44,392 nucleotides of DNA from a virus (lineage: Duplodnaviria; Caudoviricetes), in the IMG/VR virus record IMGVR_UViG_3300012031_000023, positions 1 through 44,392 of that record, one strand, 5' to 3'. Shown one piece after another: positions 1 through 44,392 of this stretch; position 1 is the stretch's first letter, and every line of letters begins with the position of its first letter. Below the pieces are notes generated by a model. The model did no database searches and was not told the DNA's origin. It saw only the letters and a list, made by a program, of their open reading frames with translations. The translations under genes and the position numbers were made by a program.

Positions 1-39
1 CTCCTTGTTTTAATTATTTAGAGTAGTATTTTTTAGTTG

Positions 40-65
40 AAAAAAAGCCCCACACTTGGTGGGGC
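40..65 (-). terminator. Rho-independent terminator downstream of the prohead protease gene
   Basis: On the minus strand: GCCCCAC-CAAGT-GTGGGGC followed by T7 (A run at 40-46), about 30 nt after the stop codon at 98. Confidence 0.85.
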
Positions 66-97
66 CTATAAAGTAAGTTTATTGTTATTATTAGTAC

Positions 98-730
98 TTA
101 CATCTTGTTAAAAACATTATCCACGAATAGTAGTATGCTCTTACTGAAATGTTTCTGTGCATTTTCATCATGTTGTAAACTTTCTGCTAGTGAAAGAACT
201 CGTTGTCCTTCTTTACTATTTTGTAGTCCTTCATATACGGGACGTGGATATGCCCCACGAACAGAAGGTGTAGCAACTAAATCAGCAGTAACAAAAACGT
301 ATCCAGATACGACTCCACCATTACCAACGTTACCTGCACCTCTACTTGAGATACCATAACGAACGCCAGTTTTACCAAGTGCTTCAGCAATTGCACCCAT
401 TGGTGTATCTCTGATAATTTCGGCTCTACCAATCACATTATTGCCAACGATATTAAGTTCTTTAATAGCGTGGGAAATTCTATCCATGTTGATGGTAAGT
501 TTTTCTGGATGATCTAGTTCTCCAAAGATACCACCATTTTCTTTAATGAGATTATTAGCACTATTAACGGCTAATGTCATTTCTGAAAGGGGATATATTC
601 TTTCGTTTCTGTTGGGTTGTTCCGCTTGCATGAAAACACCACTCAACCACATGTTCTTACCAACAGTTGTACTGGCTTCACAAACGATTTTCGCTGCATC
701 TGGTTGTAGGCTTTCAAACAACGGTTCCAT
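98..730 (-). CDS. gp21: Prohead core protein protease (T4 gp21-like)
   Basis: Motifs GVFMQAEQPNRNERIYP, GELDHP, TPMG, GISSRGAG and DLVATPS match the gp21 family. Start moved from 823 to the ATG at 730 (MEPLFES), which abuts the upstream gene's stop at 732. Confidence 0.93.
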   Translation of the reverse strand: MEPLFESLQPDAAKIVCEASTTVGKNMWLSGVFMQAEQPNRNERIYPLSEMTLAVNSANNLIKENGGIFGELDHPEKLTINMDRISHAIKELNIVGNNVIGRAEIIRDTPMGAIAEALGKTGVRYGISSRGAGNVGNGGVVSGYVFVTADLVATPSVRGAYPRPVYEGLQNSKEGQRVLSLAESLQHDENAQKHFSKSILLFVDNVFNKM

Positions 731-731
731 A

Positions 732-1433
732 TTATTTACCCACCGTACCTTTAACGACTTTATCAGCGTCTTTAAGTTTGTCATGGCCGTGGTCGTGTTT
801 TTTAGGGTTTTCCATACGCTCATCCTTATGCTTACCCTTCAACTCGGTCTGTTTGTCTGGAGGATTGGCACCGCCACCAGAACCACGTGGGTCTTCAGCA
901 GATGTAGCATCATCATGGCCGTGGTCATTCTTCTTAGGAGTTTCCATACGGCTATCTTTATGTTCTTTATTCTTCAAATCTTTTTCTTTGTCTGGAGGAT
1001 TAGAACTACCACCAGAGGCTTTTGGCTCTTTGGCAGATGTAGCATCGTCATGACCGTGGTCATTCTTCTTAGGAGTTTCCATACGGCTATCTTTATGTGC
1101 TGTATCGAGTTTAGTAGATACATACCCTTCTGGTGACTTTAACTCTTCAGTAAGTCCAGAAACATGATTCATCAACTCTTCATCGTTTTCAAAAGTTTGA
1201 ACGGCTCCATCATTCGCTGAAGTGAATTCAATTTTGTCATCCTTCATCTGGAAAGAACCAACAGTGTTTCCTCCGATGAAAACATCGTTTCCACGAATGG
1301 TAACTTCATCACTTTCTAATAGACCAAGAATTTTTCTGGTTTTCACATAAGAAAGGTCTTTTACTAGACTACGTGTTAGTTCGTCGTTTCCTTCGAATAC
1401 CGCGTCAACTATTTTATCTTGAATGCTGCTCAT
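732..1433 (-). CDS. Putative prohead core / internal head protein with C-terminal tandem repeats
   Basis: 233-aa ORF between portal and protease (where T4 has gp67/gp68), preceded by TATAAATA and an AGGTG RBS. Highly charged C-terminal half; LLES and LTEE are possible gp21-type cleavage motifs. Confidence 0.7.
   Translation of the reverse strand: MSSIQDKIVDAVFEGNDELTRSLVKDLSYVKTRKILGLLESDEVTIRGNDVFIGGNTVGSFQMKDDKIEFTSANDGAVQTFENDEELMNHVSGLTEELKSPEGYVSTKLDTAHKDSRMETPKKNDHGHDDATSAKEPKASGGSSNPPDKEKDLKNKEHKDSRMETPKKNDHGHDDATSAEDPRGSGGGANPPDKQTELKGKHKDERMENPKKHDHGHDKLKDADKVVKGTVGK
781..1098 (-). repeat. Coding tandem repeat, ~132-135 bp unit, ~2.4 copies
   Basis: HKDSRMETPKKNDHGHDDATSA.. twice and HKDERMENPKKHDHGHD once; near-identical DNA blocks at ~1051-1098, ~913-963 and ~782-829. 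Confidence 0.9.
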
Positions 1434-1467
1434 AATTCACCTATAATTTTAATTTGTTTTCGATAAT

Positions 1468-1475
1468 TATTTATA
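1468..1475 (-). promoter_or_regulatory. T4-type late promoter TATAAATA
   Basis: Exact consensus 35 nt upstream of the ATG at 1433. Confidence 0.8.
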
Positions 1476-1476
1476 G

Positions 1477-1710
1477 TTAATCGCTCTTGGCGTTAACATA
1501 TTGTAAATATCTTCTTATATCAATCGGTCTTGAGTATCGTTTAACTCGCTCAAATTCCTTATCCGTTGCTTCATCATTATCTTTTTCATCATCTTCTTTC
1601 TTATTCTTATCTTCATCCTCGTCATCTTTACATAGACTGTCTGGATCAAGATATTTGAAATTGTCGATGTTTTCTAAGATTTGTCTTTTAAATGATAATT
1701 TCTTTTTCAT
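1477..1710 (-). CDS. Small acidic hypothetical protein (head module)
   Basis: 77-aa D/E/K-rich ORF with an ATGA overlap with the upstream small ORF. Confidence 0.7.
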   Translation of the reverse strand: MKKKLSFKRQILENIDNFKYLDPDSLCKDDEDEDKNKKEDDEKDNDEATDKEFERVKRYSRPIDIRRYLQYVNAKSD

Positions 1711-1880
1711 TCTGTACCACCGTCACCGGTTTCTGCATTGTTGACACCATAAACAGAAGCTCCCAACTTAGGAAGCTTCTTATCTTTATCTTTTACTTTA
1801 CGAGTCTCAAGATAGTTCTCAATGGGTTCACCCCATGCAGATAACTTCTTGGCAGTTTCTAGTACAGTAGAAATTTTCAT
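1707..1880 (-). CDS. Small hypothetical protein, 57 aa (not in the ORF track)
   Basis: Translates as MKISTVLETAKKLSAWGEPIENYLETRKVKDKDKKLPKLGASVYGVNNAETGDGGTE*. TAATG overlap with the upstream gene and ATGA overlap with the downstream gene fill the gap exactly. Confidence 0.75.
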   Translation of the reverse strand: MKISTVLETAKKLSAWGEPIENYLETRKVKDKDKKLPKLGASVYGVNNAETGDGGTE

Positions 1881-2560
1881 TAGAATCCAAACGCGCCTTC
1901 TTCACCATCACGGCTTTTCATAATTTCACGTTGTTCTTTTTCCAAGTCTTTCTTGGACTTAACCTGAATCTCTTCACCGGTAGGAATGTATTCATCACTG
2001 CGGAGGTTAATTTGTGTTCGATACATCGGCTTTCCATGGTGAAGACGAGCAGCGGCAACATCACCACCACCTAGTGTTCCTAAAACCACCATGTTCTTAC
2101 CATTAGCGGTTTTAATTATAGAACCCGTGCGGACTCCTTCATTAACTTTTTTGTCATCATCAGATTCATCATCGTCAGTCTTTTTCTTGGGTTCATGTTT
2201 ATAATCAACCATACCTTCGAGTTCATGAAGTAGATCATCACATCCATCTTCATCCATATCACAAATCTTATTTGCACAAGTTTTGATATCTTTTTCTTCA
2301 CAGTTATCCATGTCTGCAACTTTACCTAGACGCTTCAAAAACTTTTTCTCAGTTTTTTCATCGTCACACATTTTGAATAGTTTCTTAATGTGAGCGGCCA
2401 TTGCACCGGCAGTCATGGTTTTTTCGTGATCTTCGATCAAAAGACCTGCGGCCTTTTCAGTTAAGTACACATTGAACATTGAATTTAAGTCTTCGGTTTC
2501 GTGTAGTTCACCCGCAGAATTCTTTTGGACAAAAGTGTTTAAAAAATTGTTAATAGACAT
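1880..2560 (-). CDS. Putative internal head / core protein
   Basis: Start reassigned to the ATG at 2560 (MSINNF) with AGGAG RBS at 2571-2575; AATAAATA late-promoter variants at 2590-2597 and 2606-2613. Acidic, with multiple [LIV]xE motifs. Confidence 0.7.
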   Translation of the reverse strand: MSINNFLNTFVQKNSAGELHETEDLNSMFNVYLTEKAAGLLIEDHEKTMTAGAMAAHIKKLFKMCDDEKTEKKFLKRLGKVADMDNCEEKDIKTCANKICDMDEDGCDDLLHELEGMVDYKHEPKKKTDDDESDDDKKVNEGVRTGSIIKTANGKNMVVLGTLGGGDVAAARLHHGKPMYRTQINLRSDEYIPTGEEIQVKSKKDLEKEQREIMKSRDGEEGAFGF

Positions 2561-2648
2561 AGTAAGTAGACTCCTATTTTTCATCGTCTTATTTATTTTC
2601 AATACTATTTATTGAACTTATAGTTAAATTTATTAAAACCGGGGTTGT

Positions 2649-4361
2649 TTATCGTGGTCCCGGAGGTTGTTCGGGGACATCTCCTGCCCCAGCTTCAGGT
2701 TCGCCACCAAGGGGATCGTCAGTTAGACCACCCTCCGGGGAAGGCTCACCTTCGTTATCAAGGCCACCAAAGTCGTCTGGGCCACCACCGAAGTCTCCAC
2801 CACCCGGTAGGCCACCTAGACCACCTTCAAATCCACCAGCCTCGGCACCTTCCTCATTATATAGTTTTGGAATATCTTCTCTACCACCATCTACCGGTAT
2901 TCCTTTTTCCTCTCTAAGAAGTCTTTCATTAAATGCCATTTCTTCCTCTGTAAGTTGTAAGTACCTTATCTGAGCGAAGCGGTTAGATATAGATTTATCA
3001 GTTGAGACGCTATTGTATACATTGATAAGTGCGGCATCAATTTCTTGATCTCGACTCTTCTTGAAGTTACTAGGCTCTGGAAGTCTAATTCTATACAGTG
3101 ATGGATCAATGTTTAATTCATTCTCATAAACAAAACGTTTAAACTCTTCATCCAGTGTTCTTTCAATAAAGCACTGTAGTCGTTCAATATAAAGACTGAA
3201 CTTTATTTCTTGCATCATGGCTATACCCACTTTACCGTCATTAAAGTTTCCACTACCACCATCACCTTCTAAAGTGTTGATATAGCTTTCCGGAATCTTT
3301 AATCCTCTCCAAATTTTTCTAAAGAATATTTGTAGATCGTCTAGGTTACCTAGATTTTGGCCACCCGGTAGAGTTTCGATACGAGTTCCACCACCATTAG
3401 GACGAACTGCTAGGAAGAAGTCTTCCTGCATGGATTGTGGATTGTATACTGCATCAACTTGTGAATTTCCACCTACCTGTGATGGTATTCGTTTCTGTCT
3501 GAAATCGTTTTTAACTTTTTCTAAGATGGTAGAAATTTCATGTGGGTGTGCTCGTCCTACATCAATATAAAATGCTCTACGCTCTGGTGCGCGTTGGATT
3601 CTATAGATTACAATAGCATCTTCTAAAAGTTCTTTCTGTTTGAATACTTTATAGATTGGGCGAAGAATAGAAATACCAAACGGCATCTCTTCACTTGTTT
3701 CATCAAACAGAGAAAATCTGACTACATCCGAAGCTTTATACGGTTGAGCTTGATTAGTATCTTGTCCAGTAAACAGGGCTGAATGATTGAAAGCCCCCAT
3801 ATTGTTGTTTGCTTCATTGTTATAATCACTCCTAACCATCCACGCCTTAACGTGGGATAAATCATATTTGTCCGTAACGGCTGCATCAATACTTTGTGCA
3901 GGGGTGAACATCCACTGACCATTCTTTTTACGTGAGCGAATATAAAAAGTATCACCATACTTTACAGTGTTTCTACAGAGGTTGAATAGTCTATCACCCT
4001 CTAGGCCATGAAGAGATACAAATGTTTTTAATGCTGCTTTTAGTGTTAATATTACATTGTTTGATATTTTTTGTGATGGTTCGGTTTGCATATCCAACTT
4101 AAGGGCTTCTTTACCCTTGGGAGCATTTCCACACATTTCTTCGGCAATATAGTCTAATGCTAGTGCAATATCAGAGTCACTGTCCATGATGTCATATTCA
4201 CGGTAGCGGCTTTTTCTATTCGCGGCACCGTTTATAATTCTGTTGTACCATGAAGATTTCCCGAATAAGCCACCTCCACCACCGTAGGTAGACTGATTGT
4301 CTATAACCTCGGCATCTCTTCCCATGGGGCGTACAATTTTATAAAATTTGCTCGCTTTCAT
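2649..4361 (-). CDS. gp20: Portal vertex protein (T4 gp20-like)
   Basis: 570 aa; motifs LLEDAIVIYRIQRAPERRAFYIDVG, EDFFL and TRIETLPGGQNLG..DD are hallmark gp20. Acidic Gly/Pro C-terminal tail; AATAAATA at 4388-4395 upstream. Confidence 0.96.
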   Translation of the reverse strand: MKASKFYKIVRPMGRDAEVIDNQSTYGGGGGLFGKSSWYNRIINGAANRKSRYREYDIMDSDSDIALALDYIAEEMCGNAPKGKEALKLDMQTEPSQKISNNVILTLKAALKTFVSLHGLEGDRLFNLCRNTVKYGDTFYIRSRKKNGQWMFTPAQSIDAAVTDKYDLSHVKAWMVRSDYNNEANNNMGAFNHSALFTGQDTNQAQPYKASDVVRFSLFDETSEEMPFGISILRPIYKVFKQKELLEDAIVIYRIQRAPERRAFYIDVGRAHPHEISTILEKVKNDFRQKRIPSQVGGNSQVDAVYNPQSMQEDFFLAVRPNGGGTRIETLPGGQNLGNLDDLQIFFRKIWRGLKIPESYINTLEGDGGSGNFNDGKVGIAMMQEIKFSLYIERLQCFIERTLDEEFKRFVYENELNIDPSLYRIRLPEPSNFKKSRDQEIDAALINVYNSVSTDKSISNRFAQIRYLQLTEEEMAFNERLLREEKGIPVDGGREDIPKLYNEEGAEAGGFEGGLGGLPGGGDFGGGPDDFGGLDNEGEPSPEGGLTDDPLGGEPEAGAGDVPEQPPGPR

Positions 4362-4427
4362 TTACGATTTTCTGCTTTCATTCATTCTATTTATTTGACC
4401 ACACAAAATGTGAATAGGAAAGGTGCG

Positions 4428-7406
4428 TTAAACCATATCGTTAATAGCTGCCATTCTTCTGGTTACTGTTGCATTAGCTGCTGCTACCGCATTATTCAAC
4501 GCACTATTAACTTCTTGCTGTTGTTCTGCGTATGTGAGGTCGTTCCATCTCATGTTTGCATTCTTATTTGCATCGTTGGCCACATCCAATTCTTTCTTGT
4601 TAACATCCGTTAATTCAATTATGGCATTTTGTATAGCAGTTAGAACTTCCATTTCTCCTTCCATCATCTTCCCGTCTTCCAGTAAATAATCGTCTAACTC
4701 TTTTAATGCTCCTACATCAGTACTAATTTTACTAAAATCTTCACTATTAACGAACGATATAATTGCCATCTCGGCTTGCCGTCTGTATTCTTCACCTGTA
4801 CTCTTAGAGAGTGATGTGCCACCACCAGCATCCAGTGGAGAAGATGTAAGAGTTCTAGATAGTCTCATAGCCTCCGTCAATGAGAGTGGCCCAGAACTAA
4901 CATTTCCATTCTGTCTGACCGTCTGTATTGTATTTGAATTGAACGGGATGGCACTATTAATCTTACCAGCATAGTTACGTTCAATGTTTGTCTGTCCACT
5001 TTGTGGATCGACCATCAAAAGTTTATCGGTGAAAGAATTTCCTACCATACTTCCTGCCAGTTCGTCACGTTCCGCAATTATGTCATCCAGACTTCTATTA
5101 CCAAGATTATCTTTTCCTTGTGTTTGCATTTTTTCTATAATACGGTTAAGACCATCCAGAGTGTCCTGTTGTATGGCACCCAACCGTTCTCTCTCTGGTC
5201 GGGACCCAAGGGTTTCCCCCATTTTATACCCGGCAGTGATAGCCAGTATGTGGGGGCTTCTGCGTAGTGTTGCTGCTGCGGCTCTTTTACCGAATGCAAG
5301 TGTGCCCGCTGCTGCCGCTTTCGCAAATTTACCAGCTTTACCAGCTTTACCACCCATAATACCTTGGGCAATAATAGCCGCAACTATTTGTTGCGTGAAG
5401 CCACCCATAGCAACGATAATGGCCGTTGCTCCAGCACCTACACTGGACTCTCTAATTCCTACAATGTGCTCCACACCTGACAAGAGTTTACGCATAATCC
5501 CCATTTCTACGTTAGGGTCATTAGTTTTTCCCAGTTTAGTGGAGTCTACTTGGTCCACAGATGTTATAAGTTGTCCACCCGATCTCTCAGTTGCTTGAAT
5601 AGCTTCATCTACCGTAACTCCATGTAGTTCCATAAATCTTTCTAATACCGCTCTCTCTCCCAAGGCCACATCTGGGTCCATTTTAGATAATTCGTCCAAT
5701 CTAGTTCCGGCACGTATTGCCATATTTTCTCGGCCAACTATTGCCGCGTTTCTATCCTCATCGCTCATATTGGCACCACCCGCTCGCATATATTCAGCAA
5801 CCAACTTGGTTTCTGTTGGGTCCATACCTAGTTGTGTTCCTAGCATTGTTGCACCAATGGAACGCTTAAATGCATCTATAACATTGCCATATCGTAACTG
5901 TCTTTGTTCTTGAACCCGCTTTTTTTGTAACTGTAAGTCTTGGTTTAATACTGTTGCCAACTTCCCTCGAAATGTAATCTCATCTTCAATCGCTTTCATT
6001 TGTGCAAAAGAGCCAACTCCGGGTCCAGTGGCTCCTAGACGTAAGGAACCACCACTCATCATATCCGAGAAAAAGCTAACCATTTCATCTTGTGATATTC
6101 CCAAATTTATATGTGTATCTTTAACAAATTTCATTGCCCCACTAACACTATCTGCACTACTATCTGCACCTACTGCCCTCAAACTTTGGGAAAATCTCAT
6201 CATGTTATCTAGTGCAGCTTTTCCAACAAAACCCATCTCATAAGAAGTTTTTCGCATTTCCTGAAAAGCTGGTGATTCTACGAAGTCAGAGGCACCATCG
6301 AATCCTTCAGCCTGTCCTAGTCTTCGCATTGCATATCTATTTTCGGCAACTGAAGTTAGAAGGTCTGTTTCAGAAACACCCATGGCCAACGCTTCACCCC
6401 GCATAGAGTAGCGACCAACCGCTCCAGTTGTTTGTTGTCTAGTAAGAAGTAAACTAGCTTCCTTTTTAGCACCAGTACCTACCGCGAGTGCTAAACTGGC
6501 ACCGAGGGCAGTGAGGGCTTTTCCAAACCCGTCTGTAGCATCCTCAAGGTTTTTAGTATTCTTTTTTATAACGTTTTCGTGTGCCGCGACACTTCCGGCA
6601 AAAGCATCCTTGACGGTTTCGCTATATTCTTTAATATTATCTGCCGCATCTTGGATATTATCACCCAGTCCATCCATAATAGGTTGCATTATTTGTGCAA
6701 GCGCTTGATCTCTACGCATTGCCTCCTGCACATCCTTTTTACCAAGTTCACCTTTTAAATCTGTAAAAAGTTTTGGTATCTCACCAAGCTCACGCAAATC
6801 GGTAATAGTTTGGGTAAGTTGTGGGGCGTTAGGTGACTTTTTATCTAAGCTTAACTCCTTTTCCGCTTCTTTGATTAATTTACCTACGTTTGAAAGATCG
6901 GAACTAATTTTTAAATCTTTTAACCTTGTATCCTTGACGTTATCAGTGATACGCTTTTCTATATTAGTTCTTTTCTCTGTTAATTCGGCGAGTTGTTGGG
7001 ACTTTTTTTGTACGTCCCGAAGGGTTTTTTGTACAGTGGCTAAATCTTCACTGTTTTGTCCAACTCGATATGTATATTCATTGGTGGCCTTTGCTGCACT
7101 TTTATATGCATCACTAGTTCCTCTAAGAGAAATATCTAATTCTTTCGTACCCTTCTTCATGGCTTTAACAAGTGAGCCAATAATTGGAATACCCTCTGCC
7201 ATTGTTCTAGTTACACGCTTATTAACTTTTATCGTATCGTCATATACTTTACTAAGACGTTTTATTTTGTCAATTGGATCACCATCAGACGCACTCGATG
7301 ATGTATCTCTACGAAATGTATTGTTAGTACCCTTAATATCGTCTATAAGTTTTAGTAATACGTTATGTAGTTCTTTATCTGAATTATCCAAGAGGTTGTC
7401 CCACAA
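4428..7406 (-). CDS. Putative tail tape measure protein
   Basis: ~990-aa helical, Ala/Gly/Lys-rich protein with hydrophobic Gly/Ala stretches; late promoter at 7420-7427. Start uncertain (TTG at 7406 or 7391). Confidence 0.65.
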   Translation of the reverse strand: MWDNLLDNSDKELHNVLLKLIDDIKGTNNTFRRDTSSSASDGDPIDKIKRLSKVYDDTIKVNKRVTRTMAEGIPIIGSLVKAMKKGTKELDISLRGTSDAYKSAAKATNEYTYRVGQNSEDLATVQKTLRDVQKKSQQLAELTEKRTNIEKRITDNVKDTRLKDLKISSDLSNVGKLIKEAEKELSLDKKSPNAPQLTQTITDLRELGEIPKLFTDLKGELGKKDVQEAMRRDQALAQIMQPIMDGLGDNIQDAADNIKEYSETVKDAFAGSVAAHENVIKKNTKNLEDATDGFGKALTALGASLALAVGTGAKKEASLLLTRQQTTGAVGRYSMRGEALAMGVSETDLLTSVAENRYAMRRLGQAEGFDGASDFVESPAFQEMRKTSYEMGFVGKAALDNMMRFSQSLRAVGADSSADSVSGAMKFVKDTHINLGISQDEMVSFFSDMMSGGSLRLGATGPGVGSFAQMKAIEDEITFRGKLATVLNQDLQLQKKRVQEQRQLRYGNVIDAFKRSIGATMLGTQLGMDPTETKLVAEYMRAGGANMSDEDRNAAIVGRENMAIRAGTRLDELSKMDPDVALGERAVLERFMELHGVTVDEAIQATERSGGQLITSVDQVDSTKLGKTNDPNVEMGIMRKLLSGVEHIVGIRESSVGAGATAIIVAMGGFTQQIVAAIIAQGIMGGKAGKAGKFAKAAAAGTLAFGKRAAAATLRRSPHILAITAGYKMGETLGSRPERERLGAIQQDTLDGLNRIIEKMQTQGKDNLGNRSLDDIIAERDELAGSMVGNSFTDKLLMVDPQSGQTNIERNYAGKINSAIPFNSNTIQTVRQNGNVSSGPLSLTEAMRLSRTLTSSPLDAGGGTSLSKSTGEEYRRQAEMAIISFVNSEDFSKISTDVGALKELDDYLLEDGKMMEGEMEVLTAIQNAIIELTDVNKKELDVANDANKNANMRWNDLTYAEQQQEVNSALNNAVAAANATVTRRMAAINDMV

Positions 7407-7419
7407 GGTGATTTGAATA

Positions 7420-7427
7420 TATTTATA
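7420..7427 (-). promoter_or_regulatory. T4-type late promoter TATAAATA
   Basis: Exact consensus just upstream of the tape-measure-like gene. Confidence 0.8.
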
Positions 7428-7434
7428 GTACCGT

Positions 7435-7463
7435 TTGGAAACATTACGTCAAAGGTATATAAT
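7435..7463 (+). promoter_or_regulatory. Sigma70-like (early/middle) promoter for the gp55-47-46 operon
   Basis: TTGGAA-N17-TATAAT; AAGGA RBS before the ATG at 7507. Confidence 0.55.
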
Positions 7464-7506
7464 AACTTGTAAATATAGTAACTTACTATAACAAAGGAAA
7501 CAATAT

Positions 7507-8187
7507 ATGGCTAAGAGAACGAGAAAGAAAAAGGGTGATGAGTATTACATCAATAACGCTGAAATGCTAGAAGAAGTTATTAAAAGTAAAAAGCAAGGTC
7601 GAATGACTGAACGGTTTGGTGAAATGATAATGATACTCGCAAAAAGATATTCTTCACAAGGGAGTTATGCAAGTTATACTTATCGAGATGATATGGAATC
7701 ATATGCACTTACAATTGTGTGTAGAGGTTGGGATAGTTTTGATCCAGTTAAATATCAAAACCCATTCGCATACTTTACACAAACAGTTAAACGGGCATTC
7801 TGGCAATTTTTAGATTCGGAAAAATCTCAAAGAAATGTTAAAGATGCATTGTTAATAAGGGGTGGAGAACTACCATCACATACTTTTGAAGAAGATTTTA
7901 GAGAAACAGAACTTGAAGAAGCATATTTAGAATCGGTTGCTAAAAAGAAAATAACACCGAGATTCTCTAATCTGTTAATGCGAGAGATTGCGAGGGTTGT
8001 AGCAGATAAAGAAGCTACTAGAAGTATACGTAGAGACCTCATCAGTTATATTCTCAAAAAAGAAAAGGATAGAGAGAAGAAGGTTGCTCCCTATGAATTT
8101 TTGAAAAGAGAGATAAGTGATCTATCTGCCATATATGATCCAACATTCCACAAATATGAAGATGGTGAGTATGACAATGAATCTTGA
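7507..8187 (+). CDS. gp55: Late-transcription sigma factor (T4 gp55-like)
   Basis: YINNAE.L, YTYRDDM and FDP.KY.NPFAYFTQ motifs; lies directly upstream of gp47/gp46 as in T4-like phages. Confidence 0.9.
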   Translation: MAKRTRKKKGDEYYINNAEMLEEVIKSKKQGRMTERFGEMIMILAKRYSSQGSYASYTYRDDMESYALTIVCRGWDSFDPVKYQNPFAYFTQTVKRAFWQFLDSEKSQRNVKDALLIRGGELPSHTFEEDFRETELEEAYLESVAKKKITPRFSNLLMREIARVVADKEATRSIRRDLISYILKKEKDREKKVAPYEFLKREISDLSAIYDPTFHKYEDGEYDNES

Positions 8188-9226
8188 TAACGTTAAAACT
8201 GCTGCTCTTTTTACTGATATACATCTAGGTAGAAAGAACAGCAGTGAGGTTCACCTCAATGATTGTCAGGATTATATAAACTGGTTCATAAAAAATTGTA
8301 AAAAAGAAAAAGTGGATATGATAATCTTCTGTGGGGATTGGTTTGAACATAGAGATGCTATAACCGGGAAAACCCTTGATCGATCTCACAAGATCATCAA
8401 ACAACTAATTGAAGAATTACAATTACCATTCTTTTTTATTGTTGGAAATCACGATCTGGTTTATCGTAACACTCGTAATTCCTTCAACACGGTAATATTC
8501 GAACCGTTTGACAAAATGGTTCTAGTGGACGATAACATCAGTGTTACTATACAAAACAAGCGGGTGTTGTTTTGCCCATATTTGTTCGAAGAAGAGTATT
8601 CTGAACAGATTTCAGAAATAAATTCACATGATGTTGTATTTGGGCATTTTGAGTTTAAAGGTTTTGTGTTGACTGGTGAGACTAAAGTTCTCGATCATGG
8701 TCCGGACCAAGATGACTTTAAAAAACCACAGAGAATTTTTACTGGTCACTTCCATAAAAGACAAGAAAAGAAAAACGTCCATTATATTGGAAATACGTTT
8801 CCAATGGATTATAGTGATGCAAATGATACTAACCGTGGAATGGCCATCTACGACTTCACAAATGATGGTTTAAAGTATATTGACTGGGAAGAGTCTCCAT
8901 CTTATGTAAAATGTAATCTCAGTGACCTCCTAGAGTCCCCTAAAGCGTTTTTGCGAAAGAAAGCGTCTGTTACCTGTATGGTTGATGAAAAGGAGTTAGG
9001 ATATGAAGACATATTAAAAATTAAAACAGTCTTATCCGAGAAATTTTCATTACGGGAATTGAAATTGGAAGAACCCGTTGATGATTACTCAATCAGTGAA
9101 GATATTGATGCCGAAGATTTAAAGTCTGAAAGCACCGATGAAATTGTCATCAATCTATTGGGGCGAATTAAGGCTGAAGATATAGAATCCGATGAACTCA
9201 AAAAAATATATAAAGGATTACAATGA
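8177..9226 (+). CDS. gp47: Recombination endonuclease subunit (gp47 / Mre11 / SbcD-like metallophosphoesterase)
   Basis: TDIHLG, GDWF, GNHD, GHFE and TGHFH motifs. Start at 8177 (or 8171) after a GGTGAG RBS. Confidence 0.93.
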   Translation: MNLDNVKTAALFTDIHLGRKNSSEVHLNDCQDYINWFIKNCKKEKVDMIIFCGDWFEHRDAITGKTLDRSHKIIKQLIEELQLPFFFIVGNHDLVYRNTRNSFNTVIFEPFDKMVLVDDNISVTIQNKRVLFCPYLFEEEYSEQISEINSHDVVFGHFEFKGFVLTGETKVLDHGPDQDDFKKPQRIFTGHFHKRQEKKNVHYIGNTFPMDYSDANDTNRGMAIYDFTNDGLKYIDWEESPSYVKCNLSDLLESPKAFLRKKASVTCMVDEKELGYEDILKIKTVLSEKFSLRELKLEEPVDDYSISEDIDAEDLKSESTDEIVINLLGRIKAEDIESDELKKIYKGLQ

Positions 9227-11382
9227 TAGTATTTGAGAAAGTTACGTTACAGAACTTCCTATCGTATGGGAATGATAAAGCTACCCTAGAGTTACAGAGA
9301 AAGAACCCTACATTGATAACAGGCATCAACCATGATGCTTCTATCAATGGTGAAATGGATTCTAATGGGTGTGGTAAGAGTTCACTTCTTATGGCAATCA
9401 CATTCGCTTTGTATGATCAAGCGTTAGGTATGGAATCCTTAAAGAAAGATGGGTTGATAAACAATATAAACAAGAAAGACCTTCTTGTTGAGTTTGAGTT
9501 TAAGGTACGAGAAGATGAATTCAAGATTAGTAGGTATAGAAAAAATAAGGCTATGGGTGGTAACGGTGTCAAGATAGAAAAGAATGGAAAAGATATCACA
9601 CCAGATAGTATTAGTAATGCAAACTCGTATATTGCTGAAGAAATTATACGAGTTCCATATGAGATTTTTAGTAGAATAATAACATATGCAGCCAACGAAG
9701 AATCTTTTCTAAAAATGCCACTAGCTAAACAGAGAGAAGTTATTGAAGAGTTATTCTCTTATACTGAATTAAGTAAGAAGGCTGATACTCTTAAAGAGCA
9801 AATTAAGTCTAGTAAAATTGATCTCAAATATGCTATAGACTCTAACGAAGAAATAAAAGTAGAACATATCAAGCATGAAAGAAGTCTACGTGAGGCCAAA
9901 CAAAATATTGATGAATGGGATAGCCAACATAAGAAGGAAATTGGTTCTGTAGAAAAACTTATAGAAGACTATCAGCAATTTGATTTCGATCAAGAGGAAG
10001 TGTTGATTGGAGAAATTGAATCTCATCATAAGATTACCTCTGAATTAGAAAATACTATTAGGGTAAAAGAACGTGAACTCCATATGTTAACTGAGGAGCA
10101 GGAGCGATTCACATCTTATGATAATAACAAAGCCAAAAAAATGGCAACTCTGGAGGTCGAGTTAGAAAAATATCAGGAATATTCAGAGGTTGAACTTGTA
10201 AACCAAATAAAACTGTTTAAGCAGTTGGAATATTCCAAAGAATTCGTACAAACTAAGAACAATAAACTAAAAGAAATTGAAAAGTCTCAAGATATGGAAT
10301 TGGAAACACTTGAACAGTTAGAGACTGAGCAAAGTAGTTTACGTGATTCTAAGTGTCCATATTGTTCTCAGGAATATAAAGATGCTGTAGAAAAACTAGA
10401 ACAAATCTCAGAGGAGATTGGTAAAATAAACACTACGGTACGGGCAAGTTTGAAAAGTTCTAAAAAACTTGAAGTGGAAATTGTTGAGTTAACAGAGGAT
10501 ATACAGAATACATCCAAACTATTATATTTTGATACTCCTACTGATGTGGAAAAGTATAGTAATACCAGAGATAGAACATTGGAGACAATATCTACGTTAA
10601 CAAGTGAAGAAAATCCTCTCGTTGATAGAACTAAAGAGATTGAAGTTTTGAGTGTGGAGATTGAAGAACTAGGCACCAATTTAGTTAAGCATAGTATCAA
10701 AACATTTAATACACCAACGTTTGAAAGTTTGAAAGAGTTGTTTGAGGTGAAGGGTAAACTCAATTCAGCTATTGAGAAAAAGGGGTTCTTGGAGGAACAG
10801 GAGAACCCATATGAAAAATCTCTTGAAGCTTTGGCTAATTTTGAAATCAAGGAGAGTAAGTCGGAAGAAATTGTTGAACTTGAGAAGATTATAAAACATC
10901 AAGAATTTCTATTGAAACTTCTCACCAAGAAAGATTCTTTTGTCAGAAAGGCTTTAATGGATAAGTATCTACCATTCCTAAATGAAAGATTGAGATATTA
11001 TCTAGGTACGATGGGTCTGCCACATAAGGCACACTTTATATCAGACCTATCTATGGAGATTAGTCAATTTGATCGAGAAATATCATTTACCAATCTTTCA
11101 TCAGGACAGAAGGCGAGAATTAACATTGCTTTATCCCTTGCGTTCAGAGACGTATTACAGTCTAAGCACAACTTTATTAACCTATACATCCTTGACGAGT
11201 GTTTGGATGTGGGGTTGAGTAATGTGGGTGTGAGAAAGACGGTGAAGCTGATTAAGGAGGTTGCAGATAGTAATAATCTATCTATGTTCATTATCTCACA
11301 CAGAGATGAGATTAAAGATTCTTTCAAGGATCAAGTGCATATTGAATTAAAGAATGGATTCTCCAAAATAAAAAGCCCCTGA
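9223..11382 (+). CDS. gp46: Recombination ATPase subunit (gp46 / Rad50 / SbcC-like)
   Basis: NFLSYG, Walker A NGCGKS, long coiled coil with CPYC zinc hook, LSSGQ signature, Walker B ILDE, ISH. Confidence 0.95.
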   Translation: MIVFEKVTLQNFLSYGNDKATLELQRKNPTLITGINHDASINGEMDSNGCGKSSLLMAITFALYDQALGMESLKKDGLINNINKKDLLVEFEFKVREDEFKISRYRKNKAMGGNGVKIEKNGKDITPDSISNANSYIAEEIIRVPYEIFSRIITYAANEESFLKMPLAKQREVIEELFSYTELSKKADTLKEQIKSSKIDLKYAIDSNEEIKVEHIKHERSLREAKQNIDEWDSQHKKEIGSVEKLIEDYQQFDFDQEEVLIGEIESHHKITSELENTIRVKERELHMLTEEQERFTSYDNNKAKKMATLEVELEKYQEYSEVELVNQIKLFKQLEYSKEFVQTKNNKLKEIEKSQDMELETLEQLETEQSSLRDSKCPYCSQEYKDAVEKLEQISEEIGKINTTVRASLKSSKKLEVEIVELTEDIQNTSKLLYFDTPTDVEKYSNTRDRTLETISTLTSEENPLVDRTKEIEVLSVEIEELGTNLVKHSIKTFNTPTFESLKELFEVKGKLNSAIEKKGFLEEQENPYEKSLEALANFEIKESKSEEIVELEKIIKHQEFLLKLLTKKDSFVRKALMDKYLPFLNERLRYYLGTMGLPHKAHFISDLSMEISQFDREISFTNLSSGQKARINIALSLAFRDVLQSKHNFINLYILDECLDVGLSNVGVRKTVKLIKEVADSNNLSMFIISHRDEIKDSFKDQVHIELKNGFSKIKSP

Positions 11383-11398
11383 TTAGGGGCTTTGTTTT
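11370..11398. terminator. Bidirectional Rho-independent terminator between convergent operons
   Basis: AAAGCCCCT-GATT-AGGGGCTTT, flanked by an A-run and a T-run. Confidence 0.85.
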
Positions 11399-11405
11399 AT
11401 ATATT

Positions 11406-11723
11406 CTACCAGTTGCGGGGAACCCTAGTTGGTTTAGGGGTTTGAATGGGTGGTGGTAATGGTGCTCCATCAACCCAACATGCTTTGAGTATAATTGTGA
11501 GTGCCTCTTCACATTCTTCTTTCGCTTCTTCTAGTGAATATCCCCCAAATAACTCTATCCCCTTTACCCAAGGTTTTTCATCTACAGAAAAATGTGGAGA
11601 CTCTTTCCAACTTTTCCACGTGATTAAGAAATCTCCGAGGGGAGTTTCGCCTATCACGTGATCATACGAACAATAATCGTTTGATGGGGTGTGGTCGCTC
11701 CACAAAATATTAAGTTTGTTCAC
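11406..11723 (-). CDS. Hypothetical protein (105 aa)
   Basis: GTG start overlapping the upstream stop (GTGA); ends at the bidirectional terminator. Confidence 0.7.
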   Translation of the reverse strand: MNKLNILWSDHTPSNDYCSYDHVIGETPLGDFLITWKSWKESPHFSVDEKPWVKGIELFGGYSLEEAKEECEEALTIILKACWVDGAPLPPPIQTPKPTRVPRNW

Positions 11724-11839
11724 TCAATATCCCCAAACAATTTCAGTTTTGTATAGTAAAAAATGCTCCCCATAACACCAAGAGTTATTAGACTAATACC
11801 CAGTCGTGTGTTATTTAATAAGTTCATATACTCTTTCAC
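11720..11839 (-). CDS. Small putative membrane peptide, 39 aa (not in the ORF track)
   Basis: MKEYMNLLNNTRLGISLITLGVMGSIFYYTKLKLFGDIE*; fills the gap between its neighbours exactly; one hydrophobic segment. Confidence 0.55.
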   Translation of the reverse strand: MKEYMNLLNNTRLGISLITLGVMGSIFYYTKLKLFGDIE

Positions 11840-12076
11840 TCATAGTTTAGGATTATTTGTAGAAAATGCGTTCATATCTTCGAGGAGATAATATAGTGTT
11901 TCACAATAAATGTTATCACTGTTTTTATCAATTTTCAAGAAATGTCCTTCTGGGTCAAAGTCACCTTCATCAAAGTAGATGTGGTATACACCATCTTTGT
12001 CCGATTTGGTTACTGTCCATCCTTCGGGCAATAGTAACTTACCAGTAGGGTCTTCTTTTGTTGTTTCAATACTCAT
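11840..12076 (-). CDS. Hypothetical protein (78 aa)
   Basis: ATG with upstream AGGA; acidic; same strand as its neighbours. Confidence 0.7.
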   Translation of the reverse strand: MSIETTKEDPTGKLLLPEGWTVTKSDKDGVYHIYFDEGDFDPEGHFLKIDKNSDNIYCETLYYLLEDMNAFSTNNPKL

Positions 12077-12113
12077 GTAATTTTATCCTAAATTATAGTA
12101 TACTTCTGTGTCC

Positions 12114-13763
12114 TTATAGTACGGACAGTCCACGTTTCCACCATGGTGGAATCATTTTCTTAGTTTGGTTGTATAGATACTCAAATGATTCGTCGAGTAT
12201 GTATACCGTACCCCAGTCATCTTTAGATCGAACAATTCGGCCACAACCCTGAATTATTCCAGTAATAGCCTGTCGGTTGTACCAATCTTTAGAAATTTGC
12301 ATTCTACGCTTCGTCCAAGCATCACCGAGGTATGGGTAGGGTACCTTAACAATTAGGGCAAACCTCCCACGATCATCTTTTAAATCCATACCTTCGGTCA
12401 CTGAAGGTGATATTAACAGTGTAGGCTCCTTCTCAGAGCATTCTAGAAATGTTTCTATGGCTTCATCCCTACTAACCTCATATCCGGGTGTATGGTGGAT
12501 TATACGATGACTGGTGTTTATATTCTCAAGAATCCATTTCGCAATCTGGAATGAACCTGTGTGGATTATTCCAGATTCTTCGGTATGATATCCACATACA
12601 TGATTAATGGTCTTCATCATCTTTTTACGATCTGTAGTTCTCTCTTCAGAGTTCCACCCATAATTCATTTTAATTACTGGCTTAAATATCACTTCTCTAT
12701 TATCTTCTGGGAATTCGGAATCCAATGAAATCATTGCTGCATCTTCTGGATCAATTCCAAGGTCTCTACAAAATTCCTCTTTATCAAGGATGGTTGAAGA
12801 CATAAACATGAAACGATTCGCCATAGGTAAGCATATGTTTCGAAAATTATTCTTAGCATAAAGTTCTTTGAACTTAAAACCCACCTTCTCAGATACAAGA
12901 ACATATTTCTTGTCTATTAGTGACATTTCCATTTCCATCAGGTCTTGTAATTGATTTCGGTGCTCTGTTGCAGTAAGTGCATTACGAACAGTTTGTATGT
13001 CCTTCTTATTCAAGGAACCACCCTTAGTCTCTATCGCTGTAACCTGTCTTCTCAATTCAACTGCTTTCGCTTCAACTGCTGGTAAGTAGGACTGCTTGAT
13101 CCAATTTACTGCCTCAGTTGAACTCCTTGCAAATTTAAATTTAATTCCATATTTTTTACAGGTCTTATCAGTTACAGCAATTGAACTAAATTCAACCAGA
13201 TTTGACTCTAAAGCGTGTGCTTCATCAAATACCATCAATTTTCTAGGTGGTATCATTTTTCGTAGGTATGTGAAGTACATTAGGGCCAATGTGTAGTTCA
13301 TTACCGCGTTGGGTGACTTCATTGCTGCTTCCCTTGCCTGTTTGGCTGGACACATCTCACAGGCGGGTTTTATATCCGCACCTACATCACAAGTTGTGTT
13401 CTTTTCTTCACAGGTATAATTACTTCTTCCATATACGGAATACAATAGGTCTTTATCGAAAGATTCTTCGTATTGCCGCTGTAATGTCTTTTGTGGGGTC
13501 AATATAAAGGCATCACCCATGTTACCACTGATGTAAGCACTGAATGCTATGGCAAGTGGGGATTTTCCAGCACCTACGGGTGCCTCAATGAATATATATT
13601 TGACATGTGGTGGCAATGTATCCACCCACTTCATCACATCAATTTGTGATTCTCTTGGTGTGTACTCCGGTAGGGATTTACTCCAACTATCAGACATATT
13701 CCTATTACCAAGGGTGTCAGTTATATGTTGTTCGTTATTTTTTAATATTTCATCGTGTTTCAT
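12114..13763 (-). CDS. DinG/Rad3/XPD-family SF2 DNA helicase with probable 4Fe-4S cluster
   Basis: PRESQ Q-motif, EAPVGAGKS, DEAH, EGMDL and QGCGRIVRSKDDWG; four Cys (YTC..TCD..AC.MCP) in the Fe-S position. Confidence 0.92.
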   Translation of the reverse strand: MKHDEILKNNEQHITDTLGNRNMSDSWSKSLPEYTPRESQIDVMKWVDTLPPHVKYIFIEAPVGAGKSPLAIAFSAYISGNMGDAFILTPQKTLQRQYEESFDKDLLYSVYGRSNYTCEEKNTTCDVGADIKPACEMCPAKQAREAAMKSPNAVMNYTLALMYFTYLRKMIPPRKLMVFDEAHALESNLVEFSSIAVTDKTCKKYGIKFKFARSSTEAVNWIKQSYLPAVEAKAVELRRQVTAIETKGGSLNKKDIQTVRNALTATEHRNQLQDLMEMEMSLIDKKYVLVSEKVGFKFKELYAKNNFRNICLPMANRFMFMSSTILDKEEFCRDLGIDPEDAAMISLDSEFPEDNREVIFKPVIKMNYGWNSEERTTDRKKMMKTINHVCGYHTEESGIIHTGSFQIAKWILENINTSHRIIHHTPGYEVSRDEAIETFLECSEKEPTLLISPSVTEGMDLKDDRGRFALIVKVPYPYLGDAWTKRRMQISKDWYNRQAITGIIQGCGRIVRSKDDWGTVYILDESFEYLYNQTKKMIPPWWKRGLSVL

Positions 13764-13817
13764 TATTAACCCATTTGTTTATTTGTCACCCATACACTGT
13801 GTGCTTTTGGGTGTACC

Positions 13818-13846
13818 ATTATATCAGATTGTTTAGAACAAATCAA
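13818..13846 (-). promoter_or_regulatory. Sigma70-like promoter of the helicase gene
   Basis: TTGATT-N17-TATAAT, 55 nt upstream of the ATG at 13763. Confidence 0.7.
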
Positions 13847-13869
13847 GTCCGGGTTGTGCGTCAGCATGG

Positions 13870-14445
13870 CCCGAGGAAACCCCGCTGTACGGGGTTTGCC
13901 GACATTTTTGTTATTCAGTTGTTTTTTATTTTGCAAGAAACAAAAACACTTCACTCCGTTCAGTATTTTTGTTTCTTTACTTTATTATTTTTGTTTGTAT
14001 TATTAGGTCTGTAAATGTTTAGTAATGTTTGTTTGAAATGTTTTTAAGAGTTTTATAATAATCCCCCCATTTTGTAACAATTTAATTAAAAATTGTCTAG
14101 GAAATTACCCAATCCAACCTAAGTAGATGAATCTACCTTGCTACTACCATAACAAGATCACTGATTTTACAGATCAGCGACGATCTCCAGTCTTCGTGAT
14201 CATAAAAATGATCCAAGACCGTTTCAACGCGATGAACATTGAATGGGTTTCGATGAGTCGAGGTATGATATATGTTTAGCCTGTCTCGAAAGCATTAACA
14301 ACATATAAATCCCCTCATCCAGACCTTTAGAGCTTTTCTATGGAATAATAACCACATCGCTTATTATTCACCCTGTCCGACATTTGTGCAGCCTGTCCGA
14401 GATATTCAAATTGTATTTGTCTCTTCTCTGTAAAGAAGGGAACGG
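13870..14445 (-). ncRNA. Candidate large structured non-coding RNA (alternatively an R-loop replication origin)
   Basis: No credible ORF; about 11 hairpins, most with G-U pairs on the minus strand that become A-C mismatches on plus; begins just downstream of TATAAATA at 14449-14456. Confidence 0.6.
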
Positions 14446-14448
14446 GAC

Positions 14449-14480
14449 TATTTATACATGCTTGATATGGGTGAAGTCAA
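14449..14480 (-). promoter_or_regulatory. Late promoter TATAAATA, possibly overlapping a sigma70-like promoter
   Basis: TATAAATA at 14449-14456; TTGACT at 14475-14480 lies 18 nt upstream of TATAAA. It points into non-coding DNA. Confidence 0.7.
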
Positions 14481-14488
14481 GTAATAAT

Positions 14489-15778
14489 TTAAATTCTTGA
14501 TCTACCCATCGGACCGGTAACGTTGTCGGTGAACGCTCTTCCAATCATTTGAACATCTCTACTTGTTACAAAACTTTGTGGTTTTTTGGCAGGTTTGTCG
14601 CCTGTAATTGATGAAGCATAGTAATCCAAGAACCGAACGATAAGTCTAGCTCTAACTAATTCTATTGCTCTACCAAGATAACTTCTTCTAACCTTTTCAA
14701 CATTTCCACTAACTGATTCACCCTCATCGGAAACATCAGACAATTTATTGTCATATGTGGCCATTGCCTTTGATAGAGTCTCATTGCTCATTGACCCAAT
14801 ATATTCTCGTAGTTTCTGGTTAGCAATTTTCTTAATATCAGTTGATACATTTTGTTCTACGAATGTTAATAGGTTTTTGGAAGCAGTTTCACCTGCATCA
14901 AGACCACCAGATTTAGCACTAGGGGCATTCAGTGTACCCTTGAGAAGGGGTTGAAGGGTATTTCGCATATTGGATACACTACGTTTGATCAATTTCTTAT
15001 CTAATGTAACATTACCACTATCTAACTTCTTAGCTAATCCCAATTGTACTAATGTATGTGCAGCCTTTTCAGGGTTATAAAATTCTTCCATACCAGTGGT
15101 AAGAGATGAATCTTTATAGTTTGAAGGATTTAGTTGGTTATCCCAACGATCTTTATTTCCAAATTTCTTTGATACGTTTGCAATGAATACTAGGACGTTT
15201 GGAGTAAGTTCTTTGAAACCTACCGGGGATTCTGATCCTAAATCACCTTGGTTTCTTGAAGACATGTCGGAAAATTTATCAACTTTACGTTTATAGTTTT
15301 CAACGGCTTTTGGGAAACTACTTAATAGTTCTCCAACATCATTGAACCCCATATTAACGTTTAGGAATTGAGAAAGTCTTGAAAGACCTTCACGATCTTG
15401 GATAATGGTAGTGCCATTGTTATAATCTATTTTGATGTAAGCAGCTTTGGCCAACTCTTCGGCAACCGTTTCCAGTATTGCGGTTTGATTGTCATTCATA
15501 TTTCTATTGTTATTACCAGAGAAACCTCTCGCAATATTCACATCCCGGCCTTCACCGGATGATGCACCACTTAATGGCACATTAGTATCCACACCAGCCA
15601 CTCTAGCTTTTGCAGACCCTTTTCTCAATACTGTTATAGCTGATAGTACTTCTCTTGTTCCAGCATTGGGGCTGTCAGATAAAGACATCAATTTTAAAAA
15701 ATTGAACATCTTCATGTAATCTGCTTTTGTCAGACCCAACATATCGTCAGCCGTTTCGAAAATTTGGAGTATTCTCAT
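14489..15778 (-). CDS. Hypothetical protein (429 aa), possibly a virion internal protein
   Basis: Long ORF; AATAAATA at 15804-15811 upstream; N-terminus MRILQIFE resembles the other head-protein N-termini. Confidence 0.75.
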   Translation of the reverse strand: MRILQIFETADDMLGLTKADYMKMFNFLKLMSLSDSPNAGTREVLSAITVLRKGSAKARVAGVDTNVPLSGASSGEGRDVNIARGFSGNNNRNMNDNQTAILETVAEELAKAAYIKIDYNNGTTIIQDREGLSRLSQFLNVNMGFNDVGELLSSFPKAVENYKRKVDKFSDMSSRNQGDLGSESPVGFKELTPNVLVFIANVSKKFGNKDRWDNQLNPSNYKDSSLTTGMEEFYNPEKAAHTLVQLGLAKKLDSGNVTLDKKLIKRSVSNMRNTLQPLLKGTLNAPSAKSGGLDAGETASKNLLTFVEQNVSTDIKKIANQKLREYIGSMSNETLSKAMATYDNKLSDVSDEGESVSGNVEKVRRSYLGRAIELVRARLIVRFLDYYASSITGDKPAKKPQSFVTSRDVQMIGRAFTDNVTGPMGRSRI

Positions 15779-15802
15779 AATTAAATCAATAAAAATCTAA
15801 AG

Positions 15803-16516
15803 CTATTTATTGTTTTTGAAACATTGGTATAGTAAATATGCATCGTTTAAGTCAGCGATGGGAGGAGGTATAGACTTCATTCCACTAATATCAGAATAGT
15901 GTTCATCTATAAAACTTTTCCAATCATCATTGAAGTTTGAATCTTTTATAGCTTGCAACATCTCATGTTTTTTAAACTTACCACCCGGAATATCATCTGG
16001 GTTCAAGTACATAATTTTTGGTTTTAATGGTTTTAGGTTAGGGTCTCTATCCCTGTTCTTAACGTCTACCGCTGGGTATATAAGCTTGGCAGTTTCCATT
16101 TTTAATGACATAGGGGGCACTACCACAAGATGATAACCATTGTTTACTAGATAACTTCTAATCAACGTTGAGAATGCGACAAGATCAATCAAATTACCCG
16201 TCGAGCTATAGCTGAACCCCTCAATATAAACAGTCGTATCATCTGGCTTACAATGACGTTCAATAATAGAAGTTACTATCTTTGCAATGGTTTGATAGTA
16301 TACAAGTTTTTCGATTTCATTATCGGTAAATTTTTTCTTCGTCTCGTAGGATTGATAGGTTTCTATACCACAGGAACTTGAGGCGAGATTAAACCATTTT
16401 GTAAAATCACCTTTCTTAGAAACAGCTAAACTTTCCTGTACAACAGCAATCATCTGTTCACCGTTGATACAAATTCCAGTACAAGTAGTTGATGGGTCTA
16501 TGGTTACAATATTCAT
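15803..16516 (-). CDS. RuvC-like Holliday junction resolvase
   Basis: IDPSTTCTG (D1), VYIEGFSY (E), VPPMSLK and DLNDAY (D..D) fit the RNase H-fold RuvC pattern. Confidence 0.8.
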   Translation of the reverse strand: MNIVTIDPSTTCTGICINGEQMIAVVQESLAVSKKGDFTKWFNLASSSCGIETYQSYETKKKFTDNEIEKLVYYQTIAKIVTSIIERHCKPDDTTVYIEGFSYSSTGNLIDLVAFSTLIRSYLVNNGYHLVVVPPMSLKMETAKLIYPAVDVKNRDRDPNLKPLKPKIMYLNPDDIPGGKFKKHEMLQAIKDSNFNDDWKSFIDEHYSDISGMKSIPPPIADLNDAYLLYQCFKNNK

Positions 16517-16701
16517 TAGTATAATGGAGGGAATTTTCCCTTACTGTCCTTTGCTTTTTTAATTTCGTATTCTATTCGTTCGTTTATGTAATCTAACATT
16601 AGCTTTCGTTCAAAATATGTTCTATCCAACACATCATCATATTGGATACCACCTCTCATAAAATATGTCAAGTGTATTGCACTTTTAACTAAATTTTCCA
16701 A
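16516..16701 (-). CDS. Baseplate hub / tail assembly chaperone C-terminal part (gp51-like); probably expressed by frameshift from the upstream gene
   Basis: YFMRGGIQYDDVL..T..ER motif; only a TTG start; reading frame is open back through the T9 run at 16765-16773. Confidence 0.7.
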   Translation of the reverse strand: MENLVKSAIHLTYFMRGGIQYDDVLDRTYFERKLMLDYINERIEYEIKKAKDSKGKFPPLY

Positions 16702-16754
16702 CCCTCTATCAAGAGAGTCGCTATATTTCCGTAGTGCTTGAGTGTCATTACTCG

Positions 16755-17789
16755 CTAGGATGTTAAAAAAAAATACAGCGGGTTTATGTATGACATATCT
16801 ATATCTTTAGTTTTCCCACAAGTCTCACATGCCAGTGTATAATCAAAATCAATACCCCACTCAAATGCTTTGGATATTTCAGTAAATAGTTCAGTTCTCT
16901 CTTCTAAGCTTAAAGAATCTACCCACTCTTCTATGAGTACCGGATCATCTATATTGTCAACTGATTGTATTCTTCTAGCAATATTAACGTTAGAAAACTT
17001 ATTTATGTATTCATAATATGCTTCTTCGCCCATCTTATTAGGGTCATCTTTAAGTCTAAGGTTACTTATCTCTTTATAATCCAAAAAGTTTATCTGCTTG
17101 ATTTCTACTCCAAACGTCCTAAAAGTTAAACGCTTTTTTTCTTCATACTCATCGGGATTAAGTTCTTTAGCAGTGTTCATAAAATGTGACAGGGGAATAA
17201 TGAACTGACAGAATTTACTATTTTCACCCATATTGTTTTTGTTATCCAATACCGGATCAAATTCTTGTTTTTCTTCCACTCCATCTTCATCATCTGTAAC
17301 ATCCCCGGAGCCAACTTTATCAAAAGATTTCAGTTTTTCACCAATAGAGTCTAGTGAGTCGTCTGGTCTTATGGGTCTATCCATTTCTTCGAATTCACTC
17401 TCGACACTATCTTCTAATATAGTTGTCCGATCCACCAGATGTTCTATTTTCATACAAACATCTTTGTAGGTAAATTCTTCTCCGTGAGTCTGCTTTTTAA
17501 TAGCAGTCATCAAATAATCAATATCGGTAGGACAAAGTTTTTCTGGTAACAACACTTGTGGTACAGAATATGATATAGTCTCGGATACTGCACTCCCTTG
17601 AAAGATGGAATCTAATGATTTCATTTTTAATTCTTCTCTAAGTCGCATTGGGTATACCACGACTTCCCCATCTTTTACATCATCCGAAAGAACTCCGGGT
17701 TTGTATATTTCACCTCTTGAAGGCATTCTAAAAGTTACACCCGGTAATGACCGTCTTCGCTTTTCGAGTAGTGGATTGTTTTCGCTCAT
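16755..17789 (-). CDS. Baseplate hub assembly / tail assembly chaperone (T4 gp26-like)
   Basis: MPSRG.IY, VYPM...EE, D.DYL..AI...T.GE, C-terminal C..CG and NPLYFF ending are typical of gp26-like proteins; contains an acidic insertion. Confidence 0.8.
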   Translation of the reverse strand: MSENNPLLEKRRRSLPGVTFRMPSRGEIYKPGVLSDDVKDGEVVVYPMRLREELKMKSLDSIFQGSAVSETISYSVPQVLLPEKLCPTDIDYLMTAIKKQTHGEEFTYKDVCMKIEHLVDRTTILEDSVESEFEEMDRPIRPDDSLDSIGEKLKSFDKVGSGDVTDDEDGVEEKQEFDPVLDNKNNMGENSKFCQFIIPLSHFMNTAKELNPDEYEEKKRLTFRTFGVEIKQINFLDYKEISNLRLKDDPNKMGEEAYYEYINKFSNVNIARRIQSVDNIDDPVLIEEWVDSLSLEERTELFTEISKAFEWGIDFDYTLACETCGKTKDIDMSYINPLYFFLTS

Positions 17790-17815
17790 TAATTATCTAC
17801 CATATAGTATGTGCA

Positions 17816-17823
17816 TATTTATA
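17816..17823 (-). promoter_or_regulatory. T4-type late promoter TATAAATA (leftward of a divergent pair)
   Basis: Exact consensus 27 nt upstream of the ATG at 17789. Confidence 0.8.
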
Positions 17824-17871
17824 TCTGTTGTTGAAAGGTGATCTTCCGGGAAACCAACTTTTGTGGAAGGT

Positions 17872-17879
17872 TATAAATA
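17872..17879 (+). promoter_or_regulatory. T4-type late promoter TATAAATA (rightward of a divergent pair)
   Basis: Exact consensus upstream of the baseplate operon. Confidence 0.8.
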
Positions 17880-17904
17880 GTTTGTACAAGTAAGTGTGGT
17901 GATA

Positions 17905-18471
17905 ATGTTACAACCAATAATATTGAGTGGAAGAGTACAGGAAGAGACATCTGATGGATCAATCGGATCAAGTACTGGTCGTGGTGCCGGTCGCTCTGTT
18001 GTATTTTTTGTACAACCTAATATTTCCGAATCTGGTTCCACCAGTTATGCTGAAATAGAGGGTATACGTCAAGCAGCCAATATAATGATATACATGGGAA
18101 GCCCTAGTAGAACCTTTTCAATAGAGGCAACATTTGTTTCTAGATCGGTACAAGAGGCTGAAGCAACACTTGGATATGTTAACACTCTTCGCTCATGGAG
18201 GATGCCAGAACAATCTCCGGGTAGTGGAGTAAAAGCTCCAGCTAGAATATTCCTCACAGGGTTAAATGGACAATTTAAACAAATATCGGTTAGAATGATG
18301 GACCTAAACATAACACTAAACGAAGATGTTGATTACATTGTGGTACCTGAACAGGGCGCAGTTCCAATTGTCTGGAACGTTTCTATGACCCTGAAAGAGG
18401 CCAGATCAATTCAAGAGTTGGGTATGTTTAATATTCAACAATTTAGACAGGGGACATTAGATGGCTGGTAA
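17905..18471 (+). CDS. Tail tube-like / baseplate tube initiator protein
   Basis: F.VQP.ISE...Y, Y.GSPSRTFSI.ATF, P..I.L.G and VPI...VS.TLKE fit the tube fold (gp48/gp54 or CIS tube-like). ATG at 17905 after GGTG preferred over GTG at 17896. Confidence 0.65.
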   Translation: MLQPIILSGRVQEETSDGSIGSSTGRGAGRSVVFFVQPNISESGSTSYAEIEGIRQAANIMIYMGSPSRTFSIEATFVSRSVQEAEATLGYVNTLRSWRMPEQSPGSGVKAPARIFLTGLNGQFKQISVRMMDLNITLNEDVDYIVVPEQGAVPIVWNVSMTLKEARSIQELGMFNIQQFRQGTLDGW

Positions 18472-18847
18472 AAATATAAACAATAGATTCACCCTTTTTC
18501 AGGATAAAACATCTCTAGCAAAAAAATATTCAAGAATGTTGAATGGGGGTAATACTGAGACCAAGGGTAATAAGCTAGGTTGGTGGGAGAGAATTGATAT
18601 TGAAAGAGATATATTTACGGATAAACAATATGTATTAGGTGTCGAACATGAAGGGCGACCTGATCTAGTTGCTGCTAGTATTTACGGTCGCACAAGTCTC
18701 ATGTGGTTGGTTCTACAATATAATAGTATAGTGGATATTGAAGAAGAATTTGTGACTGGTAAAACTATAACACTACCAACTAGAAATAGAGTATTTTCTG
18801 AAATAGCGGTAGAAAACCCCGAAAGAGAGTCAAGTGTAAATGAGTGA
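18461..18847 (+). CDS. Baseplate wedge protein (gp53-like, LysM-like)
   Basis: EGRPDLVA..IYG...LMWLVLQYNSIVD.EEF..G..I.LP motif. Confidence 0.8.
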   Translation: MAGKNINNRFTLFQDKTSLAKKYSRMLNGGNTETKGNKLGWWERIDIERDIFTDKQYVLGVEHEGRPDLVAASIYGRTSLMWLVLQYNSIVDIEEEFVTGKTITLPTRNRVFSEIAVENPERESSVNE

Positions 18848-20627
18848 ACCTAAGAACCCATTAGAACCATATTCTACATATTCTACAACATTTATTCTAT
18901 CGGCATGGACAGACACCCAACAAGCAGAAGATAACCCCCCACCATTAGATTCAGGTCCAGAGGGGTCGGGATTGTCTGGTGGGGGGATATTAATACTCAA
19001 TGATAACTTTGGTACGGATACTAATAGGTTTATAGGGAAGAGACTCAAATATGATTATTCGTGGACTGGGGATAGTTCCTCTAATACTGCAACTATTGGA
19101 GAATTCACCTTACATGATGTAAGTGGTGGGGACTTTTTTATGTTTATGAGGAACGAAGTAGTACCCAAGTTGGGGGGAATATCTATAGAAAATTTATCGT
19201 TCAGACTTGACGTAATTATACACACACCACAAGAAGATGGTGGTGATCCTCTATTTCGGAGTGAGCCAATAATATTTAACGTCAACGATTTCAACTACTC
19301 TTTTACCAATGTTTTGAATCAGTATACATTACAATTTACCTCTTGTTACAACACTAGCGCAAATGTATCTAAACTTACTCGATTATATGACATGAATGTT
19401 ACACACAAAGATGGCCAACTACATGAAGAAGTTCCTAGACCGTCACCCGGTGGAGGATCAATAGTTCCTCGTGGCGCAGAGGATGGTATAAAAAATGGTC
19501 CTAGACAAAATAGAATCATAAAAAGTAAACCTATGACCACATTGAAAGATGCGTTCGAAGCTCTCCAAGTGGAATTGAATGAATCTACAAAAATACACAA
19601 AAACCAATTACAAGAATGGCAAGCAGTCATACGAGACGATTTTATATTTAAACTGGAAACACCCTCTGTACAACAGAAAGAGTTGGATATAAAATTCAAC
19701 ATAAACTTAGATGAAGTATATGATACCTATGGAATTGATAACAGAACTCTTCCCTTTGAACAACCTGAAGGGGATGGTGAAGCCGTTGGTATACGAGTAA
19801 TACCGTCAACGAGTGGCGAAAAAATGCTCAACCTTATAGATCGAATAATGAAATATTCTAGACAGGTGGGTATAGATGCTAGAGAAGGTTTTACTTATAA
19901 GATATGCCCAGTATGGAGAAAACAGGGCACAACCCTATTATATGACATAATCATAAAGAGATTTGAAGTACCTGTAAACTTTGCGGATGGTACGAATACT
20001 GGACCCGGTGAAAGTGGTAAGAACCCATTAACATTTTTTTACAAAGTAGACGAGAACCGTGACGTTAGACGTATTTGTGGACTAGCGCATAGGACTGACA
20101 AGGTTGATATGGTTGAAGATGTAATTGATGTACTTCCCGGAAGAATAGCATATGGTGGTGAACGAGAACCTATAACAGGTGAACGAGAACGAGATATAGA
20201 CTTTTTTAAAATTGGTTATAGTGGTTTTAGGGCAAAGGTAGCAAATAACAGAACACTCGCGGTAGAATACCCTAAAGATTTAGCTGAATCGTTTAAGAAA
20301 AGTTTCAGAATGCAGGGTTTACAAGAGTCCACCTTCATCATAAATATAACCGGAAATATTGACTTGATGAACGATTTAATAAGAAGGCCATCGGAAGTAG
20401 CTTCAGTTACACACCCCAAGGCCGTATACTATAAGTACCCAGAAATACTTCCATTGTATGCCAAGCTTAAAATATTTCTGGAAACTAATTTTGAGGAACA
20501 GGGTGGCCCAACACCGGACCTTTTCTATCACACTAATTGGATGCATATAATGAGAGTAAGTACAGTAATTGATGGTAGTCACTTCCATCAAACTTTAACG
20601 TTAGCAAGATCGGACACTTTGGTATAA
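18840..20627 (+). CDS. Putative baseplate hub protein (gp27-like)
   Basis: 595 aa between gp53-like and gp5-like genes; N-terminal NPL..YSTY and C-terminal I.I.G...I..V.T.I.G..F.Q.L.L.R. Confidence 0.6.
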   Translation: MSEPKNPLEPYSTYSTTFILSAWTDTQQAEDNPPPLDSGPEGSGLSGGGILILNDNFGTDTNRFIGKRLKYDYSWTGDSSSNTATIGEFTLHDVSGGDFFMFMRNEVVPKLGGISIENLSFRLDVIIHTPQEDGGDPLFRSEPIIFNVNDFNYSFTNVLNQYTLQFTSCYNTSANVSKLTRLYDMNVTHKDGQLHEEVPRPSPGGGSIVPRGAEDGIKNGPRQNRIIKSKPMTTLKDAFEALQVELNESTKIHKNQLQEWQAVIRDDFIFKLETPSVQQKELDIKFNINLDEVYDTYGIDNRTLPFEQPEGDGEAVGIRVIPSTSGEKMLNLIDRIMKYSRQVGIDAREGFTYKICPVWRKQGTTLLYDIIIKRFEVPVNFADGTNTGPGESGKNPLTFFYKVDENRDVRRICGLAHRTDKVDMVEDVIDVLPGRIAYGGEREPITGERERDIDFFKIGYSGFRAKVANNRTLAVEYPKDLAESFKKSFRMQGLQESTFIINITGNIDLMNDLIRRPSEVASVTHPKAVYYKYPEILPLYAKLKIFLETNFEEQGGPTPDLFYHTNWMHIMRVSTVIDGSHFHQTLTLARSDTLV

Positions 20628-20630
20628 TTT

Positions 20631-23048
20631 ATGATAGATGAACAACAACTGTTAAACATTTTAAACTCTGAACTCGACGTAGGAGAAGCTACATATAATC
20701 CCATCGGTGTAACTGCTGGGGTTGTTGTTGATACTGATGATCCACTCCAATGTGGGAGGTTGCGAGTATACTGTGCCAACCTTAATGACGATCCAAAAAA
20801 ATTACATCACTTACCGTGGTGTTCATATCTATCACCCTATGGCGGATCAATTTCAAATTCCGAGTTTACAAGAGGTGCCGGTAAAGGTACAGAGAAGAGT
20901 TCGGGAGCCAATGCCTACGGATTCTGGGGAATTCCAGAACAGGGTTCCATTGTTTTAGTTACATGTATAGATGGAGATGAGCGTAGAAGAGTTTGGATGG
21001 GTAATCTACAGTCTCACCAAGAAACACATACTTTATTCCATGGTCGATATGAGTGGGAAGATGGAAAAGCTGAAGGTCCCCTAAGTTCAACAAAACAACC
21101 ATTGAACCCACAGTATGAAAATGCTGATAAAGCGTTCAAGGGTGAAAAGGGTTCCGCTGAGTGGAAAACTCGTCAAGCAGAATATCAAGCGAACGCCAAC
21201 GTAGAGCATAACGAAGAAGTTAAAGTAGATCAACAGTTTACAGAAAAGAGTAGTGCTGAAATTGATCCTTGGGTTAAACCAATTATTGGTTCTCATGGTT
21301 ACGACTGGTCTGGAAACAAATCACTTGGATCATTTTTAGCTTCTAGAGTTTTTGGTTTTTCAACACCCGGCTTCCATGCATTTTCAATGGATGATAGAGC
21401 CTACAATAATAGAATACGACTTCGATCTTCTACAGGACATCAAATAATCTTAGATGATACAAATGAAAGAATTTATATTGCAACCAATGAGGGAAAAAGC
21501 TGGATTGAGATGGATTCTAACGGAAATATTGATGGATACTCCGAAAGACGAATTAACATGACCGCTAAAGAGGACATCAATTTCTCAACAGGTGGAACTT
21601 TTAGAGTAAAAGCTGATAAGGGTATCTATATGTATGCGGGTGATACCACCGGACAACCATCATTACCGGAAACCCCAGAAGACGGTGAAATTAGATTTCA
21701 TTCTACTGGAGATATGCATACGGTTGTGGAAAAGAATTTAAGAATGTTGGTGATGGAAGATTATCTACAAGAAGTTGCGGGAAATTCGGCCACCTCTGTT
21801 GGTGATCAAATGTTCTTACAAGTAGAATCAGGTATTGATGTAATAGTGAATGAAGGGAACTATCAAGTCGCTGTTAATGGAGACTACAGCCATAATGTAA
21901 CCAACGACTCGTCATTTTTTGCTGGCAACGATAACATTATTCAGGCGACAAATGATACTGAAATATTTTCTTACGCTGGAAAAATGGATATTGGTTCCCA
22001 ACTTGAAATGTCCGTAAAGTCATACAGTCAAGCAATTTCAATGGAAGCTATCGAGGGTAATATAAAAATGTCATCCAATGGAAATATTAATCAGGTTGAC
22101 TTGTCGGATACCGGAATAACAATGATGACGGAGAGTGATATACTACAAGCATGTGTGGGTACCCACAGTCTAGCAGTAAGTAAAGAATTGGATGTACAGA
22201 ATCCAGACATTGGATGTTTGAAATTGCCGGGCGTAAACGTTACATTTACTGATGAGCTAATGAGTTTTGACGCACCAGTAGAGATACAATTTAAGGCTGA
22301 AGGAGTAGCAGAGGCCATAACAAAAATTAATGAAAAATTTAACACCATTGAAGAAAAATACAATACTGCAATGGCATCAATTTATGAAACTTTTAATGGT
22401 ATACTAGGTGATCCATTTAACTTCGAAATACCCTTCTTCAATTTACCATCTTTTGTATTCGATTTTGGACTACCAGCACTAGAGTTACCAGAATTCGACT
22501 TCACACTTTGTGTGGATTATGGTTCACTACTAAATGTACAAAGTTTTAATCCATTCCCAGATGGTGGATTTTTTCAAATATCTACATCACTATCCAGTTG
22601 GTCTATCGATTCCATTAAACAGTGGGCTGGTAGACAAAAGCGTAATTTTGAAAATTTGAAAGATTCATTTGATATTGTTGAGGGAATAACCAACGCCCTT
22701 GATGTAGCTAAACAAGACATAAAAAATGATATAACTAATATAAAAAATTCTATTAACGATATTTTTGACGTATCCAATCCAAATAAGATCATTAGTTATA
22801 GAGAGTATACAACAAACATCCAGTCACTTTATACAAACCTTGGCATATATAACACTGGTGCTGCTGGAATATCGGGAGTGCCAACAGTGGGTGGACTGGA
22901 AAATGAGTTAAGTGATATTACCAGAACCAACTCGGGTATATTGCTATTGGTTGATACTGACACAGGGTTTAACACTTCTGATTTTTCTGGACTGGAAAGT
23001 AGTGTTGCCCAGTGGGAAGAATATGAAAAGTTACTGGGAGGAGTCTAA
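20631..23048 (+). CDS. Baseplate central spike (gp5/VgrG-like), no lysozyme domain evident
   Basis: GVVVDTDDPLQCGRLRVYC OB-fold, YGFWGIPEQGS.VLV, IRLRSSTGHQIILDD..ERIYI and beta-helix repeats; long C-terminal extension. Confidence 0.85.
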   Translation: MIDEQQLLNILNSELDVGEATYNPIGVTAGVVVDTDDPLQCGRLRVYCANLNDDPKKLHHLPWCSYLSPYGGSISNSEFTRGAGKGTEKSSGANAYGFWGIPEQGSIVLVTCIDGDERRRVWMGNLQSHQETHTLFHGRYEWEDGKAEGPLSSTKQPLNPQYENADKAFKGEKGSAEWKTRQAEYQANANVEHNEEVKVDQQFTEKSSAEIDPWVKPIIGSHGYDWSGNKSLGSFLASRVFGFSTPGFHAFSMDDRAYNNRIRLRSSTGHQIILDDTNERIYIATNEGKSWIEMDSNGNIDGYSERRINMTAKEDINFSTGGTFRVKADKGIYMYAGDTTGQPSLPETPEDGEIRFHSTGDMHTVVEKNLRMLVMEDYLQEVAGNSATSVGDQMFLQVESGIDVIVNEGNYQVAVNGDYSHNVTNDSSFFAGNDNIIQATNDTEIFSYAGKMDIGSQLEMSVKSYSQAISMEAIEGNIKMSSNGNINQVDLSDTGITMMTESDILQACVGTHSLAVSKELDVQNPDIGCLKLPGVNVTFTDELMSFDAPVEIQFKAEGVAEAITKINEKFNTIEEKYNTAMASIYETFNGILGDPFNFEIPFFNLPSFVFDFGLPALELPEFDFTLCVDYGSLLNVQSFNPFPDGGFFQISTSLSSWSIDSIKQWAGRQKRNFENLKDSFDIVEGITNALDVAKQDIKNDITNIKNSINDIFDVSNPNKIISYREYTTNIQSLYTNLGIYNTGAAGISGVPTVGGLENELSDITRTNSGILLLVDTDTGFNTSDFSGLESSVAQWEEYEKLLGGV

Positions 23049-23386
23049 TGGCTAATGCTTGGTCAGAGAATGAGTTTGTTATAAAAGAGTTTGATGCATT
23101 TGATACTGCTTTAGACTTTTCGGATGTACAGCCACCACTTGCAGTTGAGTCTACTCTGTCACTGGCAGAGATAGCACCGTGGACGAATAGAGTGCCGAGG
23201 CATGAACCATGGCCGAGAGTCATGAAGCAAGATGGTGGGGACACTGAAAACGAAATAAACGAAGGATATAAAGATAATACTGATTGGGTTGACCAGTACG
23301 ATAATGTAACCCCAGAGGGTCGAGAACCCATCGGTGTGGTAGAAGGAGACTTCGAAAATGATCGTGGTCCATTATGGAGAAGGTAA
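23048..23386 (+). CDS. Small baseplate-associated protein (RVPRHEPW motif)
   Basis: 112 aa, TAATG-coupled to the spike gene. Confidence 0.65.
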   Translation: MANAWSENEFVIKEFDAFDTALDFSDVQPPLAVESTLSLAEIAPWTNRVPRHEPWPRVMKQDGGDTENEINEGYKDNTDWVDQYDNVTPEGREPIGVVEGDFENDRGPLWRR

Positions 23387-23391
23387 TTAGT

Positions 23392-23399
23392 TATAAATA
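23392..23399 (+). promoter_or_regulatory. T4-type late promoter TATAAATA
   Basis: Exact consensus 24 nt upstream of the gp25 start. Confidence 0.8.
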
Positions 23400-23422
23400 G
23401 TTTCGACCGAAATTGAAACTAT

Positions 23423-23794
23423 ATGACAACGTTCTACAAAGGTATTAGTCTTAACAGTTATGAAGATGACAAAAACATCGTATTAAAAGATGTAGAGATT
23501 GTCAAACAAGACCTGTTGAATAACATATACACTTCTAGGGGTGAGCGCGTAATGATGCCCAACTATGGAACATCTATTCGAGAAATTTTGTTTCAGCCAC
23601 TAGATGCAGAAACCCTAGCACTGTTACAACAAGAGTTTACTGATGTATTTGAGTATGATCCTAGGGTTAGAATAATTAGCCTCACAGTAAACCCGATATA
23701 CGAAGAGAAAGCTGTGGTAGTGATAGCAGAACTCCGTTACATAGAAATAAATTTCAACGACACAATGGAAATAAGGTTAGAATTCGATGGATAA
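23423..23794 (+). CDS. gp25: Baseplate wedge subunit (gp25 / GPW family)
   Basis: VKQDLLN.I.T.RGERVMMPNYGT.I...LF.PLD and YDPRV motifs. Confidence 0.92.
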   Translation: MTTFYKGISLNSYEDDKNIVLKDVEIVKQDLLNNIYTSRGERVMMPNYGTSIREILFQPLDAETLALLQQEFTDVFEYDPRVRIISLTVNPIYEEKAVVVIAELRYIEINFNDTMEIRLEFDG

Positions 23795-26690
23795 TAGACT
23801 ACAAAACATAGCCGAAAACTGGGAAAGAGCGTATGACGCATTCCAACAAGTAAATTTTAAAGCGTGGGATTACGATAGTATCAAGCAATCCATGCTTGAT
23901 TACATGAAGTTATACTATCCAGAAGATTTTAATGATTATATCGAATCATCAGATTTGGTTGCAGTCATAGAACTGTTTGCATATCTGGGTGAGTTGTTAG
24001 CATATAGAATTGACCTCAACACCCACGAAAACTTTTTAGCCACCGCTGAGAGAAAGGAGTCAGTACTCAGATTAGCCAGATTCCTTTCATACAACTCATC
24101 TAGAAACATACCGGCTAGAGGGTTGGTAAAATTAACAACAGTTTCTACAACCGAAACTGTTATAGATAGTAGAGGAAATGATCTATCGAATAGAACAATT
24201 GTATGGAACGACCCCAATAATGATAATTGGAAAGAACAATTTCTTTTGGTCATGCAACAGGTGTTGTCCCAAAATTTTGGAACCGTCCTACCATCTGACC
24301 GAGTACAAGTTCAGAATGTATTGTTCGAATTATATGGATTAATTAATGAACCGGTTGCCGGAGAAGCTTTAAAATATAGCGTTTCCGTTTCCGGTGATAG
24401 TTACCCAATGGAGTTAGTTAGTGCGGAGTTAAACGAGTTTGGTCCAATCGAAAAAAGACCAGAGCGTTCTCAACAAATTAATGCCCTATACTTGAATGAC
24501 GGTTTAGGTGACTCTTCAGATAGTACAGGATTTTTCTTCTACACTAAACAGGGTACACTCCAAAAAGAAACATACTTCTTCGATGGTATTTTACCAAACC
24601 AAACCAAGACCCTAGCGGCTACTAGTATAAACAATACGGACCTATGGCTCAATAACATTGATGACGAAACTGATGAAGTTTTGAGTGGCGGTGAGCGATA
24701 TAATGAGCCTAGAGTTGGAGAGTGGCAGGAAGTAGATGTAACAAATGCACAAAACATTCTCTACAACACATCCCCTAACCGAAACAAATATGAAGTAGAA
24801 ACCATGGATGCTGATGGGGTTAGATTGATATTTGGGGATGGTAATTTTTCGAACATACCTTCTGGGAAGTTTGATATATGGTATAGAACATCAACAAGTC
24901 CCAATGAGGGATTAGTTATTCCTAGAAGTTCAATACAGAATAAATCTTCTAACTTTAGATACAAAGATGAAACTGGTGCAATACGAACATTTTCATTTTC
25001 ATTCAGTCTCGTGTCTCCCATCCAAAACTCTGCCCCTAGTGAAAGTGTAGATCGTATAAGGGAAGTGGCTCCATCTGTGTATTACACACAAGATAGAATG
25101 GTTAATGGAAGAGACTACAATGAGTTCTTACTTCAGGATAATACTATTCTGAAACTTAGATCAATAAACCGAACATTTGCTGGAGATTCCAAGTACATAG
25201 GATGGCATGACCCTAAAGAATATTACGAAAATGTTAAAATGTTTGGTGATGATTTAGCTCTATATTTCAATACAGAAACTAAAAACTTTAATATATTATC
25301 AGATGATTTACCTCCTGAAGATGGTGGTATAAACATTCCTCTAATAAACTCATTGTTACAAAACCACATCGAGCCGATATTACGCCGACAAGATTTTTAT
25401 AATTCATTGATACTTGGGGGAATGCAGCCAGCATTTTATGGTTATGAGTTTTCTTCAGATGAATACAGTGATTTACTGTCTAGTATAAACTCTATTATTA
25501 CTTCTGCGCCCAACACACTATATTTAACTTATACACTACAGGCAGATCAGAGTGATAACTTTTGGCAAGTTGAATTAGTGGAACCTACAGACTGGGATAT
25601 TTCAATAACATCACAAACGGATAATAGTTGGTTGATTAATTTTAAAACTAGAGAAATTTATGCTACCAGTCCGGAAACTAAATTCAATATAACCAACGAA
25701 GAAAGAATTCTAACCTATGATACATTAAACTCTAATAGGGATAATATAGTAATACTAAAAGCTAATGTGGGTTCAGATGGAGCATGCTTAACTTCCAACC
25801 AAAATTTCGTAATATCGAATGGAGTGTTATTCCAAGAAGGCCCAAACAGTGGTGTTAGAGATTTTAACACTTTATCAATATTACCCACAGATGATGACAA
25901 CAATGGTCTACCGGATGGAGTTGATCTATCATACTTGATAGGTACTACAGACTACGTATACTTTAACAGAGTGGATACAAACTCTCCATGGGTATATACC
26001 CCCTACACAACATCCGTAGAAGCCATGTGGACTGCTGACGTAGACGATTTATGGAAAAGAGAGAGAGGTGTGGAGGGAATAAACTTCCTATGGCTACACA
26101 GAACTCCTAGATACCATCTAATTGACCCAGCGGCATCTAACATCATTGATACGTTTATTATAACAAGGGGCTACTATTCAAGTGTTAGGTCATGGTTGAA
26201 CGGAAAACTCGATGATGAACCGACAAGACCTACCCCATTCGACTTGAAAGCATCATACTCGTACCTAATTGAAAACAAGATGATTTCAGACACGATGTTG
26301 CTACAGCCCGGAATCATTAAACCTATTATCGGTTCAAAGGCTCAGAGAGAATTACAAGCTACCTTAAAGGTTATAAAATCTGAAAACACTGTTACGAGTG
26401 ACAATAAAATAAAAAACCAGATTGTGGAAGTTGTTAATCGCTTTTTTGATGTGAATTTTTGGAACTTTGGTCAACCATTTTATTTTACTGAACTATCAGC
26501 CGCAATACATAACAGTCTTGGATATAATATAGAATCGGTCGTGTTAGTACCCAAAGCTGCGGGTAGTTTCTTTGGAGACTTACACGAGATTATTCCCACA
26601 GAAGATGAAATCTTACAGGCTAGTATTAGTGTAGATGATATTGAGATAGTACAAAATTTGGATTCTAAAACTCTCGTACAAAGACTTTGA
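23787..26690 (+). CDS. gp6: Baseplate wedge subunit (gp6-like / baseplate J family)
   Basis: ENFLATAERKESVLRLA..LSY, LIFGDG.F, ES...IR..AP..YYTQDRMV..RDY and FF....WNFG..FYF.EL. Confidence 0.88.
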   Translation: MDNRLQNIAENWERAYDAFQQVNFKAWDYDSIKQSMLDYMKLYYPEDFNDYIESSDLVAVIELFAYLGELLAYRIDLNTHENFLATAERKESVLRLARFLSYNSSRNIPARGLVKLTTVSTTETVIDSRGNDLSNRTIVWNDPNNDNWKEQFLLVMQQVLSQNFGTVLPSDRVQVQNVLFELYGLINEPVAGEALKYSVSVSGDSYPMELVSAELNEFGPIEKRPERSQQINALYLNDGLGDSSDSTGFFFYTKQGTLQKETYFFDGILPNQTKTLAATSINNTDLWLNNIDDETDEVLSGGERYNEPRVGEWQEVDVTNAQNILYNTSPNRNKYEVETMDADGVRLIFGDGNFSNIPSGKFDIWYRTSTSPNEGLVIPRSSIQNKSSNFRYKDETGAIRTFSFSFSLVSPIQNSAPSESVDRIREVAPSVYYTQDRMVNGRDYNEFLLQDNTILKLRSINRTFAGDSKYIGWHDPKEYYENVKMFGDDLALYFNTETKNFNILSDDLPPEDGGINIPLINSLLQNHIEPILRRQDFYNSLILGGMQPAFYGYEFSSDEYSDLLSSINSIITSAPNTLYLTYTLQADQSDNFWQVELVEPTDWDISITSQTDNSWLINFKTREIYATSPETKFNITNEERILTYDTLNSNRDNIVILKANVGSDGACLTSNQNFVISNGVLFQEGPNSGVRDFNTLSILPTDDDNNGLPDGVDLSYLIGTTDYVYFNRVDTNSPWVYTPYTTSVEAMWTADVDDLWKRERGVEGINFLWLHRTPRYHLIDPAASNIIDTFIITRGYYSSVRSWLNGKLDDEPTRPTPFDLKASYSYLIENKMISDTMLLQPGIIKPIIGSKAQRELQATLKVIKSENTVTSDNKIKNQIVEVVNRFFDVNFWNFGQPFYFTELSAAIHNSLGYNIESVVLVPKAAGSFFGDLHEIIPTEDEILQASISVDDIEIVQNLDSKTLVQRL

Positions 26691-26715
26691 TGGGAAACAC
26701 TAATTGTGTTCCCCA

Positions 26716-26723
26716 TATAAATA
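26716..26723 (+). promoter_or_regulatory. T4-type late promoter TATAAATA, preceded by a hairpin at 26690-26716
   Basis: Exact consensus 27 nt upstream of the 3084-aa gene; ATGGGAAACAC-TAATT-GTGTTCCCCAT lies immediately before it. Confidence 0.8.
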
Positions 26724-26749
26724 TCACGAAGTAAGAACCAAATAAATTA

Positions 26750-29700
26750 ATGTCCCGTAAACATATCACTGATTATAAAAAGGGTGAAGTTGTTGATACG
26801 TCAACCCTACTACCAGAATATTCTAGAAGCCGTCTATGGGATGGTATTTCTAAGAATATCCTCAACAGGTTTTTAACGAAGAAAAACTTCGAAGAAGTGA
26901 CCGGTTATGTTGGTAAAGAGGCAACTAACACAGTGTTGTCTAGAATTAGTGAAGACAGTGAATTTTTACAAAAAAACCAACTCCAAGAAGTAATAAGCAC
27001 ATCAGTTGGTTCTGAAACCAAGTTTATGACTTTCGAAAAGTTCTTGGAAAAATTAGAGCGCGATGGTGTTGATATTAGTAGATTCAACGAATGGGGTGAA
27101 ACACTCCAATTCAATTTTTATCCACCTATCAACATAGACAAGATTATAAATTATCAAGATTACTACTGGACGAATCGAGAAACATCTCCAAACTATATCA
27201 CGGTTGAAAAACAATCAACGCGATCAAACGCAAAATATGATGAACTGAAAAGGGGTATATTTTCGGATATAACTGAAACCGGCCCTTCAACAGAAATAAA
27301 CATGGCTCCAGATGGGATGTTCATAGTCCACGATGTAGAAGAAAATCGATATGTTCCTGTGGTTAAAGTTGGTGGAGTAATAGAAAGCTTAGATGACTGG
27401 ACACTCAACCTCACCTCATTCAACGAATATGTTAAGTTGGATAGAGGGATAGCATCTTTAGTAGGCAACGAACTACGAGTGGACGGACAGTTTTTAACTG
27501 GTGCCGCAGAAGGGTTTATTCTAAGTCTATACACCACATTGGGTGGTAGCCAAGAATTTGTAACGGTATCATCTTATGAAATTGATGAAAATAATAATCA
27601 AACTATATTCACACTTAACGAAACTCCAATCACATCACCTACTAAGGTCTCCGTTCACCCGTATACATTGGCTGCTAGAAACGAAGCGTTATACTTTAAC
27701 GATATTCTTGAACCGTTACCCATTGACGAACTAAGTGTCTATGATGCTGGAGAACCGGTTTGGTATACCAGAAGGTTGGAAGTATCTTCTACCACCGGCA
27801 CTGTAACAACATTAGGTTCAAACGTATTGGATGAGTCAGTTGAGAGCTTTGCCACTTTAATACCCTCCGGTGTTGATTATGGTGTAAGAATTCTTACTGG
27901 CCCCAATAAGGGTGACTATGATGTAGAATCTTTCACTATGGGGACACTAACTGTCTCGGGACAAGAATTTTTCGTAGATAGTCAGATTGAATATAGCATC
28001 TATGTTAAAGATGAGTTGACACAAAATGTGGTTCCACAGGAAGCAGATTTTTGGTTTGACCAAAACAGTAACACCCTAAAACAATTCATTTCCGGTACAT
28101 GGGTTGATAAAATTTATTTCTTTTCTATTTTATATGATAGTGAAAATAGTAAGCTGCGAGCAGATAGTAATGACTGGGCAGAAGAAAATGTGTGGGTACA
28201 TAAAAACCAACTAACAAGCCTGTCTGGGAATAGACAAGCGGTACAACCTATCATAGAATACAAAAATTATATAGAATTATCTTCGTTTTCTAGATTTGTT
28301 TTTGAGTGGGCATATAGATCATCTTCTACCGAAAACTATGAGAATGTAAGTTCTGAACCCAATCTTTTAGAAATAAAGCCGCTCGAAATTCCAGATACCG
28401 AGAGTCCTACATTTTTTGTGGGATTCCCCTCAGATAAAATTATACATGTTCCAGAAGAGTATGGCAACTTAGCAACCGTTATATATCCGGGTGATAAAAT
28501 AAACTTGGAAGGTTTTAATAATAATGATGGTCAATATACTGTAGACAGTGTTGAATTTGTACAAGTATCATTTGGTGAAAGATATCAAACTGTTATAACA
28601 GTTGTTGAAAGTTTAACCGTTATCACAAACTCTGATGGTGGTGGAACAATTTACCCAGATGTAACATCATTGGGTGACAGTTATGATTCCACTGCAAACC
28701 ATTGGGCTTTTGTGGGTATAAGAAGTATAACAGCGAGTGGTGCTGAACCTGAAGTTAATCCTATGTTGGGACTAGGCTCTGAATTTTCAACCAATATAAC
28801 AAACACGGTTGGAGAACAATATCAAACCAAGATAGGTCTCAATTGGCAAGAGTTTAACCCACTTAACACCTATTCTGGAGCCATAATTGAGCTTGACCCC
28901 TCCTTACATGACCTATCCCTTTTCGAAGATTATCAAGAAGGTGATTTGCGTGTGTACATTGACAATAGAAGAGTATATGGTGACTTTTTGGACCTTTCCA
29001 ACTCTATAGGAGAATTTGTCACAGGTGTTCAGTTTGACTCAGATATAGAAATAACACCCGAAAATAAAATACGGGTCGAGTTGGGAGAGTATTGGGTAGA
29101 AGATATTGGTAGAAGAGATGTCACAGTCATTGATAAAAGTGGAAATATAGATTCTTACAATCTATCCAGATATAAAAAAATAGAGCAAGTTAAAACACTC
29201 GCTAACCAATATCCGCTATTCAAACTGTATGACATTTTTGGAACTCCTATTGAAGACGCAAATCCGATATTTTGGTTTAAAGAAAATAGTGAGTTTGGTA
29301 TAAACAGAACACTGGATGCCAGAGTAGAGTTCAAGAGAAATACTAGAGATTTAGTTTTTGAGCATGGACTAGTTGATGACCAAGGGCGACTAAGATGTTA
29401 TCTAGATTTACGTGATGGTCAAATAAAGACCATTTGGAAGCGGGGGGAAATGTACGAACTTTCTGTCCCGTCAAAAGTAGGTGATGATTGGGACATTACT
29501 AATAACTGGCGATACAATATACAACATGAACTTAGAAAAGAGGTGAGTCTCACTGATCTTTTCCGTCACTTTAAAACCATGACTATAGCTCAAGAGCCAA
29601 CCAAATATAATTCTAGTCTACCTGAAGAAATATTCCACGCATTAGATCACCCGAATTTAGGTTTAGGTGGCACAATTAAAGAACATAATGGTAATCTTGA

Positions 29701-32700
29701 CCTTATCACATCAGCAATGTTTAGTGATCAGGTAGATTTACCTAAAACAATGAGGTTTGTGGGAGACGCATATGAGAGAATAATTTATTCTTGGGTGATA
29801 CGATACTTGGAGAATATGTCCACATTCTTAGATTTGTCAGAAGTTGACCTTATTGAAAACTTCGAAGACTATACTGAAAATAACACACGACTTGATAGAC
29901 TCTTTGGGGATTCGTTCAGCTTCGCAGATGGTTATGGTATTAAAAATGTAATATCAACTGCTGCTATGTTACGTATGCTTGAACTTACAAAACCTGCAAT
30001 ATTTAAAGTTGAAAATACTTGGATCGTAAAGCGTCATGATGGATCATACCACACTGTCGAAATATCAAACGCACAAAAGAGTAAGTTTTTCCGAGCACTC
30101 ACCAACAATACACAAAAAGTCACTGAAGACTCAGATGCTTTCCCGAACGTAGGAGATTATTCTAGTGGTGACTACTTGGTTAGAGGAGTGTCTTCTCAAA
30201 AGACTATAACATTGTACCAGTTATCGGGTGGATTATGGTTGGAAGTGGATGTGGTAGGAAAAATATCAAATCTATTATACGAATTTGAAGAATTGTTGTA
30301 TGCAGCCGGTCAAAGACAAGAGCCTCTTGAAGAATTCTATAATATACAACTGACTACAACAGATGAAGGATTTAATGCACTAGAGGAAGCAGAATTTATT
30401 ATTCATGTTGGTGAAGATTCACTAATCAATAATACGTTCGATAGTGGAAACGCATTTACATGGAATTATGCGTCATCAGATGTACAAGAACATCCACTCA
30501 GCGGAGTGTTTTCTGCAAATGATAGGGGTTCATGGGAAGCCCTCTATGAGAGCGTGTACGGTACAGCATACCCCCATAGAGAGCCATGGGCACTACAAGG
30601 TTACAATGACGAACCCGAATGGTGGAGAGCCATCTATATAAACACAGATTCTGCAATCAATAGATTTTGGAATGAAGTAATGTGGGATAATATTTTTAAT
30701 GGTGTGGTGCCACTTGGAAGAGAGTTACCAGATGGAACACTTTCTACTGGAAACATTGGAGAGATTTCTGAGACATATGACTATTCTCCAGTAAACATAA
30801 CATCTTCTGTAGTTGCCGGTATTGGCGCTGATGAATTAGCACCACCGTATTGGGATGGCTCACTATCTGGAGACTCTAGATTTAAGCCATTATTTGACAG
30901 AAGTTTGGGGAACTATGTAGTTTCTCCTAACGCAAACTTCGTGTATGGACAGGATGGAACATCCGAGTGGGAATGGAAGAATTCAACAGCATACAGATAC
31001 TTTGTATTAAAAGCTGCATATCTACTTGACCCAATTGAATTCTTTAGCCGCAACTATGGTGATGACTTAATATCAGTGGATTGTTTATTAGTAAATAAGG
31101 CAACAGAAAACATAAACCCGCACTCCAACACTGTATTTCATGGAGATTATAATGAAGATGGTTCGGTTTACTTATCCAGTGGTATTCAACAGTGGATTGT
31201 AAACCATAATAGATTTTTGGAATTAGATGGTGGATCATCCGAATATAGAGAACTGTGGACAAACTGGGATATCAATGCGAGCTACATTTTTAATTCGCTT
31301 GTAAACGATACCACTCTAAGAGTGTCTGGTGATAGTATTGATATAGTATCTAGTGATTATAACACCACAATAGATCGAGAATTAAGATCATCTGAAAATA
31401 CCTTTTCGGCTATAAACTGGGCAGTGGAGAGAAAAGCTTCTATTATAGATAGATTTAATTATGAAACAAGTAATTGGGTGTTTAGGCCATACATACAGAG
31501 TCCAAAAACTGAAAAGAAGATAGAATATTACTCTCCCCAAAATTATAAGGTTAGAACTTTGGGTTCGACCGCATTTACAACTGGTGGATATAATTTAGAC
31601 GCCGCGGAAGTTAGAAGACCTAGAGGGACTTGGAGGGGTATATACTCTTCACCACTTTCTATGAATGATATCACTGATCTTACAGGTGGTCCGTATCAAT
31701 TTACAATAGATATTGATTCTACTAGTACTACGGTTGTTCAGTTGAACGGCACACCGTCACCAAACACAGCCACGGTTGAAGAAGTTATAGACAATATAAA
31801 CACGCAATTGGATGGAGCATCGATTGCACTGGAAAATGGCTTTTTGGTTATAACCAGCGATAGTACAGGTGGTGGATCATCGATAAGCATATCTTCTGAT
31901 AATTTATTCCCAACTATAGCCAGCGGTTTCACTTCTGAGACAAACTTGTCTAGTTTTGAATTTGGAAAAATATTTTATGTTTCTGGTAATGCGCTGGGTG
32001 ATTTTGTAGAAGGTGATAGTATATCAGTGACCGGCTCTTCAAATTATGATGGGCCATACACAGTAGATACAATTTTTTATGATGTTAGAAACAATGAAAC
32101 ATTAATTACTGTATTGGAAGATGTAACCATCGCAGATGATGTAGTAGATGGAATACTTAATCCAGAAAACATAGCCACTATACCATGGGAAACAGGCCAA
32201 GAGGTATTTCTAAACACTGACGGTATTCTTCCGGGTGATTTTGTTAATTATGTTCCATATTACATAATAAAAATAGATGATACAACTTTCCAATTAGCGG
32301 AAAACGCCAGTCTGGCTGAAGATGGATTAGCTATTTCATTTTCGACATCGGGTGCTGGAACCTTTTGGGTAGGAAAAGTTACAAACACATTTAAACCTTT
32401 AACTGGACAAATTGACTATGCATTTAGGCGACACGAGCCAGACACTCGTACTATTAAGACACTCTATGAAGGCCAGAGTGTAACAAGAATTCAAAGCCTT
32501 GTTGATATTGTGTTTGGTTATGACGCTTTATTAGAAGAGCGTGGGATAAAATCTGTGCCATACGATAGATCAAACAAGGCAGAAAATAGTGGTAGGGATA
32601 ATGAGTGGATACTCGAACTTGAGAACTACATTGTATGGTTAGACACTCTGGTACAGAGGGCAGACGAAACTCCCCCTCGTATAACTGGAACTGTAGATAC

Positions 32701-35700
32701 TGATTCTAGTTCGTTCATCAATCTATCTGGGCAGTTTTCAACCACTGGGCAGAGAGTTAGATTAAAAACCGAGACAGGACAAATACCCAATGAGTTAGAT
32801 AACCCGTTTAACTCATTCATACCCTATTACACAATTGTAACTATGTCGGGTGCTATTCAACTGGCATATAGTTTAAGAGATGCAGAAGCGGGTAGATATG
32901 TGAACTTTTCTACTGGTTCTGGGGAAATAATATTAGAGATATTTAAAGCTGATAAAATACTTCCCAAAAAAATGATGAACCCATATTACAAGCATTTTGT
33001 ACTATCTCATGAAAGAGGACTCCCTAGCAGTTTTGAGCGCTTAAAGAATGGAGTATTCGAAAAACAGAACATATATGATGCAAGTGGTAAGTATATTGAT
33101 TTAGAAAACATACTGTTTTTCAGAAATGATTTAGAAACAAGCGTAATGTTAACTGAAAACAGTGACAATCAAATAGTCAGCGCAGATTATTCAATGTTTG
33201 AGGTTTCACATATTTGTAGATTTAACCAGTATACAACTGGTGGAAGTTTAGTATATGATCCATTCTTAGGAATAAAGACTCCTAGAATATTTTTAAGCTT
33301 TTTACGGCCCACCGAAAATACTGGAAGAATCCATGTTGGTGGATTAGTATTGAGTGATGAATCTCTAGTGGATAACATAGAAAAATCTGTTCAAGATATT
33401 AGAGACTACTATGACATATACAATAACATCCGGGGTGATGATACTACCGAAGCTGTAAGAAGGTCTGTCGGCTATCAGGGACCCAACGCGTATATGGAAG
33501 ACCTAGGTATAAATGATAAGTCACAATTCATATTTTGGAAATCGTTCATACAAAGTAAAGGAACTAACTTTTCTCTAGAAGCGTTCACTAACCAGAAAGT
33601 GTTGAGTGGTGTGTCAGTAGACGAATTTTGGGCATATCGCGTAGGTGATTTTGGTGATGCTAAAGTTAGAGCCTATCCAGAAATAAAACTAAAAACAGAT
33701 GATGTCGTTAAAACTGAACTTAGGTTAGAGTTTGTTCCACCGACCGGTGGCACAGTTGGTAGAAATTATTCACCAATACGCTTAACCGATGCAAGCCGTT
33801 GGGAAAACCTACCCGATGTAATTGAACTTATGGAACCCTTCAGTGGTTATTTCTTGGATGTAGAAGTAGTTGAGGTAATAGAAAACGCTGAAAATGAACT
33901 AACACCAGCGTCAGTGAATTTAACTACCAATAGAATATTACGCCTACAACATCCTGTGTATGGAGCAAGAATAACTTATTCAATAGGTGGCACTGACTTT
34001 GTTGCTACTGAGGGAATAAACTACGACTTCATTAACGGACTTTTGATAGAGTTTACAGCAAGTAATATAGATCAGTGGGAAAATATAACAGTTACAACTC
34101 TATCATATGCTTATGATAGTACTAATATTTTTAAACTTATAGACAATAGACGAGTTGAAAGTGTGGTAGCCGACATCCCGATTTGGAACCCAGCCCTTGG
34201 TCAAGAAAACCCTCTTGGTAATTATCCAATTGATTTTAAATTAACGGGAGACCCAGCAACCTACACGGACGATTTAAACGATGGAAGAGTGTCAGAAGTA
34301 TTTTGGGATAATAAACAACTTGGAAAAGTTTGGTTGGATACAACTCGAAAAGGGTATGTCCCATACTATGATAAATTTATATACTCTACCCAAGAAGAAC
34401 GTAGTCTACGGTGGGGAGACTTAGCCGAATATGGTGAAATTGAAATGTATCGTTGGGTAGAAAGTGCATTCTCTCCAGAGGAATACATGGAAGAAGTTTC
34501 TCGCCAAGAACCAGAGAATATTCTACTAAGCGAAAAATTAACAGGAACACCTAGGGCCGTTGTGTATAAAAATATGGGCACAATGGATTCACCTATCTGG
34601 GTAGAAGAACAAACAAAAATTAAAACGTTCCCATTGTCTGGTGTAAAGTCCTCTGACACAGATATATTTGAAGCTGGAGAAACCATAGATGTATATGAAA
34701 ATGGAATATATTCCTTCACGTTCGAGTTCATAAATTATCCAGTTATGCTGGGACTGTTGAACGCAACATGGGACGCAGGAAATCTACAAGGAAATTCTAT
34801 TATATCATTGGTGAGAGAAGAACATGTCCCAAGTGGCGACGAAATGGATAATATGGAATACATTATCGTATACCCACATTCTAAAGTGGAACACGTTAAT
34901 AGACTTAGTGGAAAATCACAATTTAGGTACTTCTTCTGGGCCAGGGGTGAGAAGTCTGATAAGCTATTGAACGATAGCTCATTAACACTCTTGGATGCAG
35001 AACGAGAGCTTGCTGATATGACTAATCCATATGCCATCATTGACGGCTTTAGATATGAGGGTACAGGGTATGGAGTATTATTTGGTTCTACCTATGATCC
35101 TGAAGGAAACGATCTACCATTGAGATTCTCCCAACTTATTGTCAAGGGTCTAGCTGATACAGTTAAAAATAATTCTGATTATCTACTGAGACTTAGAAAA
35201 GATTTTACACTGCGAGATGATCTAGGTGGCGACTTAACTAAAAAGAACAAACATGAAGACTGGAAACTTATAAGAAAAAATCAAACCGCTAAGATAGATT
35301 TTGTGCTTTGGAAAAAGGTAGTAGAAAGTATTACCGGTTTTAAAGTGGTTGACGATGAGTTTACTGTGGATGAAACAACCAGTGTTCCTTCTCCCCAACG
35401 AGTTAGATATGATGGCCTAGTAATGGGCGCAGCGTCCAGAATAGGATTGGGTGAAGGTCAGGTTATAGTAGATCAGGTGACATTACGGGAATTACTTGTT
35501 CAAATATTGTTCGATCCACGGAGAGAGTGGTCGGTCGGAGATATTGAAGTATTTTATGAAACATATGATTTGACTAGAACTGAAGGATATGTTTCAATGT
35601 TGAGAAACATTTACACCGCTTTCACTGTTAGAGAAGTGAATGATATATTCTTTGAAATTTTAGAAAACTCTATGGTTGCTAGAAGAAAGCACCCGGATTT

Positions 35701-36004
35701 CTTTAAGACTTCATGGGTCGCTGTTGATGTTGGAAATGTTGGAACAATTCTAGAGAGTGAACCGCTGGAAATTGTTAGCGTGGTGCCAACTGAGATGGAA
35801 TGTGCCGTGGGCCTTCCACCACCACCTACACCAACACCTACACCAACAATTAGTGTAACACCATCGATTACACCCACACCAAGTGTAACATCATCACCAA
35901 CTCCGACACCAACTCCGACACCATCAACATCACTGGCACCAATAACAGTAGAGTTTGAATGGAATGAACTTAATGATTGGGAAGTTAGCTTTAGTGACGG
36001 TTGA
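26750..36004 (+). CDS. Giant baseplate / virion structural protein (3084 aa, gp7-position)
   Basis: Single uninterrupted ORF after gp6; F.PPINIDKIINYQDYYW, PH.EPW..QGY...P.WW and FFKTSW motifs; internal repeated beta modules; C-terminal Pro/Thr linker. Confidence 0.8.
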   Translation: MSRKHITDYKKGEVVDTSTLLPEYSRSRLWDGISKNILNRFLTKKNFEEVTGYVGKEATNTVLSRISEDSEFLQKNQLQEVISTSVGSETKFMTFEKFLEKLERDGVDISRFNEWGETLQFNFYPPINIDKIINYQDYYWTNRETSPNYITVEKQSTRSNAKYDELKRGIFSDITETGPSTEINMAPDGMFIVHDVEENRYVPVVKVGGVIESLDDWTLNLTSFNEYVKLDRGIASLVGNELRVDGQFLTGAAEGFILSLYTTLGGSQEFVTVSSYEIDENNNQTIFTLNETPITSPTKVSVHPYTLAARNEALYFNDILEPLPIDELSVYDAGEPVWYTRRLEVSSTTGTVTTLGSNVLDESVESFATLIPSGVDYGVRILTGPNKGDYDVESFTMGTLTVSGQEFFVDSQIEYSIYVKDELTQNVVPQEADFWFDQNSNTLKQFISGTWVDKIYFFSILYDSENSKLRADSNDWAEENVWVHKNQLTSLSGNRQAVQPIIEYKNYIELSSFSRFVFEWAYRSSSTENYENVSSEPNLLEIKPLEIPDTESPTFFVGFPSDKIIHVPEEYGNLATVIYPGDKINLEGFNNNDGQYTVDSVEFVQVSFGERYQTVITVVESLTVITNSDGGGTIYPDVTSLGDSYDSTANHWAFVGIRSITASGAEPEVNPMLGLGSEFSTNITNTVGEQYQTKIGLNWQEFNPLNTYSGAIIELDPSLHDLSLFEDYQEGDLRVYIDNRRVYGDFLDLSNSIGEFVTGVQFDSDIEITPENKIRVELGEYWVEDIGRRDVTVIDKSGNIDSYNLSRYKKIEQVKTLANQYPLFKLYDIFGTPIEDANPIFWFKENSEFGINRTLDARVEFKRNTRDLVFEHGLVDDQGRLRCYLDLRDGQIKTIWKRGEMYELSVPSKVGDDWDITNNWRYNIQHELRKEVSLTDLFRHFKTMTIAQEPTKYNSSLPEEIFHALDHPNLGLGGTIKEHNGNLDLITSAMFSDQVDLPKTMRFVGDAYERIIYSWVIRYLENMSTFLDLSEVDLIENFEDYTENNTRLDRLFGDSFSFADGYGIKNVISTAAMLRMLELTKPAIFKVENTWIVKRHDGSYHTVEISNAQKSKFFRALTNNTQKVTEDSDAFPNVGDYSSGDYLVRGVSSQKTITLYQLSGGLWLEVDVVGKISNLLYEFEELLYAAGQRQEPLEEFYNIQLTTTDEGFNALEEAEFIIHVGEDSLINNTFDSGNAFTWNYASSDVQEHPLSGVFSANDRGSWEALYESVYGTAYPHREPWALQGYNDEPEWWRAIYINTDSAINRFWNEVMWDNIFNGVVPLGRELPDGTLSTGNIGEISETYDYSPVNITSSVVAGIGADELAPPYWDGSLSGDSRFKPLFDRSLGNYVVSPNANFVYGQDGTSEWEWKNSTAYRYFVLKAAYLLDPIEFFSRNYGDDLISVDCLLVNKATENINPHSNTVFHGDYNEDGSVYLSSGIQQWIVNHNRFLELDGGSSEYRELWTNWDINASYIFNSLVNDTTLRVSGDSIDIVSSDYNTTIDRELRSSENTFSAINWAVERKASIIDRFNYETSNWVFRPYIQSPKTEKKIEYYSPQNYKVRTLGSTAFTTGGYNLDAAEVRRPRGTWRGIYSSPLSMNDITDLTGGPYQFTIDIDSTSTTVVQLNGTPSPNTATVEEVIDNINTQLDGASIALENGFLVITSDSTGGGSSISISSDNLFPTIASGFTSETNLSSFEFGKIFYVSGNALGDFVEGDSISVTGSSNYDGPYTVDTIFYDVRNNETLITVLEDVTIADDVVDGILNPENIATIPWETGQEVFLNTDGILPGDFVNYVPYYIIKIDDTTFQLAENASLAEDGLAISFSTSGAGTFWVGKVTNTFKPLTGQIDYAFRRHEPDTRTIKTLYEGQSVTRIQSLVDIVFGYDALLEERGIKSVPYDRSNKAENSGRDNEWILELENYIVWLDTLVQRADETPPRITGTVDTDSSSFINLSGQFSTTGQRVRLKTETGQIPNELDNPFNSFIPYYTIVTMSGAIQLAYSLRDAEAGRYVNFSTGSGEIILEIFKADKILPKKMMNPYYKHFVLSHERGLPSSFERLKNGVFEKQNIYDASGKYIDLENILFFRNDLETSVMLTENSDNQIVSADYSMFEVSHICRFNQYTTGGSLVYDPFLGIKTPRIFLSFLRPTENTGRIHVGGLVLSDESLVDNIEKSVQDIRDYYDIYNNIRGDDTTEAVRRSVGYQGPNAYMEDLGINDKSQFIFWKSFIQSKGTNFSLEAFTNQKVLSGVSVDEFWAYRVGDFGDAKVRAYPEIKLKTDDVVKTELRLEFVPPTGGTVGRNYSPIRLTDASRWENLPDVIELMEPFSGYFLDVEVVEVIENAENELTPASVNLTTNRILRLQHPVYGARITYSIGGTDFVATEGINYDFINGLLIEFTASNIDQWENITVTTLSYAYDSTNIFKLIDNRRVESVVADIPIWNPALGQENPLGNYPIDFKLTGDPATYTDDLNDGRVSEVFWDNKQLGKVWLDTTRKGYVPYYDKFIYSTQEERSLRWGDLAEYGEIEMYRWVESAFSPEEYMEEVSRQEPENILLSEKLTGTPRAVVYKNMGTMDSPIWVEEQTKIKTFPLSGVKSSDTDIFEAGETIDVYENGIYSFTFEFINYPVMLGLLNATWDAGNLQGNSIISLVREEHVPSGDEMDNMEYIIVYPHSKVEHVNRLSGKSQFRYFFWARGEKSDKLLNDSSLTLLDAERELADMTNPYAIIDGFRYEGTGYGVLFGSTYDPEGNDLPLRFSQLIVKGLADTVKNNSDYLLRLRKDFTLRDDLGGDLTKKNKHEDWKLIRKNQTAKIDFVLWKKVVESITGFKVVDDEFTVDETTSVPSPQRVRYDGLVMGAASRIGLGEGQVIVDQVTLRELLVQILFDPRREWSVGDIEVFYETYDLTRTEGYVSMLRNIYTAFTVREVNDIFFEILENSMVARRKHPDFFKTSWVAVDVGNVGTILESEPLEIVSVVPTEMECAVGLPPPPTPTPTPTISVTPSITPTPSVTSSPTPTPTPTPSTSLAPITVEFEWNELNDWEVSFSDG

Positions 36005-36041
36005 TAAAAATGAATAATTCAAAATTGAGGTTAAAAATAGC

Positions 36042-38495
36042 ATGAGTTCTATAAACATAAATGGTCAGTGTTGGGATATACAAGAATCTCCATGGAATGA
36101 TGCTACTATACGCTACTCGGGTCCAGTCACAGGTCCAATATATGGTCTTAGGTTTTCCATTGGAGCTTCTGATTTTTTGGGGTTTGACGCAGAGGTAACA
36201 CTTAGCGTAATATCCGATGCAATACCCGAAGAAGATGGAGGCGCGGGGGTTGTAATAGATACATTTACCGTAGCAGATGGGCAGAGATATCTTTACACCT
36301 TGGAAGATCAAGGCGTGTTTGATGGGTCTACAATAATAGAACAATTTGAGAATGAGTTGATTTTAGACTTTTCTTTTACTAGTGAAGCCTTACCCGATGA
36401 TGGGGGAATATTAGAACAGCCACCAACTCTCACTATATGTGATATAGAAGTGTTAATGTTGACGGAAGAATCGACTATACCTCCTACCCCTACACCATCA
36501 CCTTCATCATCACCCCTACCAACACCCTTACCGGCAGTAGAGTGGGCTGATACAACATCAAATAGTTTCTGGTCTGATGATTCGCCTTCGTGGAGTCCAA
36601 CCTCGCTATATACCGATCCGTGTTGGGAGTATACCACATCTGGGTGGAATGATGGCTCCGACTTAAAGTTTAATACATTTTTTGGAAATACTCTTGTTGA
36701 AGGCTTTAGAGTAACGTTAACGGTAAGCGGTAGTGGTGATACCACTGGCTCAATTAGTGTGCAGGGAAGCGACATCAGTCTGTATGAGGAGGACATATCA
36801 TTGGTTGACGGGGTACCGAACACGATCACCATATTAGCGGGTGGGGAATTTAATATGGCCAACACAACTGTTAATATACAACCAGATTATCAATTCAATG
36901 GTTGGACTGGCACTCTTACAATTTGTGACATAGAACTGTTGACGGCAGCAGTATTCGGGACACCACCACCCGGAGCAGAGGGAACACTTCTACCTTTACC
37001 GACAAGACCATTGGACCCTACACCAACCCCTACACCAACACCTACCCAGACACCCACACCAACTCCATCATTTACACCGGGGCTGGGTGATCCATTTATG
37101 TTCACGGTAGACCCCACTGAAAATAGGCCGCAATTTGGTGGCATACGGGATGTTGGTCTCCTAATTTATGGAGAGGCCGCAGGTTTTATAGATTGGGGTG
37201 ACGGAAGCACACTTTTCCCGTTTATTGCCTCAGCCACAAGTTTCCCCACCTCAGTACTGATGCGACATACATATAGTACCACCTCTGAGAAAACTGTTAG
37301 AATATATGGAACAGCCAGAAGAATAGTACTAGATAGAGAACGATCCGAGCTTACAGTAAAGCGTGTGCTTTCCTTTGGTGATTTAGGTTTGACTAGCCTA
37401 GAAGATACATTTAATGACCTTAGAAACTTGGTGGAGGTTCCAAGTTCACTACCATCTACTGTTACTATTATGAGGAATACGTTCCGGAGCACACAAACAT
37501 TTAACCAAGATATTAGTGGATGGGATACAACAAATGTAACAGACATGTCTTCTACATTCCAAGCCGCACAATTATTTAATCAACCCCTAAATGCTTGGAA
37601 CGTTTCTAATGTTACAAATATGGCCGAAATGTTTAGCTCCGCTAGAGAGTTTGATCAACCATTAGATCAATGGGAAACTGGAAATGTTCTTAATATGTCA
37701 AGAATGTTCCGAGGGTCGGATTTCAATCAAAATATCAATGCGTGGGATGTATCCATGGTTGATAATATGAGTGCAATGTTTGATGGTACCGACTTCTTTA
37801 ACCAACCACTAGACCAATGGGACACCAGTAGTGTTCTTAATATGAGTTCAATGTTCTCTGATAGTGCATTCAACCAACCACTGAATGATTGGAACACCAG
37901 TAGTGTTACTAACATGAGTTCAATGTTCTCCAGCAATTCGGTATTTGATCAACCTCTAGGTCAATGGAACACCAGTAATGTACTCGACATGAATGCAATG
38001 TTCAGATTTGCCCAAACCTTTAACCAACCATTAAATAATTGGGATGTTTCCAGTGTAACAAACATGGGAAGAATGTTTTCCAGTGCCAGTACATTTAACC
38101 AACCACTAGACCAATGGAACACCAGTAGTGTCCTCGACATGTCTGCAATATTTCAGAATGCGTCAGTATTTGATCAACCACTTAATACTTGGAACGTTAC
38201 TAGTGTTACAAATATGACTGATATATTTGCCGGAGCATCTACATTTAACCAGCCACTTAACCTGTGGAACACCTCTAGTGTATCTAGTTTTGCTATGAAT
38301 AGGGCCTTCAACACAGCAACTGCCTTCAACCAAGATTTGTCAAGCTGGTGCGTTGAAGTAATCGGCTCTCTTCCTTTCTGGTTCGACCGTGATACACCTG
38401 CGTGGGTATTACCTAAACCTAATTGGGGTGCAGTATGTCCAACACCTACCCCAACACCTACCCCAACACCAACACCTACCCCGAGTAGTCTTTAA
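36042..38495 (+). CDS. Adhesin / fiber-like protein with BspA/DUF285-type repeats and Pro/Thr linkers
   Basis: GAGG RBS; two related N-terminal domains, IDWGDG (PKD-like), twelve F(N/D)Q(P/D)L..W..S.V..M repeats and PT linkers. Confidence 0.85.
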   Translation: MSSININGQCWDIQESPWNDATIRYSGPVTGPIYGLRFSIGASDFLGFDAEVTLSVISDAIPEEDGGAGVVIDTFTVADGQRYLYTLEDQGVFDGSTIIEQFENELILDFSFTSEALPDDGGILEQPPTLTICDIEVLMLTEESTIPPTPTPSPSSSPLPTPLPAVEWADTTSNSFWSDDSPSWSPTSLYTDPCWEYTTSGWNDGSDLKFNTFFGNTLVEGFRVTLTVSGSGDTTGSISVQGSDISLYEEDISLVDGVPNTITILAGGEFNMANTTVNIQPDYQFNGWTGTLTICDIELLTAAVFGTPPPGAEGTLLPLPTRPLDPTPTPTPTPTQTPTPTPSFTPGLGDPFMFTVDPTENRPQFGGIRDVGLLIYGEAAGFIDWGDGSTLFPFIASATSFPTSVLMRHTYSTTSEKTVRIYGTARRIVLDRERSELTVKRVLSFGDLGLTSLEDTFNDLRNLVEVPSSLPSTVTIMRNTFRSTQTFNQDISGWDTTNVTDMSSTFQAAQLFNQPLNAWNVSNVTNMAEMFSSAREFDQPLDQWETGNVLNMSRMFRGSDFNQNINAWDVSMVDNMSAMFDGTDFFNQPLDQWDTSSVLNMSSMFSDSAFNQPLNDWNTSSVTNMSSMFSSNSVFDQPLGQWNTSNVLDMNAMFRFAQTFNQPLNNWDVSSVTNMGRMFSSASTFNQPLDQWNTSSVLDMSAIFQNASVFDQPLNTWNVTSVTNMTDIFAGASTFNQPLNLWNTSSVSSFAMNRAFNTATAFNQDLSSWCVEVIGSLPFWFDRDTPAWVLPKPNWGAVCPTPTPTPTPTPTPTPSSL
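37500..38348 (+). repeat. Twelve DUF285/BspA-like coding repeats (~72-75 bp)
   Basis: Counted directly from the translation, from FNQDISGW to FNQDLSSW. Confidence 0.9.
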
Positions 38496-38570
38496 TGTTG
38501 GTGGTGGGGTTCTAGCAGAAACTAATAAAACTATTTGATATTAATAAAAGTTACTTTTAATTACAACTAG

Positions 38571-38578
38571 TATAAATA
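38571..38578 (+). promoter_or_regulatory. Late promoter TATAAATA inside the IS left end
   Basis: Exact consensus, 5 nt before the tnpA ATG; no RBS in between. Confidence 0.6.
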
Positions 38579-38583
38579 GATGC

Positions 38584-39183
38584 ATGACTAAATTAATTTC
38601 GTTACAAAAAACATGTGATTTTCTTGGACTATCGAAGTCTGGACTTCGCACAACCCCTGAATCGGTTCTTCCGGTTTACCGCACTGCTGGTGGACACCGA
38701 AGATATAAACTCCAAGATGTGCAAGCATTAATGGGTGAAACCAATACGACTGAAAACCAAACCGACCGAGTAGTGATTTACAGCAGGGTGTCGTCCCACG
38801 GACAGAAGAAATCAGGTGACCTAACTCGACAAAAAGAACGTCTTCTGGGCTATTGTATCAATAAACAGCACACTATCATTGCCAACCTCGAAGAGGTTGG
38901 GTCTGGTATGAACGATAAGCGACCTAAACTTGTTAAGTTGATTTCTATGGCATGTAACGGAGAAATAGATAAAGTAGTAATCGAACACAGAGATAGATTA
39001 ACTCGGTTTAACTTCAACATATTCAAATTATTTCTTCAGCACCACAGCGTGGCAATAGAAGTGGTTTCCGAACCAGAAACATTGAGCTTCGAGGACGAAC
39101 TAGTATCGGATATTATTTCTCTTATGACATCATTTTCAGGGAAAATTCACGGGAAGCGAAGCCACGTAAATGTTAATAAGTAA
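38584..39183 (+). CDS. tnpA: IS607 transposase (serine recombinase with N-terminal MerR-like HTH)
   Basis: RTAGGHRRY, YSRVSS catalytic motif, EVGSGMN..R.KL, HRDRLTRF and ELV.DIISL.TSFS.KIHG.RS. Confidence 0.93.
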   Translation: MTKLISLQKTCDFLGLSKSGLRTTPESVLPVYRTAGGHRRYKLQDVQALMGETNTTENQTDRVVIYSRVSSHGQKKSGDLTRQKERLLGYCINKQHTIIANLEEVGSGMNDKRPKLVKLISMACNGEIDKVVIEHRDRLTRFNFNIFKLFLQHHSVAIEVVSEPETLSFEDELVSDIISLMTSFSGKIHGKRSHVNVNK

Positions 39184-40384
39184 ATCCTACAAGGTTGAAA
39201 TTAAACCTAACAATGTCCAGAAAACTTTTCTAATGAAAAGTTGTGGGGTTGCTCGGCTTGCTTATAACTGGGGTCTGGGTTACACCAAAACTTCATATGA
39301 ACAGGGAGAGAAATATAAAGGCTCTATCGGACTCCACAAGGCACTCTGTGCCATCAAAAAAGAACAATACCCATTCATGTATGAGACAAGTAAACTTGCC
39401 CCACAAAACGCACTGCGTGACTTAGATAAAGCAATGCAGAATTTCTGGCGAGGACTTAAAACAGGAAAGCGTGTGGGCTTTCCTAAGTTTAAATCCAAAA
39501 AATGTTCCAAAAATGCGTTCAGGATTGATGGTGCTAACATTAAAGTCACTGATAATTTCATTAAACTACCAAAATTACCACCAATTCGACTTAAAGAAAG
39601 GGCATACATTCCAACAGAAAACGTTAAATACATGAATTGCACAATCTCACGTAAAATAAACCGTTGGTTTATCACTGTTTCAGTTCAAGAAGAAATATTT
39701 CCGAATAATACCCCAGAAGAAATTATGGGAATTGACTTAGGAATCAAAGAACTGGCCGTTTGTTCAAACGGTGAGGTGTACAAGAACCCAAAATATACTA
39801 ATAAATACGCTAAACGACTTAAACGCGCACAACAGTCGTTAAGTAGAAAAGTAAATGGCTCGAAGAATCGAGCCAAACAACGAGATTGTGTTGCTAAAAT
39901 TTATAATAAAATTAGTAATTCACGAAATGATACAATCAATAAAATGACCAGTAATATCACGAAAACCAAGTGTAGAATACTAGGCATTGAAGATTTAAAT
40001 GTATCAGGAATGACTAAAAATTATAAATTGGCAAAAACAATTACTGATGCGAGTTTCGCAGAAATCCGAAGACAGCTAGATTACAAAAGTGAATGGAACG
40101 GGGGTAGGATTGTCCTAGTGGACAGATTCTTCCCTTCCAGTAAAACTTGCAGTAATTGTAGCTCCGTTCAGGATATGCCGTTAAATAAACGGACATATTC
40201 GTGTGGTTGTGGGTTTGAGATGGATAGAGATTTGAATGCGTCGATTAATTTAGAAAAATATACCGCGAGTTCCGTGGAAATTAAAGCTTATGGAGAGAAC
40301 ATAAGTCTGGCTTCGGTTTCATTAGAAGCAAGCAATCTCAATGAAGTAAGAAATAAACTTGAATTTAAACACCTTCGGTGTTAA
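39170..40384 (+). CDS. tnpB: RNA-guided endonuclease TnpB
   Basis: N-terminal HTH, GFPKFKSK, RuvC-I GIDLG, RuvC-II IEDL, zinc finger SSKTCSNC..CGCG and RuvC-III DRDLNA; D-E-D triad intact. Confidence 0.95.
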   Translation: MLISKSYKVEIKPNNVQKTFLMKSCGVARLAYNWGLGYTKTSYEQGEKYKGSIGLHKALCAIKKEQYPFMYETSKLAPQNALRDLDKAMQNFWRGLKTGKRVGFPKFKSKKCSKNAFRIDGANIKVTDNFIKLPKLPPIRLKERAYIPTENVKYMNCTISRKINRWFITVSVQEEIFPNNTPEEIMGIDLGIKELAVCSNGEVYKNPKYTNKYAKRLKRAQQSLSRKVNGSKNRAKQRDCVAKIYNKISNSRNDTINKMTSNITKTKCRILGIEDLNVSGMTKNYKLAKTITDASFAEIRRQLDYKSEWNGGRIVLVDRFFPSSKTCSNCSSVQDMPLNKRTYSCGCGFEMDRDLNASINLEKYTASSVEIKAYGENISLASVSLEASNLNEVRNKLEFKHLRC

Positions 40385-40425
40385 GATTCAGTAAGTTTTA
40401 TAGAACGGATAAATAACATGATATA
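40230..40425 (+). ncRNA. Predicted TnpB omegaRNA (right-end RNA) scaffold plus flank-derived guide
   Basis: Inferred from family biology (scaffold overlaps the tnpB 3' end and right end; guide = sequence beyond 40408). Boundaries approximate. Confidence 0.5.
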
Positions 40426-40445
40426 GTAAAGTGGTGGTTGAGTAA

Positions 40446-43400
40446 ATGCACATACGGTTCAGACAGGGTATTGTAAACTATCAAGAATCACCATACTTTT
40501 TAAATAAAGTTGGTGATAATGTTTTCATACGAGCCAACAATGAAAGCACCGTGGTGGCGTTTGTTTATCTAAACGTTGATTTCATCTATGCAGAGACTTC
40601 AGACATTCTCGCGTGGTCTGGACCATTCACACAAAAAACGTGGCTCTATTGGGATATTGATCTAGATACTGGGATCAGAACTTTTGGTTTAACCACAGTA
40701 GAACCCGACTTTGGTCTTACCCTTCCAAATAATCCATTAATTAATCAACATTTTTTTAACACTGCTCATAAAGTGATGAAAGTGTATGATGGGACTTCTT
40801 GGGTAAATGTTGCTAGGGTTTTTGCAGCGGTAGTCAACACTGATAACTCTATACAACCTTTTAACGTAAACTCCAGTCAAGCAGGTTTAAACTATGGAGC
40901 GGAGGCTGGCTTTTTGTTATACAACAATGATGGAAGCCTACTAAAAGATAATAATGGTATTCCATTAAACACGGAATATACTATGGTTTCCCAAGAGTCG
41001 ATATTCAACCAGACTACCTTGGGCGCAGCTATAGAACACGGCAGAACCAAAAGGCATATTCCCAAGTATAAATGTGTATCATGGGAATCATTTGGAAACT
41101 ATATTGAAACAACTGAACCTAGTAATGAAAAAAGGTGTAACGCTCTTACCCTAGAAACAGCATATGCGGAAGAGAGAACTAAAATACTAACTCAGGGATA
41201 TGTAACTGATTTAATCAGCTTTAATTGGACTGATGTACCCAATACATCATTGTATGTTGGATATGGTGGGGTTTTAACAACAACACCCCCTCGTAGGAAT
41301 TCTATTCAGCGTGTAGGCTACATTGTGGACCGGAGAACAATTTATTTTGATCCGGGTCATATTGTACTGATAGACCCACCAAACCTTGTGGATTTGTCAC
41401 CAACACCAACACCATCGAATACACCTACACCAAGTGTTACACCAAGTGTTACACCAACCCAAACACCAACACCAAGTATAACACCAACCATTTCGATCAC
41501 ACCATCGAATACACCAACACCGACACCAACAAGTACAGTGACACCAACACCTACACCGTCACCTACACCTACACCAAGTGTAACGGCAACACCTACACCA
41601 ACACCTACACCGTCACCAACACCGTCGAACACACCGAGTGTCACACCAACAATGTCACTGTCAGCCACCCCTACACCGACACCAACGCCTAGTAGTAGCC
41701 TGTCAGCCACTCCTACACCTACACCAACGCCTAGTAGTAGTTTGTCGGCCACACCAACCCCGACCCCGACCCCAACGCCCTCTAGCGTGGTTGAGGATGT
41801 GTCAGCGTTCAACTTGACGTTTGACGAGAATGATGATAGTGGAGTGGTAGCCCTACTATCATCCAAGACCACCCCACTAATATCACCAGAAGGGTTCTTG
41901 GGTGACGGAATAGGTAGAGCACTCCGAGTACAAAATTCTGATTTACCTAGCTGGATAGATGTTACTACAATTGGTATACAGGCTGATATTAAAATCGAGG
42001 ATTATAAGTCTGAGGAAGATTATATCTTTGATTTCTCTTCTGGTGGGCTTGTTGTTAGAGGGGACATAAGAAACTCTCGCTTGCCGGTGGCTGGGGTAAA
42101 TATTTCAGAAAACTTTATCCCATTATTCCGAAAAGATTGGGTGTTTCAGGATACAACAGATTATATTAAAGATATTGTGGTTGATGGTATAAACATAACA
42201 ACACTGTCCACAACCGACACAGGGTCAACCATTAGAATGTTTAGTAAAACTGACTTTTCTACCCAATTGGTTTTCTCTACTAATAACAAATTCGAATCAT
42301 TAGAAGCTGACTTAACCAACCCTGACATATTATGGGCCATAACTGATGATAAACATCTCGTCCAAATTGATGGAGACTACGCGTTTACAAATGGAATCTA
42401 CAAAGAGGATTTGAGATATAATCTGGGTGGATTGAATAACCCGGTGGCAATAACGTGGGTACTCGATGGCTCTTCGGTAATACTAGCAGTTGGAGAGTAT
42501 TCTGGAGTCTCACCGTGTAGCCTTTGGTTAATAGATGATGGTCAGATAAACAATGGTGGAACATTCTCACTCGGTGACGAAATGGCCAGATATGAGTTAC
42601 CTATAGCTAGACTGCGAGAACTATCGGCACGAGGTATGAATGTTTATGTTAGTTACAGTGGGTCTTCCTTCTTTGGACAATTTGGAAACTTTGATCTAAC
42701 TGGTATTCTTGGTGTAGAACCCACAGGATTTACTATACCATTGGATAGTACATTGGATAGCCCATCTCCGTTTTCAAGTGGTATTGGTGTTGACCCACTA
42801 GGTGATATATGGATGACCACTACCGGATATGACGCAAATAATACTCCAGAATTTTGGAATGCTTTTTGGAAGTATGATGATGTAACCGGTTATAACACAA
42901 TAACACTTAATGTTGATAGAGTCTTTAACACTATAGAAGTTAAAAACAATTTCGCTCCATTAACTGTTATAAATTCTTCACTCGGTACTATTTCGGATGT
43001 TTCTTTTGGTGCGAGTTGGAATGGTTCTAGCTTTCAACAATACGCATCTGCTGACATAAAAAATGTTGCCTTTAAGAACAGGACTATAGATTTTACCGAA
43101 TATGAAGCAATACAAGCTGGATCATATGAACCAAATACTCTGACTGAATATAACATCGATGTGTTGAATCCTTCAGGAATTGATGGTGTGAATGACTGGA
43201 CAAATAGAATTGGAACATTACAAAGCTCTGGAGAACACTTCTTAGGTGGTTCAAGCAATTCTCAGACCGAGGTATATCAGACTATAAATCTATCAGATTT
43301 TGGTATAACAACATCGGCCAGTGATGGTACGATCTGGATAAATGTTGTATGGGAACAATCTGGGGAATTTGATGGATCATCCAAAGTGGCAATTGGGGTA

Positions 43401-43619
43401 GATCAGTCACCATACGTAACTGACCCCGAAGCATCTTTAGAATACTCTGAGTTCATTGATGTTGAGACTTCCACAACTGTTGGAGGAACTAAATGGAGAC
43501 GAAGGGTGTACACCGTTGAACTTATTGCTGGTTCGACCCAAATGGATTTATACCTCAAATTTTCAGGGGATGATGCATATGTCAGAAACATTATAGTTTC
43601 TGCATATAAGGCAGTATGA
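40446..43619 (+). CDS. Virion fiber / adhesin-like protein with long Pro/Thr/Ser linker (1057 aa)
   Basis: GATAAATA at 40408-40415 and GGTGG RBS upstream; N-terminal phage structural domain, ~130-aa PT linker and beta-rich C-terminal region. Confidence 0.75.
41395..41785 (+). repeat. Low-complexity (ACACCN)n repeat encoding a Pro/Thr/Ser linker
   Basis: Directly visible; includes three [12 protein letters not shown](TP)SS units. Confidence 0.9.
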
Positions 43620-43620
43620 T

Positions 43621-43914
43621 ATGAGAAAAATTTTAAAAAGAGTGTACATTACTGATGGTGGAGAAACAGTAACATCGTCAGAAACATTACACAAATCAGT
43701 TGACGATTTTTTATATACCGAGGAAAAAGGTTCAAAAGAGTGGAAAATAAAACATAGATTAGAAACCACTGGGATAGTGTATTCTTTGTTCGACGAACTT
43801 AATAGGGTTATATACCCGGACTCTTTTCAAATACTAAACAGTAATGAGGTTATTATAAAATTTTCGAAAGAACAGCGGGGCAAAGTACTAATCATAGGTA
43901 ACGTGGTGGAGTGA
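43621..43914 (+). CDS. Hypothetical protein (97 aa), possibly fiber-associated
   Basis: Starts 1 nt after the previous stop; W.I.H.L..., D....I.PD...I...N.V.I.F pattern. Confidence 0.7.
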   Translation: MRKILKRVYITDGGETVTSSETLHKSVDDFLYTEEKGSKEWKIKHRLETTGIVYSLFDELNRVIYPDSFQILNSNEVIIKFSKEQRGKVLIIGNVVE

Positions 43915-43951
43915 ACCGGATAAATAGAATGACACTCGAAGACTAAACACA

Positions 43952-44392
43952 ATGGTACAAGAAAACAATACACTGAATAATTATTACAGTCAAGATCAGA
44001 TAAAAAAGTATTTGCTTCAATTTATGGCAATTTTTTCTGGTCTACAAGTTAGTATTGGTAAAAACGATTTTAACTCGGAAAGTGACTTGATACGAGTTCC
44101 GATAATTCATGGCTCAAAGGATAGGGTTGTAGCGCACATCATGGCTCGCAATTCACCAAACGTACCAGTGAAGCTACCAGTGATAAGTGTTCGCTTCACT
44201 GATATGGAAATAGCGTTGGATCGTTTATCTGGACAAAGAACGGTTACATCTGACGTAACTTTCCCCAGTGGTGGTGTATTTCCCGATGACCTTCGCACTG
44301 TAGAGAAGTTAAAACCAATCCCTTGGAGATTTAAGGGAGAGGTAAATGTACTAACTTCTAACATATATCACCAATATGAAATCATAGAACAG
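43952..44392 (+). CDS. gp15: Tail sheath stabilizer / completion protein (T4 gp15-like), truncated by the window end
   Basis: Manual translation MVQENNTLNNYYSQDQIKKYLLQFMAIFSGLQV...RVPIIHGSKDRVVAHI...LPVISV...KPIPW...; GATAAATA at 43919-43926 upstream. Confidence 0.8.
   Translation, partial: MVQENNTLNNYYSQDQIKKYLLQFMAIFSGLQVSIGKNDFNSESDLIRVPIIHGSKDRVVAHIMARNSPNVPVKLPVISVRFTDMEIALDRLSGQRTVTSDVTFPSGGVFPDDLRTVEKLKPIPWRFKGEVNVLTSNIYHQYEIIEQ

What the first reader, a model, noticed from the sequence alone, without database searches (positions are those of the whole stretch)
13870..14456. Promoter-driven, hairpin-dense ~570-nt non-coding element with a one-strand G-U signature: candidate new large phage ncRNA
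SEEN: this is the only large intergenic gap in an otherwise gene-packed window. A perfect late promoter (14449-14456) fires leftward into it, while the downstream helicase has its own promoter (13818-13846). Stems occur almost back to back: 14423-14438, 14343-14369, 14252-14319 (long, branched), 14223-14243, 14190-14219, 14154-14187, 14137-14156, 14121-14138, 14076-14097, 13935-13977 and 13877-13897. In about eight of them the imperfect positions are G-U on the minus strand but A-C on plus (e.g. UUCAAUG/CGUUGAA, CUUGUUA/UAGCAAG, AGGUAGA/UCUACUU, AAGAAACAAAAAUAC/GUGUUUUUGUUUCUU), matching the promoter direction. I do not recognise it as tRNA, tmRNA, RNase P RNA or a group I/II intron. KNOWN: phages encode large ornate RNAs such as GOLLD and ROOL. 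INFERENCE: a structured transcript under selection, possibly a virion/packaging RNA, an anti-defence decoy or a replication primer.
Basis: partly seen in the sequence, partly recalled or inferred. Interest (0 to 1): 0.9.

Follow-up and report, generated by a model that had tools for sequence, protein, structure and literature searches.

The report
Triple-knotted origin RNA of jumbo phages
This gap holds a conserved, uncatalogued non-coding element of giant phages, predicted to be transcribed into a triple-knotted RNA; it ends in a run of G's followed by an A-rich stretch and a DNA-type hairpin, a layout that likely primes phage DNA replication, which is untested.

Summary
The window is a T4-like phage related to the jumbo phages XacN1 and Xoo-sp13. 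The gap folds better on the minus strand (z -4.9 against -2.8). I found 25 distinct homologues including the window's own (48% mean identity), all directly upstream of the DinG-like helicase, single-copy in 4 of 4 genomes. Blind covariation recovers the helices. The conserved core is about 360 nt (14420-14061), not 570, with three predicted pseudoknots; no Rfam match. The conserved promoter is sigma70-type (20 of 25), not late (9 of 25). The RNA ends in an invariant AA-Y-GGGG tract, then about 85 nt of A-rich DNA and a long hairpin capped by a DNA-type GA/GNA motif (18 of 25). ColE1 shows the same order: G6, then the same kind of cap about 150 nt later. Unrelated structured elements in the same gap also end in G-tracts, as does PA5oct ncRNA004. 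Best reading (0.55): pre-primer RNA of an R-loop replication origin. Against: no origin skew after coding correction, no ColE1-type second G6 or antisense RNA. Neither transcription nor origin activity is shown.

The parts
14449..14480 (-). Dual promoter: sigma70 -35 TTGACT (14480-14475), 18 nt spacer, -10 TATAAA that is also a T4-type late box TATAAATA (14456-14449); predicted start near 14444
   Evidence: sigma70 form in 20 of 25 homologues, late box in 9 of 25 (one homologue is cut by its contig end). Consensus motifs recalled.
14423..14438 (-). 5' hairpin, sequence variable among homologues
   Evidence: not in the covariation alignment
14061..14420 (-). Conserved core of the predicted RNA (about 360 nt; 333-449 nt in homologues), multi-junction, three predicted pseudoknots
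   Evidence: Alignment A4, blind covariation, pair counts, covariance model
14282..14404 (-). Pseudoknot 1: 14404-14398 pairs with 14288-14282 in the loop of the P5 arm
   Evidence: pair 20-184 rank 10, E=1.1; 21-183 rank 15; 93.6% of cells paired, 3 of 5 pairs with two-sided change
14320..14395 (-). P2 (14395-14390 with 14325-14320) closing P3 (14389-14379) and P4/P4a (14374-14329); two near-invariant G-U pairs
14253..14318 (-). P5 arm (14318-14310 with 14264-14253), strongest covariation
   Evidence: the two top pairs (E<0.01); 98.4% and 91% of cells paired
14157..14243 (-). Three variable hairpins (14243-14223, 14219-14190, 14181-14157); number and sequence differ among homologues
14122..14156 (-). 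Hairpin P8 (14156-14137) whose loop (14148-14144) pairs with 14126-14122: pseudoknot 2
   Evidence: 86% of cells paired, 5 of 5 pairs with two-sided change; not among the top pairs of the blind test
14067..14121 (-). P9 (14121-14119 with 14099-14097) whose loop (14107-14102) pairs with 14072-14067: pseudoknot 3
   Evidence: P9 93% paired; pseudoknot 89.5% paired, only one pair with two-sided change, so the weakest of the three
14063..14073 (-). AAAAT then G6 (14068-14063): G-tract at the 3' end of the conserved core
   Evidence: Four G's invariant in 25 of 25; G6 or two G3 runs in 23 of 25
13978..14060 (-). A-rich, G-poor stretch (55% A, 2% G); candidate DNA-unwinding element
   Evidence: homologues (A+T 0.61-0.88 against 0.54-0.75 for their loci)
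13935..13977 (-). Long hairpin capped by tandem GA pairs and a C-GGA-G triloop (cap 13961-13951); candidate single-strand signal for primosome or helicase loading
   Evidence: DNA z -5.8; cap in 18 of 25 on the sense strand, 60-124 nt after the G-tract; background about 0.5-1% per 200 nt; only such hairpin in the window and in G003
13877..13897 (-). GC-rich hairpin, possible terminator of read-through transcript; sequence not conserved
   Evidence: not called as terminator
13818..13846 (-). Separate sigma70 promoter of the helicase gene
   Evidence: a similar site in 20 of 25 homologues under a loose rule
12114..13763 (-). DinG/Rad3-like helicase gene, constant downstream neighbour
   Evidence: four near-invariant or invariant cysteines

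Best explanation
The element is a conserved, covarying, predicted triple-pseudoknot RNA gene that likely acts as the pre-primer of a transcription-primed (R-loop) replication origin of these jumbo phages. Shown: conservation, covariation, position, promoter motif, G-tract, A-rich stretch, capped hairpin. Inferred steps: (1) host sigma70 polymerase transcribes from about 14444 early in infection; (2) the first 360 nt fold into a compact knot that cannot re-anneal and that presents the 3' G-tract; (3) the G-tract nucleates a persistent RNA-DNA hybrid, possibly through an RNA/DNA G-quadruplex, which extends into the easily melted A-rich stretch; (4) the RNA 3' end, trimmed by host RNase H or the phage 5' nuclease, primes leading-strand synthesis; (5) the displaced strand, which has the RNA's sense, folds the GA/GNA-capped hairpin that loads helicase or primosome; (6) the neighbouring DinG-like helicase may unwind the R-loop, as UvsW does in T4.
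For: Same order of parts as ColE1: in NC_001371 a G6 run at 1175-1180 is followed at 1332 by an 11-nt motif identical to the hairpin cap of homologue L088 (that this ColE1 site is the primosome assembly site is recalled, the record does not annotate it). G-tract: invariant in 25 of 25; present on the sense strand of 40 of 75 distinct upstream regions against 2 on the antisense strand, background 3-12%; about 27 of the 40 are this family, the rest include elements the models do not match (XacN1 group, L028/L034, L040/L042/L046, L053/L062, L092/L095). Cap motif in 18 of 25, 3 on the opposite strand; this motif class is far more stable as DNA than RNA and occurs at G4 and RSF1010 ssiA priming sites (PMC13037366, passages). 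Early-type promoter conserved, and T4 oriF/oriG are a promoter plus an AT-rich unwinding element, several T4 origins lying near transcription divergence points (PMC3016281, passages); the element lies about 3.4 kb from such a point here. G-rich stretch needed for ColE1 and mitochondrial CSBII R-loops (PMC6317783, passages). Single copy in 4 of 4 genomes; all 10 true hits of 19 and all 4 of 26 in helicase-blind pattern scans sit upstream of the helicase. Analogue: PA5oct ncRNA004 (619 nt, RNA-seq annotated, 0.02-0.08% of phage reads) follows a sigma70-like site, folds on the sense strand (z -7.8 against -1.9), ends about 30 nt after a G-tract and is followed by AT-rich DNA at a divergence point. 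A 5'-3' nuclease of the PF02739 family is in 4 of 4 genomes.
Against: No direct evidence of origin activity or of transcription. The raw cumulative GC-skew minimum lies within 2-4 kb of the element in 3 of 4 genomes, but after removing the coding-strand effect there is no consistent signal. ColE1 features that are missing: an upstream G5+ run in only 3 of 25, no C5 run in any; an antisense sigma70 site in only 6 of 25, at scattered places; no RNA stretch that matches downstream DNA (best 4 of 25 at 7 letters). The cap motif was defined after seeing the data, is missing in 7 of 25, and the strict hairpin scan missed G002 and G004; a looser hairpin rule gave 21 of 25 but also 47 of 250 shuffles. 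The first G's of the tract help close pseudoknot 3 and in 8 of 25 the tract can pair with local downstream sequence, so it may be structural only. T4 needs no folded RNA for its R-loops. No RNase HI gene in 4 of 4 genomes. A complete relative (G006) and Xoo-sp13 lack this RNA family. PA5oct ncRNA004 is not homologous by sequence or model and has no DinG neighbour.
Confidence: 0.55

Rival explanations
1. A free, trans-acting ornate RNA (scaffold, protein sponge or anti-defence decoy, in the manner proposed for ROOL, GOLLD or OLE); the G-tract is part of its fold and the downstream hairpins are its 3' end or a separate element.
For: Own promoter, three pseudoknots, invariant junction bases; late box in the window's subclade; abundant phage lncRNAs exist (ICP1, PMC7567579, passages; PA5oct ncRNA001/002).
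Against: Never found away from this one locus, which suggests action in cis; unrelated RNAs in the same slot keep the G-tract; the downstream cap is DNA-type; no tRNA neighbours.
Confidence: 0.22
2. A cis-regulatory leader (riboswitch-like, attenuator or antiterminator) that controls read-through into the DinG-like helicase gene.
For: Constant position upstream of the helicase on the same strand; terminator-like hairpin at 13897-13877; pseudoknot 1's 5' strand is also complementary to the G-tract in 22 of 25, which could be a switch.
Against: The helicase has its own promoter; the core ends 200-350 nt before the start codon; the alternative pairing shows only one-sided changes.
Confidence: 0.1
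3. The whole element works as folded single-stranded DNA (origin, recombination or packaging signal) and the transcript only opens the duplex.
For: Covariation cannot tell RNA from ssDNA (PMC5737381, passages); the downstream hairpin is DNA-type; RuvC-like, SbcCD and DinG genes are near.
Against: Near-invariant G-U pairs and multi-way junctions in the core; GNA caps are not a feature seen in the core helices; dedicated promoter right at the 5' end.
Confidence: 0.08
4. A new ribozyme (for example self-cleaving or DNA-nicking) that makes its own primer end or processes the transcript.
For: Compact multi-pseudoknot core with invariant junction bases.
Against: No Rfam ribozyme match; the hammerhead-like letters near 14326-14247 are a covarying helix, not a catalytic core; only 17 invariant columns.
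Confidence: 0.05

Closest known systems
ColE1/pMB1 origin (RNA II pre-primer, RNA I antisense, downstream primosome assembly site)
   Same: Promoter, long folded RNA, G6 near its 3' end, then the same kind of GA-GCG-N-A-GCGA motif on the RNA-sense strand 60-150 nt later
   Different: No sequence or model similarity; no second upstream G6, no conserved antisense promoter; three pseudoknots; phage has its own T4-like genes
Phage T4 oriF/oriG R-loop origins with UvsW
   Same: T4-like phage, promoter plus AT-rich downstream stretch, near a transcription divergence point, helicase nearby
   Different: T4 needs about 100 bp, a MotA middle promoter and no folded RNA (PMC3016281, passages); here a 360-nt covarying RNA, a G-tract and a capped hairpin; DinG-like, not UvsW
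Mitochondrial LSP/CSBII primer
   Same: G5-A-G3+ tract on the RNA strand at the end of a transcript
   Different: No homology; G-quadruplex formation untested here; 2 of 25 lack two G3 runs or G6
ARRPOF, GEBRO, PAGEV (plasmid replication-region RNA motifs)
   Same: Mid-sized structured motifs tied to replication regions; ARRPOF has four pseudoknots (PMC5737381, PMC12990946, passages)
   Different: No Rfam match; phage, not plasmid
GOLLD, ROOL, OLE
   Same: Large ornate phage or bacterial RNA with pseudoknots
   Different: No Rfam match; shorter; no tRNA neighbours; fixed locus
PA5oct ncRNA004 (MK797984 246116-246734)
   Same: Jumbo-phage RNA-seq transcript that ends just after a G-tract and is followed by AT-rich DNA
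   Different: No detectable homology; other neighbours; function unknown

Membership tests
Any Rfam 15 family (GOLLD, ROOL, OLE, ARRPOF, PAGEV, introns, RNase P, tmRNA) | Match to the covariance model at gathering score | tested here: not met
ColE1-type origin | Sequence or structure homology to RNA II | tested here: not met
ColE1-type origin | G-rich tract near the 3' end of a promoter-driven folded RNA | tested here: met
ColE1-type origin | Second, upstream G6 that pairs with the template C-run (feature recalled) | tested here: not met
   G5+ upstream in 3 of 25; no matching stretch
ColE1-type origin | Antisense RNA I with its own promoter | tested here: not met
   Antisense sigma70 site in 6 of 25, scattered; no RNAI Rfam match
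ColE1-type origin | Primosome-assembly-like motif downstream on the displaced strand | tested here: met
   18 of 25; sequence-level only, and the identity of the ColE1 site is recalled
ColE1-type origin | Persistent hybrid, RNase H cut and priming | not testable with these tools
   Needs experiments
T4 R-loop origin (oriF/oriG) | Promoter followed by an AT-rich unwinding element | tested here: met
T4 R-loop origin (oriF/oriG) | MotA-dependent middle promoter | not tested
   The conserved promoter has a sigma70 -35 box; MotA boxes were not searched
Replication origin (general) | Strand-bias switch independent of gene direction | tested here: inconclusive
   Raw minimum near the element in 3 of 4 genomes, no consistent residual signal; T4-like phages copy most DNA by recombination, so none need be expected
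GOLLD/ROOL-type ornate RNA | Location in or near tRNA arrays | tested here: not met
   No tRNA in the window; neighbours are RuvC-like, hypothetical and DinG genes
Hammerhead ribozyme | Conserved unpaired catalytic core | tested here: not met
   The look-alike letters form covarying helix P5; no Rfam match
Expressed non-coding RNA | Transcript detected | not testable with these tools
   No RNA run was listed for this stretch

The most novel reading that the evidence does not exclude
T4-like jumbo phages start DNA replication from a swappable origin cassette whose initiator is an ornate RNA: several unrelated folds (this triple-pseudoknot family, the XacN1 type and at least three more) fill one slot, each delivering a 3' G-tract to anchor an R-loop beside a DNA mini-hairpin loading site and a DinG-like off-switch. 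The knot itself would do the work of an initiator protein.
Probability: 0.4. Interest if true: 0.88.

Novelty: new variant of a known kind. Interest (0 to 1): 0.72.

Why it matters
The RNA family is absent from Rfam and from the papers my searches returned. If it is a pre-primer, it would assign a job to a large ornate phage RNA, a class with almost no known functions, and it would locate the replication origin of a widespread jumbo-phage clade. The question is testable now in cultured phages: XacN1, Xoo-sp13, RAS14 and CM1 carry a conserved, covarying element in the same slot, and PA5oct and Paride carry an analogous transcript. If it is not an origin, it remains a new 360-nt multi-pseudoknot RNA fold suited to cryo-EM.

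Tried and rejected
Rfam at gathering and E-value thresholds: nothing; the weak CrcZ and IsrM hits reflect A-rich composition and a terminator-like stem. blastn of the gap against cultured phages and plasmids: no match. Single-protein locus searches: nothing. No RNA holder listed among sequencing runs; laying four DNA runs showed only the same sequence in pieces. GTDB pattern scan: 23 hits, none a full member; best a partial match over the pattern itself. XacN1-motif scan of IMG/VR: 10 hits, none beyond the motif. GC skew as origin evidence: confounded by gene direction. Guide-like match between RNA and downstream DNA, a lead from note e1-10068885: not found. Antisense RNA I analogue: not conserved. 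Models R1 and R2 recovered held-out members L076 and L015 but not the XacN1 type, the other gap families, PA5oct or ColE1, so shared ancestry of these families is not shown. Small ORFs in the gap (50 aa on plus 14127-14279 and others) were set aside because homologues carry many indels and covary as RNA; their coding conservation was not tested separately. Fremin 2023 supplements: files 3-6 searched without a hit, files 1 and 2 could not be read and three more were too large; their candidates are 29-151 nt, so a fragment of this RNA may be listed there unseen.

Full report
Setting. The window encodes T4-like portal, prohead protease, late sigma factor, SbcCD, baseplate and RuvC-like proteins. 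Its DinG-like helicase is 46-50% identical to those of Xanthomonas phages Xoo-sp13 and XacN1 and Stenotrophomonas phages CM1 and RAS14, all 309-385 kb. The finding lies in the 725-nt gap between a 429-aa hypothetical gene and this helicase; the next largest gap is 192 nt.

The observation. All 11 stems are present and more stable on the minus strand; 9 carry G-U pairs there. The minus strand folds at z -4.93, the plus at -2.82. There is no tRNA, tmRNA or Rfam match.

Homologues. Helicase alignments fetched 78 IMG/VR and 18 metagenome loci, plus three cultured phages; one locus, L082, is identical to the window. Of these 99 loci, 75 distinct upstream regions were long enough to use. I picked 25 distinct family members by blast clustering and by eye; a profile built from them hit 32 of the 99 loci, the extra 7 being copies or near copies. 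Mean pairwise identity is 48%. Two pattern scans that ignore the helicase gave 10 true members of 19 hits and 4 of 26, all upstream of the helicase and all from contigs already found or near-identical to them. Each of four large genomes (271-350 kb) has one copy. None of 23 GTDB hits was a full member.

Structure. On a sequence-only MAFFT alignment (A4), a blind G-test with a tree-based null ranked six helical Watson-Crick pairs and one further stem pair as its top seven; five had E<0.05 (my own R-scape-like script, 40 null alignments). For a named 41-pair structure, 89% of cells pair and 35 pairs show two-sided change, against 35-49% paired when partners are slid; this structure was chosen from these sequences, so the slid control flatters it. 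Three pseudoknots are predicted: 14404-14398 with 14288-14282 (good covariation), 14148-14144 with 14126-14122 (86% paired, five pairs with two-sided change) and 14107-14102 with 14072-14067 (89.5% paired, one covarying pair). Near-invariant G-U pairs in P2 fix the strand; folding z-scores alone do not (12 of 25). A covariance model recovered held-out L076 at 72 bits and a 3' profile recovered L015.

Promoter. The late box doubles as the -10 of a sigma70 promoter. The sigma70 form is found in 20 of 25 homologues, the late box in 9. The conserved timing is therefore likely early.

What follows the RNA. Conservation ends in AA-Y-GGGG (four G's invariant; G6 or two G3 runs in 23 of 25). Then come about 85 nt with 55% A and 2% G and a long hairpin whose cap is two GA steps around a C-GNA-G or GNNA loop. 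The cap pattern, defined after seeing the data, occurs in 18 of 25 on the sense strand, 60-124 nt after the tract, in 3 on the other strand, against about 0.5-1% per 200 nt in genome background. The capped hairpin is unique in the window and in G003; G001 has two related hairpins at the site and two elsewhere; the strict scan missed G002 and G004. Such mini-hairpins are much more stable as DNA than as RNA and occur at G4 and ssiA priming sites (PMC13037366, passages). The ColE1 record has G6 at 1175-1180 and, at 1332, a motif identical to the cap of L088; I recall this as the primosome assembly site, which no call confirmed.

The slot is shared by other RNAs. XacN1, Xoo-sp13 and RAS14 hold a different conserved element with compensatory changes (31 of 101 predicted pairs in three sequences) that also ends in a G-run, there paired to an internal C-run. 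At least three further families occupy the gap, most ending in G-runs. Over all 75 regions the tract is on the sense strand in 40 and on the antisense in 2; about 27 of the 40 are this family and many of the 75 are coding, so the figure is not 40 independent cases. Some relatives (L016, L019, L021, L072, L074) have a short gap with a promoter and hairpins but no such RNA, and complete genome G006 has no copy anywhere. PA5oct ncRNA004, annotated from RNA-seq at 0.02-0.08% of phage reads (PMC7318152, passages), ends about 30 nt after a G-tract and precedes AT-rich DNA; it is an analogue, not a homologue.

Mechanism. I commit to a pre-primer of an R-loop origin (0.55). ColE1 RNA II and mitochondrial CSBII both need a G-rich stretch to form the priming hybrid (PMC5043065 and PMC6317783, passages); T4 oriF and oriG are a promoter plus an unwinding element, shut off by UvsW (PMC3016281, passages). 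That DinG helicases unwind R-loops and that T4 RNase H belongs to PF02739 are recalled; PF02739 genes are in 4 of 4 genomes and RNase HI in none. Every step from transcription on is inferred.

Results against. The raw GC-skew minimum is near the element in 3 of 4 genomes but follows gene direction; after correction no consistent signal remains. There is no second G6, no conserved antisense promoter and no guide-like match to downstream DNA. The tract's first G's also close pseudoknot 3. So this works like a ColE1 or T4 origin by layout but is not a member of the ColE1 family.

Novelty. Nine paper searches that bear on prior description or mechanism plus one on XacN1 returned no description of this RNA in their listings; subscription journals are not covered and parts of the Fremin 2023 supplement (PMC10690425; passages and files 3-6 seen) were unreadable. 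Other papers seen as passages only: PMC7824862, PMC7567579, PMC5737381, PMC8129170, PMC12990946, PMC5778457. Another (e1-5367759) mentions a printed small-phage precedent for such an origin, which I could not check. Verdict: a real, uncatalogued RNA family (about 0.93), function probable but unproven; new variant of a known kind; interest 0.72.

Noticed in passing
L002:4325-4825, L001:4325-4815, L003:4315-4885 (XacN1, Xoo-sp13, RAS14): A second, unrelated ~500-nt conserved structured element in the same gap of cultured phages; 70-83% identity in its core, compensatory changes, terminal G-run paired with an internal C-run; no Rfam match. Best experimental handle.
   Followed up: partly
L039, L040, L046, L028, L034, L053, L062; L054, L058, L060, L061; L092, L095; L017, L079; L069, L080 (upstream of the helicase): Further sequence families of apparent structured RNAs in the same slot; several share a short motif near the 5' end and a hairpin like the P8 loop, and the L054 group has mini-hairpin-capped stems downstream.
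   Followed up: partly
L126:5117-6790 (PA5oct 246116-247789): ncRNA004 followed by about 1 kb of AT-rich non-coding DNA at a divergence point; 98-100% conserved in 10 other records including Paride; candidate origin of that phage group.
   Followed up: partly
window 38584-40384: IS607-type element: serine recombinase gene plus TnpB/Cas12f-like gene, inserted behind a late-promoter box.
   Followed up: no
L008, L009, L083, L084 and protein P0002/P0022: Close relatives carry an intein with a homing endonuclease domain in the DinG-like helicase (901 aa); L041, L047 and L078 look similar.
   Followed up: no
window 15087-15052, minus strand: Inside the 429-aa gene a 30-nt stretch resembles the RNA's 5' motif (E 0.008-0.26); not seen in homologues, probably chance.
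   Followed up: partly
window 36042-38495: 817-aa protein with DUF285 repeats among tail genes.
   Followed up: no
L016, L019, L021, L072, L074 upstream gaps: Short 310-430-nt versions of the gap with a sigma70 promoter and hairpins but no ornate RNA; in L021 the capped hairpins are on the opposite strand.
   Followed up: partly
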